From a virus, in the IMG/VR virus record IMGVR_UViG_637000270_000006: a DNA stretch of 64,000 nucleotides. One strand, written 5' to 3'. The notes below the pieces were generated by a model. It made no database searches. It worked only from the letters and a program-made list of their open reading frames with translations, and was not told the origin of the DNA. A program made the position numbers and the translations under genes. Shown here one piece after another: positions 1 through 64,000 of the stretch (the stretch's first letter is position 1; the number at the start of each line of letters is the position of its first letter).

Positions 1-221
1 ATGATTTTATGCGTGATGGTTTTGTTGATTTGAAAAGAATGGAGGCGAAGTGTGTCACTCACGGGGATCAATTTTCCCCAGACGGTATGCTCGTCTTGAT
101 TTGCTGCCTGTATCCCGCTGCCGCCTATCGGTTCATCCTGTCGCGTATAAAACAACACGCGCTTATTTAACTCTCTGGGATCGGGGAAACGGGAATACGG
201 TCTGCTATAATGCGGTTTCAT
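1..221 (-). CDS. Phage head-tail adaptor/head-closure protein (partial, runs off window)
   Basis: Manual translation from ATG at 221 (ATGA overlap with upstream stop): MKPHYSRPYSRFPDPRELNKRVLFYTRQDEP...; position after connector gene. Confidence 0.65.
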   Translation of the reverse strand, partial: MKPHYSRPYSRFPDPRELNKRVLFYTRQDEPIGGSGIQAANQDEHTVWGKLIPVSDTLRLHSFQINKTITHKI

Positions 222-535
222 AGTCCGCTCAGCCTGTAGTCATCAACTAAAAACTTAAAAAACGGAAAAATAGACCACTGTTCCATATCGGATATACCCC
301 CACGATGCTCATATAACCCCGTCACCAATAGCAACATCCCCTGAATAATCGCCGCATTGATAACCAGGCCGTGAGGGTCAGTTTCAGGCACGGATTCTTT
401 GTAGAGATTACGGTTAAGATGTGCGATGGTTTTTTGCTCTACGGCAGCGATATAATTCTCAAGCAGTACATCTTCACTGTTATCGCCTAATTCAATTCTG
501 CATTGTCGCTTGACCTGTTCTTTGTCAATAAACAT
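218..535 (-). CDS. Phage head-tail connector (gp6-like)
   Basis: 105 aa, VKRQCRIE..EDVLLENYIAA and IIQGMLLLVTGLYEHR motifs; directly after capsid. Confidence 0.85.
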   Translation of the reverse strand: MFIDKEQVKRQCRIELGDNSEDVLLENYIAAVEQKTIAHLNRNLYKESVPETDPHGLVINAAIIQGMLLLVTGLYEHRGGISDMEQWSIFPFFKFLVDDYRLSGL

Positions 536-552
536 GTTGGTTTATTTCCAGT

Positions 553-579
553 AAAAAATGGCCTACCCATGTAGGCCAT
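553..579 (-). terminator. Intrinsic terminator after major capsid gene
   Basis: ATGGCCTAC-4 nt loop-GTAGGCCAT followed by T6 on the minus strand. Confidence 0.7.
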
Positions 580-594
580 TGTGTTTAACGTTGA

Positions 595-1839
595 TTACTC
601 TCCGTTATTCCCACCTTTTCCCGCGCCACCTGAAACCTCTATCTTGGTTAAGTCACCTTTGATAAAGGCTTCAGGGCGGTAAACCGCGAGCGCCAGACGC
701 TCTTCGCAACGAATCGAAATCATATTCTTTTCAAAATCATCGGTATTCTCGGTACTGATCACCACGCTTGCTTCTTCACGGTCAAACAGTTGCGCACCTA
801 GATTGAAAGCCCCCACCAGGAATTTATCTTTAAACTCAGCGGCTTCTGTGACGACAACGGGTAAGCCCCACAAAGTCGGCGTAGTCAGGGCTGCCGGATT
901 GGAGAGGAGATAACGCCCCAGCGTATCCTTGATAAGTTCAATCTGTGCCCAGTTGGTAAAGTGCAACACATGGCCTGTCGCGGGGATCCGTGCCAGTTGC
1001 GCTTGTAGCATGGCAAGCCGCAGATCATCGATCGCGGTTCGATGTGCTGGTTTTAATTCTGCTTTGAATGCAGTGGCTTGAGTAAAGATCCCGTTAAGGT
1101 TTGAGCCGGTACCGTCACCGAAGAGAATTTGCTGCTCTTCAACGTATTTCAGGCCATAACGTAGCTCCATATCGATAAGGGAGGCCAGTTGCGAAAAGTC
1201 ATCCAGAATTTGCTTGGAGGCTTTAAACATATGGGCAATCGTGCGAACGGGGACTGTTGCCTCTTCAAATTCAATCGTGCTATAGGGCTTGGCGGTATTT
1301 TCCGCGACAGTCTTGGCATTATTGGTAAATCCTTTCTGCTTCACGTAATAAATCGTGTTACTTTGCGTCTTTCCACTGGCAATCAAATCACGAATAAACA
1401 ACCGTTGCTTCGGCTTGGTCAAGATGTCTGCTTGACGGTCGGGGGCGACAATCGTTCCTGTGACATCCGATGAAATAAGTGCGGCGTTAATCGGGGCTAT
1501 TACTCGTTTACTGGATTCCATGCCCGAGCCTAAAGCCTGCACTACCTCCATGCCAACCACCTGTTGACCAATAGAACTCACCACGTTCAACGCATTAGCC
1601 ACAGGCATTTGGGCAAGATGTTGTTCAACTTCGCCTACCTGGGCTTTCAGGGTTTTTTCTGCTTCGCGTAAGGTGTTCAGTTCGACCGCCATTTTATCAA
1701 CGGCCGCTTTGGTTTCAGCGGAAAGCTCACCCGATTTTTGCGCTTCCTTCAGGGCTTTCTCTGCCTGGGCGCTATATTTGCTGCTGGCTTCTTCGATAGA
1801 AGCCATTATTTTCTTAAGCATTTCATTAATATCAGACAT
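595..1839 (-). CDS. Major capsid protein, HK97 family
   Basis: 414 aa, N-terminal coiled-coil delta domain, LWGLPVVVT and IRCEERLALAVYRPEAF motifs. Confidence 0.95.
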   Translation of the reverse strand: MSDINEMLKKIMASIEEASSKYSAQAEKALKEAQKSGELSAETKAAVDKMAVELNTLREAEKTLKAQVGEVEQHLAQMPVANALNVVSSIGQQVVGMEVVQALGSGMESSKRVIAPINAALISSDVTGTIVAPDRQADILTKPKQRLFIRDLIASGKTQSNTIYYVKQKGFTNNAKTVAENTAKPYSTIEFEEATVPVRTIAHMFKASKQILDDFSQLASLIDMELRYGLKYVEEQQILFGDGTGSNLNGIFTQATAFKAELKPAHRTAIDDLRLAMLQAQLARIPATGHVLHFTNWAQIELIKDTLGRYLLSNPAALTTPTLWGLPVVVTEAAEFKDKFLVGAFNLGAQLFDREEASVVISTENTDDFEKNMISIRCEERLALAVYRPEAFIKGDLTKIEVSGGAGKGGNNGE

Positions 1840-1851
1840 ATTGTCTCCAGT

Positions 1852-2729
1852 TTAATAGGGTATCGACACCAGACGACGCAAGGCATTATCCAGTTGTGTC
1901 AAGGTCTCGGAAGAAACATCAGGGGTAGCGGACAGCGTACCGTGAGAGGGCGTGACAGCGCTCGGCATATCACCCCGTAAAGCTTTAAATAATCGTCGAC
2001 GTTCAGCGCGAGGTGTATTGGTTTTCGCCAACAGTGCATCCAGTTTTCTCAGTGCGGCGGTAGGCGAATCGTTATCCTGTTGTGTGCTATCAGCGGGCAG
2101 GAAGGCATCCGCAAACCCTTTCTCCACCGCTTCGCCGCCATTAATCCAGGTTTCATTATCCATCATCGCGGTGATCGTCTTTTCATCCATGCCGGTTCTG
2201 GCGACGTAAACATCCCGCATGGCAAAATCAAAGGGGGTCATTTTTTCGGCAATGTCGGCAAAGTCATGGCGATTACCGACGGCCATCCCTCAGGTGTTGT
2301 GGATCATCAGGAAAGCACTGCGCCCGATTTGTATCTCATCGCCTGACATGGCAATGATTGAAGCCGCAGAAGCTGCTAATCCCAATATTTTCACGGTGAC
2401 TTTGCCCGCGTATTCACGGAGTTGATTGAAGATAGTCAGCCCTTCAAACAGATCGCCACCCGGCGAATTGATATTGACGGTAATATCTTTACCTTCCAAT
2501 GAACGCAATATTGCGCCAATTCGTTTAGCGGTGATCCCTTCACCTGCCCAATCCTGCCCAATCCTGCCCAATCCTGCCCAATCGTCTCAAATATCGATAG
2601 CGTATTATCATCCTGGCTTGATGCCCTGATGCTGCTGTTCCATTTTGCCAATGCTGACGGTGAAATTTCATTGGTCATTTTCGGACAGGGAAAAACCGCC
2701 GGTAATACCGGAAGTGCACTTTTTTTCAT
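1852..2729 (-). pseudogene. ClpP-type prohead maturation protease, broken by tandem-repeat frameshift and a TGA stop
   Basis: Three fragments (2436-2729, 2290-2571, 1852-2286) with INSPGGDLFEG and LAASAASIIAM motifs; in-frame TGA at 2290-2292 where Trp is expected (IHNT*GMAVG). Confidence 0.9.
2543..2583. repeat. Perfect tandem repeat, 4 x 10 bp (CCTGCCCAAT)
   Basis: Read directly from sequence; lies inside the protease gene. Confidence 0.95.
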
Positions 2730-2744
2730 CGGGAAAAACTCCAG

Positions 2745-4073
2745 TTATTCTGTTTCTTGCGGGGTGCCAGTCGGGTGATGAGATGAGGATTTTTCAGGAA
2801 ATAACCAGGCATTTAGAGCCGCTCGCACTTTTTCGCCGTCATTCTCCTGCCCCAGTTGATCGAGGGGCGTCAGGTTCAACTGAACGGTATACAGGTCTCC
2901 GCCCTCAATCGGCGGCAGATTTTCCAGTCTCCTCACATCATTGCGACTCATCCAGCCATTTTGTAGCGCAGTAGTGTAATAGGCTGCTCTACCCGTGCTA
3001 TCGGTTCTGAGCAGTCCTTCAACAGAAAATTCTGCAAAATAATCCTCGTCATTATCCAGCAGACAGCGGGCGATTTCCTGTTCAATATTGACCAGTAAGG
3101 GCCGTAATGTATTGGTCAAGAAAATCAGGTTCATCCCTTCCACGCTAGAAGCCCAACTGCTTTGTTTCGTAATATGACCGACCATAAACGGTGGAACGCG
3201 ATACCAACGGCAGATTTCTTCGATGCTATGATCGCGGCTTTCCAACATTTGTGAGGTTTGTGGATCGAGGGTGATACCATTAAATTTCATTCCGGCTTCC
3301 AGCAGCATGACTTTGCCGGTATTTTCTGAGCCAGCAAAGTTTTCAAGATGCTTATTAAATCTTTCACGTTGTTCTTCTGACAACAACTTATCGAACGAGA
3401 TAAAACCGGATGCCGACATGCCTTTCTGGAAATATCGCGCTGCCGTCGTTTCGAGCGACATTGCCGAGCCAAACACCTCACGACCCGTTTTCAACGGCAT
3501 CATGCCGCAAATGCCGTCTAATCCGAACCCCCGTATGTGCATCATGTCATTATCTGCAATAACTCGCGGTTTTAATGAGGAATAACCCGGTTTGGTGTCG
3601 TTGGTATAGTGGTATTCCAGTCGCCCGTTATCACGTCGTTTAACGGTGATGTATTGGGGTAATAGTGGGACGAGGGAGACCAGACGCTGACCGACCTTCT
3701 TTTTTTCAACAAAGGCATTACCACGTAAACACAAGCTAGCAACAATCATTTGGATAAAACGCGAAGGTGTCATTTCCAGGTTAGGACGACGACACAAGAC
3801 AGGATAAGCAGGGTGTTGCTGTGCGAGGCTGCGTGAACCATCCGACTTACGGTGATAGAGTTTGAGCGGTAACGTGGATATTGATTCACTCAACAGACGC
3901 ACACACGCCCAGACCGCAGAAAGTTGCAGGACTTTATCCGTTGTCACCACTTGCCCACTCTTACTCTGGCTATAGTCATGAAACGATGACAGCGTATCGG
4001 TTAAATTCTGTGGCACCCCTAGCCAGTTGAGCACCGCGCTTTTAATTTTACCGGGAGATTGATGTTTTTTCAC
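2745..4073 (-). CDS. Portal protein, HK97 family
   Basis: 442 aa, SAVWACVRLLSESISTLPL, MHIRGFGLDG, EICRWYRVPP motifs. Confidence 0.95.
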   Translation of the reverse strand: MKKHQSPGKIKSAVLNWLGVPQNLTDTLSSFHDYSQSKSGQVVTTDKVLQLSAVWACVRLLSESISTLPLKLYHRKSDGSRSLAQQHPAYPVLCRRPNLEMTPSRFIQMIVASLCLRGNAFVEKKKVGQRLVSLVPLLPQYITVKRRDNGRLEYHYTNDTKPGYSSLKPRVIADNDMMHIRGFGLDGICGMMPLKTGREVFGSAMSLETTAARYFQKGMSASGFISFDKLLSEEQRERFNKHLENFAGSENTGKVMLLEAGMKFNGITLDPQTSQMLESRDHSIEEICRWYRVPPFMVGHITKQSSWASSVEGMNLIFLTNTLRPLLVNIEQEIARCLLDNDEDYFAEFSVEGLLRTDSTGRAAYYTTALQNGWMSRNDVRRLENLPPIEGGDLYTVQLNLTPLDQLGQENDGEKVRAALNAWLFPEKSSSHHPTGTPQETE

Positions 4074-5821
4074 TACAGTCCTACCATAATCGGATTTGTT
4101 AAAAAGCCATCCAGATCGCCGGTTTCTTCTTCAAGCACCTCGGCGGCTCCGATTGCCATCGCCAGTGCTACCACACCGTCAATACGGCCGTTGCTGCGGC
4201 GTTTGCTAAAAACACGATTGCCGTTTTTATCTTCTTCAATAACCGTATTCGCGGCGTTCCAACGTAGGCAGGGGTTGAAATCAATACGTAATTCGCCACC
4301 GAGAAGACGCTGCTCAAACAATTCAATGGATCGCGGCATCCAAAGTCCGGATTGTTTCGATTTGCCGAAGCCTTGTCCGTGCGGCGTTAATAGCGTATTC
4401 ACCCCTTCGTTTTCCAGTTCTGGCCGTAAATAATCAATATGATACGCATCGTAGGCAATACGATTGAGGGTATATCGTGCGGATAATTCCGCTATCCGTT
4501 GGGCAACAAAACCCAGATTAATCGCATTCCCTGGCGGGGCGTTAAGATAACCCGCTCGCAACCAGGTATCGTAAGGCACTCTGTCGACCCTGGCACGTTC
4601 CAGTAAGGTGTCTTTCGGTGTCCAGAACTCGACATAAGCCACTTTTTCTTCCGGCCAATAAAGCGCCAGCGCCGTTAAATCCTGCTTGCCGGATAAATCC
4701 AGGCCACCGTAGCAGGGTGAGTTTGCCAGCGACGCTAAATCCAGCGAGGTTTTCTCACACGCCATCCAGCTATCACTATTAATCCAGGGATTCTCGGCAT
4801 CGACCCACTGACAGAAATTGAGACGACGAACCAGGCTCTCTTTGGCTGGCATACCACGGGCTTGCGTGACTTGCTCCTGTAGATAGCGTTCGCTGAACGT
4901 ATGCCCTAATGAGGGATTCGCTTTTTTCCAACAACCGCTATCTTTAAAGGGGTCATCGCCTTCGTCCAGCGAACAGATAAATGCGAAAAAGCTATAATCT
5001 TCAATGCTGCCCTCTGCCACTTTACGGCCGTATTCGTGATAGTCGTAACACACACTGGTTTTGTTATGGCCGCTATTGGTGATCATGAAAATCAAGGCCT
5101 GTTGGCGGCCTTTTGTGCCCGCCCGCATCATTTCAACGACCTGATTACTTTTGTGTTCGTGAATTTCGTCAATCAAGGCACAGTGAGGACGCGGGCCGGA
5201 TTGCCCATCATCAGCACTGATAGGCCGGAAAAAAGCACGAGCCTGTAAAAAAGCCAGATTCCATTCCTTACCCGCCCCACCGGATTTCTGGATACGTTCG
5301 GCCAGCTTTGGCGATTGGTCTACCATCGCGACGGCGTCACGAAACAGGATCATCGCCTGGTCTTTTTTGGTGGCAGCGGCATAGACTTCGGCTCGCGCTT
5401 CATTATCAGCAACCAGGCAATATAGCCCTATCCCCGCCGCCAGTGGCGATTTTCCCGATCCTTTTCCGGCTTCAACGTAGGCCATCCGAAAACGGCGTTG
5501 TCCTTCGTTGTTTCGCCAGCCAAAAAGGGTGCCAACGATAAAACACTGCCAAGGGAGTAAATTAAATGGCTTGCCTTCATAGATACCGCCGTTCAATTTC
5601 AATACGCTGGAAAAAAAACGGATGGCACGCTGTGCGGATCCGACATCCCACAACAGACCCCGCGTATTACCCGTCGATAAATCCCGCAAGTGACGTTGAC
5701 AGGCATGACGAATATCAGGCCCGGCAATCTCCACGCCGGAAACAACTTGAGTGGCATAGTGGGTGGTCAAATCAGTGAGCGAAGAACTCGTCGAGTTCGT
5801 CCGGTTTTTTTTCTTTGTCAT
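4073..5821 (-). CDS. terL: Terminase large subunit
   Basis: 582 aa, Walker A variant AGKGSGKS, LIDEIHEH, GLDLSGKQDLTA, RIDGVVALAMA. Confidence 0.95.
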   Translation of the reverse strand: MTKKKNRTNSTSSSLTDLTTHYATQVVSGVEIAGPDIRHACQRHLRDLSTGNTRGLLWDVGSAQRAIRFFSSVLKLNGGIYEGKPFNLLPWQCFIVGTLFGWRNNEGQRRFRMAYVEAGKGSGKSPLAAGIGLYCLVADNEARAEVYAAATKKDQAMILFRDAVAMVDQSPKLAERIQKSGGAGKEWNLAFLQARAFFRPISADDGQSGPRPHCALIDEIHEHKSNQVVEMMRAGTKGRQQALIFMITNSGHNKTSVCYDYHEYGRKVAEGSIEDYSFFAFICSLDEGDDPFKDSGCWKKANPSLGHTFSERYLQEQVTQARGMPAKESLVRRLNFCQWVDAENPWINSDSWMACEKTSLDLASLANSPCYGGLDLSGKQDLTALALYWPEEKVAYVEFWTPKDTLLERARVDRVPYDTWLRAGYLNAPPGNAINLGFVAQRIAELSARYTLNRIAYDAYHIDYLRPELENEGVNTLLTPHGQGFGKSKQSGLWMPRSIELFEQRLLGGELRIDFNPCLRWNAANTVIEEDKNGNRVFSKRRSNGRIDGVVALAMAIGAAEVLEEETGDLDGFLTNPIMVGL

Positions 5822-6251
5822 GCGTCCTCACCTTGGTTCTTGCGGCGGGTGTTAAGCCAAATTCAACCAGATAGCTTTTAAAGCGTTTATCCGCATCCGA
5901 CAGCATCGAAACGGCTGGATTCGCCTTGATTAATACGCCGTTTTGAGAATGCACCTCAAACGTTTCACCGTTGCTCTCTATCAAGACGCGATACCGCAGG
6001 ATCTCAGCGTAAATATCACACAGCCTTTCCAGTGCAAAAGCATCGGCAATCGTTAATACGCCCATGCTATTTAACAGCAGCGTTAGCCGCTCCCAGGTTT
6101 CTTTTGCCGTATTGGATAAGTGTTTTGGGGGAGGGGCTGAATAGGGTGGTGGGGTAGGCTCTGCGCTATTAAGTGGTCTTCTTCCTGGATTGCCGGTCAC
6201 TAATTTTAAGGCGGTGGGTTTTGGGCGTCTTCCTGCAATAAATGTATCCAT
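5772..6251 (-). CDS. terS: Terminase small subunit, P27 family
   Basis: GRRPKPTALKLVTGNPGRRPLN N-terminus, KANPAV and EFGLTPAAR motifs. Confidence 0.92.
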   Translation of the reverse strand: MDTFIAGRRPKPTALKLVTGNPGRRPLNSAEPTPPPYSAPPPKHLSNTAKETWERLTLLLNSMGVLTIADAFALERLCDIYAEILRYRVLIESNGETFEVHSQNGVLIKANPAVSMLSDADKRFKSYLVEFGLTPAARTKVRTHDKEKKPDELDEFFAH

Positions 6252-6299
6252 TTTGTTAGTTTTTTATAAAAATATTTATATTTCAATAATATGTGATGT

Positions 6300-6392
6300 T
6301 TTGTGAAATGAGATTTCATTTCGCGACTGTGCGTACAGAGGGGGCACATAGGTCAGTAAGCCCTTTTTACGGGAACTTTTAACCCACCCTCC
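6300..6392 (-). other. Probable cos packaging site
   Basis: Non-coding gap between HNH and terS; minus strand GGGAGGGTGGGTTAAAAGTT...CCCCCTCTGTACGCACAGTCGCGAAATGAAA resembles cos regions of HK97-type phages. Confidence 0.55.
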
Positions 6393-6731
6393 CTATTTAT
6401 TTTGTTGATACCAGTGACTATTGGGATTACTCGGCATCCCGTTTTCATCACAGCCAAAGCCTTTGTTACCTTTTTCCATTCGTTGCTTGGTTGTGTTGTG
6501 ATGCTGAACGCAGAGGGGCTGCCAGTTCTTTTCATCCCAAAAACGTTTTTGTGCTGTCTTAACTTTTTCTGCTGTCTGAGCAAAGTGAAGACGGTGCGGT
6601 ACAATGTGGTCAACGACGGTAGCAGGATTAATTAAATCACTTTCCAGGCACATTACGCATAATGGATTTCTGGCAAGAAAAACTCGGCGCGCTTTATCCC
6701 AGCGAGAATCGTAGAGTGTGATTTTTTTCAT
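6393..6731 (-). CDS. Terminase-associated HNH endonuclease
   Basis: PLCVMC...VVDHIVPH...NWQPLCVQHHN motif, immediately upstream of terS. Confidence 0.9.
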   Translation of the reverse strand: MKKITLYDSRWDKARRVFLARNPLCVMCLESDLINPATVVDHIVPHRLHFAQTAEKVKTAQKRFWDEKNWQPLCVQHHNTTKQRMEKGNKGFGCDENGMPSNPNSHWYQQNK

Positions 6732-6739
6732 TTGGTATT

Positions 6740-7054
6740 TTAATTCACTGGTCTATTATTAAATAATATTCGCAATTCTTTTTGAATATTATTGATACAA
6801 TCAGAATCAATACTTGTACAAAAGGTGTGTTTCGATTCACTCTTATTGCTTGCTCTGTATTTTTCTAGAGGAAGTACTTTTAAGTGTTTTACTCTCGATG
6901 CTGGAATAATACATTCTTTCTTTTCAAGCGTAATAAATCTTAAGAAATCATATGTTATTGTTGGCGCACACATCGACAGATATTCTTCTGGCATATCCGT
7001 ATCTTTAAAAAAGACTTGAATTGCGTGAAAACCAACGCTCCTATATTTTCCCAT
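6740..7054 (-). CDS. Hypothetical protein (AT-rich)
   Basis: 104-aa ORF co-oriented and tightly spaced in the operon; no recognised motif. Confidence 0.55.
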   Translation of the reverse strand: MGKYRSVGFHAIQVFFKDTDMPEEYLSMCAPTITYDFLRFITLEKKECIIPASRVKHLKVLPLEKYRASNKSESKHTFCTSIDSDCINNIQKELRILFNNRPVN

Positions 7055-7059
7055 ATTGT

Positions 7060-7275
7060 TTATCCTCTAATGCTTTTATTCACAATTGGCGGCTCATGCA
7101 ACGACATCCAGTGACTGGCGGTACATATTTTCTGGATACCTTGACAACAATCGGCATAGTGAAATTGGCCATTACCCAGATAAACGCCAACTAGCTGACC
7201 TTTTGTATTGTTATTATAAATAAGTACGTTATCGTCAATATCTGGCAGACGAACACGACAATCAATCCAGTTCAT
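7060..7275 (-). CDS. DUF551 family phage protein
   Basis: MNWIDCRVRLP...SHWMSLHEPP signature. Confidence 0.8.
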   Translation of the reverse strand: MNWIDCRVRLPDIDDNVLIYNNNTKGQLVGVYLGNGQFHYADCCQGIQKICTASHWMSLHEPPIVNKSIRG

Positions 7276-7750
7276 TTATTCTTCGCTTCCTGTTGATGAG
7301 ACAAGACTACTTGCCGCACATAATCCTGCAAGCCGTTTATCTGCTCTTCCGCAATTTCGATTCGCCGTCTGAGGGTGAAATAATTTCGTTGAGCGGTGTA
7401 GTCAGTCTGGCGCGGGCTGCATCATCCAGGCTGGAGGAGGTGGCATTGGCGGACACATTGGAACAGGTTGCTTTGACGTGCAACCGGCGACGACCAGTAG
7501 CCACATCGCGCTCAAGCTGGGTAATAAGTTTCTTATCATGTTCAAGTGCTTTGGTGTGTTGTGTATCCAGCGCTGAGATGGTCTGCATTTGATGGCTTAA
7601 CTGCTCAAATGCAACCTGTTGTTTTTCCCTATCAAATACAGCAATCTTTCGTGCTTTTTCAGCGTCATAATACAGTGTCCGGTAATACAGGGTTACTCCT
7701 AACATTGAGGTCAGTAGCAAAGCGATAACAAGAGGAATTTTCCAATGCAT
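7272..7750 (-). pseudogene. Rz: Rz i-spanin with embedded Rz1, both broken by a 1-bp deletion near 7405
   Basis: N-terminal TM and coiled coil; alignment to intact Rz at 43799-44269 shows one missing base; Rz C-terminus INGLQDYVRQV continues in another frame to TGA at 7272. Confidence 0.8.
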
Positions 7751-8654
7751 AAGTTGTTTCCAGAAATGCCGTTATGAATGCTGATGCAACTTGCGGAACA
7801 ATCGCATTCCCGTAGGCGCGCAGTCGTCCCACTCTGGAGGTAATCCCATCAGCCAGCGGGCATGCGCCGGGTTCAACTGGCCGCCACTTTTCATCCCGGC
7901 AGAAGAGCCAGTCCGCATTTCGCCAGAAGCTGTTAGTCGGCAGGGATATTTGCAGTACACTATTTCGTGTATCTGATCTTTCAGATTGGCACAGCCGCCT
8001 TTCTTCCTCGAGTTGGCTAATGCTTTCCGACTTCTCATCGGTAAGATATCCATTGTATTGGGTGTTGCCCAGCCCGTCAGCCATACCAAACGTCCTAGCT
8101 GGGATTTGATCGCTGCATTGCATTCCCTGCCATCCTTCCAGTCCCGCGCAGTGGGCGTCGGCCACCCAGTAGAGTCTCTGTCTGATGTGCGGTGCACCGA
8201 AGCCCGCAGCGCATAAATCAAGTGCTGCTGTGGTGTAGCCCGCTGCTTCTAGGTCAGTTTGTACAAGGTCGAGCCAAGAGAGTCCGTCAGGGCTTGCAAC
8301 TTGCTCACCAAAGATAACGCCAGGTTTGCACTGCTGGATGAGGTGGAAGAACTCGGGCCATAAGTGTCGCTCGTCAGCAAATCCCTTTCCCTTGCCTGCC
8401 GCGCTGAAAGGTTGACAAGTGCAGCTTCCTGTCCAGACTGGCTTATTATCCGGCCATCCTGCATGACGCAATGCGTATGACCAGACACCCATTCCGGCGA
8501 AGAAATGACATTGGGTATATGACTTGAGGTCATCAGGTTTCACATCCTCTATTGAGCGTTCATCGACATCACCCTCGGCGATATGGCCAGCAACGATTAA
8601 ATTACGCAGCCATTGTGCCGCGTAAGGGTCAATCTCGTTGTAATAAGCAGACAA
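7665..8654 (-). CDS. Phage C5-cytosine DNA methyltransferase, alpha chain (lacks motif IX)
   Basis: Motif [18 protein letters not shown] (PC to TC), [28 protein letters not shown]. Confidence 0.88.
7772..8533 (-). pseudogene. Overlapping +1-frame ORF (beta chain carrying motif IX) with one internal TAG
   Basis: ORFs 8249-8533 and 7772-8221 are in frame, separated by TAG at 8249-8251; encodes WPTP repeats and [15 protein letters not shown]. Confidence 0.7.
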
Positions 8655-8712
8655 AATGATTCCTTACCGTGCGATATAATAAGATTTATGGGGATAAATT
8701 CAGAACGGGTAA

Positions 8713-8889
8713 TTATTTTTTTACACAAATTGCTTTTGCGTTGATGTCCTTAAAAGTCTCAAATTCCTGTTCAAACCTTTTTGCGGCAAATTGATACCTA
8801 TTTTCAGTGTCAAACTCTTGTGTATGAAGGCTAGCTACGTTACTGAATGAGTAAGGACTGGCATACATAGCCAGGATTAATATCCACAT
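8713..8889 (-). CDS. Small hypothetical protein (58 aa) with hydrophobic N-terminus
   Basis: Manual translation MWILILAMYASPYSFSNVASLHTQEFDTENRYQFAAKRFEQEFETFKDINAKAICVKK; preceded by GAGGA SD. Confidence 0.6.
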   Translation of the reverse strand: MWILILAMYASPYSFSNVASLHTQEFDTENRYQFAAKRFEQEFETFKDINAKAICVKK

Positions 8890-8899
8890 GAAGTCATCC

Positions 8900-9109
8900 T
8901 CATTTTATTTTAATTTGAGGCTGATATTTTCCAGCCCAGACTTTGGCAACATGCAGACAATCTACAAACATCTTACCTTTTGCACTGGCGGTATTGCGGC
9001 GATAATGTTCTTTCGCTATGTCTGCACTGATCCGTGCCACAGATTGGTCATATCCTTGCTTCATCAATTCAGTTATTACATGTTTTTCAATGAATTCTAG
9101 GTTGTTCAT
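8900..9109 (-). CDS. Phage hypothetical protein
   Basis: 69-aa ORF overlapping the upstream gene end. Confidence 0.6.
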   Translation of the reverse strand: MNNLEFIEKHVITELMKQGYDQSVARISADIAKEHYRRNTASAKGKMFVDCLHVAKVWAGKYQPQIKIK

Positions 9110-9701
9110 CTTGTTTTAAATTCCTGGTATCTGGAAAATCGCCAAGATCGCATAGAAGAAGTTGAGAGAGTTTTTTCACCTGTTCTTCAACTATTGTAAT
9201 TGTCTTTTTTTCTCTTCTACGCAATGCCATTAGGCTGCTACCTTTTTGACCATGCTCTGTAAAAGAATGCTTTTCAGCCAGTGCAACCCGATCTTGCATC
9301 TGCTTAATGGTGAGTTCTGTTAAACCGGACAAGTCGAGAAGGTTAATATCTTGACCACCTTCTAACTCAGTCATCCTGTCGAACACGGTGGCCTGTAATT
9401 CGTAACTGTAGCTCATAGCCATCAAACAGGCTTCACGCTTGGGGAAGCGGTAGCAAGGAAGATCACGACCGGTGCTGTCTTTGTACTGAGCAAAAAATTT
9501 TGCTGAGTGCTCGCCTAACACTTTCGGTACTTTTGTTAAAAAGCTTCTGTGTTGTAATTGTCTGTATTTCTTGCAAGGGAACGCCAATCCTTCACTTTTT
9601 GCTTTTGATGCACGGTCAGCGTTAATGTAGTCGATCATTTCAAGGCTACTCATGGTAGGTTTTTTTGATACAGGTAGTACTACAACATTTGAATATTGCA
9701 T
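9087..9701 (-). CDS. Rha-like phage regulatory/antirepressor protein
   Basis: TMSSLEMIDYIN...KVPKVLG...PCYRFPKREACLMAMSYSYELQATVFDRMTELE. Confidence 0.8.
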   Translation of the reverse strand: MQYSNVVVLPVSKKPTMSSLEMIDYINADRASKAKSEGLAFPCKKYRQLQHRSFLTKVPKVLGEHSAKFFAQYKDSTGRDLPCYRFPKREACLMAMSYSYELQATVFDRMTELEGGQDINLLDLSGLTELTIKQMQDRVALAEKHSFTEHGQKGSSLMALRRREKKTITIVEEQVKKLSQLLLCDLGDFPDTRNLKQDEQPRIH

Positions 9702-9709
9702 TGCGTTTT

Positions 9710-9799
9710 CCTTTTGAAATGAACCTTTGCCGCACAGGAAATTAGTCCATCAAGGCTCGCCAGCACTAACCGACTTCCTCAAAGGCTCATTTCAAAAGG
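9710..9799 (-). promoter_or_regulatory. Long hairpin (20-bp outer stem) overlapping the SD of the Rha-like gene
   Basis: 9710-9729 and 9780-9799 are reverse complements with one G.U pair; 3' arm ends AAAAGG 8 nt before ATG 9701. Confidence 0.7.
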
Positions 9800-9864
9800 T
9801 TCAGGTTTGATGTGATTCTTTACACAGCGGAGCGTATAGAAAAGCCTTGAACGACAACCAAGGC

Positions 9865-10362
9865 TCATTGAGTTGGATTGATTAGTGCATTCGGATTTAA
9901 ACAAATTTCCCGTTCTACCTCTCTGCGGTTAATCAGCCCGTTTGATACCTTTCCTTCATCGTATTTCCATCGGCGCATCTGGTCACAAGCGCCTTGAATA
10001 TCTCCGGCGTTCAACTTTTTAAGTAGCGTTGAATTGGCAAATGCCCCACTGCCGATATTGTAAACAAATGAAGTCAAAGCGGCTTTCTGCAAATCGGTAA
10101 GCTGAACAGTGACATAACGTTCAACAGTAGCACGTGCTACCTGCAAATCCTTTTTCATCAACGCGTTACATTCTTCTTCGTTATAAATTTCCCCTGGCGT
10201 AACGTCCTTGCCGGTATGACCGTGACAGACAGTGAGCACCCCGCCGCCATCACGATAGGGCTTATAGCGCTTACCTTCGTGCCACTGCACCAAGACGGCA
10301 GCCAGCGCTAATACGCCACCTGACGTCACTGTTATCAATCGTTTACGAAGTTCGGGAGACAT
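9865..10362 (-). CDS. SAR-type endolysin (GH24 lysozyme)
   Basis: N-terminal SAR segment, HEG...YRDGGGVLTVCHGHT, AALTSFVYNIG, GLINRREVE. Confidence 0.95.
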   Translation of the reverse strand: MSPELRKRLITVTSGGVLALAAVLVQWHEGKRYKPYRDGGGVLTVCHGHTGKDVTPGEIYNEEECNALMKKDLQVARATVERYVTVQLTDLQKAALTSFVYNIGSGAFANSTLLKKLNAGDIQGACDQMRRWKYDEGKVSNGLINRREVEREICLNPNALINPTQ

Positions 10363-10595
10363 TATAGTAATCCGATCGGTAGTTCAGCCCAGTATTGGTA
10401 CATGTCGGGTGTGAACGTTTCATACTGCCCGTTATCCCAACCCTGGAAGTAGAGAAAATCCCCACTTTCCGCAACAACACTGACCACGACATTGTAATAA
10501 GCTGCATTATTGGTAATAAGATACTGCTCAGCTTTTGATGACTTGCCGGGTTTTTCACTGGAAGGGTGAAAATGGAGTTTTAATTCATTGCCCAT
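10362..10595 (-). CDS. Hypothetical protein between holin and endolysin
   Basis: ATG 10595 with GAGGA SD; stop overlaps endolysin start; no TM segment. Confidence 0.65.
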   Translation of the reverse strand: MGNELKLHFHPSSEKPGKSSKAEQYLITNNAAYYNVVVSVVAESGDFLYFQGWDNGQYETFTPDMYQYWAELPIGLL

Positions 10596-10617
10596 CGTTA
10601 CTTCCTCTTTATTGTTA

Positions 10618-10797
10618 TTATTTTTTCTTGAAACGGTACTCTTTATGTCGGTAGTACCAGTTGAGGCCAACGGTCAATATTGAACAGATAATACCCGTAA
10701 CCAGCGCCCATTCACTAAGCGATAGCGCACCGCATAGAAACGTCGTCGCGCTGGCACTATAGGCCGTGCCCGTTGTGTATTTTTCAATGTTATTCAT
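10618..10797 (-). CDS. Holin (phage 21 S-like pinholin)
   Basis: Manual translation MNNIEKYTTGTAYSASATTFLCGALSLSEWALVTGIICSILTVGLNWYYRHKEYRFKKK; two hydrophobic segments, basic tail; paralog of 42622-42801. Confidence 0.85.
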   Translation of the reverse strand: MNNIEKYTTGTAYSASATTFLCGALSLSEWALVTGIICSILTVGLNWYYRHKEYRFKKK

Positions 10798-10836
10798 AGA
10801 GTGTTTTATTTATTTAGTTTTGTAGGATTTTAACGG

Positions 10837-11202
10837 TTAACAACATTCATCAATAATGACAACACACTTGCCGCCTTTTACACCACCGTTGTTATCCATC
10901 TTCTCAACGGTCATCACGCGAACCTGGCTATCATCGTGCCAAATATCTGCCCCAGTTAAAGAATCGAGTACGCCTTTAGAGTAATTGTCTACATCACGCT
11001 TTCTCTTGTTGGGTAGATAGAGTTGCATCAATACAGAGACCTCACCTTCAAATTTTTGACAGTCAGATTTCTGGCGCATCTCTTTGACAATTTTTGCGGT
11101 TGTTGCTTTAAATTCTTTTGCTTTATCACTGAGGTAAATGCGTTTTGAATTATGTCGCCAATAAGTATTAACGCTGGGCGGGAAGGGGAGTTCGATTATC
11201 AC
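10837..11202 (-). CDS. rusA: RusA Holliday junction resolvase
   Basis: [34 protein letters not shown]. Confidence 0.93.
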
Positions 11203-11713
11203 GATTCACACCTTTTTTTAATAATTCTTTTCTTTGGACATACGTCATCCAGCATCCAGGTATTCGCCACGGTCGCCAGATAAACAACACACTGCCCTTG
11301 CTGTTGCCCGCCTTTCCTTCCTTGCCTGTTTCGGCAGAGATAAATGAGAGTCGTCCCTCGGTGATGAAACGCACTTCATCAGATGTTTTTAACGCTTCAT
11401 AAAACCATGCTGTAGAGGTATCAGAAGGCAGTAGCATCACAATAGTCTGATTCTGTTTTTTACACTGCTCAGCCGCTTTCTTCACCCAAGGCATAATCTT
11501 GCTGTATGGCGGATTACAGAAGATAGCACCTTTGCTATTCCAGTCGCTTTTCAATGCGTCGTGCTGTTCAGTTAAAAACGCTTTGCATAGCGCGTTGCTT
11601 TTATCGGCGGCAGCATCCAGTTTGAAATTAAATTCAGCATCAAGGGCTCGAAATACTTCAATAGGTGTTTGCCATCTGTCTTTGAATGACTTTGGTGTAT
11701 TACTGATTAGCAT
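11168..11713 (-). CDS. Phage N6-adenine DNA methyltransferase (phage Dam family)
   Basis: DRWQTP...LDAAA...FCNPPYS...[12 protein letters not shown]. Confidence 0.92.
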
Positions 11714-11715
11714 AT

Positions 11716-12021
11716 TTAAACCACGGTAGGATTTTTATATAACGGAGAATTCCAGACTTTGTTAATCATGCAGCGTGGGGTGGGGTGATTATTCCCGCTT
11801 TCTACCAGTTTAACGGCGACATCCCATAATTTATGGTCGGCGTTAAGCGATTTCTCAACATGATACCCTTTCTCAGTATATCGTTTCACAAGTCTATTAG
11901 CTTGCCTCGTGCTGATGGCCTCGTGTCGAAACCAACTTTTTCGTAAATATGTCATAAATATTTTTACTTTTTTAAAGATAAAATGGCGATGCGGATTGTT
12001 TGTTTGGTTTAAGCATGACAT
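11716..12021 (-). CDS. Phage hypothetical protein
   Basis: ORF between DnaC-like and Dam genes; true start may be the internal Met (MTYLRKSWF). Confidence 0.6.
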   Translation of the reverse strand: MSCLNQTNNPHRHFIFKKVKIFMTYLRKSWFRHEAISTRQANRLVKRYTEKGYHVEKSLNADHKLWDVAVKLVESGNNHPTPRCMINKVWNSPLYKNPTVV

Positions 12022-12782
12022 TTAACTTTTGAGCGGTAACTTTCCCAATTGAAATTAATCCAAATGCCGTTATCCATCATCATGCGGTCAAGTACTCTCT
12101 CGCCCAATACGCCGCTTATTTGCTCACCCGTTAAATTAGTTAACATACCAATCGGTTTTTTGTGTGACGTTCTACGGTCAACAAGTTGGTTAATCAGAAT
12201 TTGCGTATTGTCGCTATTTCGGTGCTGGATACCTATCTCATCGAGAACCAGTAAATCAACGTTGCATAACTCACGCAATAAGCCCTCTTCGCTCCATTCG
12301 GCATGTTTTTCATACGTTGACCGAAAGCGCATCATCAAATCAGCAACGGTGATGCACAACACGGATTTACCTTTGTTTATCAAGCAATGACCAATAGCGG
12401 CTGCAAGATGATTTTTCCCTGTCCCACAGGAGCCGCTAAAAACAAATCCCCCAAAACCTGAGCCAAAGTTTTTTGCAAACGCAATAGCTTGATGTAAAGC
12501 AGCTCGTTGATCAGCAGTATAGGCTTGATAATTTTCAAAGCGACAATCCTGATGCAGGGGGGATATCCCTGAGCGTCCAATTAGATACTTGAGGCGGTTT
12601 TGCCTGTTCAATTCCACGGTTTTCTGACTGGCTTCCCGTGATATTTTTTCCACCACGGCGAAATATTCATCACGATTAGTGGTTATGGGTTGCACATGCT
12701 TTGGCATAATTTTTTTCAGTCGTTCAATGATATTCATCATCGGGGGGAAACTCCGTATTGTCGCTTCAGCGTATCCACTCAC
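12009..12782 (-). CDS. DnaC/IstB-like helicase loader ATPase
   Basis: Walker A GSCGTGKNHLA, Walker B LLVLDEIG, LTNL, RVLDRM. Confidence 0.92.
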   Translation of the reverse strand: MSGYAEATIRSFPPMMNIIERLKKIMPKHVQPITTNRDEYFAVVEKISREASQKTVELNRQNRLKYLIGRSGISPLHQDCRFENYQAYTADQRAALHQAIAFAKNFGSGFGGFVFSGSCGTGKNHLAAAIGHCLINKGKSVLCITVADLMMRFRSTYEKHAEWSEEGLLRELCNVDLLVLDEIGIQHRNSDNTQILINQLVDRRTSHKKPIGMLTNLTGEQISGVLGERVLDRMMMDNGIWINFNWESYRSKVKCHA

Positions 12783-13048
12783 GCGAGCTGTAACACGCTG
12801 AGAGCGGTTTAATATCGAATCTGTGGTGCGCGTCTTTTAGGGTTGAGAAAACGTCACTCAGCGGTTCCTGGATACCTTAGAATCGACTGCTGAACACAAC
12901 CTCACGCTAAAAACTCCTGCAAGCCTCTCTGGGCGATTCTAGTGCTCAAGTGGTACGTTCGTGTCTTTAGGGTAGAAAACGCCGTGACGGGCTTTCTCGG
13001 TGCCTTAAAATTGATTCTAGAACAGGATTGAGCATACAAATTCAAGAT

Positions 13049-13922
13049 TCAGCCGTTCACCACGATAAATCCCGCTGGACTACTGGGACGTGTTGCCACC
13101 TGATTGACCAAACTGGTCGCCCGAGGTTTAGCGGCTTGCTGTGGCTCGAAGAGTCCTTGCCAACCGTTGGCGATACTAGCGTTAATAATTTCTTCAGGCT
13201 GATGTCCGTTATCGCGGCACTTGCCTAGCAGCTTGATAGCCTGAATTACCGTCTGCTGGGATTTAATCGGCTTGTTGATTTCCTTCCGGTACTGCACCCA
13301 AGAATCCCAGGTTGGTCTCGGTAGCCAATCAGGAAGTTCTACCGAGCTTGGGTCAAACGATTTTGATTTTACCGAAGGAGGGGTTTGGGGTGGTTTATGT
13401 TTTAATATATTTCTTTCCTTTCTTTTATGTTTAGCTGATTCGGCTAAACGCTCATTAGCTGATTTGGCTTATTTTTATTAGCCGTTTTAGCTAACGTTTC
13501 CTCACTATTAGCTGTTTCGGCTTAACTTTATTAGCTGGTTTAGCTAAACTTTTATTGAAACTCCACTCATGATAATTTTGATTTATGGAGACTTCATTAT
13601 TGTGTTTGAATATCATATTCATGTTTTCAAGTTCCTTCCTAACTTTACTGACATGTGTATGATGGATAGCCGTCATTTTCCCTATTCGCGTATTTTCAAT
13701 GTGTGCACACTGTTTATTCCAATCGATAGTCAGTCGGTGAATTGCGTCAAATACTTTATATTGCCGAAATGTAAGAGGCGCGCGTAGTAATGCTTCCTTT
13801 AACTCATTATCCCACTTAGTAAATCCAATATCGCTTCCCGTCATGAGAAACGCCTGTTCCTCATCTTTTGATTTAAAATAGGCATAGGTAACGTTAGTCA
13901 TGACAAGGTTCCTGTAAATCAT
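13049..13922 (-). pseudogene. Replication initiator (lambda O-like), frameshifted in the iteron array
   Basis: N-part 13491-13922 (GFTKWDNEL...IHRLTIDWNK) and C-part (LPDWLPRPTWDSWVQYRKEINKP...NGWQGLFEP) are in different frames. Confidence 0.8.
13431..13547. repeat. Five 17-bp quasi-palindromic iterons TTAGC-N7-GCT(A/T)A (replication origin)
   Basis: Copies at 13431, 13455, 13478, 13508, 13531, inside the initiator gene as in lambdoid origins. Confidence 0.85.
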
Positions 13923-14187
13923 TTTCTTTAAGTAAATCGACTTTTGATAAACTATCTTTCAACTCCCATTCGTCGATTTCCTTAAAAATGCAACTAATAT
14001 CTTCTCGTAAATAATCAATAATTTCAGGAAGCCAAGGCATTGACTCATGTTCACACGAATGTTTATTTATGTGTTCGTAAATATATCCCGCCACTTCCAT
14101 CGCTCTAATAAGTCTGGTGTGGCTTTCATGACTAATTTCTGGTCTTATTTTTTCCTGCTGTGCAGTCGAGGTATCAACAATTCTCAT
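13894..14187 (-). CDS. Phage hypothetical protein
   Basis: 97-aa ORF coupled to neighbours. Confidence 0.6.
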   Translation of the reverse strand: MRIVDTSTAQQEKIRPEISHESHTRLIRAMEVAGYIYEHINKHSCEHESMPWLPEIIDYLREDISCIFKEIDEWELKDSLSKVDLLKENDLQEPCHD

Positions 14188-14188
14188 G

Positions 14189-14380
14189 TTAATTTCCCCC
14201 CATACCAGCTTGCACAGGTTGACGACCAGCCCATATTAGGCGGCTATCTTTGAACATGGAATTGAAGGTGCGGCGATCTTGACGTGTAAACGACACTTTG
14301 CCGTAAGGCGTGGTGGAGTACTCTGGAATAATCCAGTAGGTATCAATAAATTCAGAACGAGTTTGGGTCGTAGCAACCAT
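14189..14380 (-). CDS. Icd-like host cell division inhibitor
   Basis: MVATTQ...LIWAGRQPV; directly downstream of C4 target sites as in the P1 c4-icd unit. Confidence 0.65.
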   Translation of the reverse strand: MVATTQTRSEFIDTYWIIPEYSTTPYGKVSFTRQDRRTFNSMFKDSRLIWAGRQPVQAGMGGN

Positions 14381-14387
14381 AGTGTTG

Positions 14388-14475
14388 CCCTCTCTTTGAA
14401 GTTTTCCAAATCTCGCTACCTGCTGTCAAACAGGGTGGCGAGACGTAACAGGGTTGACAGACCGGTCAAAGAGAA
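14388..14475 (-). promoter_or_regulatory. C4 target elements b1/a1 and a2/b2 over the icd SD
   Basis: Minus strand CTCTTTGAC (14465-73) and CTGTCAA (14454-60) are complementary to the C4 a'/b' elements; GTTTGACAG (14423-31) and TTCAAAGAG (14392-400) are the alternative partners next to the SD. Confidence 0.75.
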
Positions 14476-14544
14476 ATCCGGCGAGCCTTACGGCTCCCCC
14501 GTTACATCACGCCATTATTGGGGCGTAACGCTGATTTCGGACGT

Positions 14545-14632
14545 AAAAAACCGCACTAAAGCGGCGTGTTATATCCGCTCTTTGACTTGGGCTGTCAAAC
14601 CCGGCACCCGTTTTGTTAAGGTGCTGAGTAGA
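14545..14632 (-). ncRNA. C4-type antisense RNA (copy 1)
   Basis: Stem GCACCTT..GGGTGC, loop GGG-TTTGACAG-CCC, b' GTCAAAGAG, GCCGC..GCGGT-T6 terminator; upstream TTGACG-N18-TATATT promoter. Confidence 0.75.
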
Positions 14633-14674
14633 ATATAGCGCATGTTTTGCTCTTTCGTCAATGCGTACATGGGT

Positions 14675-15475
14675 TTATGCTGCAATTCCGTTCATCATGA
14701 CGCTTAAAAGCTTGGGAAAGAGGCTGTCGTAGAAGTGTGGTTGCGTCTGGCGCGGGTTATTGTTGTCTGTCAGGTTCTTACCGAACTGCAAACCTTTCTC
14801 CGTTAGCGACCAGAACAGTTTTTCTTTATCAGGATGCTTGCTGCTAGGGCGCGATTTACGTTCAGCGAGTCCGAGCAGTTGCAGCCGCCGATAACCAGAT
14901 TGGGGCGTATAGGGTTTACCGTGCAGCAGTAAAAGCTCAGTGAGCGAATGTGTAACCTCACTTGATCCGGTTACACTTTTCTCTGGTGCGTCTATGGCGT
15001 AGGCTGGTAGAATATCTGGCATGCCGAGGGACGATTGGAGTTTTTTCATTGCGCCCAACATGGCAGAAGGTGCAATACGTAGCTCCTGCTTGTAAAAAGC
15101 GAGCATTGCCAATCCAGCTTGAACCTTTTCAACCAGTACACCGTTATTGCTTTTTACTGAATCTCTAAACCGCTCATAAACCTGAACTTCAAAAGCGGGG
15201 TCTATCCAAGCAGCATATCGGATAGCAATAAGCTCAACTGCCCAGCTACCAGATTCAATACCACCTTTGATGATATTGACCGAAGCTATTTTCGTAGCTT
15301 CGCTTGCTTTTTGTACAAAATTACTTACTCCTTCTGATTTAAGGAAGTTTGATGGGCGCTGAGATTCCGTCGCTTTACCTTGCGCCACTGCCGCACGATG
15401 TAAATCATTCAAACAGTAACGTCCGAAAGCGTCCTGACGAACAACGGTATTTTCAATTACAATTAATTTAGTCAT
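14675..15475 (-). CDS. KilA-N domain phage antirepressor-like protein
   Basis: VRQDAFGRYCLNDLHRAA...GSWAVELIAIRYAAWIDPAFEVQVYE. Confidence 0.88.
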   Translation of the reverse strand: MTKLIVIENTVVRQDAFGRYCLNDLHRAAVAQGKATESQRPSNFLKSEGVSNFVQKASEATKIASVNIIKGGIESGSWAVELIAIRYAAWIDPAFEVQVYERFRDSVKSNNGVLVEKVQAGLAMLAFYKQELRIAPSAMLGAMKKLQSSLGMPDILPAYAIDAPEKSVTGSSEVTHSLTELLLLHGKPYTPQSGYRRLQLLGLAERKSRPSSKHPDKEKLFWSLTEKGLQFGKNLTDNNNPRQTQPHFYDSLFPKLLSVMMNGIAA

Positions 15476-15591
15476 AATAATTTCTTCATTGTTAAATGAA
15501 TTTGGTTGAAATACATTGACGGGTGACTTTTAAAATTTTGCTTGTTGACCCTCAAAAGGTTTAAACTAAAGAAAAAACAGGAGGTTTCGCT

Positions 15592-15951
15592 ATGGGCCAA
15601 GTTGCATTTGATACTCAAGAATTCGTCGAAACACTAGAAAACGCTGGGTTGCCGAAAGATCAGGCAAGAGCGATTTCTATCGCTGTTCGCAAGTCACACG
15701 AAGTGGCGGATGTAGCGACGAAGTCGGATATCACCGAGGTAAAACGCGATATTGCCGATGTCCGTAAGGATATGGAACATCGTTTTGAAAAAGTGGAAGC
15801 ACAGATCATCGATTCCCGTAAAGATACAGCCGCTCAAATCGCTTTACTTCGCAAAGATGTTGAAAGTATATCAACTTGGTTGCTCATAAAAATGGCTGGC
15901 ATGATGGCTGCTATCGTCGGTATCGCTACGGCCATTATGAAATTTCTTTAA
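15592..15951 (+). CDS. DUF1640/CCDC90-family coiled-coil membrane-anchored protein
   Basis: AFDTQEFVETLENAGLPKDQARAI, VATKSDI, coiled coil, C-terminal TM. Confidence 0.85.
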   Translation: MGQVAFDTQEFVETLENAGLPKDQARAISIAVRKSHEVADVATKSDITEVKRDIADVRKDMEHRFEKVEAQIIDSRKDTAAQIALLRKDVESISTWLLIKMAGMMAAIVGIATAIMKFL

Positions 15952-15959
15952 ACTAGCCT

Positions 15960-16397
15960 TCAAAAGGGGATCTCGTCGTCATAAAATGAGCCTGACGTTA
16001 CATTTCCAGATTGACTTGCTAGTGGTTGATTTTGCTGAGGTTTATTTTCCTGCTTACTGGAGAAATCAATCTCGTTAACCAGAACAACAGCGGTTGTTTT
16101 TTCTATACCATCTTTCCCCGTCCAACTTTCGAGCAAAAATTGGCCGATAACAGTAACCTTGGTTCCTCGTGTCAGATAAATGGGTAACTTTTCAGCTTTG
16201 GCACCAAACATTCGACATTGCACCCAAGAGATTTTCTCATGCTCACCGTATCCTTGCTTGACTGGTAAAGAAAATGTGGCAATCAACTTGCCGCTTGTGG
16301 TACTGCGTGTCGTACAGTCACCGCCAAGATTACCGGAAAATATCACGGTGTTTATTGTCATTATGTTGACTCGCTTATGATTGATTATTTCAATCAA
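15960..16397 (-). CDS. ssb: Single-stranded DNA-binding protein
   Basis: INTVIFSGNLGGD, RGTKVTVIG, acidic tail DDEIPF. Confidence 0.93.
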   Translation of the reverse strand: MIEIINHKRVNIMTINTVIFSGNLGGDCTTRSTTSGKLIATFSLPVKQGYGEHEKISWVQCRMFGAKAEKLPIYLTRGTKVTVIGQFLLESWTGKDGIEKTTAVVLVNEIDFSSKQENKPQQNQPLASQSGNVTSGSFYDDEIPF

Positions 16398-17014
16398 CTT
16401 TTTTCTATAACATCACAGGTAGTGGCAACCAGATTAAGAAACGCTTTTCTTCTTGCTTGAAGTTGATTAATCTCTTCTTCGTAGTCTTTGCGATACAACC
16501 TATGCGAGATTAATTGCCGATACTCAGGAAAGTCTGAGCAATAGCTGACAAAATCGATCCAAGCCCTTCCCGTGCAGTCAAGGTGGCCTATAAGTTGCCA
16601 TTTATAAACGGGGTCAAACGTTCTACGTTTCAATGTTTCAAAATGCACAGCGGCGGTAACGGACTTAATTTCAATAACACCATCATTTCCAACTAATCCG
16701 TCTGGACTATCGCCATAATCACCACAATCAAAAAATCCGCCGTTAGTTACATCAACAAAATTTGTTTCTTCGTATAGCCTTCTGGCTATTGGCTCCTGTT
16801 CGTGTCCACGTAACATGTGCTCATTAGTGAAACTAAATTCTGATTTTTTCCCTGTAATAATTTCTAGGACAATCTGTAACGCATATCGCTTGGCCGGTTC
16901 GCCGAAAGCTTTTCCCTGGTTGGCCATAAAACAGCTAAACTGTGATGCAGTGACCTTTCCTAAACGAAGCGTATCCCACACTTCCGTATTTTGTTGTACG
17001 TCATGCCATTGCAT
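16394..17014 (-). CDS. YqaJ/lambda-exonuclease family nuclease
   Basis: QNTEVWDTLRLGKVTAS, SPDGLVGNDGVIEIK, WQLIGHL; start taken at MQWHDV. Confidence 0.9.
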   Translation of the reverse strand: MQWHDVQQNTEVWDTLRLGKVTASQFSCFMANQGKAFGEPAKRYALQIVLEIITGKKSEFSFTNEHMLRGHEQEPIARRLYEETNFVDVTNGGFFDCGDYGDSPDGLVGNDGVIEIKSVTAAVHFETLKRRTFDPVYKWQLIGHLDCTGRAWIDFVSYCSDFPEYRQLISHRLYRKDYEEEINQLQARRKAFLNLVATTCDVIEKS

Positions 17015-17507
17015 TAGCGCACTCCTGCTTGAGGCGTTCCTGGTCTTCCTGTGACATCTCAACATGTGCTAATACTTTATCGAGTGACCCATTATTGATG
17101 TAGCTTTGTTTGGCCTTTTCCCACATTTCAACCTGAGCAGGTGTTAATGTTTTTTTCTGAGTAATGGCAGGGTAGACTCTTAATCCTTCGACATATTCAC
17201 GTCCAAACTTGACATGCTCAACCTCAATCATCACGGTTAAATTCTGCCAGTCTTCGATAAATGACGAACCTGATATTTTTTTAATGACCTTGCTATTGGT
17301 TGCATTAAGAATCATTGGCTTAAGTCTTTCGTTTGGTCTAATGTGCTTCTCTTTGAAATAAGCCGTATTGAACCTGTCTTGCGTTTTCTTGGTTTTATCT
17401 AATTCGAGCACAACATGAGAGATGGTTAACACTGTCGGCTCAACAATATCGGCGCTGCTCAAATAAGGGGAATCGAACGCCTTTCTATAATGCGTTTTTT
17501 CAGTCAT
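17001..17507 (-). CDS. Hypothetical protein in recombinase position upstream of exonuclease
   Basis: 168 aa, PYLSSADI...KPMILNATNSKVI...IEDWQN...EGLRV. Confidence 0.65.
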   Translation of the reverse strand: MTEKTHYRKAFDSPYLSSADIVEPTVLTISHVVLELDKTKKTQDRFNTAYFKEKHIRPNERLKPMILNATNSKVIKKISGSSFIEDWQNLTVMIEVEHVKFGREYVEGLRVYPAITQKKTLTPAQVEMWEKAKQSYINNGSLDKVLAHVEMSQEDQERLKQECANAMA

Positions 17508-17794
17508 TAAGCGGGCACCTCGTAGTAAGCATCACGGCATCGCATCAGATACAGAATTTGTTCGACTTTTTTGGTAACATCGTATAAGACTTCATCGAAT
17601 CCGGCGGTAGTTTCCAGTGCGAGTAACCATGCGTCGTATTCATCGCCTTTATCTGTATCGGAGAGTTTTTGAGCAAGATAAGCGTTGGTTAAACTTTCGT
17701 ATAAATACTCGCCGCCCGGATGACAGAATTCCACTTCTTCAACCGTTAATTTTTTCAGCGCCCGAAGAATTTCATTCTCAGTTTGAATGTCCAT
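17507..17794 (-). CDS. Phage hypothetical protein (acidic)
   Basis: ORF from ATG 17794 with GAAGGA SD; stop overlaps next start. Confidence 0.6.
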   Translation of the reverse strand: MDIQTENEILRALKKLTVEEVEFCHPGGEYLYESLTNAYLAQKLSDTDKGDEYDAWLLALETTAGFDEVLYDVTKKVEQILYLMRCRDAYYEVPA

Positions 17795-17915
17795 ACTGCT
17801 TCCTTCTTCGGCGATAGCGGTTCTTGACCGCATAGAGATAAGCTTTCGTTAAGCAGCGGTTATCAATGCTGTCCGTTGGGTATCTGTCTAATTGATTTTT
17901 GAATGTAGCAAGAAG

Positions 17916-17930
17916 GTTTACTGCGTAAAC
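17916..17930. promoter_or_regulatory. Palindrome GTTTAC-TGC-GTAAAC, possible operator
   Basis: Perfect 6-bp inverted repeat between the early operon and the repressor remnant. Confidence 0.35.
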
Positions 17931-17932
17931 AA

Positions 17933-18151
17933 ACAGCACGGGCCGAAGTTATGGAAAAAGTGCTACAGGCTCCTGAATTTCGGAAATATACAATGTGGTT
18001 GATGCATGATGAGATAGCGCCATCAGCCGGACAAATAGCTCCGGCTCTCGCACACTATGGAACCGATGGCGGGGAAGCACAAAAGCAGATAAGAAAAACG
18101 GGCGAGGATTCGGCTGTCAGATCATCCCACTACGACCAGAAAACTGGATGA
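17933..18151 (+). pseudogene. C-terminal half of a P2 C-like immunity repressor (HTH lost)
   Basis: RKYTMWLMHDEIAPSAGQIAPALAHYG...DQKTG closely matches the recalled P2 C C-terminus (KYTLWFMTNQIAPESGQIAPALAHFG...GQKTG); upstream in-frame TAG at 17906-17908. Confidence 0.7.
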
Positions 18152-18297
18152 CCATACAAAATGAGTTTAATAATTGGTTAGTAAATAAGGATATTTTTCG
18201 GGAGTTTTTGTTGAAAGTTATTGGATGCTGAAACAGATAAGAGAATGTGCTATAAAAATCAACATGTTATTTTATATTAAGATTACCGTATGCGCTA

Positions 18298-18320
18298 GAG
18301 GCAAGCTAGCTTCTTGCCTC
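18298..18320. terminator. Hairpin at 3' end of rpn
   Basis: GAGGCAAG-7 nt-CTTGCCTC. Confidence 0.55.
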
Positions 18321-18498
18321 ATAGTTTATCTAGTTCATCATCTGTTAAACCAGTAGATGTTTTTATAATTTGCCGATCAACACCATTAGCAAATAATTGT
18401 TTGGCTAGTTGACGAATGGCATCCTGTCGGCCTAGCTGGTAGCCTTCATGCTTGCCTTTTTCGCGGCCTTTAGCCTCAAGCTGTTCTGCAATCGTCAT
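18319..18498 (-). CDS. Internally initiated small Rpn C-terminal protein (RpnS-type antitoxin, 59 aa)
   Basis: In-frame ATG of MTIAEQL preceded by perfect GGAGGA SD (18503-18508). Confidence 0.65.
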   Translation of the reverse strand: MTIAEQLEAKGREKGKHEGYQLGRQDAIRQLAKQLFANGVDRQIIKTSTGLTDDELDKL

Positions 18499-19224
18499 AA
18501 AATCCTCCCGGTAAGTCGGTGCTTTTTCCGCAAGGGTACGTATGAATCCCTCGCCGTCAATCGTATTTCCTGCTTGAGCTATATAATATAATAAACTCTT
18601 GCATTGTTCTTTGGAATACTGCCATTTTTCTATTAGAGTAGCTAATTCTACGGCAAGTTCCAACATATCGCGCGTTCGGATGTGCTTTTGTACAAGTTGC
18701 AGGAGTGCGACTCGTCGGTGGGTCAGGATCTCCTCATCCGGTATCGTGGTAATATCAACCAGCGGAAAAGCTTGTTGATACACCGTAGCTGCTAGCTCAG
18801 GATCAGCAAAACAGTCTAGGAAGTGCGTGCTATAAGGATAAGGTGACGTAGCACCGTGATAGAACAATACGGGGATCACTACCGGTAAGGTATCGTTACC
18901 TTGCTCAATATGTCGCTGCATGGCTGCCACACTGTACCGTAGAAGCCTGAATGCCATTAGCTTTTCAGGGCGACTCTGGTGCTCGACTACTGTGTATATA
19001 TAACCTTTCCCCGAATTCGTCTGCACGGAGTAAAGCATATCTGAACACTGGGTACGAAGGTCGTCTTCGATAAAGCTGCCTGATTCCATTGCAAGAGTGC
19101 TGAAATCGCAGCGCTCTCGAAGATGAGATGGCAAATGTACTTCCAGAAAGTCCCTAGCTATAGCGATATCGCCAAGGAACTTTTTGAATAGCGAGTCATG
19201 TTGGGATAGTGATGGTTTTGTCAT
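18319..19224 (-). CDS. Rpn family recombination-promoting nuclease (YhgA-like, PD-(D/E)XK)
   Basis: HDSLFKKFL, SFIEDDLR..SDMLYSV, VEHQS, MAFRLLRYS, MTIAEQL. Confidence 0.95.
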   Translation of the reverse strand: MTKPSLSQHDSLFKKFLGDIAIARDFLEVHLPSHLRERCDFSTLAMESGSFIEDDLRTQCSDMLYSVQTNSGKGYIYTVVEHQSRPEKLMAFRLLRYSVAAMQRHIEQGNDTLPVVIPVLFYHGATSPYPYSTHFLDCFADPELAATVYQQAFPLVDITTIPDEEILTHRRVALLQLVQKHIRTRDMLELAVELATLIEKWQYSKEQCKSLLYYIAQAGNTIDGEGFIRTLAEKAPTYREDFMTIAEQLEAKGREKGKHEGYQLGRQDAIRQLAKQLFANGVDRQIIKTSTGLTDDELDKL

Positions 19225-19431
19225 GGGTGTAATATATCGCGTTAAGGGGATAGTCTACCATTGAAATTACTGAACCTTTAATAAGCCGGATCGCTTTTAA
19301 TGAATATCACTAACAGCTATCTAGCATGGACCGTTTTTTTAACTTAGTAAACTGTTGATTGTTAAATTATTTTAGATGCACAATACACACAAAAAAATAA
19401 TTACATCAAAATATGACTATGTGTGGTTACT

Positions 19432-20010
19432 ATGACTGCTGGCGGGCATTTCATCTTTGTTTTAGCAAGCGCTATTTTTGCGAAGAAATTGGAGTTATCA
19501 CCAGCATTAGCTCAAGGGAACTGGGGGCATATCATTATTGGCGGAATATTAACCTGCCTGCTACCAGACATCGATCACCCCAAGTCTTTTTTAGGCCAAC
19601 GATTAAAATGGCTTTCGATACCCATTGCCAAAGTGTTCGGTCATAGAGGCATTACTCACAGTTTTCTGGCTATTGTAGGGTGCAGCATATTTCTTTCTTC
19701 AGACTTATTGTCACGAATTATCATTCCGATACCGGTAGATTTTGTCCATGCCATGATCGTTGGTTATATTAGCCACGTTGTAGCTGATATGTTAACACCA
19801 GCAGGAATACCGTTACTATGGCCATATCGTCGACGTTTCTGTATGCCAATATTGAACCCCAGTAAATATCCTAAGTGGGAACGAATATTTTGTGTATTGG
19901 TACTGGTATGTGCTGTTCTGTATCCCTTTGACATATTAATAAGTAATAAATTATGGGTTACTGATTCTATACAGAATATATGGCAAAGGGTACGTAACAA
20001 TTTGATTTGA
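19432..20010 (+). CDS. Metal-dependent hydrolase, YdjM family, membrane-associated
   Basis: MTAGGH, LLPDIDHPKS, GHRGITHS, SHVVADMLTPAGIPLLWP. Confidence 0.9.
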   Translation: MTAGGHFIFVLASAIFAKKLELSPALAQGNWGHIIIGGILTCLLPDIDHPKSFLGQRLKWLSIPIAKVFGHRGITHSFLAIVGCSIFLSSDLLSRIIIPIPVDFVHAMIVGYISHVVADMLTPAGIPLLWPYRRRFCMPILNPSKYPKWERIFCVLVLVCAVLYPFDILISNKLWVTDSIQNIWQRVRNNLI

Positions 20011-20020
20011 AATTGACTTT

Positions 20021-20123
20021 TATACTCAACGTACTTCAAGATGCATCCACCTCCCCATCAGAAGGCTCTAGTAGCAAGCCCCTCGAGCGGTCTTGCCGTG
20101 CATCTTGAAGTTTATTGAGTATA
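20021..20123. repeat. ERIC/IRU-like miniature inverted-repeat element (103 bp)
   Basis: TATACTCAA.ACTTCAAGATGCA ... TGCATCTTGAAGT.TTGAGTATA terminal inverted repeats with TA ends. Confidence 0.75.
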
Positions 20124-20199
20124 CATAAGATATTTGCTCTTAAGTGATTAAATTCATATCTATGAATACTAACGAATCTGAGTCATAGATTGATATCAA

Positions 20200-21588
20200 T
20201 TACATCGACTCAAGCTGGATATTACGGGTTTCGTGAGCAAACAGATAAACGATAGAACCGATAAAAAAAATAAATGAAAATATGAGGAAAGGTACGAACA
20301 CGACATTTTCAGAAAAATTTTTGCCATCGATTAGACCGCCGAGAAAAACAGGACCAACAATTTTAGCGGTAGCACCTACACCATAACCGAGTCCAAGACA
20401 GGTCGATCGTACCTGATTAGAAAACATTTCTCCACCAAATGTATTAATAATTCCAAATGCCCCATCGCCAAACATCATAGCGATAAGAATGCCAAAAAAG
20501 AAAATCCAGCTTGAAGATAGCATATTCAAATTTAAAAAATGCACGATTGTGCTGATCTGTATAGACAATGCTGCAATTATACATCCAAAAGCACCAATAA
20601 GACCGAATAAAAAGAGAGTTCGACGTCTTCCAAGATAATCGGAAATCCATGCTGAAAATAATCGGCCAACTAAATCCCCTAAAGACAGTATCATGAATAA
20701 ATTTGCCACAACATTAATACTAAAATGGAAAATCTGATTCAATAATACCTGTCCCCATGACTGAATAGCGAAACTTCCTAGTATAAAAGAAAATGAACCA
20801 ATAGCGACAATAGTAAGTTGTTTTGGGTAGTGCCTTATTATATTTAGATAAGACCTTTTGCTAATCGATACATATTCAGGTAAATGCCCCACTTTAGTTA
20901 CAGGGATATTCATCGCCCAGGCGTAAGCTTCACGGGCATCCTGAAAACGTCCTTTAGAGAGTAAATATCGTGGTGATTCTGGAATGAATTTTCTCCATGC
21001 TAATAAAATAGCAGGAAGACAACCAATAATTAAAAGTCCTCTCCAACCAAGCGGTTCAGCCAGATAACGAGTAGCGAATGATCCGAGAAATAGACCCAAT
21101 GGTACAAATGCTGAAGTCAAACCAGTAAACAGTCCTCTTTTTTTAGAAGGTACAAATTCTTGAACATAAGGCACAGAAATCACATTAAGCCCGCCAACGG
21201 CTATACCTACGCAAACTCGCATGATTGACAAAAAGAGCCAATTATTTTCAGGCGTTAGTGCAGCCAGTCCGGTAAATATTACAAGTAATAAAATACATGA
21301 GAAAAATGATTTCTTACGGCCATATTTATCAGCAAGCCACCCCCAAAAAATTGCGCCGATGACAGTTCCAAGTCCTGCCCCAGCAAGGATTAAACCAGAC
21401 TGTATTGTGCCTAATGACCACCGTTGATCTTGCATAAGCAGGGTAATGACAAAACCGACTAGAAATAAATCAAAAAATTCGAGAATATTTCCAATAGTAA
21501 GCATACATATAAGGGATTTTTGATTTTTTGTTAGGGGAGCTGAATCCAGTTGTTGTATAGCAGTGATACCTACTTTTACTGATTGCAT
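20200..21588 (-). CDS. MFS transporter (sugar/metabolite porter-like)
   Basis: 462 aa, ~12 hydrophobic segments, LEFFD, GWLADKYGRK, PESPRYL, DYLGRR. Confidence 0.93.
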   Translation of the reverse strand: MQSVKVGITAIQQLDSAPLTKNQKSLICMLTIGNILEFFDLFLVGFVITLLMQDQRWSLGTIQSGLILAGAGLGTVIGAIFWGWLADKYGRKKSFFSCILLLVIFTGLAALTPENNWLFLSIMRVCVGIAVGGLNVISVPYVQEFVPSKKRGLFTGLTSAFVPLGLFLGSFATRYLAEPLGWRGLLIIGCLPAILLAWRKFIPESPRYLLSKGRFQDAREAYAWAMNIPVTKVGHLPEYVSISKRSYLNIIRHYPKQLTIVAIGSFSFILGSFAIQSWGQVLLNQIFHFSINVVANLFMILSLGDLVGRLFSAWISDYLGRRRTLFLFGLIGAFGCIIAALSIQISTIVHFLNLNMLSSSWIFFFGILIAMMFGDGAFGIINTFGGEMFSNQVRSTCLGLGYGVGATAKIVGPVFLGGLIDGKNFSENVVFVPFLIFSFIFFIGSIVYLFAHETRNIQLESM

Positions 21589-21698
21589 ACTTGCTCCTTT
21601 TGTATCCGCAAAAGAGTATTCCTAGCGGTAGAAGGCCCTATATTTATAATCTATTAGCCGTTCAGAGCTAATAGCTAATTTATGTAAAATTATATCCA

Positions 21699-22917
21699 TC
21701 ATAAAGCAAGTAATTTTTTTTCCCACTGTTCAATTATTTCTCGTTTTTCTCTTAGATAGTTATACCTATCGTAATGTTTCGCTGACACACCTGGCCTCTT
21801 GTGATTTTGAAGTCTATCACGCATTTCCGCACTAATGCCCATATCCCCCGCCAGAGTTTTAAAGGTACGGCGAATATCTCTGGGGGTGAATTTATTAAAA
21901 CCGGTTAATTTACAAAATTTACGGAGTTGTTTACTGTATTCAGCGGATAGCAAATGCCCTTCTTTTGTATTGCCCGGAAAAAGAAACATCACGTCTGGAT
22001 ACTTTTCCCTCTGCCGTTTTAAAATTTCAGTGGCGCTTTGATTCAATGGGATAATGTGGAAATCACTATTTTTTGATATGTGAGGCGGTACTGTAAGGGT
22101 TTTATTTTTCTCATCCCAATGATCACGAGTATTGGTCATTATTTCCCACGGGCGCTGCCCGCCGGTAAAGATACACAGCATGGTCAATTGAGCGAAGTCT
22201 GGATGAATGGGGCAAGCTGATTCCGTTACTGAGAGCAATCTTAATAGCTCGCTGAGTTCCTCCCATGACAAAAAACGATCAAGTGCTTTATCTACCCGTT
22301 TTTGTGGTGGAATGACACTGACTGGATTTCGGTCAAGCCCGTAAATGGTTTTTCCGTTAATGTTGGCCGGATCGTTGTCCGCGAATAACCCAAAATTGAA
22401 TACGGCATGAAGGTTAGCTCTAATCTTATTTGCTCCGGCGTTTGCCCCACGCTCTATAAACTCTGCAAGAACACGCTTAATCTGAACGGGTGTTATTTCC
22501 TTAGCGGGTGTAGCAGGATCAATGTACTTACTGGTTAACACTTGGTTGAGTCTGTTTTTTGTTTTGTCATGAGAGCGATTACCTTGTTTTTTTTGAGTGG
22601 TGATGTAATCGTCAAACAATTGTTTTATAGTAGCGTGTTCAGCAATAGACGTTTCTGGCGCGGTGATATTGGCAGCGGCGGTGAGGGCTTTTGCGGTTGC
22701 TTCTGCGAGAGTTACCGTGGGATAATCTCCCAGTGAAAGGAATTTGCGAGCACCATCTTTATGGTACTTGCTAAACAAAAATCTTTCTGCCGGAAGGGTA
22801 AATTTTCAGACCCAAGCGACCTGTACCTCTGGTGGCTGATGACTGCCATACGTAATACGCTTGCTCTTTGGGTTTAATACCTCTGATCTTGCTGTCAGTG
22901 AGTAGTGTTCCTGCCAT
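21699..22917 (-). pseudogene. int: P4-type tyrosine integrase with arm-binding domain, frameshift near 22770
   Basis: N-terminus MAGTLLTDSKIRGIKPK...GLKIYPSGRKIFV stops at TAG; remainder in other frame with TGGQRPWE, PRDIRRTFKT, LQNH...HYDRY. Confidence 0.88.
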
Positions 22918-22937
22918 TACGGGTGCTCTTACGGGTG
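22917..22937. repeat. Direct repeat TTACGGGTG x2, probable integrase arm-type sites
   Basis: At 22917 and 22929, between integrase start and att core. Confidence 0.55.
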
Positions 22938-23057
22938 TCGTTATGGTGAAATACTATGTTATAATATGAAATCAGGCAACATGTGAAAATCTTTTTATTA
23001 CAGTAAATTGAAAGCGAATGAAATCATCTGTTATGAGTTAAAATCAGAAGTTATCGC

Positions 23058-23103
23058 CCTTCTAAGCCGTAGGTCACTGGTTCGAGTCCAGTAGGGCGTA
23101 CCA
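23058..23103 (+). tRNA. 3' fragment of tRNA-Arg(UCU), att core duplication; not a complete tRNA
   Basis: CTTCTAA anticodon loop, GCCGT, AGGTC, T-arm ACTGG-TTCGAGT-CCAGT, AGGGCGT-A-CCA; no D-arm upstream. Confidence 0.85.
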
Positions 23104-23117
23104 TTTAAATCAATAGT

Positions 23118-24283
23118 TTACGCCGTTTGGTTTCCTGTAGCGTTATCCAAAAGTGCCAGATTAGTGACATCGCTCGCCAGCGCATCGTCAATTTTTCTGG
23201 CATGCTCGATCAGGTGGCTGGGCGAAAGGTGTGCGTAGCGGCGCACCATTTCGATGGATTCCCAGCCGCCCATTTCTTGTAAGGCGGACAACGGCACACC
23301 TGCCTGCACTAGCCAACTTGCCCAGGTGTGACGCAAATCATGAAATCTGAAATCTTTTATCCCTGAGCGCTTTAGGCCAGTCTTCCAGGCTGAGTTATCA
23401 TCCACGCGAAGTTTCCTGACCTCTGGCGTTTTTCCTCCTCCTGCTTTATGTTTTGCTTTAGTATGGACAAAGACATAACGGTTGTGACGGCCTATCTGAT
23501 CTCTAAGCACCTTGCAGGCAGTATCATTCAGTGCAACGCCTATTGCTCTCCCTGCTTTGGCATTTTCCGGATGTATCCAGGCAACCTTCCGTTGCATGTC
23601 CACTTGTGACCACTCAAGATCGATGATATTTGAACGGCGTAGCCCAGTAGCCAGAGCGAATATGACGATGTGCCGAAAATTTTCTGGCATGCATTTAATT
23701 AAGGTGGATGCCTCGTCTCGCGTTAACCAACGGATCCGCCGGCTAACGGGTTTCCTGACCTTGATCACAGGGGCTTTTTCAAGCCACTTCCATTCGTCAG
23801 CCGCTATCTTTAAGAGACCTCGCATAAAAGAGAGGTGCTGGCTCTACGTGTTGCCGCAGATACGGGTTTTTCAACATAATCAGGAACAGGAAGACCTTTA
23901 CGTAGTGCAGCATCTCTTCTGGTTTCCCATATCTGACGATGTTTACGGTTTGGCATTTTTGCCACAGCCTGCATAATGTTATCTTCTGTCAGGCTGGACA
24001 ATGACTTTCCTGCAAAATAGTTGAGAAAAAACTCTATTTTAGTGCGATCATCATCCAGTGAACGTTTATGCCCTTTCTCTGTAATCCAGCGTAGGCAAGC
24101 TTCATCAAAGGTATGGTCAGGGATTTCTCCTAATTTACTTATCCGCCATGCTTCCGCTTTCAGCTGATCATAGAGTTCCTGCGCTTGCTTTTTGTCTGTC
24201 GTATCAAGGCAGCGTCTAATTCTTTTGCCACCCGGTTCAACGAAGTCACAGTACCAATTGCCATAACGTTGTTTAAGTGCCAT
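23118..24283 (-). pseudogene. int: DLP12/P22-type tyrosine integrase, frameshifted by a 2-bp duplication at 23842-23845
   Basis: [40 protein letters not shown]; halves 23810-24283 and 23118-23825. Confidence 0.92.
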
Positions 24284-24525
24284 CTAGATTTCCTTTCTGA
24301 ATGGCCGTTCTCTGCATTCACGGCCTGATTATGTTGCTGATAGTGGACATACTCAAGGCAGGCAGACTTCAAAATCTCAAATTGTCCACCACCATTACAT
24401 CCAGATTTACTTGCATGAAGTCGTTTATCTTTAATGAGTTTTCGTACAGTTCGTGGCGATTTTTTAAGAAATTGAGCCGCTTCGGAAAGATTGAAAATCT
24501 CATCATCCATTCTAAGCGTTGCCAT
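24160..24525 (-). CDS. xis: Excisionase-like HTH protein
   Basis: FNLSEAAQFLKKSPRTVRKLIK; overlaps integrase 5' end. Confidence 0.75.
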   Translation of the reverse strand: MATLRMDDEIFNLSEAAQFLKKSPRTVRKLIKDKRLHASKSGCNGGGQFEILKSACLEYVHYQQHNQAVNAENGHSERKSRWHLNNVMAIGTVTSLNRVAKELDAALIRQTKSKRRNSMIS

Positions 24526-24663
24526 AATAACCTCTGTTTAAATCAAGCCGCTGCGCCGTTTATCATGACGGTGAATAGGCCGGTTAGTTATGAATCATAG
24601 AAAGGGACTGTATGTAGTGATTTAATGAAGGGAGTAAGTATTTACAATTTAAAGGATTTGCAC

Positions 24664-24849
24664 TTATCTCCATCCGTTCCGCAAACATGATTTGCAGTAA
24701 TCTTTACGCGCCATTGCCCAGCCCAAGTTATGCAGTGATTTAGCTTGCTTGGCAGCCTTGCCCCATTGCAAGATTGCCTCAGCAAACTCACGATTGCTTT
24801 CGAGCGTTTTTGCTAACAGCGCTTCCTTAAAGTACTTCATGTTCTTCAT
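24664..24849 (-). CDS. ANR/PerC-like small regulator
   Basis: LESNREFAEAILQWGKAAK...NLGWAMARKDYC. Confidence 0.6.
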   Translation of the reverse strand: MKNMKYFKEALLAKTLESNREFAEAILQWGKAAKQAKSLHNLGWAMARKDYCKSCLRNGWR

Positions 24850-24854
24850 AACGT

Positions 24855-25058
24855 CTAAATCTCATTGTCGTAGGTGGCATGGCTCATCACGTCCCAGTGC
24901 CGTCCGTTGTCTTTTGATAATGCCCGCCATCTCCGATTAACGGGGATTGATAGATATTTGCGTCGGTAGGTGCGTTTGGCGTAGATGGCACCTGAGCGCC
25001 ACAGGCGGATGAGCATTTTAGCCCGCCGACGGATGTCGACGGGAATTCGGGGTTTCAT
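24855..25058 (-). CDS. ParE-like small phage protein
   Basis: LSIPVNRRWRALSKDNGRHWDVMSHATYD motif. Confidence 0.55.
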   Translation of the reverse strand: MKPRIPVDIRRRAKMLIRLWRSGAIYAKRTYRRKYLSIPVNRRWRALSKDNGRHWDVMSHATYDNEI

Positions 25059-25070
25059 GCACGGTTCCTC

Positions 25071-25820
25071 TTACGATGCGAAGCTGATTTGCTTTTGATG
25101 GGTAAAATCGCCGTTCCAGCTGAGTTTCATTGGCACCTTGCCGCGACGGTATAGGTCATAGATGCGCTCAGCCCCTTTACGCAGTAATACTGGCTGGTAT
25201 TTAATGAAGTCGTCTGCACCGTGAACGCTAATCATGTGTTGGTGCTCAGTCAGGTATTTGTCGCGAGCGTACGACGTGGCCCGCCAACGGATGCCGGATT
25301 TGCTTTCGTTGTAGAGCCAATTGCGTTCAGCGAGCCAGCCGTTAACCTTTTGGGTATTGACGCCGTTGAGCATTTTGCAGAACTGGGTAGAGGTCATGCC
25401 CTCCTTGAATAAGTTCTTGAGGTCGTGGATTTCTGCCTCCTGTTCTTTGTTGACCAATACTAGTGCAGCTTCACTCTTTTTCGATTCCAGCAGGGCTTCC
25501 AAGGCAGAGATGTAGTTTTCCGGCAGGACAGGTTTAGCAGCCAGTTTTTCGAGGTCATGCCAGCGTTTGATAACGCGCATGCGGTGAACAGCGCTATAGC
25601 CAGTGAGCAGGCATTCGGTGTGATCACGGTCGAGTAGATACTCAGTCTGCTGGCGATTCATGGAGTCCAGATAGATGTGCGCAAATTTGCTCACATCTCC
25701 CTGTAGGTCAGAAATCATCCGTTCAATGTCGCGTTTTACATCCGGATGGCGTTTTTCTGTCAATTCGGCAATCTCACGGCTAGACATGGTTAAAATATGT
25801 TCAGAAACTAAATTTTGCAT
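25071..25820 (-). CDS. Rha-domain antirepressor with KilAC-like C-terminus
   Basis: TMSSREIAELTEKRHPDVKRDI...LLTGYS..RMRVIKRWHDLE. Confidence 0.88.
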   Translation of the reverse strand: MQNLVSEHILTMSSREIAELTEKRHPDVKRDIERMISDLQGDVSKFAHIYLDSMNRQQTEYLLDRDHTECLLTGYSAVHRMRVIKRWHDLEKLAAKPVLPENYISALEALLESKKSEAALVLVNKEQEAEIHDLKNLFKEGMTSTQFCKMLNGVNTQKVNGWLAERNWLYNESKSGIRWRATSYARDKYLTEHQHMISVHGADDFIKYQPVLLRKGAERIYDLYRRGKVPMKLSWNGDFTHQKQISFAS

Positions 25821-25864
25821 GTGAATATTCCTCGTAGCTAAACGATTGATGGAAAAGAATTTAG

Positions 25865-26877
25865 TTATGCCGGTTCGAGGCAGAAAGTTTGAGAGAGTTT
25901 CGCCAGTCCCTTTGGCGTCACTATCACCTGCTCACGAATTTTGTCGGTGCCATCATTACCGGGAATAATCGAGATTTTATGCTCGAGGTAGCCGGACTGG
26001 ATTCTGCTCTGGTAGGCCATCCAGTTCTTGGCACCCACACGGCGATAAATCCAGCCACGCTCCTGGAGGAAGGCGAACAGGTCTTTGGGGCGCACCTGCA
26101 ACTCTTTGGCGGCGTTGGTGATGCACATACCGCCGTCAGATTTGGCGATGCGGTGCAGAGCTTTCACGTCTGGTGCCATTTCCTCTACCTTGCTTTCCAG
26201 AGCAATAACCTTTTCGGTGTAGGTAAGCAGGATGCCGCACATGGCCGCTGGGTCGTTGAGAATCTGAATTGGGTCGGCGGGGATGGCTAACTGTTTTTCC
26301 AGCTCTTGCCAGCGGTCAACCAGACGGGCGGTGAACTCAGGGCAGAGCTGAGCGACGACGATAATGCTATCGCGCTTTCCCTGTTCGCCAATGAAGACAT
26401 AGATTTTTGTTTTCTGAGGTAATTGCGTATTCCGGTGAAAGTGAACGGTCATTCCGGCCCTGTGAACGCTGATTCCGGCAGTGAAATACAGCGTGCTAAT
26501 AATCACATGGGTTTATTCTGTTGAGTTTGTCACGTTCTAGCCCCTGTTTCCTTTGGCAACGGTTCTGTTGCAGGACTGAGGCGGAGCGCAGCGCAGTGAG
26601 CACCGAACAGTCCTGTGGCAGAAGCGTAAGGGGATGTCACGTTTAACTCATTTGGCCGAGTGTTCACCCTCCAGAATATGCGTTCACTTTGCGCCGGAAT
26701 ACGCAGTAATCCTAAGTTATTGATATTTTCGGAATCCTGCATTGCAGGAAGCCGGATAATGCTTTTTGCAGCAAGACGTTCAATGGCTATCTTCACATTG
26801 TCATGGCGGCTACCGACCAGATTGGCAATTTCAAGGCTGGACATGGTTAATGTTTGTGCAATGGTTAAATTTTGCAT
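25865..26877 (-). pseudogene. Rha/ANT antirepressor interrupted by MITE
   Basis: Removing 26424-26705 plus one TSD restores INNLGLPQKTKIYVFIGEQGKRDSIIVVAQLCPEFTARLVDRWQELE; C-terminal ANT domain (MCITNAAKEL...VTPKGL). Confidence 0.88.
26424..26705 (-). mobile_element. 282-bp IS21-type MITE, copy 1
   Basis: TGCGTATTCCG...CGGAATACGCA ends, 5-bp TSD GTAAT (26419-23 and 26706-10); near-identical to 39409-39690. Confidence 0.9.
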
Positions 26878-26947
26878 ACAGATATACCTCGTTAGTAAAA
26901 ACGATGAAGATGTAACCCCGGAGTGTTACCGGGGCAGGAAGGAAATT

Positions 26948-27706
26948 TTAGTGACGTTGCAGGAACTGGCTAACATTTGCTTGTTGCCATTTAGTCAGAG
27001 CTTGGGACATAACATTGGACTGCTGTTGGCTACTATCCTCGATCATCCGTTGCATCTCGCCAAGTACGAGATTTGCATCTTCTTGCTGACGGAGTACACG
27101 CTTTATGGCTTGCCGTTCTGCCTCGAAGATTGTTTGCTTTAGCTGGGTGGTCATGGAGTAGATACGACTGCACTCTTCGGCTAATAACGGTATCTGCCGA
27201 ACTTCAAAGTGCTGTGGAGATGGTACGCCGGTAACGAGCCGTAGAGCATGCCAGATCCCTTGTGTCCATGCTTTTTCAAAACGAAAGCTGTTAGCCATGC
27301 TCCAAACGAGATGAGTTAATCTGCGAAGATTATCGTCGGTGAATAGTTCGGCTGCTGAGGAATTATGTCTCGGCATCGCATAAAGCTCAGCCTCCATGCG
27401 GTTAAATTCTGCGATGTAAGCTTCCTTGAACGCTGCTGCCTTTTTGCCGGTAAAGCCCATGACGAGGAAGACGAAGCCATCTTTGGTCATCTCGAACATC
27501 GGGCGAGGTTTGTTCTGTTCGTCGGTGTATTCTGCCCCCGCAAAATTGCGGGCGCTAAAATCAGCAGAACAATCCAGTGCGCGCAGCTTCTTCAAAACAT
27601 CGTCATGACGTTTTTGAAAATATTCAGCAACGTCAAGCGACGTAGTAACAGCTTTACCGTTATGAATGGTAACTTTTGGTGTGGTAACAGATGTTTGAAG
27701 CGTCAT
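26948..27706 (-). CDS. Rha family regulator with P22-antirepressor-like C-terminus
   Basis: AVTTSLDVAEYFQKRHDDVLK...MTKDGFVFLVMGFTGKKAAAFKEAYIAEFNRME. Confidence 0.92.
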   Translation of the reverse strand: MTLQTSVTTPKVTIHNGKAVTTSLDVAEYFQKRHDDVLKKLRALDCSADFSARNFAGAEYTDEQNKPRPMFEMTKDGFVFLVMGFTGKKAAAFKEAYIAEFNRMEAELYAMPRHNSSAAELFTDDNLRRLTHLVWSMANSFRFEKAWTQGIWHALRLVTGVPSPQHFEVRQIPLLAEECSRIYSMTTQLKQTIFEAERQAIKRVLRQQEDANLVLGEMQRMIEDSSQQQSNVMSQALTKWQQANVSQFLQRH

Positions 27707-27720
27707 GCTGACCTCCAGAT

Positions 27721-27803
27721 AGTGAACTTATAATCACCACCAAGAGGTATCAATCTCTATATTGGTGGTGAACTGAACAGGGTTGATACTACCGGGTTCA
27801 CCG
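27721..27803 (-). promoter_or_regulatory. C4 target elements upstream of the Rha gene
   Basis: Minus strand CGGTGAACC (27795-803) and GTATCAACC (27781-89); GATTGATACC (27746-55) and AGTTCACT (27721-28) next to GGAGG SD. Confidence 0.75.
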
Positions 27804-27865
27804 TCCGGCCTACCTTTCGGTAGCCCTATCCAGTCCACCATTGAGATGTGGCTAGATTGCGACAT

Positions 27866-27955
27866 AAAAAAACACGCTCGCGGCGTGTCAGTCTATCGCG
27901 GTGAATCTCGGCGGGGTATCAATCCCGGCACCTGAATTTGCAGATGCAGAGTGAC
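27866..27955 (-). ncRNA. C4-type antisense RNA (copy 2)
   Basis: Stem GCATCTG..CAGGTGC, loop CGGGA-TTGATAC-CCCG, b' GATTCACCG, ACACGC..GCGTGT-T6 terminator; TTGACG-N18-TATAGT promoter. Confidence 0.75.
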
Positions 27956-28026
27956 TATAGCGTATGGGGTGATCTTCCGTCAATACGATTGCTGGGTTAC
28001 ACTTGCTCAAAAGAGGAGTAACCCCT

Positions 28027-28361
28027 ATGGGTCAAGTTGCGTTCGATACATTGAAATTCGTTGAAACGCTGGAAACTGCTGGCTTGCCTAAAGATCAGGC
28101 CAAGGCAATTTCGCTTGCGGTTCGTGAATCGCATGAGGCCGTCGATGTTGCTACCAAGCGCGACCTTGAGGACGTACGCAAGGAAATTGACGCCAGATTC
28201 GATAAGGTTGACGCTCGCTTCGATAAGCATGAAGCTCTAATGCAAGCCCGCTTTGACAAAATTGAGGCCCGTTTCGATAAGCTTGGCTTACAGATGACCA
28301 TCCGGCTCGGTTAATGGTCGCTGCCGGTGTCAGTATCATCGCCGCCATTCTCAAAATGTGA
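28027..28361 (+). pseudogene. DUF1640/CCDC90-family protein, frameshift before the C-terminal TM
   Basis: MGQVAFDTLKFVETLETAG; GGT TAA TGG looks like GGT TTA ATG minus one base; TM (MVAAGVSIIAAILKM) continues to TGA 28359. Confidence 0.8.
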
Positions 28362-28469
28362 CGCTGACCTGTGCGCTATAGCGCATGGGTTATCCTTGCG
28401 TCAATGAGGGCGGGGGACTTCTGTTTTTGGTTGCTGTATATGGGCAACAAATTTGCAGATGAATAATAG

Positions 28470-29162
28470 TTATCCAATAACTCGAATTGAGGGAACTAAC
28501 AGATTTGTCGGTATGTAGCAATCAAGTTCAATATCTCTGCAAAACTCTCGAAATTGGTAGATGTTATTAACGCGTGTCTTTTGATACAGATTACATAACC
28601 TGTTTTCTACGGTTCTATGAGAAATTTTTAATCGTTTCGCTGTTTCTTTACTGCTTAATCCATGATAAGTAAAGAATATTACTTCAAGTTCGCGTTCTGT
28701 AAAATAGCTATGAGGCATATTCATGGTTAATGTTATGGGAGATTCGCCATCTGCATATTGCAGAGGTGAGAAAAATCTGCATAGCTTAGCTTCTGCCATA
28801 GTACCAACCACATGGCCCTTATCGTTGAAGAAAGGTTGGATATCAAAAATATAAGGCTGGACAATGTCTTCACGACCAAAAGCAGAGGTAATGAGTAAAG
28901 ATATCGCAGACTTGTTGTCGATCACGTTTTTATCATGTTGGTAAATATCGTCTAAAAATATTGCCATCCAATGATGTATGTCTGTTATCTGCTTACCTTC
29001 AATGTTAAAACCTTTCGGCAAATCCAGTAATTCAGCCATCGCCGGATTGATATAGGCATATCGGTGCTCACTATCTCGAATATGACATGGATTGGGGTTG
29101 TTTTCGCACATATAGATAATCTGATCAGAAATAGCTTCTCGCTTTAGTGCTACACCACTCAT
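28470..29162 (-). CDS. PAS-domain LuxR-family transcriptional regulator
   Basis: PAS fold (PCHIRDSEHRYAYINPA...PFFNDKGHVVG) plus HTH FTERELEVIFF..LSSKETAKRLKISHRTVENR. Confidence 0.9.
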   Translation of the reverse strand: MSGVALKREAISDQIIYMCENNPNPCHIRDSEHRYAYINPAMAELLDLPKGFNIEGKQITDIHHWMAIFLDDIYQHDKNVIDNKSAISLLITSAFGREDIVQPYIFDIQPFFNDKGHVVGTMAEAKLCRFFSPLQYADGESPITLTMNMPHSYFTERELEVIFFTYHGLSSKETAKRLKISHRTVENRLCNLYQKTRVNNIYQFREFCRDIELDCYIPTNLLVPSIRVIG

Positions 29163-29194
29163 TAAAAATCGTCCTTGAAAAGAGATTTAACTAC

Positions 29195-29404
29195 TTAATG
29201 AATGGTCAGTATTGTGTTGTTATTTGTGAAATGATAGCCCGCTATTTCACGCTGAACCAGTCTGTAATTGACAGCGCGTAATACAGATATTTCTTTCTGA
29301 GAACAACCAAAAGAAAAAAGGAATGCTGTTTCAAATTGAACAGGCGTTAGTTCAGGGAAAAGGTTGCGCAGCTCGGGGTACTGTGCGGGGTCAAATACCT
29401 TCAT
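29195..29404 (-). pseudogene. Truncated HTH regulator
   Basis: FPELTPVQFETAFLFSFGCSQKEISVLR resembles LuxR/sigma-region-4 HTH; ends in AT-rich unrelated tail. Confidence 0.5.
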
Positions 29405-29668
29405 GCCGCACCTCCAACGTTCAGGAGGTGATGATGCGGGGGCAGATGCTTCGAGGTAAATGCAAAATGGACAATCTCGCTACGGGTGAACGGTTGCACT
29501 TCCAATGCGCGTGCTGGCGCTGTACTCTTTTTCATAGCTCAAATCCTATATAGGTAGGTTTTGGGTTAGGTGTCTGTTGGGATTCAGAGTCCCTTCAGGC
29601 ACCGCCAAATGCTCATTTCGTTAATGTGGTTGCCAATAAGGCAACCGGCAGGGAGTGCTGAATTGGTA

Positions 29669-30265
29669 TCAGAAAGGGATTGAATCCTCGTAAGCATCGA
29701 CTGGCGGTACGTCGTGGGATGGCTGTCTGCTATATTGCGGACCGTGACGGCGCTCGTCCTTATCCTTGAGCGTAGAAAGCATACTATCGATAGTCTTGGC
29801 ATCTTGGCTTTCGAGACGCTCTTTGATGGTCTGCTTCGTATCAGGATAGAACGGGATACGGATTTCAAAATTGTAGGTGTCTCCGCCGTCCTGCTTGGTG
29901 CGTAAAATCTTCTGCAACAGTAGCCCTACACGTTTCCCTGCGAACTCAGGCACGATAGTTTGGCTGGCGCTGAGTATCTTTTCGCTGATGCTTTTGACTT
30001 CGGTACAGCCCATGATGGCTTGGATCATGTTAACGCCGTAGCTATTGTCCGAGCCGTCTTTCTTGTTGATGCAGACGGAAAGGTATTGGATAAGGTAGCC
30101 GTCTGTTGATTCGCCTGAAAACTCAATGAACGTTGCGCCACTTGGACTTTTCACTACTTTGGCTTCGTCGATAGTGATAATGTAAGCACCGGACTCCTTG
30201 ATAAAGTTGCTCTGGCCTGCGGATATGGCGGCTGATTCGTCGTAGGTAAACAAAGCCTTGCTCAT
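29669..30265 (-). CDS. Phage SSB-like protein (DUF669-like)
   Basis: GAYIITIDEAK OB-like start, acidic C-terminus EDSIPF; downstream of nuclease and ATPase. Confidence 0.6.
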   Translation of the reverse strand: MSKALFTYDESAAISAGQSNFIKESGAYIITIDEAKVVKSPSGATFIEFSGESTDGYLIQYLSVCINKKDGSDNSYGVNMIQAIMGCTEVKSISEKILSASQTIVPEFAGKRVGLLLQKILRTKQDGGDTYNFEIRIPFYPDTKQTIKERLESQDAKTIDSMLSTLKDKDERRHGPQYSRQPSHDVPPVDAYEDSIPF

Positions 30266-30333
30266 GGTATAATTTCCTTTAAATTTAAGATGGTTATAAA
30301 GCTATAGTAGCGATAAAGTGGCTGTGAATACAC

Positions 30334-30972
30334 TCAATTTAGCTCGAAACTTGTTGAACTTACATCATCCTTGATGAGTTCTGGAACATATTTCTTAATA
30401 AATTCAACCAATTCTTCGGCAACGGCCATTACGTCTCTGTGCATATTGGGATATGCATAAAAACTTATCGGCATAAACTGTTTGATGAGATAGGTACCGG
30501 GATTGGCCGCCGGCTGGTATTTACTGAACAAGTTGTAAGTAAATTTTCTTGCACTGAACCAGTCAAGATAGCAGCGCCATTGCAAACTATCGGTATAGTT
30601 CTCTGGGTCTAGAGAGCCGGTAAGCTTGTGGTCGTAGATAGTGGTCGCATCCATAGCATCGACAATGCCGACAAAGGTTACGCGCTCACCATTAACCATT
30701 TGCTGTCTGGTAATTTTCCTCTTTCTTGTTTCTGGTAAAGCTATTTCACTTTCTATTTTACTAAAATCAAAAGTGAACCCGTCCGTTTGCTCGATATTCA
30801 ACTCCCCCAAAGAAGCCTTTTCTAAGACTTTGTGAAAAGCTGACCCTGCGGCCATAGCTTCCGTTGGAGGCGTCTTTTTCAGCAGATAGTTAATAATTTC
30901 ATCCAGTTCTGCATCGGGATTAGCCTTCCATCTGCGGAAGGCTTCAAGATTGGTGGCGGATATCCTGATCAT
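30334..30972 (-). CDS. PD-(D/E)XK exonuclease-like phage protein
   Basis: AAGSAFHKVLE, GIVDAMD..IYDHKL, LQWRCYL. Confidence 0.7.
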   Translation of the reverse strand: MIRISATNLEAFRRWKANPDAELDEIINYLLKKTPPTEAMAAGSAFHKVLEKASLGELNIEQTDGFTFDFSKIESEIALPETRKRKITRQQMVNGERVTFVGIVDAMDATTIYDHKLTGSLDPENYTDSLQWRCYLDWFSARKFTYNLFSKYQPAANPGTYLIKQFMPISFYAYPNMHRDVMAVAEELVEFIKKYVPELIKDDVSSTSFELN

Positions 30973-31604
30973 TACGCTGCCACCTTGATGTATTTACCCT
31001 CGTCTTTATTGAACGAGAATCCTTTACTTTTAGCTATTTCGTTCAAAAGGCGTTTATGCTCTGAAGGTGCTTCCCGGAAATGCTCTACGGCATCCTGAAA
31101 GTCTTCTTCGCTTTCGAGGCATTGTAGGTCAACTCGAAGACGCTGTAGATCTTCTTGGGATTTTCTCGCTTCTTCAGACTGTTTATTTAGCTCTTGCTTG
31201 ATGGTACTGATGATAGCTGATAAATAATCTGGGTATTGACTGAAATGCGGGACTTCTTGAACTAGCAGCTGTGCCGGATTTTTGCCGAAGCCGGAGGCGC
31301 TGGGATTAAAGTCGAGCAATCTTTTTGTATTCTGGCCTGAGCCTTCAATGCGGATTTGTCCCATAACGTCGGCGACTTTGTAAATCTCACCTTTAGAGCC
31401 GCCTTGAATATCAAGACGTTCAACTAAATCCTCTCCAACCTGCTTTTCTTCCATGTGAGCTATCAGGATAATATCTTTACCAAATGATTTAAGCAGATTT
31501 AGCCATCCCGAAAATCCTGCTTTCAAGGCACCGAAACCCTGTAAATGTTGATGCTTCTTCTCAAGATAGTCGTAATATTTATCTTGTGCTAAATAAGGGT
31601 TCAT
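30972..31604 (-). pseudogene. Sak4-like AAA ATPase missing its N-terminus, fused to 16 codons of another gene
   Basis: DIILIAHMEEK, GEIYKVADVMG present, no Walker A; N-terminus MNPYLAQDKYYDYLEK looks like a different phage gene start. Confidence 0.65.
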
Positions 31605-31771
31605 TATGGCCTCCCGGGGCTGCGAAGAAAATCAATCAGACGATCAAGCAAGCTTTTCTTATCGGAAGTCATGACTTTCTTGCCGGTTAATTTATTGTAT
31701 TGATGGTGCTGTATCGACAGCACAGGGTCAAAAGGGCGAGCGGATGTCGCCCCTGCAATAGCGAGGTACAT
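31604..31771 (-). CDS. cIII-like small protein (55 aa)
   Basis: Manual translation MYLAIAGATS...KSLLDRLIDFLRSPGRP resembles lambda/P22 CIII termini; correct position. Confidence 0.5.
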   Translation of the reverse strand: MYLAIAGATSARPFDPVLSIQHHQYNKLTGKKVMTSDKKSLLDRLIDFLRSPGRP

Positions 31772-31823
31772 AGAATTATTCCTTGTGTTATTTGATGGGG
31801 TTTATTGGTTGGCGATGACGCGT

Positions 31824-32176
31824 TTAAATATTAAAATAAGTGTCAGCTACGATGTTTGCCAGTATCTCATGTGCTGGTGATTTCTTTGCCAAGCCTTTTT
31901 CATAGATATCCAGAATTTATTTTTAAAGTCTTTCTCGTCTTCTAAAAGCCATTCCTGCCCTTCAGCCAACGCCTTCCATTTTGCCAGTTCGCCTTTGAGT
32001 GACATAATTTCATCGTTGGCATTTTCTAAGTCTGTGATAAGAGTATCTTTACTTAACTAGCCAAGCATGCCTTCTTCTGTGGCAATGGCCGATAATTTTG
32101 GCGCGTAATTCATTACGGAATCGTCATGGAATAAAACAACTTCTTTTATGCTGTCGCTACAAATGATGTTATTCAT
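31824..32176 (-). pseudogene. Phage hypothetical gene with in-frame TAG
   Basis: ATG 32176, TAG at 32057-32059, frame stays open after it; probable further frameshift near 31920. Confidence 0.45.
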
Positions 32177-32411
32177 AAAGTTGCTCCTTTGGTTTTAACA
32201 TATCAAGAATTTTGTTTAAGGTTTCAGCCTGCACGAATTGAACAGCAATGCACTCAAGAAAAAGGCGGCTGAACATTAGTGCGATAGCTGAAAAGATAAC
32301 TATTTTTGGTTCTGCATCCATGATGCCAATGACAGTGGTTATCCCTGCCGCTATCCATGTCATAATTGAAATGACGTTAATGATTTTCAGTGTCCAGAAG
32401 GTTTTAAACAT
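32169..32411 (-). CDS. Small two-TM membrane protein
   Basis: 80 aa, two hydrophobic segments. Confidence 0.65.
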   Translation of the reverse strand: MFKTFWTLKIINVISIMTWIAAGITTVIGIMDAEPKIVIFSAIALMFSRLFLECIAVQFVQAETLNKILDMLKPKEQLYE

Positions 32412-32557
32412 ATCTTTTTCCTGATAATTTTTTCATGGTGGTCTCCGTGTTAAGTGCCTGATTTGGTGACCCTCTCAGGCGGCGAGGGTTCTCGTGTACC
32501 CCTACAGTGAGAAACTTGATAAACTTTCATCCCCCCTACGAGTTGAGAATAATTGAT

Positions 32558-33040
32558 ATGGATATTTTTTCAGGTGTTGCCGTCGCAAAGCAGGCTTATG
32601 ATTTAGTTAAAATCTTGAAGGAAAGTAGGGATCAGTCGGTTATAGATAAGGCCGCTGGTGCACTACGGGAAAAAATAACTGAATTACAAATGCTTAATGC
32701 TGAGTTGTCTGGCCTTTTCCATGCGGAGCGTCAAATCACAGTGGAGCTTAGAGAGGAAAATACCAAGATCAACATGTTTACTACCCAATCGAGTGAATAC
32801 GAAATACATAAAACGTCTGGGGGGGCGATAGTATACATCCTTAAATCTACTCCAAAGGGAGAGATCCCCCATCACTATCTTTGTGCTCACTGCTACCAGA
32901 ACAGAATAATATCTATACTTCAGCCTACAAAAAATGAGTCTGGGTTTCATATGTCTTACTGCCCTGAATGTAAAAATGAATACAGGATGGATAAGATTAT
33001 AATTGACTATGAAGCAGCTATGCCTCATTCACCTTACTGA
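32558..33040 (+). CDS. Hypothetical coiled-coil plus zinc-ribbon protein in the sieB position
   Basis: Opposite strand between N and cIII region; LCAHCY...YCPEC motifs; AT-rich. Confidence 0.75.
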   Translation: MDIFSGVAVAKQAYDLVKILKESRDQSVIDKAAGALREKITELQMLNAELSGLFHAERQITVELREENTKINMFTTQSSEYEIHKTSGGAIVYILKSTPKGEIPHHYLCAHCYQNRIISILQPTKNESGFHMSYCPECKNEYRMDKIIIDYEAAMPHSPY

Positions 33041-33376
33041 TATGTTGATTGATTTCCTATACCCCGCCTGAAATAATGCCACATTCTCCAAGCAGCACGA
33101 TCTCTCCTCAAATTCCACTACCGCCCCGCGATGTGGATATCTGGCTTTCATGTGCTTCTGGGCGGAAAGGGTGATTTGCTCTTGGTACTGGAATAAATCC
33201 GTTAGATTCATTGGGGATACTGCTTTGTTTATCCTGCTAACTTTTCTCTTAAGATGTAAGGCAGGTCGTTCCAATGGTTTCGCTCTTATGCCAACACGGA
33301 GTGGATTTGCTGCCTTCCACTCAGCCTGTCTAGCTGCGCGTCGTTCTCGGCGACGTGATTGCGAATCATAATGCAT
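33029..33376 (-). CDS. N: Antitermination protein N
   Basis: Arginine-rich motif DSQSRRRERRAARQAEWKAANPL; downstream of nutL. Confidence 0.88.
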   Translation of the reverse strand: MHYDSQSRRRERRAARQAEWKAANPLRVGIRAKPLERPALHLKRKVSRINKAVSPMNLTDLFQYQEQITLSAQKHMKARYPHRGAVVEFEERSCCLENVALFQAGYRKSINISVR

Positions 33377-33488
33377 AGACACCTCCGTCAATAAACTTGG
33401 GTGGTGTGGTGGCCGGTGCTGTTCTTAGGCTTATCCTGATGGACTGCATCATTCACCACACCTCAAAGCTCATTGCCTTGAGATAGTT

Positions 33489-33519
33489 GCCCTTTTTCAG
33501 GGCCGAATTTTTAAGAGCA
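33489..33519 (-). promoter_or_regulatory. nutL (boxA, boxB)
   Basis: Minus strand TGCTCTTAAAAA then GCCCTGAAAAAGGGC. Confidence 0.9.
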
Positions 33520-33831
33520 TGTATCTGATTCAACCGCCGTCATGTTCATACGCCTCAGGCTGGCTACTTAAGCTCAGGCAATCGGCGGGTAACTCGTAGT
33601 CTTGCCTGCCGGGGGATTGCCGTTGCTGCTCCACTGTCGGGCTTGCGCTTGTCTAGTGAGTTGATGGGATAAATATAACCTTTAATTATTTAATTGATTT
33701 AATAAAGGATTGCTGAGATCCTACCTCGTTAGCTCAGCTTGGATTCATAGAAGAGGGAGTGACTCGGGAATGGATAGGGGAAAGATCAATAGTTGCTGAA
33801 TTCACAAAATCAGCCATGTTACATCAGTTAA

Positions 33832-34278
33832 TCAAATGATTTTCTTAATTTTTCTTGCCTCTATGATTTCTTCAAATAGTTGATCAACTTCATCTTTCCT
33901 TTCACTAATTTGGTTTAAAAAGATCTCCTTATCCCTTTTGGGCAGGCTAGAAAACATATCAAGAAGTCTTTCTTCTTCCCTACTCAAATGTCGAGTTTGA
34001 GTAGGCTGTATAGATGCGGATACTTCTGCAATTTTTTCTGCAAGCGTTGGACTAAAATCATTAACACATACACCTAACAATTTAGCAAATTTTGCTGCAT
34101 TGCTCATATTTAAAGGATTTACTCCGTTTAAAAGCTGAGCTACAGCGCTTTGCCTCATACCCAGCTCATAAGCTATCGACTCTTGTGAAAAGCCTAATTG
34201 TTTTTTCTTTGACTCAAAAATGCTCTTGAGCCTCATCGCATCTTCATGCTGTTCAGGACTTAACGGTTTCTTTTTCAT
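33832..34278 (-). CDS. cI: CI repressor (lambda-like HTH, no S24 peptidase domain)
   Basis: MKKKPLSPEQ..RLKSIFESKKKQLGFSQESIAYELG..QSAVAQLLNG..FSPTLA; only 148 aa. Confidence 0.9.
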   Translation of the reverse strand: MKKKPLSPEQHEDAMRLKSIFESKKKQLGFSQESIAYELGMRQSAVAQLLNGVNPLNMSNAAKFAKLLGVCVNDFSPTLAEKIAEVSASIQPTQTRHLSREEERLLDMFSSLPKRDKEIFLNQISERKDEVDQLFEEIIEARKIKKII

Positions 34279-34288
34279 ATAAAAATGA

Positions 34289-34354
34289 TATCACCAATTG
34301 GAATATCTAACAAAAACAGAAGGTGTTGACTTGTGAATAACAAAAAGTTATATT
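34289..34354 (+). promoter_or_regulatory. OR/PR control region
   Basis: OR3-like TATCACCAATTGGAATA at 34289; TTGACT(34326)-N17-TATATT(34349). Confidence 0.7.
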
Positions 34355-34383
34355 TTATCGAGGCAACGATAAGGAGCTATTCA

Positions 34384-34590
34384 ATGGATCGATTAACATT
34401 AAGCCAATATGCATCTTTGCATGGACAAAAGAAAACAGCACAAGCATTAGGCATTTGCCAAGCTGCGATCTGCAAAGCGTTAAAAGCAAGACGGCATATC
34501 ACAGTTACTGTATACGCTAATGGCGAGGTTAAGGCTGAAGAAATCAAGCCCTTCCCGAATCAACGGCATCATGCAGATTTCGCAGCCTAA
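34384..34590 (+). CDS. cro: Cro
   Basis: RLTLSQYASLHGQKKTAQALG..QAAICKAL...KAEEIKPFP matches lambda Cro pattern. Confidence 0.92.
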   Translation: MDRLTLSQYASLHGQKKTAQALGICQAAICKALKARRHITVTVYANGEVKAEEIKPFPNQRHHADFAA

Positions 34591-34600
34591 CTAGTAGTAC

Positions 34601-34631
34601 CGTTCTCTAACATTCCGCCCTGAAGAAGGGC
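34601..34631 (+). promoter_or_regulatory. nutR (degenerate boxA, boxB)
   Basis: CGTTCTCTAACA then GCCCTGAAGAAGGGC. Confidence 0.88.
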
Positions 34632-34724
34632 AGCCATAATCCCACAGTACCAACTCACTGTGACTAGCTCACGGCTTCGTCACGTCTGTTACTTATCTAC
34701 TTATCACACAAAGGATTATCTCCG

Positions 34725-35048
34725 ATGGAGAACGCAAAAACACGCAAAAATTCTGCGGTTGAGTTCATCAGCCGTCACCTCGTTGCATCAGCTTATCAGG
34801 CAATCATGCGCGTTAAGCAAACGAACATAGCCAAATTGCTTGGTGTTCCTGATTCAACCATTCTGCGCCGCTCCGAGAAGCTCACAGAAACGATGAATAT
34901 TCTAGCCGCCAGTGGTGTACAGGATTTCGTTTTCGAGGGTGAGAAGAAGCTACCACTGGAGCAATACCGCTGGCTGATGTCATCGGCTATGGAGTTTGCG
35001 CGCATGCAACTGGAAGCGACATCAGGCGATAAATGTCTTGTCGCATAG
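34725..35048 (+). CDS. cII: CII-like activator
   Basis: Position after cro/nutR; QTNIAKLLGVPDSTILR HTH; CII site in its own 5' end. Confidence 0.75.
   Translation: MENAKTRKNSAVEFISRHLVASAYQAIMRVKQTNIAKLLGVPDSTILRRSEKLTETMNILAASGVQDFVFEGEKKLPLEQYRWLMSSAMEFARMQLEATSGDKCLVA
34734..34747 (-). promoter_or_regulatory. PRE CII-binding site TTGC-N6-TTGC
   Basis: Minus strand TTGCGTGTTTTTGC. Confidence 0.8.
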
Positions 35049-35193
35049 GGGGAAAGAATGAAGCCAATACAAAAGAAAAAGCCTCTGAAGCGGGAACTTC
35101 AAAGGCCATATTTCACAACAAATTACTACCAAATCGAGGAGATAATTATACATGAAGAAACATGATCATTTCAAGCAAGAAGAGGAGCGGTGC

Positions 35194-36369
35194 CAGGGCT
35201 GTTAACTTCTTCCTTCGGCGATAGAAACGGCGTAGTCAAAGTTCAATACATTGCGGTACAGCGTTCGGGAAATGCTTGATACTTTACTCAGAATCATGCA
35301 ATTCAGCGCGATCGAACGCAATCGAGCCAAGATCCCGGGCTGCTGCCGGATAAGGCAGGCGTCCTCAAACAGGGCAACATCTCGAACATGGTGGTTTTGG
35401 TTTTCTATACTCCAATGGCCTCGAATTGCCGCTTGAAACTGTTCTGCATCAAAGAGTGCGGTACTGACTCACCAAGCGGTTTCTGTGCTGACCTCGGCAA
35501 CACCTTTACGTTTGTGCGTCACCTCGCGAGTCACTTTATATTACTGCCTTCACCAGAGGTTGCCAGTTTTGCGGCAACCATCCTGTAGCCGGAACAAACG
35601 TCTGAATCGTGCGTATTTCTATTCGCCCGTGGCCTTTGCCATGGTCGGTATGCTGTTGTGCGGGGGCCTGAAACTTCGGGATCATCTGGCAGACAGCAAA
35701 CAACTCGGGCTGGTTGTCTTTCACTTGAACCAACACGTCAGCACCATGAGCTAAGGCTAGAGAAAGTGTTTTTTTGACAGTGCATGGCATCAAGAGTAAA
35801 GACGCGACCCGATAGGGCCAGCGCCTCGATCAGCGCTTGCGTGGCCGGAATTTCGTTCGTTTTTTCAGGCACCTCTACATGCCCGAGCACAATCAGATCC
35901 AACTGGGCAAAAGCCGACACCAGCTGCCGTGCGCGCGTATCAGTTACTCGAGAGGCACTGCCGCGTAAAGCTTTGCCATCAAGAGCAACGAACTGTGGTG
36001 CCACACCAGACGACGAATATTTTCCGGCATGCTGTCGAAGGGCTTCTTCAAGTCCCTGAACGTCGAGCTTAAGCATAAACCGCCGAATACCTACCCAAGT
36101 CGGAGCTTTCTTCCAGTGCGTGCCAAACAGAGAGTTTAGCTGCTTGAGCCGCTCATTGAGGAAAAGCTCCATTTTCCGTAATGATGTTGCTCCCGACAGC
36201 ACCGCCAGTAATAACCCGAAAAGCAGTGGCTCCAGCGCATAGCGCCTGCCTTTCGCTACGCGCTGATCAACCAGTTCAGAAAAAAGTCCTCCAAACAGCA
36301 TGTTTTCCTCATCGTATCGACGTGAACACTGGAGACGTTAGTACAAATGATATGAAGTTAACAGCCCTG
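35194..36369 (-). mobile_element. ISAs1-family insertion sequence (1176 bp)
   Basis: 16-bp TIR CAGGGCTGTTAACTTC; 10-bp TSD GGAGCGGTGC (35184-93 and 36370-79). Confidence 0.95.
35202..36301 (-). pseudogene. ISAs1 transposase, fragmented
   Basis: VALDGKALRGS, KTNEIP, TLDAMHCQK, VKDNQ, RGHWSIENQNHHVRD spread over three frame segments plus an in-frame TGA. Confidence 0.9.
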
Positions 36370-36759
36370 GGAGCGGTGCTACCTGGATTCACCCGATGGC
36401 ATTGTCGTCGCGGCAGTGAATAACAAATCGTTCGCAGAGCGGTTTATTGACGAGTTCCGATTAGCCAAAGATGGAGTCAAAAATAATGGGCGTCGTTAAG
36501 CAGTTATCGGATTACTAGAAACATCTGATGGTGAATGGTGACAAGAAAACGCCCCCGACATACGGATGCTGGGGGCTTAAGAACACAAGTTATTGAGGTG
36601 CCACTTTAAGTAGCAAAGTAAATATGAGTCACGCTTTGAAAAAGCGCAAGTAAAAACATCATTGTTACCAGCTGGGCTATCCCGGCAACCTTGAACATAT
36701 CGCCCGGCGCATAGCTAAACGCCTGGTGCAAGAATTCCGCAAGTTGAAGGAGCGTCGTC

Positions 36760-37505
36760 ATGACTAACGTTGCCTATGCCGATTTCAGGTGTCAAAAGGT
36801 AAATTTGCAGATGGAAAATAAAAAACAAGGGTATGTTGCTCTGTTCAGGAGTCTGCTGTCTAAGGAGTGGGCCAAAGATACGGCTAAATTGGCTATGTGG
36901 ATCAGATTGATTGGTGAGGCATCCTACAAGCCACGCACAGTGAAATTTGCTGGCAAGGGATGGCACCTTCAATTAGGCGAACTCGTCACTACTACTGCTA
37001 TTCTGGCGCGTAAATTATGTGATCAGGATGGGACTGAAAAAAGCAAGCAGTCTGTTATCCGAATGCTGAATTTTTTGTCCGAGAAGGGATGATAACCACC
37101 AGAGGAACCAAACTTGGTACTGTGATATGTATCACAAATTATAGCCAATATCAAATAGGCTTAGACGATACACCCGCCGATACACGCAAATCCAGATGTG
37201 ACAATGCTTTGGAGGGGGCTCCCGGTACACCACCCGATACACCGTTAGAGCAGTTTTTAGCCGGTACACCTTGCGATACACCAGCCGATACAAACAAACT
37301 CAGTGCTGGCAAGGCTTCAGCGTGTATACCCGGTACACCGCCCGAAGCACGACCCGGTGAACAGAACAAGAAGTTAGTAGAACAAGAAGTAAATAATAAA
37401 ACACATAGTCAACTTGCGTTGACTGCGAACTGTGAAAAACCGGAACGCAGAAAATTCATTTCATTCGACTACGAGTCCTACCTGAACGCCTACAACGACA
37501 TCGTT
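36760..37505 (+). pseudogene. Phage replication initiator, frameshifted near 37087 and truncated by deletion
   Basis: GYVALFRSLL...GELVTT; FLSEKG/MITT frame break; GTVICITNYSQYQ. Confidence 0.8.
37167..37365. repeat. Iteron-like repeats CG(G/A)TACACC with 12-bp spacing in pairs/triplets
   Basis: About ten copies clustered inside the initiator gene. Confidence 0.75.
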
Positions 37506-38741
37506 GGAGATGGTGGGTGAAGCGATGGGGGGCGGCAACTTTGGCGCGGTGATGGAGACAGCGAAGAAGTGTCCGAGTGCAGCGAATCTCAAGGGGTATG
37601 CACGGGTACTGGCCGACTATCAGCGTGTGCGGCGCTTCACGGCGTTGTTAGGCGATGGACTGGAGCAGGTGCGCCAGTGCCCGAACCATGAGCGCGCGTT
37701 GGCAGTGATGGGGCAGGTATTGGCCTCCCTGCGTGATATCGACTGCCCCGCCGACGAAGTCCGCCCAATGCATATCGACGAGCTGATAGCCCCCTACACC
37801 GCGCTTTTGGAAAAGTGTCTGAAGAATGGGGAAGCCTCGGACTCATTGAAAACGGGCATTGAGGAATTGGATGACATTCTTGGTGGTATCAATCCGGTGG
37901 ACTTGGTGATTGTTGCCGCCCGTCCCGGCATGGGAAAGACTGAATTTGCCTTGAAGGTGGCGGAGGGTGTCGCTGCACAGCATACTACACGCCAGATTGA
38001 CACGGAGAACGGCGCGATAACTGAAATCGAACGCAAGGGTGTTTTGATTTTCTCGATGGAAATGGATGCGATGCAGGTTATCGAGCGCTCATTGGCGGGA
38101 GCCAGTCATCTCCCGGTTTCGACGCTACGCAAGCCTTGCCGGATGGATGACGGAGGTTGGGCAAGAGTATCTCAGGGACTTCGCCGCTTACAGGGGCTTG
38201 ATGTTTGGGTCGTGGATGCATCATCACTGACCATCGAGCAGATACGAGCCATTTCTTACCGGCACAAGCTTGCCCACCCTGCGTTATCGCTGATTATGGT
38301 CGATTATCTGGGTCTGATTGAGAAGCCACGAGCAGAGCGTAATGACCTTGCCGTCGCGCATATTTCCGGCAGCCTCAAGCGTATGGCAAAGGAGCTGAAA
38401 ACGCCGGTGATGTCGCTAAGTCAGCTATCCAGAAACGTAGAGCAGCGCACCAATAAGCGGCCTACCTGTGCTGATTTAAGAGATTCAGGCAGCATTGAGC
38501 AGGACGCTCTGACAGCATCATCATGCTCTACCGCGATGCGGTGTACAACGAGAATAGTCCAGCGGCGAAATACGCTGAACTCATTGTCACCAAAAACCGG
38601 TTCGGCACCCAGGGAACGGCTTACCAGGAATTCAAAAACGGGCATTTTATGCCAACCGACCAAGAACAAGCTGTGAACGCTTGCCAGAGCAACACTAACG
38701 TCGCGCCAATGAAACGTTATGCCAGTGGGGCAGCGGTTTAA
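37504..38741 (+). pseudogene. dnaB: DnaB-like replicative helicase, N-truncated and frameshifted (CT duplication 38507-38510)
   Basis: [40 protein letters not shown]; C-terminus MLYRD...KNRFG in next frame. Confidence 0.9.
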
Positions 38742-38847
38742 CGCAAACAGCGAGGAAAATACCGATGACGGCATATTTAACAGAAGAACTCGTGGAGCTG
38801 CTTTTCATTGCAGCCCTTTTTGTTTGGGTGGGTAAATTCAGAGGTGG

Positions 38848-39288
38848 TTGATGGAAAAAAGAAGCTTCCTGCTGCGTGATGAACGAATACGGAAAAACCT
38901 GAAAGTTTTTATTGATTCACTCCCCACTGACGAACACCGCCCCCTCGAAATCACCATCAACGACAGCAAAAGAAGTGAGACGCAAAACAGTCTGCTGCAT
39001 GCGCTATGCACCGATGTCTCTCGGCAAGTGTTGTGGGCAGATAAACCCCGCTCGATGTTGGACTGGAAAGCGTTGTTCGTCTCAGGCCATGCCATCGCCA
39101 CAGGCAGGCCGGGAGAAGTGGTTACAGGACTGGAGGGGGAGTTTTGCAGCATCCGCGAGAGCACGGCTCAGATGGGCGTGAAGCGCATGAACAGTTTAAT
39201 CGAATACGCGCAAGCCTGGGCGGTCGGTAACGGCGTCAGGCTGCGGGAGGTGCGTTATTCAGGGGATTATTTTGGGAGAGCAACATGA
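38848..39288 (+). CDS. ninB: NinB recombination protein
   Basis: KRSETQNSLLHALCTDVSRQVLW...DWKALF...STAQMGVKRMNSLIEY. Confidence 0.9.
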   Translation: MMEKRSFLLRDERIRKNLKVFIDSLPTDEHRPLEITINDSKRSETQNSLLHALCTDVSRQVLWADKPRSMLDWKALFVSGHAIATGRPGEVVTGLEGEFCSIRESTAQMGVKRMNSLIEYAQAWAVGNGVRLREVRYSGDYFGRAT

Positions 39289-39778
39289 AAAAGAGATTAC
39301 AGAACACCAGCATCACTTTTCGGATGATGCAGCATTGCCTGTTCAGGCCGACCAAGCGTTCGCGCAACAAAGTCCGCGAGATACTGGGCGAGGATGAAGT
39401 AAAAACCTTGCGTATTCCGACGCAAAGTGAACGCATATTCTGGAGGGTGAACACTCGGCCAAATGAGTTAAACGTGACATCCCCTTACGCTTCTGCCACA
39501 GGACTGTTCGGTGCTCACTGCGCTGCGCTCCGCCTCAGTCCTGCAACAGAACCGTTGCCAAAGGAAACAGGGGCTAGAACGTGACAAACTCAACAGAATA
39601 AACCCATGTGATTATTAGCACGCTGTATTTCACTGCCGGAATCAGCGTTCACAGGGCCGGAATGACCGTTCACTTTCACCGGAATACGCAAACCTACGAC
39701 TACAGCGCTCATATTCGTGATGTGCGGATGATGCGCGCTCGTACTCGGACTTCAAAAATAGATTTACAAGCTCAGTAA
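39285..39778 (+). pseudogene. NinE-like gene interrupted by MITE
   Basis: Removing MITE and one TSD restores ...EVKTYDYSAHIRDVRMMRAR. Confidence 0.7.
39409..39690 (+). mobile_element. 282-bp IS21-type MITE, copy 2
   Basis: Same ends as copy 1, inverted orientation; 5-bp TSD AACCT (39404-08 and 39691-95). Confidence 0.9.
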
Positions 39779-39784
39779 ACTTGC

Positions 39785-40312
39785 ATGGGTGGTGAGGAAA
39801 TGATTATCAGCAAAACCCCGAAGGTGTGTAAGGACAGATGGCAGACGCCGGTCGAGATATTCCGTGCGCTGGATGCGGAGTTTGGGTTCGGCCTTGATGC
39901 TGCCGCCGACCACGATAACACCCGGTGTCGCCACTATCTGACCGAAGAGGATGATGCCCTGAGTTGCGATTGGCACACCCGGGGTGCCATTTTCTGCAAT
40001 CCCCCGTACAGCAATATCATGCCGTGGGTGAAAAAGGCCGCCGAGCAGTGTGCGTTACAGCAACAGACTGTCGTGATGCTCCTTCCTTCCGACACCTCGA
40101 CGGCGTGGTTCGCTCAGGCACAAAAAACGGCTGATGAGGTGCGATTCATCACCGAGGGGCGATTGTCGTTTATCAGCGCTGAAACCGGCGAGAAGGGTAA
40201 GGCGGGTAACAGCAAGGGCAGCGTGTTGTTCATCTGGCGACCGTGGCGAATAACCCCAAAAGGGATGACTACGGTAAGTAAACAGGTGCTGATTAACCGA
40301 ATGTGGGGGTAG
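39785..40312 (+). CDS. Phage N6-adenine DNA methyltransferase (phage Dam family)
   Basis: [29 protein letters not shown]; paralog of 11168-11713. Confidence 0.92.
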   Translation: MGGEEMIISKTPKVCKDRWQTPVEIFRALDAEFGFGLDAAADHDNTRCRHYLTEEDDALSCDWHTRGAIFCNPPYSNIMPWVKKAAEQCALQQQTVVMLLPSDTSTAWFAQAQKTADEVRFITEGRLSFISAETGEKGKAGNSKGSVLFIWRPWRITPKGMTTVSKQVLINRMWG

Positions 40313-40314
40313 GT

Positions 40315-40604
40315 ATGGTAAATCTTCGCAAAGAAGCGCAGGGCCGCGAATGCATGGTTCGTTTGCCGGGAATATGCGGCGGTGATACTGAGACTGTGGT
40401 ACTGACCCATTACCGCATGGCTGGCCTTTTGGTACGGGAATGAAACCCCAAGATTTGTTCGGTGCCTGGGCCTGTAGCCGGTGCCATGACGAAATCGATC
40501 GTCGAACCCGTTTAACCGATGTTGAATATGCCCGACTGGCACATCTGGAAGGCGTTATTCGCACACAGGCGGTCTTGCTGAAGGAGGAAAAAATATCAAC
40601 GTGA
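40315..40604 (+). pseudogene. DUF1364/YbcO-family HNH-like protein, frameshifted near 40430
   Basis: MVNLRKEAQGRECMVRLPGIC..ETVVLTHYR then, in a new frame, GAWACSRCHDEIDRR. Confidence 0.8.
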
Positions 40605-40960
40605 GGCGATACCACATCACCCTCCCGTTTCCTCCCTCGGTCAATCATTACTGGTATCACGCCAAAGGCAGACACTTCATCAAAGAGAAAGGCATCCAGT
40701 ACCGGCGCTCGGTAATGGCCGAAATCATGCGCCTACGGCTCGCTGTGCGGTTTTCCGGCCAGATTAGAGTCAGGGTGGTGGCGAACCCACCAGACCGCAG
40801 GAAACGCGATTTGGACAATCTTTTAAAAGCGCCCCTCGATGCGCTCCAGCACGCTGGGGTTTACGAAGACGACAACCAGATAATCGACCTGCACATTATC
40901 CGGGGCGAGAAGGTGCAGGGCGGGAAACTCGACATTACGTTAACGCTGCTGGAGGCATAG
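40601..40960 (+). CDS. rusA: RusA Holliday junction resolvase
   Basis: [33 protein letters not shown]. Confidence 0.93.
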   Translation: MRRYHITLPFPPSVNHYWYHAKGRHFIKEKGIQYRRSVMAEIMRLRLAVRFSGQIRVRVVANPPDRRKRDLDNLLKAPLDALQHAGVYEDDNQIIDLHIIRGEKVQGGKLDITLTLLEA

Positions 40961-40961
40961 A

Positions 40962-41643
40962 ATGAACATTGAGTGGGTGTGGGGCCGGGTCAGATATGCG
41001 TTAGCGGATACTCTCATCACTAAAAATGGGCAGTTGGGCAATCTGGTGGAGCGGACGCGGATAGAGACCTTGCGTTTCAACCGTAACCCGCCGCGCTTCT
41101 TGAGCTACGCGAACGGGCGCATGGTCAGGGTGCCATCGTCGCCGGTGAAAGCGAAGCAAACGCGAGTCAAGGGCAAATCCGTTATTCTGATGCATGAGTG
41201 CGATTATTCTCTCGTGCCCTGGCGTCGTGCCATCGGCGGCCTCGATGAGCCGTTGCAAGCGTGGATCCGGTATTGCTTGCTACGGTGATTACCGCTACCA
41301 CGCTGAACAGCTCAAGGTGGTGCCTTACGTGTGGCAGAAATTCATGGCGCAACAACCGGGGCGTATCTCTGGCAAGGTGAAGCAGCGCTTACAAGGGCTG
41401 GCTCTGCTCGCTGTGCAGGTGGTCGCAGGGGAAATAGATGGTCGCCCGGATCGCTATACCTACGCTGAACTGGCGGATATGCTGGGGGTATGCCCGAACA
41501 ACTGGAATCAAAACTACCAGGGGCGATGGCGTGTACTGGTTCAGCTGGTGCATGAAATAGATGAGATGGCACTGAGAGATGTAGGAAAAACCAACAAATT
41601 CAGAAAGGAAGTTGCAAAAGTGAATTTTTCGCCTATAATTTAA
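40962..41643 (+). pseudogene. Q: Late antiterminator Q, frameshifted by 4-bp duplication TTGC (41273-41280)
   Basis: Position between rusA and lysis genes; removing the duplicate joins WIRYC/YGDY. Confidence 0.75.
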
Positions 41644-41831
41644 CTATAAATATATATGATGTCTAAATTGTAGCTAAAGCTTGGATGCGTCAAATCCGGC
41701 TTTTCAGGGCCTCAACTCCCTCAGGTGGTTGAGGTTTTCTGCTATTGACAGCTACTGATTGCTAAATAAAATTATTGGGTCGCACATCTGATTTTTGTCC
41801 AGTCAGTATCAGTTTTGCACAGATGTGCGAT

Positions 41832-41857
41832 AAAGCCTCGGCTAATGCCGGGGCTTT
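41832..41857. terminator. Bidirectional terminator-like hairpin
   Basis: AAAGCCTCGGC-TAAT-GCCGGGGCTTT. Confidence 0.7.
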
Positions 41858-41860
41858 GTT

Positions 41861-42301
41861 CTAACAAAAAAATCCAAGTGCTTTCTCTAGGGTGGTCATT
41901 TTTATATTAGAATCCCCCTTAAGAACCATATCTGTTCGGTACTCAGCAATAGTTTCTAGTGATGACCATACCGTCGAGTCATGCTTTTGTATACTGCTGT
42001 GCTGGGATAAAAGCTCTTTATCATCGTAATCTTCGACATTAGTATAGAGGGACACGTAGCGTAAAGCTTGTACTCGCGATGATTCGCATTCAGCGCCAAA
42101 TTTGAACGCATTCTGGACGGCTGCAATTGTTGCGATACATAAGCCGGTAAACAGAGGATTTCCAATGGAGGCCATGACAGATGAGCCGAGAAGCAACAAG
42201 CAGAAAGTAAGAACTTTATCAATTCTGCCTGTAATCACACTAAAAATGCGGTGTAGAACATAAGAATAATAGATTGCGTAAATAGTGTTTTCTCGACTCA
42301 T
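41861..42301 (-). CDS. Moron: two-TM membrane protein (SLATT-like layout)
   Basis: 146 aa, hydrophobic hairpin at residues ~30-65, helical C-terminus; AT-rich, antisense to late operon. Confidence 0.75.
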   Translation of the reverse strand: MSRENTIYAIYYSYVLHRIFSVITGRIDKVLTFCLLLLGSSVMASIGNPLFTGLCIATIAAVQNAFKFGAECESSRVQALRYVSLYTNVEDYDDKELLSQHSSIQKHDSTVWSSLETIAEYRTDMVLKGDSNIKMTTLEKALGFFC

Positions 42302-42310
42302 AAATCCTCT

Positions 42311-42451
42311 TTAATTACTTTTACCGCTTCCCCCTGAATTATTTTGAGATGGCGGTGTAACTGGTTTGGGTTGTTTGGCTTGCTCGTAGATTGTCTTTGC
42401 AAGCCCTTTGGGTAGACTGTCACCAGTAACTTGATGTTTAGGGTTGCTCAT
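42311..42451 (-). CDS. Moron: 46-aa small protein upstream of the two-TM gene
   Basis: Manual translation MSNPKHQVTGDSLPKGLAKTIYEQAKQPKPVTPPSQNNSGGSGKSN; GGAGA SD. Confidence 0.55.
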   Translation of the reverse strand: MSNPKHQVTGDSLPKGLAKTIYEQAKQPKPVTPPSQNNSGGSGKSN

Positions 42452-42621
42452 AAATTTCTCCGTGTCTGAATAGTAAATTTTGGCGAGTTAACGATATCAG
42501 ATGTGGAAATGCGCCGCCAGACGCTATCTGGCACTTAATCCCAAGGCTACGCTCCGGCGTGGCCTTTTTCCTGACCGATAGCCACCCCGGACGAGGTGGC
42601 GCAATAACCCTAATAATACCC

Positions 42622-42801
42622 ATGGAAAAACTTACTACCGGCTCTGCCTACAGCTGGGCCCTTGTCACGTGCCTGCTGGGTGTGTTCTCGCTCAGTGAAT
42701 GGGCATTGATTACCGGTATCGCCTGTACGCTGGCGACCTTCCTACTGAACTGGATTTACCGGCATAAGGAATACCGTTTTAGGACGAAGCGCGACCAATG
42801 A
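42622..42801 (+). CDS. Holin (S21-like pinholin)
   Basis: MEKLTTGSAYSWALVTCLLGVFSLSEWALITGIACTLATFLLNWIYRHKEYRF. Confidence 0.85.
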   Translation: MEKLTTGSAYSWALVTCLLGVFSLSEWALITGIACTLATFLLNWIYRHKEYRFRTKRDQ

Positions 42802-43274
42802 ATCCCGAGCTGCGTAACCGATTGATAAAAGCCACAGCAGGCGGCGCTATAGCATTAGCGACCGTGCTAATCCAATGGCACAAGGGCGTACGCTACACGC
42901 CATACCGGGATTCCGGCGGCGTGTTGTCAGTCTGCTATGGACATACCGGTAGCGATATCATTCCCGGTAAACGCTATAGCGCTGCTGAATGCCAATCCCT
43001 GCTGGATAGCGACCTGAAAGCCGCAATGGCGGTAGTCGATGCCAATGTCACCGTACCACTGACTGAGAGCCAGAAAGCCGCACTTGCCTCGTTCGCCTAC
43101 AACGTGGGGAGCGGGGCGTTTTAGCGCTCTACGCTACTGAAGAAACTGAACGCAGGAGACAGGGTCGGTGCCTGTGATGAAATGCGGCGCTGGAAGTATG
43201 TTGACGGCAAGATCTCTAGGGGACTGATCAATAGGCGAGCGATAGAACAAGAGCTTTGCTTGAGGTCCGACTAA
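42798..43274 (+). pseudogene. SAR endolysin with in-frame TAG (43122-43124) and catalytic Glu replaced by Lys
   Basis: Frame continues [12 protein letters not shown]...GLINRRAIE; WHKG versus WHEG in the paralog at 9865. Confidence 0.9.
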
Positions 43275-43326
43275 CTAGTTAATCAAATAGATAGACCTCA
43301 TAGTAACGAAAGTGATTGTTAAATTT

Positions 43327-43647
43327 TTATATTAATCTTTCATTTTTATGCTCTTGCAACTGAATTTCTGCGTGTTGCAGATGAGAGAGAGCCTCTATCT
43401 TTCTTGGAGAATAATTACCGTAATTAGATGGTTTTATATTTTTGACGGTAGAGCATAGCTTAGCTGGATTTTCCATGTCGCGTGGAGAATAGTGTCCATA
43501 ACTAGATGAGTTTATATTTCTCACGGCAGAGCATAACTTGGAAACTAAGTTGCTAAGAACTGATGCGCGCGCTGAATAAAAATCAGATACTCCAGACTTA
43601 GCCTGAGAGAAAATATTATCTATCTGAATGTTAAAATATGAACTCAT
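43327..43647 (-). CDS. Orphan moron protein with an internal 20-aa duplication
   Basis: KLCSAVRNINSSSYGHYSPR and KLCSTVKNIKPSNYGNYSPR; AT-rich, antisense, between endolysin and Rz. Confidence 0.6.
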   Translation of the reverse strand: MSSYFNIQIDNIFSQAKSGVSDFYSARASVLSNLVSKLCSAVRNINSSSYGHYSPRDMENPAKLCSTVKNIKPSNYGNYSPRKIEALSHLQHAEIQLQEHKNERLI

Positions 43648-43798
43648 TTTTATAAATTCCTTTTTCTTAAAACAAATAATATTCCAGATCGCAATGCTTA
43701 TAACTTACTTACAATCTGAATGATTAAGTAACTTTCCGACTTATATATATCGTTTAATCTAGAGAATGCACATACGGTATTGACCTTAGGATTTTAAT

Positions 43799-44269
43799 AT
43801 GCGTTGGAGATTCCTCACTTTCGTCACTTTTCTTGCATCAATGCTGGGCGCAATACTTTACTACCGTATCCAATATAAAGGTGCGGAAGAGACATTAAGG
43901 CAAGTTGAACTCGAAGTTAAATCCCGGCTGGCGGAGATTGAGCAGTTAAGTCGCCAAATACAGACTATCGCCGTGCTGGATTTGCAACACACGCGAGAGC
44001 TTGAACATGATAAAAAACGTATTGCGCAGCTTGAGCGCGATGTGGCTGACGGTCGTCGTCGGTTGCAAATCAACGCCATCTGTCCAGCAGTGCCAACCGA
44101 TAGCACCGCCGCCCGCATGGATGATGCAGCCGGCGCCAGACTTGCTGACGCCGCTCAACGACATTATTTCACTCTCAGACGACGAATTGACATCGCGAGA
44201 GAGCAAATAAACGGCTTGCAGGACTACGCACGACAGGTCTGTCTGGCGGCCAACGCCAGGACAGAATGA
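43799..44269 (+). CDS. Rz: Rz i-spanin
   Basis: N-terminal TM, coiled coil, RRRLQINAIC, INGLQDY. Confidence 0.9.
   Translation: MRWRFLTFVTFLASMLGAILYYRIQYKGAEETLRQVELEVKSRLAEIEQLSRQIQTIAVLDLQHTRELEHDKKRIAQLERDVADGRRRLQINAICPAVPTDSTAARMDDAAGARLADAAQRHYFTLRRRIDIAREQINGLQDYARQVCLAANARTE
44007..44210 (+). CDS. Rz1: Rz1 o-spanin lipoprotein (embedded, +1 frame)
   Basis: Lipobox VVVGC, Pro-rich PIAPPPAWMMQPAP. Confidence 0.85.
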   Translation: MIKNVLRSLSAMWLTVVVGCKSTPSVQQCQPIAPPPAWMMQPAPDLLTPLNDIISLSDDELTSRESK

Positions 44270-44280
44270 GGATATAAGAC

Positions 44281-44678
44281 ATGGGACGACAAACAAAAAA
44301 TAAAGTCGGTCGCCCGAGTGAGCTTGCACAAAGTCTGGAAAAGGCTAGAGCCTATTTGTTAGGGGACTATGAAAAGCTGGGTGATGTTGTCCCGAGCATT
44401 GCCGGATTAGCTTGTTACCTGGGAAAAGTCGCTCGCGCGTTTACGAATACAGTGAACAGAATGCTGAATTTAAGGACATCTTAGAGGGCATTCTGGCTCT
44501 GCAGGAAAATCGTTTAATTAACAAAGGATTGCAGAGCAAATTTAACGCAACGATTGCCAAGCTTATGCTGACCAAACATGGCTACTCGGATAAGCAGGAA
44601 CTGACCGGTAAAGACGGCGGCGCACTTCAGGTAGAGACCAAACCACTCTCCTCACTATTTCATGATGACGACTCTTAA
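44281..44678 (+). pseudogene. terS: Terminase small subunit, frameshift in an A-run near 44425
   Basis: GRPSEL..VVPSIAGLACYLG then, shifted, SRSRVYEY...FNATIAKLMLTKHGYSDK. Confidence 0.8.
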
Positions 44679-46035
44679 TGCTATTTTCCATCCATTTATT
44701 CAGCCACATCGCTACAAGATTGCCAAAGGTGGACGGGGAAGCGGTAAATCATGGGCCATCGCACGGTTACTGGTAGAAATAGCGCGACGAGGCACTTATC
44801 GCTTTCTTTGCGCACGTGAGTTCCAGGCCAGTATGGCCGATTCTGTTATCCAGTTGATTGCAGACACTATCCAGCGCGAAGGTTATCTGAAGGAGTTCGA
44901 GATTCAGAAAGCGTATATCCGCTATCTTGCCACCGATAGCCTGTTTATGTTTTACGGTATAAAAAATAACGTTACCAAAATTAAATCGCTGGAAGGCATT
45001 GATATTGCGTGGGTAGAAGAAGCTGAAGCGGTGACCAAGGAGAGCTGGGATATTCTTATCCCCACTATCCGCAAACCGGGCAGTGAAATCTGGGTTAGCT
45101 TTAATCCGAAGAATATCCTCGACGACACCTATCAACGCTTTGTTGTCAATCCACTGGATGATATCTGCCTGCTGACGGTGCATTACACCGACAATCCCCA
45201 TTTCCCTGAAGTACTCCGCCTGGAAATGGAGGAATGCAAGTGCAAGGACTATGACCTGTATCTGCATATCTGGGAAGGGGAGCCGGTTGCGGACAGCGAT
45301 CTGGCGATTATCAAGCCGTTGTGGATTGCTGCGGCCGTCGATGCGCATATAACGCTGGGATTTGAGCCAGCGGGTAAAAAACGTATTGGTTTTGACGTCG
45401 CAGACGAGGGTGAGGATAGCAATGCGTTGATATTGTCCCACGGCTCAGTCGTTATGCATCTGGAGACGTGGAATAAAGGCGATGTTATTCAATCAGCAGA
45501 CAGAGTGAAAAATTACGCTGAAAGTGTCATTGCTGATGAAATTATCTTTGACTCTATCGGCGTAGGGGCGGGTGTGAAAGCGCGCTTGCGACGAGTGAGT
45601 CGTATTACCGCGTCTGGCTTCAATGCCGGGGGAGGCGTTTTTAAACCTGATGCAAAATATGTTGATGGAAAAACCAACAAAGATATGTTTGTAAACCTCA
45701 AGGCACAGGCGTGGTGGGGTGTCCGGGAACGATTCTATAACACCTGGCATGCCGTCGAGTATATAAAGCACCATCCCGACGATAGCGATTTTGTCAAAGG
45801 GCTGAGAGATGACCAACTCATTAGTCTTTCATCCCGTCTTTCCTCACTTGACTATCTCAAGGCGGAATTGTCGCGCCCCTGGGTTGACTACGATAACAAC
45901 GGTAGGGTGAAGGTGGAAAGTAAAAAGGACATGAAAAAACGCGGCATACCGTCCCCCAATCGGGCTGACGCTCTGATTATGGCCTTTGCGCCAACGTATA
46001 AACCTTTCCACATTCCTGATGAGGCCTTTTACTGA
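44662..46035 (+). CDS. terL: Terminase large subunit, PBSX family
   Basis: [36 protein letters not shown]. Confidence 0.95.
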
Positions 46036-47444
46036 TGGGCAGACGCGATAAAAAACGCGTGACAGCGGATGCGCCTGTTTCGCCGAAAAAACCGTTTTCT
46101 ATCCCGCTGTCGGCGTTGAATACAGGAAATGATGCCAGGGTGGCGGCGTTTGAGCCCTACAAGCAGCCTGAGGGTGTCATTCCCGCCGGGCAACGCGACA
46201 GCGCGCTGGCAATGGACAGTACGCCTTATGAGACGTTAAACAGTTATAGCATGGGCTTTCAGTATGGTGGCTTCCGGGGCTATCCGTATCTTGCCATGTT
46301 GTCGCAAGCCCCGGAATACGCCAATGTCCACGCGGTCTTTGCCGATGAAATCACCCGGACAGGGATAAAAATCACCAGCAGTGCCGATGAGCCCGCGCTG
46401 GTTGAGCACATGGAAGATTTGTTAATCAAGTATGGCGTTAAGGACATCGTGCATCATGCCGTCTTCCATGACTCCCTGTTTGGAGTGGCGCATATCTATA
46501 TTGATACCGGTGCGGATGACCATGAGAAGTAGAACCCGCTGTTCAAAGATCCGCGCAAGGTGAATGGCAAGTTGAAAGGGTTTCGTCTGGTTGAGCCGGT
46601 CTGGATGTACCCAGCGATGTACAATGCCAATGATCCGCTCGCCGATAATTACTATCGCCCGGATGCGTGGTTTGTTATGGGTAAAACGGTGCATGCCTCA
46701 CGTTTTATTGACCTGGTCTCGCGCCCCGTGTCGCAAATCCTCAAACCGTCTTACAACTTTGGAGGCTTGTCACTGACGCAGCTCATGGAGCCTTACGTCA
46801 ATGCATGGGCGCAAATCCGCCAGGAAATTCCCAAGATCATCAAGGCGTTCACGTTATCTGGCCTGAAAACAGATATGGACGCCAGAATGCAAAATTCTGC
46901 TGAATTCAAACGTCGTATTGACCTGATGGCCGAGTACCGCAACAACCGTGGCGTACTGGCGCTTGACAAAGAAGAGGAGTTTTTCCAAGTCAATACCCCT
47001 ATGACCGATTTGGAAAAACTGGCCACCAATTACCAGGAGCAGTTGTGTATCCCCTCGCGAATGCCGGTGATTAAGCTGCTGGGCAATCTGTCCCCCGGCC
47101 TCAGCTCGAGTGGTCAGGGTGAGATTGATGTCTGGCATGAAACCGTGGCGGGGATCCAGGAGCGGGACGTTAGACCGCTGATTAAAGCGATGCTGGATTA
47201 CATTATGCTCGCTGAGTTGGGGGAAATTCGTGAAGAAATTGATTTCGAGTTTAATCCCCTGGAAGAGATGAGTGATATCGATCTGGCTGATGTACGCCTG
47301 AAAAACGCGCAGGCACTCAGTACGTTGCAAACCGCCGGTACCATTGATACGGCAGACGGTCACCAGTGGTTGATGAATGACTCGCATTCTGGCTTCGGCT
47401 TCCTGAAGGACACGGAATATGAACAAGAGGAAGAAGACGCTTGA
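46035..47444 (+). pseudogene. Portal protein (DUF1073) with in-frame TAG at 46530-46532
   Basis: ORFs 46035-46532 and 46560-47444 in same frame; HASRF, GLSLTQL, IPSRMPVIKLLG. Confidence 0.85.
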
Positions 47445-48185
47445 TCCGGCGCTGCCCAATGCCAGTATTACGTGCTGGTATGAGCGAACGTTGCGGCGTG
47501 ATATCAGGGCGATGTCTCGTGAGGTGATAACGGCTATCCAGTCGGTTTTTAACGAGACGGGGATGGCAAACGATGCCAGCCCGGCGGTGCATTTTAGAAC
47601 GTTGCTGCGCCAACTCACCACGCGTTGGGGACGGCGCTTCAATCGATTATCGCAAGAGATAGCAAAGGCCTTTTATACACGAACACAAGGTCATACTGAC
47701 CGGGCCCTGATAGTGCAGCTCAAGGCGATGGGCTTTGCCCTTGATTTCAACATGACCGCCGAGATGCACAATGCCTCAACTGCGATCATCGCCGAGAATG
47801 TCTCGCTGATAAAATCGATACCGCAGAACTATTTCACACAGATTGAATCACTGGTGATGCAGTCAGTGGTACGTGGCGGCGATTTGGGCACCTTGACCCA
47901 GCAGTTAACCGAGCAATACCGCGTCACGGCGCGTCGGGCGCAGCTGATTGCGCGAGACCAGACCCGCAAGGCTAATGCGACGCTGGCGGTTATCCGGCAA
48001 CGTTCGCTGGGGATAACGAAGGGTATCTGGCAGCACACCGGTGCCGGTCAACATCCCAGGGCTGACCATGTGGCCGCCAGTTTGACCTCGCCAAAGGGTG
48101 TCTGATTAGCGGCGAATATCTCCTTCCCGGACAAAAAATTAACTGTGGCTGCCTCTGGCGGCCCGTTCTCCCGTTTCAGGATTAA
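47419..48185 (+). pseudogene. Head morphogenesis protein (SPP1 gp7/Mu gpF-like), frameshift near 48080
   Basis: RAQLIARDQTRK, HPRADH; C-terminal LPGQKINCGC lies in another frame. Confidence 0.8.
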
Positions 48186-48188
48186 TCC

Positions 48189-49292
48189 ATGCCAATCACA
48201 AATGAACGCCTTGCGATGGACTCTGCCCGCGAGGTAGACCGGTTCGGCAAGATGTTTGTGCGCGACAATCGTATCAGCAAGGCCACCATCAACGACTATT
48301 ACGGGGAGGAAATCCCCGGCCATGAAAAACTTGGGCTGCAAAAAAAGCGGCTCTATCGCCTTTTACGGGCCCCCGAGGAGCTTGAGCAGTCCACCGCCAG
48401 TTTTCGCGGTATTCCCGTGCTGCTAGGGCATCCAGAGAACAATAACACCCGGCCACTGGCTGACTTGGCGGTCGGTGCGGTGATGAACGATGTGCGCTAT
48501 GAACATCCTTACCTGGTGGCCTCTATTGTGGTCTGGGATGCGGGTGCACAGGCCGGTATCGAAACCGATATCCAGCGCGAACTCTCCCCGTCATACAAGT
48601 ACACGGCGGATATGACACCGGGTGAGTTTGAAGGAGAAAACTATGACGGGGTGATGCTCGATATTCACACTTATCACCTCGCCATCGTACCGGACGGGCG
48701 CACGGGCCCGGATATTCTCGTCAATGACGCAAAACCAGAGGGTTTACCCATGTCAGAAGAAAAAGACACCTCGGCGCAGGATGATGTGCTCGCGGGTCTC
48801 AAGGAGAGCCTGCCAAACGCAAGCGATGAACAATTACAGTCGGTTTCTGAGTTTATGGCTGAGCGCGCCGCAAAAGCCAATGACGAAGAGCAAGACAAAA
48901 AAGCCGATGATGAACAGGACAAAAACGAAAAAGTGGATGACCAGGAGGACGATAAAAAAGCCAACGATGCGCGCCCGCTGACCGCCAATGATGCGGCGAT
49001 TATCGCCCGTCAGGCAACCGAACAGGGCCGTAAGGCGGCCTGGACGGATTTTATGGCGTTACGTCAGGCCGAGCGCGACTGTGCTTCCCTGATTGGTGAA
49101 GTGGCCTGTGATTCGGCCGAAGATGTGTACCGACTGGCGCTGGCGCAAGAAGGTATCGACACCCAAGGTGTTCACCCTTCCGCGTTGCCAAAAATGGTTG
49201 AAGTGCTGAAATCCTGGCCCTCACAACCGGCCACCGTGGCGATGGATGCCCATTCCGTTAACCGCGTAGACAGCTTCTTTGGAGGTCAATAA
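48189..49292 (+). CDS. DUF2213 prohead protease/scaffold-like protein
   Basis: RELSPSYKY, HLAIVPDGRTGPDILVND, acidic linker. Confidence 0.85.
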   Translation: MPITNERLAMDSAREVDRFGKMFVRDNRISKATINDYYGEEIPGHEKLGLQKKRLYRLLRAPEELEQSTASFRGIPVLLGHPENNNTRPLADLAVGAVMNDVRYEHPYLVASIVVWDAGAQAGIETDIQRELSPSYKYTADMTPGEFEGENYDGVMLDIHTYHLAIVPDGRTGPDILVNDAKPEGLPMSEEKDTSAQDDVLAGLKESLPNASDEQLQSVSEFMAERAAKANDEEQDKKADDEQDKNEKVDDQEDDKKANDARPLTANDAAIIARQATEQGRKAAWTDFMALRQAERDCASLIGEVACDSAEDVYRLALAQEGIDTQGVHPSALPKMVEVLKSWPSQPATVAMDAHSVNRVDSFFGGQ

Positions 49293-49774
49293 TGGCATTT
49301 CAACAAAACGTCGGGCTGTATCCGGCTCCTGGGCGTGAAGGGGCGTTTGCCTCCTGTAATGATGCTTTCGCCGTACCGCCGCCGGCTGACGGGTTCCGTG
49401 CGGGGAAAAATGGCCTGAACATGGCCCGTTTCGCCTGGCGCGACACCACCAGCGATGTGCTTCTTAACAATACCGGCACCGGTAAACCGCTTGGCTTCGT
49501 TGGTAATGAGATGACCGGCATCATCGGCCTATTTGACGCGACCACCATGAAAATCAGCGCCGGTACCCACGTCTCCGTGTACATGACCGGGGATTTTTGG
49601 GCGAAAGCGGTGAATGCCGCCGCCATTGGGCAGAAAGTGTTTGCCGTGCTGGCCGATGGCACTCTGAAAACCGGGGCGGCAGATGCCACCGTTGACGGTG
49701 CAGTGGAAACCCCCTTCGTGGTCATGACCGCCGCTGCTGTCGGTGAAATATTCAAAATGTCGAGCTGGAGCTAA
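49292..49774 (+). CDS. Head decoration/cement protein
   Basis: 160 aa, TGDFWA motif, precedes capsid. Confidence 0.75.
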   Translation: MAFQQNVGLYPAPGREGAFASCNDAFAVPPPADGFRAGKNGLNMARFAWRDTTSDVLLNNTGTGKPLGFVGNEMTGIIGLFDATTMKISAGTHVSVYMTGDFWAKAVNAAAIGQKVFAVLADGTLKTGAADATVDGAVETPFVVMTAAAVGEIFKMSSWS

Positions 49775-49776
49775 CC

Positions 49777-50808
49777 ATGTCAGGACTTACTCAACAGGAT
49801 TTTCATGCGGTGATGAACCGCGCCAAGGCCGGTGGTGTGACACTGCCTGCGTCCGTCAGTCGCCTCTATCTGGCCAATGACGCGCAGCCGTTGCCGTCCA
49901 CGGTGACCAACGGCGGCATTCCCGCTATTGTTGCCGGCGGCATTGATCCGACCATACTGAAAACCATCTTCGCACCAACGCGCGCGGCTGAAATTTACGG
50001 TGAACGTAAGCTGGGGGCCTGGGAGCTGGATTACCATCTGATTGGCCGCTCGGAATACTCAGGCGAGACTGTGTCTTATGGCGATTACAATAATAACGGC
50101 GCGAACCAGGTCAATATCCAATGGGAGAATATCCGCCAGTATCGTTACCAGAGCATGATCACCTATGGCGATCTGGAAGTGAAACGTTACGGTTTGGCAT
50201 TGGTTAATTATGTGGCTGAAAAGCAGAATGCCATTGCCAATACATTGAATATCGTGCGCAACAAGTTCGCTTTCTACGGCGTTTCAGGCGTGAACCACGG
50301 GGTGCTGAATGATCCGTCCCTGCCCACGCCGATCACCCCCGTGGCGAATGCCAGTAAGAAAACGCAGTGGAAAGATAAAACCATCCAGGAGCGCTATAAC
50401 GATATTCTGGCGCTGTACGGCGATCTGGTCGGCCGCACTCACGGTGCCGTCGGGGATGGGGTAGATATGGCTTCGCCGTTAAAACTGGTGCTTTCTAACC
50501 AGGCGTCGGTCTACCTGAAAAGCGCTAATGAAAGCTTTAATACCTCGCTGGAAGACATGATTAAGAAAGCCTTCCCAAATCTGGTGATTGAAACCGCGCC
50601 GCAGTTCAGTACCGATGCCGGTGAACTGATGCAGATGTTCCTGCCGGAATGGGGTGGCCAGCCGTCATGCTATGTGGCCTTCTCGGAAAAATACCGCGCG
50701 CATCCGGTCATCACCCAGCCGTCAAGCTGGGAGCAGAAAGTGTCCGCCGGAACCTTTGGTACCGTCATTACACAGCCGATGCTGTTTGCTCAAATGTTGG
50801 GGATTTAA
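49777..50808 (+). CDS. Major capsid protein (DUF2184 family)
   Basis: 343 aa, NKFAFYGV..GVLNDPSL, KYRAHPV, TFGTVITQP. Confidence 0.85.
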   Translation: MSGLTQQDFHAVMNRAKAGGVTLPASVSRLYLANDAQPLPSTVTNGGIPAIVAGGIDPTILKTIFAPTRAAEIYGERKLGAWELDYHLIGRSEYSGETVSYGDYNNNGANQVNIQWENIRQYRYQSMITYGDLEVKRYGLALVNYVAEKQNAIANTLNIVRNKFAFYGVSGVNHGVLNDPSLPTPITPVANASKKTQWKDKTIQERYNDILALYGDLVGRTHGAVGDGVDMASPLKLVLSNQASVYLKSANESFNTSLEDMIKKAFPNLVIETAPQFSTDAGELMQMFLPEWGGQPSCYVAFSEKYRAHPVITQPSSWEQKVSAGTFGTVITQPMLFAQMLGI

Positions 50809-50810
50809 TC

Positions 50811-51154
50811 ATGGCACAAAAAATCATTGTTGGATGCCGCCTGCCACACGGTCTTAGCGTCACGGTTGATGGCGTCCGCGTGAACTTTAGCGGCGCCAGT
50901 CGCGGCGTTAAATCTGAAGAGGGGGTGTTTACGCCCTTCGGTGTAAATGGCTGTGGTATTACCCGTGATGTCGATGCCGAGTGGTTCGACACATTTTTGG
51001 GGCTTTACGCCGCCGCGCCTTATGTCCAGAAGGGATTGATTTTTCAAATCAAGTCCGAAAACGCCATTCATGATACCACCCGTGAACGCAAAGGGGTAAA
51101 AACCGGCATGGAGCAGGTGGTGCCGAAGGTGCTGTCGTCACGGAGCGCGTGTAA
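50811..51154 (+). pseudogene. Virion-associated hypothetical protein, 1-bp deletion near 3' end
   Basis: MAQKIIVGCRLPHGL; restoring one G gives ...VPKGAVVTERV-TAA abutting ATG 51155. Confidence 0.6.
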
Positions 51155-51577
51155 ATGGCGGCGGTCACGCTTGATATCCCCCGATTTCGGGCGTGGTATC
51201 CTCGCTTTAGCAATGTTACCAATGACGCACTCGTTTACCTTTTTGACCTGGCCTGTATGGGGTTTGATAACAGCGATTTTTCGCTCGAATCCAACCTCGA
51301 TAAACGCGAGCGCCTGCTGTATTTGCTGCTGGCCCACCTGGCCTATGGCCGCTATGGTGACGCGGACGGTCATGGTGGTGAGGGGGCTGTGGGACGTATC
51401 GGCAGCGCCAGCGAAGGCAGCGTCAGCGTCTCTTTTGATATCGGCACTGGACTGCCCTTTGACGCCGTCTGGTATATGCAGAGCGAATATGGGCAACTCT
51501 TCTGGCAGCTGACCAAACCCTACCGGCTGTTTGCCTATTTACCCGGCGAAACAGGAGGGGCACGTTGCGTAAGATGA
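51155..51577 (+). CDS. DUF4054 head-tail protein
   Basis: FRAWYPRF, LLLAHLA, VGRIGSASEGSVSVS, YGQLFWQ. Confidence 0.85.
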   Translation: MAAVTLDIPRFRAWYPRFSNVTNDALVYLFDLACMGFDNSDFSLESNLDKRERLLYLLLAHLAYGRYGDADGHGGEGAVGRIGSASEGSVSVSFDIGTGLPFDAVWYMQSEYGQLFWQLTKPYRLFAYLPGETGGARCVR

Positions 51578-52029
51578 AAGCCCTTCTTGACGCGCAGGAG
51601 AAGCAGCTTCAGTCACGCAGACTGAAAGTGGGCTTTGCCGCAGGCGCAACCTACCCTGATGGCACGTCGGTGCCGGTGGTGGTTTATACGAATGAGGTGG
51701 GGCGACCGGAGAAAAGACAGCCTCCACGCCCTTTTTTCCATATTGCCATCGCTGAACATCAGGTGGACTGGGTGCGCACCTGTACTCGGGCGTTACGTGC
51801 CGGCGTAGACACCGATACGGCATTAAATCTGGTGGGCGAGCAGGCGGTTGCGGATGTGCAGACCTCAATCCTGGCGCTGTCATCCCCACCATTGGCACAG
51901 AAGACCCTTTACCGGCGGCGCACGCGGCAATCGCCGCCCAAAAACCTTAACGATGATCCTCTTGTTGATACACGTGTGATGTTAAACAGCGTCACGCACT
52001 GGGTAGGAGGCGAGGATGAACCTGCATAA
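51565..52029 (+). CDS. Neck/tail-completion protein
   Basis: LKVGF, PPRPFF, PLVDTRVMLNSV. Confidence 0.7.
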   Translation: MRKMKALLDAQEKQLQSRRLKVGFAAGATYPDGTSVPVVVYTNEVGRPEKRQPPRPFFHIAIAEHQVDWVRTCTRALRAGVDTDTALNLVGEQAVADVQTSILALSSPPLAQKTLYRRRTRQSPPKNLNDDPLVDTRVMLNSVTHWVGGEDEPA

Positions 52030-52405
52030 GCTGGCCAGCCGGGCGATTGGCCGCGTCAATCCGTTTATTGAGGCGCGCGTACGTCGCGCGTCCGGGTGGA
52101 CGGCGTCACCCGGTGCCAGGCAGAAACCCCAATACCAGCCAGATCAGCGCGTCTCTATCCAGTTTCAGCCCTTATCATCCGATGATCTGCAGCATGTTGA
52201 CGGCCTGAATCTTCAGGGGATAGTGAAGTCCATTTACGTTGACGGCAATTTTTATGGGGCAGTACGCCGTGAGCAAATAGGCGGCGATCTGTTTCTTGTC
52301 AATGGCGAGACCTGGCTGGTTGAACAGGCAATAGAGCTGTGGCCAGACTGGTGCCGGCTCCTGGTCAGGAGGCAGGATGATGCAAGTGACCTTAACGCTG
52401 GATGA
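52016..52405 (+). CDS. Head-tail adaptor-like virion protein
   Basis: MNLH, GGDLF, ELWPDWC; structural operon position. Confidence 0.65.
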   Translation: MNLHKLASRAIGRVNPFIEARVRRASGWTASPGARQKPQYQPDQRVSIQFQPLSSDDLQHVDGLNLQGIVKSIYVDGNFYGAVRREQIGGDLFLVNGETWLVEQAIELWPDWCRLLVRRQDDASDLNAG

Positions 52406-52910
52406 TATCCTTGATGTGCTTCAGGCATTTCTGGTCGGCAACATCGGGATCGGTGAAGTCTGGTCGTCACAGGTTAACCGGGTCCCCATGCCCCATGGCG
52501 ATGTCGCTATCATGACGCCGTTGTTCTTCAAGCGGCTAGGGACAACCTGGGCGACGAACCAGGATACCGGTAATACCGACAGCAGCACGGTGACGAAACA
52601 CGTGCTACGCACCCTTGATGTTCAAATTGACCTTTACGGCCGTCGTGCTGCTGAAAACACGGTGATGCTGGAGACGCTGTTTCGTGATGGGTACGCCGTG
52701 GACGCTATCCATGCCCTTCATCCGGCCATAACGCCATTGTATGCCAGTGACGTTCGTCAGAATGTGTTTAATACCGATGCACACCAGTACCTTGAGCGCT
52801 ACACCGTCACCCTGACGATGCAGACCCAGATTGACATTATCATTCCGCAGGCGTTTTTTGACCGGGCGGCGGTATCGCCTTATCAGGCAGACCAGGAGAC
52901 TTTAGCATGA
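52377..52910 (+). CDS. Tail terminator/neck protein
   Basis: QVNRVPMP, VQIDLYG, YLERY; directly before sheath. Confidence 0.65.
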   Translation: MMQVTLTLDDILDVLQAFLVGNIGIGEVWSSQVNRVPMPHGDVAIMTPLFFKRLGTTWATNQDTGNTDSSTVTKHVLRTLDVQIDLYGRRAAENTVMLETLFRDGYAVDAIHALHPAITPLYASDVRQNVFNTDAHQYLERYTVTLTMQTQIDIIIPQAFFDRAAVSPYQADQETLA

Positions 52911-54388
52911 TCCCCTTACAACGCGATTTTTCCATTACCCCGGGCGTCATCAGTGCGGCAGGCACGGCGCTGGATATGACGGGCTTGTTGTTGACCGGCA
53001 ATGACCTGGCCCCAACCGGTAGCGTACAGGCGTTTTCCACGCAGGCCGCCGTGGGTGACTATTTTGGCGCTGCGTCGGACGAATACACGGCAGCCGGACT
53101 CTATTTTAACGGTTACGACAACGCCACGACACGGGCGAGTACGCTACTGATAGGCCGCTTTGTGACTGACGAGGCCGGTGCGTCGGCCTGGTTGGTCTCG
53201 GGCAGTTTCAAGGGCCAGCCCGTGACGGCATTGCAAGCGGTGAGTGGTAAGCTCAAGCTGACGGTTGATGGCCAATCCGTGACCAGCAGTGATATCAATC
53301 TGAGTGCAGTGACCAGCTATGATGCGGCCGCCGCCGCCCTTGAAACGGCGATAGGCAACAAGGTGTCAGTCAAATGGTTATCGGTCCAGCAGCGTTTTCG
53401 CGTCAGCAGCGTGAAAGCGGGCGCAGACAGCACGATAACCTTTGCCTCGGGGAGTGCTGCCGCGGCGCTGAAATTGACCGCTGACAGCGGTGCAGCGTTG
53501 TCTCAGGGCGCAGCCCCCTCAGTGGTTGCCGAAACGATGGATACCTTGACCCGAGCGCATCAGAACTGGGTATTGTTTACTACGCTGTTTGCGCCGACCA
53601 CCGCACAAAGCCTGGCGTTTGCTGCCTGGGCGACGCAGCAGAACTACCGTTTTGGCTATATCGCCTGGGATAATACTTCGGCGGGAACGATAGCCAATAA
53701 CCCCGACTGTCTGGCGCATCAGATAATGACGGTGAACGGCTATCAAAATGTTGCCATGATGTACGGCGATTACCGCTATGCCATGACGGCGCTGGCGTAT
53801 GCGGGCTCACTGAATTTTGACGCCACCCATGGGCGCGTCTCCTATAAATTCCGCGCGTTTTCGGGTCTACCTGCGAATGTCACCGATGGCACCATCGCCG
53901 ATGCGCTGGCGTCAAACGGTTACACCTATTACGGTAGGTTCGGGGCGAACAATATCGTCTATCACTATGCCTCAGACGGGGCCATCAGTGGTGCGTTTAA
54001 ATGGCTCGATACCTTTCTGTGCCAGGTGTGGATCAACGCCAACCTGCTCGGGGCTTTCGCCACTGTTTTCACACAGAACCAATCGTTTCCCTTTAATGAA
54101 AAGGGGTATACCGCCTTGCGGGCCTGTGTGATTGATGTGGCGCAAAAAGCCCTGAATTTTGGTGCGATCCGCACCGGGATCACGCTGGACGCCTCACAGA
54201 GCCAGCAGGTGAATAATGCCGTCGGTAAAGAGATTAGTAACACGCTTTATGCTGAGGGATGGTACCTGGCTATCCCGCCACAGAGTGCCACGAACCGCAC
54301 CGAGCGCAAATTAACCGGGGCAGTCTTTTTCTATACTGACGGTAGCCTTATCCAGCATATCCGCCTCGCCTCTCTCGACGTTATGTAA
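52907..54388 (+). CDS. Tail sheath protein (DUF3383)
   Basis: 493 aa, YFGAASDEY, QNWVLFT, NGYTYYG, WLDTFL. Confidence 0.88.
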   Translation: MIPLQRDFSITPGVISAAGTALDMTGLLLTGNDLAPTGSVQAFSTQAAVGDYFGAASDEYTAAGLYFNGYDNATTRASTLLIGRFVTDEAGASAWLVSGSFKGQPVTALQAVSGKLKLTVDGQSVTSSDINLSAVTSYDAAAAALETAIGNKVSVKWLSVQQRFRVSSVKAGADSTITFASGSAAAALKLTADSGAALSQGAAPSVVAETMDTLTRAHQNWVLFTTLFAPTTAQSLAFAAWATQQNYRFGYIAWDNTSAGTIANNPDCLAHQIMTVNGYQNVAMMYGDYRYAMTALAYAGSLNFDATHGRVSYKFRAFSGLPANVTDGTIADALASNGYTYYGRFGANNIVYHYASDGAISGAFKWLDTFLCQVWINANLLGAFATVFTQNQSFPFNEKGYTALRACVIDVAQKALNFGAIRTGITLDASQSQQVNNAVGKEISNTLYAEGWYLAIPPQSATNRTERKLTGAVFFYTDGSLIQHIRLASLDVM

Positions 54389-54397
54389 GGACAATTC

Positions 54398-54832
54398 ATG
54401 CTTACGAATATTACCAGTGCCAATAGCGCACTGCGCATTGTGGTGCCCGAGTTTTACCCAGGGGGCTTCGATGTAGACGATTACGCCGCTGACAGCATGT
54501 TTGAAACCGCCGCGCTTGAAATGGCTGAAGATCTGATGTCCGCGGACGGCAAGTACCACGCCGGTTTTGTCTTCAATCCGACCGAGTTGACGCTCAGCTT
54601 GACGCCGACCTCGTCAGCCGCGACGCGATTTGATAACTGGTATGCCGCCCAGCGCGCCGCTATCACGATCTTCGCCTGTAATGCCATCTTGTCCATACCG
54701 GCCCTGGAAGCCAAATACAGCTTCGTTAACGGGGTGCTGTATTCCTGGCCCCCAGCCCCTGTAGGGCAACGTATTCTTGGCGCGCGCCAGGCCGTTTTTC
54801 ATTTTGAGTCGGTGACCCGGAGTGCCCTGTAA
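54398..54832 (+). CDS. Tail tube protein
   Basis: NITSANS, SADGK..AGFVFNP; after sheath. Confidence 0.8.
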   Translation: MLTNITSANSALRIVVPEFYPGGFDVDDYAADSMFETAALEMAEDLMSADGKYHAGFVFNPTELTLSLTPTSSAATRFDNWYAAQRAAITIFACNAILSIPALEAKYSFVNGVLYSWPPAPVGQRILGARQAVFHFESVTRSAL

Positions 54833-55254
54833 TGCGAAAAACACATGAGTATGTCGTGAAAGAGCAAAACCGTGATGCGGGCAAGGTGTTTATCATCACC
54901 AAAATGTCCGCCGTGGCGGGTGAATATTTGGCTGAAGAGATGTTCAGAGTCATGGGCCAGTCACGTTTTTACAGCATTCCGCCCGAGGTGGTGCAGATGG
55001 GCACGGCGGGGTTGGCGACAGTCGGCCTCACGGCCCTTGCCAATGCAGATCGTGAGGCGGCCAGGCTTATCAGCCAGCGACTGTTGTCCACGGTAAAAAT
55101 ACGGATTAAGCATGAGGGCAAGGTGATAGAGCGGGCGCTAGATCCTGATAATGATTTTGAGGAGATTTCTACCCTGCGCGCGCTTAAAGATAACGTTTTC
55201 AGGCTCAATTTCGATTTTTTAACCGTCGCCGCCGAATCGACTACCCCTGCCTGA
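54832..55254 (+). CDS. Tail assembly chaperone (G-like)
   Basis: RDAGKVFIITKMSA; ends ...FRLNFDFL at slippery site. Confidence 0.8.
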   Translation: MRKTHEYVVKEQNRDAGKVFIITKMSAVAGEYLAEEMFRVMGQSRFYSIPPEVVQMGTAGLATVGLTALANADREAARLISQRLLSTVKIRIKHEGKVIERALDPDNDFEEISTLRALKDNVFRLNFDFLTVAAESTTPA

Positions 55255-55466
55255 GAGACGGCGGCAGTCCCTCGTCACTGGTCACGACCCGCAATATCTC
55301 CCCGCATATCGCCGCCGTGGTGCGTTCAGGTAAAGCGCGCTTAATTGAGCTGCAGCGGGATTACAGCGTGAAAGATCTGTGGGATTTTTTGGAAATGATA
55401 GCGGTGGAAAGCCATAACCACGCTGCCTGGCAGCATTACAGCGAGGTCAACCATGGACGTCGATGA
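55215..55466 (+). CDS. -1 frameshift extension of tail chaperone (GT-like)
   Basis: Slippery T TTT TTA at 55215-55221; -1 frame open to TGA 55464 (ISPHIAAVVRSGKARLIELQRDYSVKDLWDFLE). Confidence 0.75.
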   Translation, partial: FFNRRRRIDYPCLRDGGSPSSLVTTRNISPHIAAVVRSGKARLIELQRDYSVKDLWDFLEMIAVESHNHAAWQHYSEVNHGRR

Positions 55467-57300
55467 GTATGTCTATGTCTACCGGGTAGACGCCCGCGAT
55501 TTTCTTAACAACAAAAAGAAAATCGTCATTGCCCTGGATGATCTGGATAAACACACGGTACACAGTGGAAAACAGGTCAGTGTGCTCAGTAAACAGGTGG
55601 CCGCCAGTGGGCGGGAGGGGGTCAATGCCTTTTCTGCGCTATCCAAGGCGGCGCTGGGTTTCTTTGGCGTTTCCCTGACGCTTGGCGGCATAACGGGCCT
55701 GCTGGGCGGCATATCGCGCACCCTGACCCAGCTGGGAAACCAGTCCGCCTATCTGGCTATCCCGGCACAACGTCTTGATGGGCTGTCTCGTGCCGCAGAA
55801 GCCGCCGGCAGCAGTACCGGCGCAGTGATGACGCAGCTAAAAAACCTGCGCGATTCACAGGCATGGCTACGTGCCGGTATTACGGATGTCAATGACTATA
55901 CGCTGGCGTTATCACAGTTACAGGGCGTCACCGGGGTAGACATTATCGGTGCAACATCGCCAGATGAGGCCTTCGCACGTGTTGGCCAGGCATTGCGATC
56001 GCTCAAAAACGCCGATCTGCGTCTGCAATACGCTAACCGGCTCGGACTCGACGCGGGCTTGCAACGCAGCATGAGCGACCAGACATTTGACCGTAACGCC
56101 AGCACATTTACCCGTAATTCACGTTTGACCCCCGCGCTGATTGCCCAGGCGCAACGGGTCAATGCCCAGCTCGAAGATCTGAAGCAACAGATGGGGATTT
56201 TAAGCCTGCAGGCGTACGACGCCATTATTCCGATAGCCGAAGCGCTGATGCCCATACTGAAAGACCTGATTAAATATGTTGCCGATCATGGCGATGATAT
56301 TGCGGCCTTTTTCAAATCAGGCGCGGCAGGCATCCAGGACTTTACGGCGGCGGTCGGCGGCGCGGAAAATGCCATGAAGCTGCTGCTGGCAGCCTGGGTA
56401 GCGGTCAAAGCAAAAGGATTATTGACGGGTGGCGCGGTGGGGGCTGCTGGTAGGGCAGGGGCCCTCGGAGCGGCCCTCACGGCAACCGGCGCGTATGTGA
56501 CCACCGCATCGGGCGTGGAGGTGTGGGAGCGACTCAAGGCATTAAAAGACGGACGACACTATGGCGGGATCGCCACACAAAGCGAAGAGATGCGTGAGCT
56601 TGTACGGCTGAAGCGTCACAATCTGGCGGTAAATAGCGCTCAGGTTGCACAGCATGCACAGTCTGCTCGCCTATCGAGGGGGATCCGCAACAACAATCCC
56701 GGCAACATTGAGTTTAGGAGGCAGCAGGGGGCGACGGGGAGTGATGGGCGCTATGCCATCTTCGAGACACCCTACACGGGGATCAAGGCGCTATCGGGAC
56801 AGTTGATGCGCTATTACAGCGGACAAACCACCGGGCGGCCATTGCGCACCGTTAACGATATTATCTCTACGTGGGCACCGGCCGGTGAAAATAATACCGC
56901 CGCCTATATTGCGCAGGTGTCCAAGGCGCTAGGTGTTGAGGCGCATACGCGACTTGACCTTAATGATAACGCCGTGATGCAAAAACTGGTGTCGGCCATT
57001 ATTCGGCATGAAAACGGCACTAACCCTTATGACGCATTGACCCTTGCCAAGGCGGTAGCAGACAGTCGTACCGACAATCCGCAGATGGCAGCGTACTACC
57101 CGCAGCAGCAACGCGCTCTCCAACAGGCGCAGACGGTCAATCATAGCCAGCGTGTCAGCCATACCGTAACGGAAAATCATATCCAGAACGTAAATGTGAC
57201 GACGAACACGGCACAGGCTGATGTGCTGCTCGAGCAGATACAGCAAAAGGCGCGCCAATCGCAGCTGACCGCGCCGTATATCAGCGGCGTCATGCCGTAA
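55453..57300 (+). CDS. Tape measure protein with C-terminal lysozyme-like domain
   Basis: 615 aa, Ala/Gly/Leu-rich helical body, RGIRNNNPGNI...WAPAGENNTAAY...IIRHENG. Confidence 0.85.
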   Translation: MDVDEYVYVYRVDARDFLNNKKKIVIALDDLDKHTVHSGKQVSVLSKQVAASGREGVNAFSALSKAALGFFGVSLTLGGITGLLGGISRTLTQLGNQSAYLAIPAQRLDGLSRAAEAAGSSTGAVMTQLKNLRDSQAWLRAGITDVNDYTLALSQLQGVTGVDIIGATSPDEAFARVGQALRSLKNADLRLQYANRLGLDAGLQRSMSDQTFDRNASTFTRNSRLTPALIAQAQRVNAQLEDLKQQMGILSLQAYDAIIPIAEALMPILKDLIKYVADHGDDIAAFFKSGAAGIQDFTAAVGGAENAMKLLLAAWVAVKAKGLLTGGAVGAAGRAGALGAALTATGAYVTTASGVEVWERLKALKDGRHYGGIATQSEEMRELVRLKRHNLAVNSAQVAQHAQSARLSRGIRNNNPGNIEFRRQQGATGSDGRYAIFETPYTGIKALSGQLMRYYSGQTTGRPLRTVNDIISTWAPAGENNTAAYIAQVSKALGVEAHTRLDLNDNAVMQKLVSAIIRHENGTNPYDALTLAKAVADSRTDNPQMAAYYPQQQRALQQAQTVNHSQRVSHTVTENHIQNVNVTTNTAQADVLLEQIQQKARQSQLTAPYISGVMP

Positions 57301-57310
57301 AGGGGGTCCT

Positions 57311-58105
57311 ATGGCGTTCGTTAATCGCAATAGGCTGAATATCAATGCCGCCACCCTGTTCAATGCCTTGGGCGGTGGCAGTCCACTCAGTATCATCAAC
57401 AGTATCGTCGGGGCGTCTTACCGTATTCTAAAGCATAAGACGTCAGAAAATGCATTAGGGTTTGATGGCGTCGTGGCGCTGCAGCCCACCAAAGGGGCAA
57501 ACATTCTTACTGCACCCGTGGCCCAAGGCCAGTACGGTGCCTTCAACAAGATCCAATCGCCCGGCAAGCTGACGGTCAGGGTGGTGATTAACGGCTTTAC
57601 CGGATATGCCGGCTCAATACCGAATCTGGCTAACCTGACGCTGACCAGCCAAAGCGATATCCTGGCGGCCATCGACGACATGATCGCCAATACCGATCTG
57701 TACGATATTGAAACACCGAAAGAAACGTTTGTCAGCTATGATCTGGTGGGCAAGGACTACAGCGTGACAGCAAGAAACGGCGTCACCTTGCTGGTCGTGG
57801 ATCTGTTTTTTCAGGAGGTGATACAGGCGACAGAGGTCGTGCTGTCCTCCCCGGCGACGCGTAACCGCCCTGCCGCCAATGCCACGGCGAAGAGTGCCAG
57901 TGCGGTCACTGAATCGGTACCCGGTAATACCCGTAGTGTGAGCCTGGATACGGTGAAAGCGGTACCACGCAGCGGACAGCCTGTTCCCGCGCCGGGCAAT
58001 ACCCGCGCACTCAAGACGGTCGGGCAATCGCCGCAGGCGGTCGGTAGCGCCACCGGCAACGCCCTTCGTCAAGATATTCACGCTATCGCGCAAGGACTTT
58101 TCTGA
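57311..58105 (+). CDS. Baseplate/tail-tube initiator protein
   Basis: [30 protein letters not shown]; after TMP. Confidence 0.65.
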
Positions 58106-58410
58106 TGCTGGAGATGTCACTTAGCCCCCTGAAAGCCCAACAGTTTACCGTGGGGCTGGCGGGGCAATCCTGCCTTATCCGCCTGTTTCAAATGCCCAAC
58201 GGCCTTTATCTGGATTTGACGGTAGAGGGCAAGCCGTTGCTTCAGGGGATCCCCTGCCTGAATATGAGCCGTCTGGTGCGATATGGCTATCTGGGCTTTG
58301 CCGGTGATCTGTTTTTTTCAGACCGGGAAGGGACGGAGGATCCGGTTTGGTCACAGCTGGGCGATCGCTTCCGGCTTTTTTATCTGACGGCGGATGAACT
58401 GAATGTATGA
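58105..58410 (+). CDS. Baseplate plug-like protein
   Basis: [28 protein letters not shown]. Confidence 0.7.
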
Positions 58411-59284
58411 GCATAAAACATTAAGTGTGCGTTTTACGCTGACTCAGGGGGCTTTCGATAACCACAATACCGATGAAATTACCCTGAGCAACGTCAAGGC
58501 GCAGGTGATCATGCGCGCCTGTACCGGAATACAGGGTTTTACCGCCGAGATCACCCTGCGCGGGCTGTCGCTGACACTCTTGTCGATGCTCTCCAGCAAG
58601 GGGCAAGGTATCTATACTGGCTCACCGGATACGCTGCGGATCGGCCTTTACCACAAAGATGGGCAGATTTTTCAGGGAGGCATTGTGTCGGCGTGGGCGG
58701 ATATGAATGCCGCTCCAGAGCCGGCCCTTCACCTCTATGCGGTGGCCGCGCTGGCGGCAAGACAGCGGGCGGCACCCCCCTTTACCCATCAGGGCGCAGT
58801 GAAACTGACCCGTATGCTTAGCGCCATCGCCCGTGCCGCTGGTATGGGGGTGGATCTGCACGATGTGCCCGGTGTGGCCAATAATCCCTATTACGAGGGC
58901 AGCCCCTTTGAGCAACTGATCCATATCTGTTTCGATTACCGCCTCAGCGCCTTTGTGGATGAGCAGAATACGTTTCATGCCTGGGTAAAACAACGTGATG
59001 GCCTGCGTCCGCACATCAGCCCGGCACATGGCCTGATTGGTTACCCGGTCTTTACCCCCCGCGGGATCCTGTTTAATACCGTCTACTCCCCGATGCTGAG
59101 TGTGGGCAGGGCGGTTTATCTTGAGACTGCATTACCGAATGCCACAGGCAACTACATTATTTTTGCCGCCGATCATGTGCTGACCACCTGGAGCGAAGGC
59201 GGGGTGTGGCAAACGGTCTGCCAAGCAACCAAGGAGAGTGTCACCGATGACAACGCCGTATATCCGCGCGGAATACAGCAATAG
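58403..59284 (+). CDS. Baseplate hub protein
   Basis: [18 protein letters not shown]; before spike. Confidence 0.75.
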
Positions 59285-59933
59285 CGATGCGGGCAGTATT
59301 GAATTTATGATTGAAAAAATGCTGACCGGTAAGGTGTTTATTGAGCTGGCATGCGTCAATGCCTGTGATCCGGCGGCACAAACTGTCGATGTGACCTCGC
59401 TGGTTAACCGCGCCGATCCCGAGGGCAAACCGATAACGCACGGCACGGTCTACGGTGTCCGTTTCCTGCGCTGGCAATGTGGCGGGAGTGCCATCATCAT
59501 GAACCCGGAGCCGGGGGATATCGGTCTGTTTGCTGTCTGTGACCGGGATATCAGCCTGGTTGTCGCCAACCGCCGGGGAGCGTTGGCGGGTAGCCAGCGT
59601 CGCCACTCGCGCACGGACGGTGTTTATCTGGGCGGTTTGCTGAATGCCTTTCCGACGCAATATCTGGAGCTGGCGAAAAACGCGATCAATATCGTTACCC
59701 CCAATCCGGTCAATGTCTCGTGCCACCATGCCACCCTCAAGGCCCCGGAAGGGGTGACCATCGATACGCCGCTAGCGGCCTTCACGGGTGATATCGTTGA
59801 CCATGCCGGCAGTAATAGCGTGTCGCTCAAAGACTTGCGCGACCATTTTAACCGCCATCGGCACGACGTACAGGGTGTGGAGAGCGGCAGCAGTCGCGTC
59901 ACGTCTGCACCGCCCGATATTCCGACGGAGTAA
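59238..59933 (+). CDS. Baseplate spike (Gp138-like OB domain)
   Basis: PEPGDIGLFAVCDRDIS, RRHSRTDG, C-terminal HRHDV metal-binding motif. Confidence 0.85.
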   Translation: MSPMTTPYIRAEYSNSDAGSIEFMIEKMLTGKVFIELACVNACDPAAQTVDVTSLVNRADPEGKPITHGTVYGVRFLRWQCGGSAIIMNPEPGDIGLFAVCDRDISLVVANRRGALAGSQRRHSRTDGVYLGGLLNAFPTQYLELAKNAINIVTPNPVNVSCHHATLKAPEGVTIDTPLAAFTGDIVDHAGSNSVSLKDLRDHFNRHRHDVQGVESGSSRVTSAPPDIPTE

Positions 59934-59935
59934 GC

Positions 59936-60295
59936 ATGCTAACACAGTCACTGAAATTGCATTCACAGACGTGGGATATCACGCTGGACGGGGCCGGTCA
60001 TCTTGCCACGGTGTCCGAGGCGGCCGCAGTGGCACAGGACGTGGCGAGCGCCTGTAAAACGTTTTTGGGCGAGGTGTGGTTCAATGACAAGCTTGGCATA
60101 CCGTGGATGAGTGAAATACTGGGTAAGCCCACCACGACCACCTTTATCCAGGCGCAGCTTGAACAACAGGCGATGAGACTGCCCTACGTGGCGCAGGCCA
60201 GAGCCACCGTCATAGCCCATCGTGATAAGCGCGGGGCCAGCGGCGTTATCGCGGTGGTCGATACGAATGGAGAAAGCAGCCAGGTGTCTTTATGA
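59936..60295 (+). CDS. Baseplate wedge subunit (gp25-like)
   Basis: WDITLDGAGHLA, FLGEVWFNDKLGIPW. Confidence 0.75.
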   Translation: MLTQSLKLHSQTWDITLDGAGHLATVSEAAAVAQDVASACKTFLGEVWFNDKLGIPWMSEILGKPTTTTFIQAQLEQQAMRLPYVAQARATVIAHRDKRGASGVIAVVDTNGESSQVSL

Positions 60296-61400
60296 ACGAG
60301 AAAACCTTAACGACTGCGGTACCGGGCGTCACTCTCACTGCAGCGGGTCTGGCTATTCCCGATATTGCCGATGTGCTGGCGGGTCGCCTGGTGGATTTTG
60401 ATGCTGCGCTGGGCAGTAGCATGAGTCGTGAACTGACCACGCCACAGGGGCAGATAGCCAGCAGCGAAGCGGAAATCATTGCCGAGGTGTATGACCGGCT
60501 GCTGTGCCTGTTTAACCAGATTAACCCGGATTATGCCGCTGGGCGTTTTTAGGATGGTATCGGGCGGCTTTATTTTCTGAAGTGCGTTGCCGGACGGGGC
60601 ACCTTGGTAACGGCGACCTGTAGCGGCGCGGTGGGGGCGGTCATTCCCGCAGGCAGTGTGGCGCAAGATACGCGCGGCTATCAGTATGTTGCGGTCAATG
60701 CTGCCACCCTGCCCGCGAGCGGCAGCGCTGGTTCCAGAATACGACCCAGGGGCCTATTCCCTTCGGTGCCGGGGAGTTAATCCAGATTTACCGGGCTGGT
60801 CGGCCATCACGAATCACGTCGCCGGCGTGTTGGGCAATGAGGTAGAAGGCCGTACGGCGTTTGAAGCGCGCCGGCGTCGTTCTGTCGCCGCGAATGCGCG
60901 CAATCTGGATGTGTCTCTTCAGGAGGCGCTGCTGGCGGTGCACAGGCCGATATTGCCCAGGCTATTTTCAACAACAAGGCCCTCGGTTGCGAGATGAACA
61001 GCGATACGCATTACACCGTTCAACATACCGAGGGCTACAGCCCACTGTATCCCGAGTATGCCTTGCAGTGGCAGACGGCAAAGCCCACCACGGTGTCTTT
61101 TCGGGTGACGCTGCAAAATCAGCGCACTGAGCTGCCCGCCGATACCGATAGTCGTATCCAGCAGGCGATTATCAAGACGTTTACCGGGCAGGACGATATC
61201 AACGCCGCGGCGACCATCGGGGCACTTATCCCTGCCGGGCGGTTTTATGCCGGTGTGCCGCCGCTGACCCGGTCAGGCTGAATATCGCGGTGATAGAGCT
61301 ATCACTGGACGCTCAGCACTGGTCGTCGGGGGTGACGCTGGGTATTGACCAGGTGCCGGTGACGTCAGAGACGGCTATTCAGGTGGTGACGGCTGAACTA
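60292..61400 (+). pseudogene. Baseplate J-like protein, TAG at 60550-60552 plus several frameshifting deletions
   Basis: TTPQGQIASS, GRF*DGIG, GWSAITN, FEARRR pieces in different frames. Confidence 0.85.
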
Positions 61401-62030
61401 CCTGAAGACGATACAGGCGTAGTATGCAGCATCACTGGCGTTAAACGCTGTGATAGCCACCTTTGAGCAGGCCGTCAGTCTCGAGCGCTTTACCGACACC
61501 TTTTTAACGGCGTTATGGGATATCGAGACGGCACAAACCTATGGTCTGGATATCTGGGGAAAAATTGTCGACGTGTCGCGTTATCTGACGGTGGAAGATA
61601 CCCCGGATTATCTGGGCTTTGACGAAGTTGAAATCACCGCCATTGACGGCTACCCGCAGCCGTTCGATGTGTCACCGTTTTATGCCGGGCTGCAACCCTC
61701 ATCGGTGGTCAGATTAACCGATGATGCCTACCGCAAGCTGATACGGGCAAAAGCCTTTAGCAATATTACCGATGCCACTATCCCGTCGGTTAACCGCTTT
61801 TTGCGCATTCTGTTTACTGACCGGGGCAAGGTGTACTGCACTGACGGGTGGGATATGGCCATGAACATTGTGTTCGAGTTTCCGCCGACGCCGTCTGACC
61901 TGGCGATACTGAAAACGCTGGCATTGTGCCGGTACCGAGCGGGGTAGAGGTGCGATTTATCATTGCGCCGACGCTCAATCTGGGCTTTGCGGCAGACACC
62001 TATACGATGGATGAGGGCACCTTTTACTGA
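61393..62030 (+). pseudogene. DUF2612 baseplate protein, TAG at 61420-61422 and 3' frameshift
   Basis: LNYLKTIQA*YAAS, TAQTYGLDIWGKIV, LTDDAYRKLI. Confidence 0.8.
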
Positions 62031-62055
62031 ATGACCTGCGACATACAGGTTTTTT

Positions 62056-63421
62056 ATGGGAGTTTACATGAAATCCAGCCATACCCCCACCAAACACGCG
62101 ATACCGTTCGGGCAGAACGGCAACAAGCGTGATATCCCGCTGGAAAGCAAAACCGGCAGCGGCGAGGCCTCGCTGAGTCTGGGCTTTCCGCCGGAAACGA
62201 TGGTGCCCAAAGTCTCGGGCGGCATTCCGCCCAGCGGCAAGGACTTTAACGGTATCCTCAATGAACTCTCGGCGATGGGTCGCTGGGCCAATGCCGGGGC
62301 GGGTTACCCGTTTGATGCGGCGTTTGCCAACGCCGTCGGCGGTTATCCTGCCGGTGCGAAAATCCCGAACGTGGAGAACAGCGGTTTCTGGCTGAACACC
62401 GTCGATAACAATAACAATCTGGATAATCCCGAGGTGGCAGACGACCGGCTGACGGGCAGGGTACCGGCAGAAAACTACGGTATTGCCACGCTATCCGGGC
62501 TGGTAAAGGCGGATGTGACGCTGACCACGTTACAGTCGGCCAAGGTGCGTATCGTGCTTACAGGTGAGCTGAAGGCCAATATGGCGGTCATTTTCCCCGC
62601 GTGGCAGACGAGCTGGACGGTGGTGAATCAATGCACGGGCAGTGGCTCGCTGATTTGTCGCACGAAAGCGGGAGCGGGTGTTGTGGTGCCCAAGGGTGAG
62701 TCGAGGGAGATTATTGGCGACGGCAGTGGCCTTGTGCCGCGTATCGTGAATGCCAGCACAACAGTTGCGGGCATCACCCAGCTTAGCAGCGCCATAGACA
62801 GCGACAGCGAGACGCTGGCTGCGACGCCAAAGGCGGTGAAGGCGCTCGCTGATACTCTCAGTAGTGGCCGCCTGCTGAATATCCAGTCCTTCACCAAAAG
62901 CGGCATCTATACGCCGACGCTGGGGACACGGAAAATCCGCGTGAAATGCTGAAGCGCTACTTGATGTCACGCCCCTTTCGTCCGTAAGCGTTGAGGTGGA
63001 CACGGGTGGTGCGGGGGGGACAAGAATTGCTTTCATTGATGAACCCATCGATGGTACTTACGTGACAATCGGCGCTGGAGGAGAGGCGGTTACAAATGTT
63101 GGCGCAGTGGGTAACCCGGGTGGGGATTCAATCTTTGGTAATTTAATGAAGGCCAATGGCGGTACAACGGATTTCGGATTAGGGGGAAGCAGCTCTGGCA
63201 GTGGTTTTGGGATTGATGGTGGTAACGGTACAAGCGGAGGATCTCAAGGAAATAGTACTGTTGGAGGCGTTTCTTACTGGGGAGGCGGTGGAACTGGCGT
63301 GAATGCTAGTGAATCTTTATCTGCTAGAGCGCATGGTTCTGGGGGGGCAGGTTTTGGTTCAAGCAGTACATCGTCTGGTAGTGGTGCAAATGGCATTTGT
63401 ATTATAGAGGAATATTCTTGA
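62056..63421 (+). pseudogene. Tail fibre protein, frame broken at ~62950; Gly-rich C-terminal domain
   Basis: GFPPETM..GGIPPSGKDFNG, ASTTVAGITQLSS..AATPKAVK repeat, TKSGIYTP; Gly-rich tail 62948-63421 in another frame. Confidence 0.85.
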
Positions 63422-63795
63422 TGAAAAACTATGCTGTCATAGAAGATGCCGTAGTGACCAATTTTGTTGTATGGGATGGTAAGTCTGAATGGCGTCCAGA
63501 AAAAGGAAAAGCAGTACTTGCCTCTGAAGGCGTAGGCATTGGATGGAAATATGTTAATGGAGGCTTTAAACGGCCAGATACACCTTCATTACCGCATAAA
63601 GAATATGTAGCACTGGCTGAACAAGAAAAGGTATCACTGCTAAATAACGCAAGACAGAAAATTCTTGTATGGCAGGTTAAGCTGGCTATTGGAAAAAAGC
63701 TCACGGATATTGAGATTTCTCAATTGAACTTATGGCTTGATTATATTGATTTACTTATTTCCGTTGACACGTCTACGGCACCTAATTTTAATTAG
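63421..63795 (+). CDS. Tail fibre assembly chaperone
   Basis: MKNYAVIED..VVWDG..GIGWKY, WLDYIDLL..VDTS. Confidence 0.8.
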   Translation: MKNYAVIEDAVVTNFVVWDGKSEWRPEKGKAVLASEGVGIGWKYVNGGFKRPDTPSLPHKEYVALAEQEKVSLLNNARQKILVWQVKLAIGKKLTDIEISQLNLWLDYIDLLISVDTSTAPNFN

Positions 63796-64000
63796 CCGCC
63801 TATCCCATGATTGGCATTAATCATTGGAAATAAAATCAAATTTTGCGAGCTATTTTTTTTGTGAATCGTGAATCAATGATTTTATTGATAAAATGCGAAA
63901 GGATAATAATAACTAAAAATGTGATAACTAAGCTAGAGCTGTATCGGACACCTTCTTTTTCAAGTATGCGTAGAGTTATATATCCTATAACTGAATGTAG

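Follow-up and report, generated by a model that had tools for sequence, protein, structure and literature searches.

What does the locus at 27.8 kb in a 64,000-nucleotide stretch of viral DNA (the window) do to the antirepressor-type genes that follow it, and which of its RNAs is responsible? An initial annotation had seen here a second C4-type antisense switch, different in its recognition sequences from one at 14.4 kb and wired directly to an antirepressor array, and had proposed that the two switches form a natural orthogonal pair. A second C4-family switch is indeed present. The Rfam C4 model, a search suggested in the same annotation, matches two RNAs in the window, one at 27.8 kb with 70.0 bits and one at 14.4 kb with 74.8 bits, against a gathering cut-off of 45 bits. 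The analysis below indicates that the 27.8-kb locus truly belongs to the P1 C4/IsrK family, in which it is an ordinary case with a pairing key of its own.

Architecture of the 27.8-kb switch

All elements of the switch lie on the minus strand, according to both direct reading and the Rfam matches. In transcript order they are a1, b1, then b' and a' (both inside C4), a2, b2, and finally the Shine-Dalgarno (SD) sequence and AUG of a Rha-family gene. The initial annotation had placed b1-a1 first and then a2-b2 over the SD; the sites exist, but their order is the one given here, and the 3' end of b2 lies 4 nt upstream of the SD. The promoter, two stems, and terminator that it described were all recovered, on the minus strand. 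The promoter is a sigma-70-like site, TTGACG (27983-27978)-N18-TATAGT (27959-27954), found at 27954..27983 (minus) in a consensus scan with 10 of 12 consensus matches. It was the sole promoter-like site between 27500 and 28500, and other modules of the same genome have promoters that are 93 to 95% identical to it. Transcription probably starts near 27947, judging from the spacing to the -10 element and from where the Rfam isrK match begins. A search for a LexA box (CTGT-N8-ACAG, with up to one mismatch) near this promoter found none.

The first RNA is a leader of ~80 nt (27864..27947, minus), delimited by the Rfam isrK match, its fold, and a terminator scan. The isrK model matches 27947-27867 (minus) over all of its positions (1 to 77 of 77) with 64.9 bits, above its cut-off of 50. 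A second model, c4-a1b1 (RF03163), overlaps the isrK match on this leader; in a looser-threshold search, it matched 27960-27908 with 45.8 bits, 0.9 bits under its cut-off of 46.7, and only isrK was above its cut-off. The leader folds into a first hairpin (27947-27928, minus) and a second hairpin whose loop is a1, UUGAUAC (27922-27916, minus), followed by single-stranded b1, UUCACCG (27905-27899, minus). An intrinsic terminator, consisting of a stem (27889-27871, minus; consensus scan) and a U run, closes the leader, and its stem is only 10 nt from b1. Both elements are predicted to be accessible, with opening costs of 0.2 kcal/mol for a1 and 0.8 kcal/mol for b1.

The second RNA is C4 itself, an 85-nt antisense RNA at 27761..27845 (minus) that matches the Rfam model (RF01695) over its full length (positions 1 to 87 of 87). 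It folds as a long closing stem around two internal hairpins, and this canonical fold (-41.6 kcal/mol) is close to the minimum free energy structure (-42.3 kcal/mol). In the fold, b' (ACGGUGAAC; 27804-27796, minus) forms the loop of the second hairpin and contains CGGUGAAC, the complement of b1, while a' (AGUAUCAA; 27790-27783, minus), which holds GUAUCAA, is single stranded. Predicted opening costs are again low (0.8 kcal/mol for a' and 0.9 kcal/mol for b'). The sequence also shows an acceptor-like stem with CCA after it.

The third part is the target leader of the mRNA. Here, a2 (UUGAUAC; 27747..27753, minus) is an exact 7-nt complement of a' and lies 8 nt past the end of the C4 match, as the loop of a small hairpin (AGAG/CUCU). 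The stem of this hairpin (3 to 4 bp) co-varies across related modules, appearing as GAG/CTC or AAG/CTT, and as CCG/CGG in Gifsy-1. Farther on, b2 (GUUCAC(U); 27721..27727, minus) can form six Watson-Crick pairs and one G-U pair with b', and it is followed by the SD sequence GGAGG (27716-27712) and the AUG (27706-27704) of the first gene (together 27704..27716, minus; direct reading). Relative to C4, the complements of a' therefore sit at -77 and +8 and those of b' at -60 and +34. As the initial annotation had stated, the a and b elements occur in three co-varying copies: UUGAUAC twice with GUAUCAA, and UUCACCG and GUUCAC(U) with their complement CGGUGAAC.

In the predicted fold of the read-through transcript, a1 pairs with a' and b1 with b'. 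A conserved sequence after a2, GGUGGUGA, complements the 3' strand of the C4 closing stem, and the two could possibly form an alternative pairing in the unprocessed transcript. Folded in isolation, the target leader was predicted to sequester its own SD, at an opening cost of 9.4 kcal/mol, and C4 might then not be needed for silencing. We dropped this anti-SD hairpin: it is not conserved in Gifsy-1, and the CUC beside a2 co-varies with the GAG opposite it. The small a2 hairpin is the better reading. We also discarded an upstream open reading frame (ORF) of the kind reported as orf45 in Gifsy-1. At 27.8 kb, the corresponding frame, opened by the conserved AUGGUGG, runs for 35 codons and terminates 27 nt short of the Rha start; over 20 modules, it ranges from 2 to >74 codons with scattered stops, so a coding role is unlikely.

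Downstream genes and prophage context

The initial annotation held that no icd gene follows this C4 and that Rha comes first, leading an antirepressor array, and the Pfam and PHROGs assignments agree. No icd-like ORF was found after the 27.8-kb C4. Gene 1 (26948..27706, minus) is an open frame of 252 amino acids (aa) that matches Pfam Phage_pRha (9.2e-31) and the PHROGs families of Rha-like regulators and anti-repressors. BLASTP found no similarity between this Rha protein and AnrP of Gifsy-1, so the antirepressor role of gene 1 is taken from its family annotation alone. Gene 2 (25865..26877, minus) is a Rha-N plus KilAC (ANT) antirepressor gene, with Pfam matches on both halves, interrupted by a 282-bp MITE (26424-26705) that has only two copies in the genome. 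Removal of the MITE and one 5-bp duplication restored a single open frame of ~246 aa. Gene 3 (25071..25820, minus) is open, encodes 249 aa, and combines Rha (Phage_pRha, 7.7e-15) with an ANT domain (4.2e-8), as gene 2 does; it also matches PHROG 63, anti-repressor Ant (9e-54). The direct wiring of C4 to antirepressor genes without icd is not unusual: the same build is found in Gifsy-1 (anrP), in APSE phages (BRO/Rha), and in most of the 20 C4 modules of the genome described below; a first gene that is Rha, BRO, or another type, with no icd, is the common form among these modules and public phages.

Past gene 3, the same strand carries a ParE-like gene with a small partner, an excisionase-like helix-turn-helix (HTH) gene, an integrase in two ORFs, and a tRNA-Arg fragment; the integrase and the tRNA-Arg attachment fragment resemble those of APSE-2. 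Upstream of the switch are a plus-strand DUF1640-like gene, a PAS-LuxR gene, and recombination genes, and farther upstream are N, CI, and Cro. The CI protein (33832-34278) has 148 aa and an HTH domain and is without a peptidase (cleavage) domain. The combination of N, a short HTH-only CI, and Cro identifies the element as a Gifsy-type lambda-like prophage; its induction would be driven by antirepressors rather than by CI cleavage.

The sister module and specificity within the window

The sister C4 RNA lies at 14431..14519 (minus; Rfam C4, 74.8 bits). It contains a' CUGUCAA and b' UCUCUUUGA, and its sites are, also on the minus strand, a1 at 14592-14598, b1 at 14578-14586, a2 at 14423-14429, and b2 at 14391-14399. 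Its motifs UUGACAG and UCAAAGAG are as first described and differ from those at 27.8 kb. The isrK model gives only a weak match before this C4 (32.5 bits at 14545-14624, under the cut-off of 50). The module is P1-like, with 73% identity to P1 c4-icd, and downstream of it are an icd-like 63-aa ORF, a derepression-family gene, and replication genes. An integrase remnant and a tRNA fragment lie between the two switches, which fits a window holding two separate phage-derived regions.

We estimated binding by adding the duplex energies of a' and b', the exposed segments of a C4 RNA, with each downstream leader in turn. These sums treat the contacts as simple duplexes because RNAcofold cannot represent loop-loop contacts; applied to C4 together with either the leader or the IsrK-like RNA, it predicted trivial end pairing only, and those results were set aside. 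By this measure, the 27.8-kb C4 scored -15.0 kcal/mol with its own leader and -5.6 kcal/mol with the 14.4-kb leader, while the 14.4-kb C4 scored -19.9 kcal/mol with its own leader and -7.8 kcal/mol with the 27.8-kb leader. The two switches of the window are thus predicted not to cross-react, and the claim of an orthogonal pair stands for them as a prediction; however, they are only two of 20 such switches in the genome. Against that larger set, the accompanying claim that each RNA fits its own targets held for the cognate and crossed energies of the two window switches but was not clean at one point. An unrelated C4 at chromosome position 2,901,786 scored -16.9 kcal/mol on the 27.8-kb leader, better than the -15.0 kcal/mol of the resident C4. 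Its b' loop fits AUCUGGA at the SD, and its a' has a partial match beside a2. The resident pair is the weakest cognate pair among the intact modules, because its b2 offers only six Watson-Crick pairs and one G-U pair and ends 4 nt before the SD. A GGUGA-type b element is common to the 27.8-kb module and three others.

Twenty C4 modules in one genome

The genome of 4,292,502 bases (4 contigs) contains 20 Rfam C4 matches above the cut-off and 18 isrK matches, each of the latter directly upstream of a C4. The geometry is nearly constant: in nearly all modules, exact complements of a' are found ~77 nt upstream and ~5 nt downstream of C4, and complements of b' are found ~60 nt upstream and ~34 nt downstream of C4, the latter beside the SD. 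In nearly every module, a1 and a2 are identical and are the reverse complement of a', with ~15 different a sequences overall, and the 20 combinations of a' and b' are all unique. One module of the 20 is chimeric and has a mismatched leader. In two near-identical neighbors, at chromosome positions 2,897,333 and 2,901,786, b is changed at all three places on an unchanged scaffold.

The cognate leader was the best partner for 18 of the 20 C4 RNAs, the exceptions being two plasmid copies without downstream sites. The mean energy was -17.8 kcal/mol for cognate combinations versus -8.5 ± 2.7 kcal/mol for noncognate ones. The summed cognate energy lay well beyond that of permuted partners (z = -13), and none of 200,000 permutations reached the observed sum. 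Among 150 other genomes of the same order that we sampled, C4 matches occurred in 18, with at most 8 in any one genome.

These data raise the possibility, which we put forward tentatively and rate a little short of evenly balanced, that this 4.29-Mb genome carries ~18 intact, mutually non-cross-reacting decoy/antisense/target triplets built on one scaffold. If that is true, co-resident prophages would be strongly pushed to diverge in their RNA immunity keys, and the genome would offer a ready-made natural library of orthogonal three-part riboregulators. The 20 natural variants, including the chimera and the pair differing only in b, form a compact test set for the question of how few base pairs suffice for loop-loop antisense specificity, and they bear on whether co-residence drives prophage heteroimmunity.

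Transcript evidence

Contigs assembled from the RNA libraries of three studies span 27422 to 27937, 27979, or 28067 and take in the leader, C4, and the start of Rha; since they are assembled contigs for which DNA carry-over is possible, they indicate presence in the libraries only. All of them begin at 27422, as does a contig from a run of unrecorded library type, and this shared start suggests that the contig ends are probably repeat boundaries in the assembly rather than transcript ends. No contigs from RNA runs covered 26918-27361, a gap that is no evidence for termination.

Proposed mechanism and alternative explanations

Given the anatomy, family membership, co-variation, and pairing energies described above, the 27.8-kb region is very likely a three-part RNA switch of the P1 immI/Gifsy-1 IsrK type, acting on translation of the prophage antirepressor operon. 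For expression and processing, we draw on homology with those systems. The constitutive-looking promoter would start an RNA near 27947, and most transcription would stop at the leader terminator, giving an IsrK-like RNA that displays a1 and b1; read-through would yield the 85-nt C4 together with the Rha mRNA. Repression, also by homology, would occur when a' and b' of C4 pair with a2 and b2 beside the Rha SD and block ribosome entry, and by analogy with P1, the downstream antirepressor genes would be silenced as well. Because its sequences match those of the mRNA target, the leader would compete for C4. Whether in cis or as a free short RNA, it would titrate C4 and relieve the block, a decoy action modeled on that of its homologue IsrK in Gifsy-1. 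The resulting Rha/Ant output would inactivate the short, noncleavable CI of the same lambda-like prophage. Specificity would be set by the 7-nt a and 7- to 9-nt b elements, and the 27.8-kb module shares its key neither with its neighbor at a distance of 13 kb nor with any of the remaining 18 modules of the genome.

Three other explanations have to be weighed against this reading. The initial annotation had taken the promoter-proximal RNA, with its two stems and terminator, for C4 and had labeled TTGATAC and TTCACCG as the a' and b' of C4. An RNA in that position might be the antisense repressor that pairs with a2/b2 over the SD, and it is the sole RNA here with its own promoter and terminator. 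However, UUGAUAC and UUCACCG have the same sense as a2 and b2 and are not complementary to them, so the leader RNA cannot pair with a2/b2, and the strand sense refutes the idea. Moreover, Rfam places C4 in the middle element (27845-27761) and identifies the first RNA as isrK/c4-a1b1, which makes the two motifs a1 and b1 of the leader, and the homologous IsrK activates translation (PMC4825925). A promoter-proximal repressor is thus next to impossible. A different proposal keeps C4 as the antisense RNA but gives it a mainly transcriptional role like that of the P4 CI RNA, with a1/b1 pairing setting leader termination and a2/b2 being secondary. The 10-nt distance between b1 and the terminator stem would suit such a role, and a1/b1 bind C4 no worse than a2/b2 do (duplex energies with b' of -10.4 kcal/mol for b1 versus -8.1 kcal/mol for b2). 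The Gifsy-1 authors raised this idea for STnc1160 and likened IsrK to P4 seqA, yet in their experiments, constitutive STnc1160 failed to counteract IsrK (PMC4825925). The P1 annotation gives a2/b2 as repressing icd-ant translation, and the position of b2 beside the SD is kept in all intact modules, both of which point to translation; we consider a mainly transcriptional C4 improbable.

It is also conceivable that the module is an inert relic whose RNA parts are intact only through recent prophage decay in a host-restricted bacterium. Decay is evident around it: the MITE splits gene 2, the integrase is in two ORFs, many sister modules precede genes truncated to 28 to 51 aa, two plasmid copies have no downstream targets, and the chimeric module has its mismatched leader. 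At the 27.8-kb locus itself, in contrast, no defect is seen in the promoter, the terminator, any of the three copies of a, or b1, and the frames of genes 1 and 3 are uninterrupted. The presence of 27422-27937 or more in RNA-library contigs of three studies, while no proof of transcription, likewise speaks against an inert module. On balance, we think a relic rather unlikely and favor the translational switch with its decoy leader.

Comparison with known systems

In P1, RNase P processing yields a C4 RNA of ~77 nt, which represses translation in trans. The P1 and P7 immI region is organized as a1 b1 - C4 - a2 b2 - icd - ant1/2 (Citron and Schuster 1990, cited in PMC2864571), and the c4-a1b1 motif has been on record since 2010 (PMC2864571). 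P1 and P7 are described as heteroimmune via short a and b elements (PMC12197685). Our Rfam search of P1 immI gave 68.8 bits for C4, 51 bits for c4-a1b1, and a subthreshold 35 bits for isrK. Like the 27.8-kb switch, P1 immI has a promoter, a1, b1, C4, a2, and b2 at nearly the same spacing (a2 begins 4 nt after C4, and b2 ends 11 nt before the start codon), and its leader has two hairpins plus one that resembles a terminator and bears a U run. The 27.8-kb locus differs from P1 in having no icd, with Rha first and two Rha-ANT genes after it; in having no C1 operator or second promoter beside the main one; in its a' (GUAUCAA versus CUGUCAA in P1); and in residing in an integrated lambda-like prophage, whereas P1 is a plasmid prophage. 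The P4 CI RNA with seqA and seqC is alike in being a processed small RNA between complementary upstream and downstream sites, and the Gifsy-1 authors named it as the structural analogue of IsrK/STnc1160 (PMC4825925); it acts, however, by premature transcription termination and belongs to an Rfam family other than C4.

The best DNA match to the whole 27.8-kb module is APSE (78% identity over 95%), and no match to the locus was found in the E. coli genomes searched. APSE phages of Hamiltonella have the order KilA-N - isrK - C4 - BRO - Rha (Rouil et al. 2020, PMC7313666; LR794152). Their records annotate both RNAs side by side and, as here, have Rha among the downstream genes, but the first gene is BRO-N rather than Rha, and the a and b sequences differ (a is UUGAGAC in APSE-2). 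The APSE authors sought targets elsewhere, and they did not describe the leader as a decoy (PMC7313666).

At the isrK locus of Gifsy-1, Rfam finds isrK (79.3 bits) followed by C4 (69 bits) over "orf45"/STnc1160. The Gifsy-1 order isrK-orf45 (STnc1160)-anrP thus shares with the 27.8-kb locus the isrK RNA, C4, and an antirepressor-type gene without icd, and the a1/b1, a'/b', a2/b2 design is common to both. They differ in that the middle element of Gifsy-1 was published as a 45-codon ORF coupled to anrP, whereas the frame at 27.8 kb is unconserved among the 20 modules; in that AnrP and the 27.8-kb Rha protein are dissimilar; and in position, the Gifsy-1 switch lying after Q and the 27.8-kb switch near int. 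In Gifsy-1, the IsrK terminator is leaky and an ~80-nt species is processed from a read-through transcript; the read-through mRNA is translationally silent, and IsrK in trans activates anrP translation 139-fold (PMC4825925). Hfq binding and trans-activation by isrK are known only for this Salmonella homologue (PMC4825925). The authors likened their system to the P4 CI RNA and did not mention P1 C4 (PMC4825925), and a 2025 review likewise keeps IsrK and C4 apart; in the literature that we searched, the two are handled as separate systems. Judged from sequence and predicted structure, however, the Salmonella IsrK and P1 C4 systems are the same device, with "orf45"/STnc1160 corresponding to C4 and IsrK to the a1b1 leader. 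The published IsrK mutants would then be direct tests of a1:a' pairing: the compensatory pairs G28A/C162U and G31A/C159U of Hershko-Shalev et al. (2016; PMC4825925), numbered from the start of IsrK, fall on base pairs between a1 (UUGGCGU) and a' (ACGCCAA) of Gifsy-1. By itself, the 27.8-kb locus adds to the known examples of a phage immunity RNA that is already well described, and it changes little. Of greater note is that a single genome holds a 20-fold expansion of the switch in which every key is unique, and that IsrK and P1 C4 are one system.

Specificity of C4 modules in the host genome

Natural variation in C4 recognition was found on the chromosome (contig C1), where two modules lie in inverted orientation 4.4 kb apart (C1:2897253-2897560 and C1:2901646-2901953). 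Their scaffolds are near-identical and the a element is common to both, whereas b is changed at b1, b', and b2 together. This pair is a natural specificity switch against a constant background. At a third chromosomal locus (C1:2663775-2664080), the leader has a1 and b1 of the type found in the module at chromosome position 3,395,263 (UUCGUAG and GAUUGUC), whereas its C4 RNA and a2/b2 carry a different key (ACGCUAA/UUAGCGU); the decoy is therefore mismatched to the antisense RNA encoded beside it. In this chimeric module, the first gene is truncated to 51 aa.

Recognition of the 27.8-kb leader, which precedes the antirepressor array, may extend beyond its cognate RNA. An unrelated C4 RNA (C1:2901786) has in its b' loop the complement of the AUCUGGA found at the Shine-Dalgarno (SD) site of this leader (window positions 27712 to 27722). 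When predicted duplex energies of the a' and b' segments on this leader were summed, the unrelated C4 scored better than the cognate C4 (-16.9 versus -15.0 kcal/mol). This modeled match could reflect cross-regulation or else chance.

Two plasmid-borne copies (C2:50554-50859 and C3:16024-16329) retain the scaffold of the RNA together with a site resembling a1. Neither has an isrK-type terminator, and downstream of both there is no a2/b2 and no SD-linked gene.

Repeat copies and gene content around the two switches

The switch promoter has a second, orphan copy (TTGACG-N18-TATAGC; 28374 to 28404) upstream of the intact 27.8-kb switch on the minus strand. Over 31 nt, this copy matches the promoter of the chromosomal module at 2,063,161 without a difference, and over 53 nt it shares 94% identity with the promoter of the one at 3,106,295; similarity ends directly past the -10 box. 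The orphan promoter, probably a recombination scar, points antisense into a plus-strand DUF1640-like gene (28027 to 28314) and onward to the intact switch. A Rha-ANT gene is interrupted by one copy (26424 to 26705) of a 282-bp element, and its frame is regained when the element and one 5-bp duplication are removed. The second copy (39409 to 39690) is inverted relative to the first and 99.6% identical to it; these two copies, both in the window, are the only ones in the genome. Between the excisionase gene and the antirepressor array lie a ParE-like toxin gene (67 aa; Pfam, 2.5e-18) and a 61-aa partner (24664 to 25058), both with open reading frames.

The sister module at 14.4 kb is followed not by an antirepressor gene but by an icd-like 63-aa ORF on its 3' side (14189 to 14380), a Derepression-family gene, a phage O-like initiator, a DnaC-like loader, and Dam.

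Comparison with known systems

A KilA-N gene upstream of the 14.4-kb module gives an arrangement as in APSE. In Gifsy-1 (NC_010392), the published "orf45"/STnc1160 (positions 1597 to 1680 of locus L009), which lies 3' of isrK, scores as a C4 RNA in Rfam (69 bits), and both of its start codons fall within the closing stem of that C4, on the 5' strand. The published IsrK mutants (PMC4825925) fall on the a1:a' base pairs. The literature searched draws no connection between IsrK and P1 C4.
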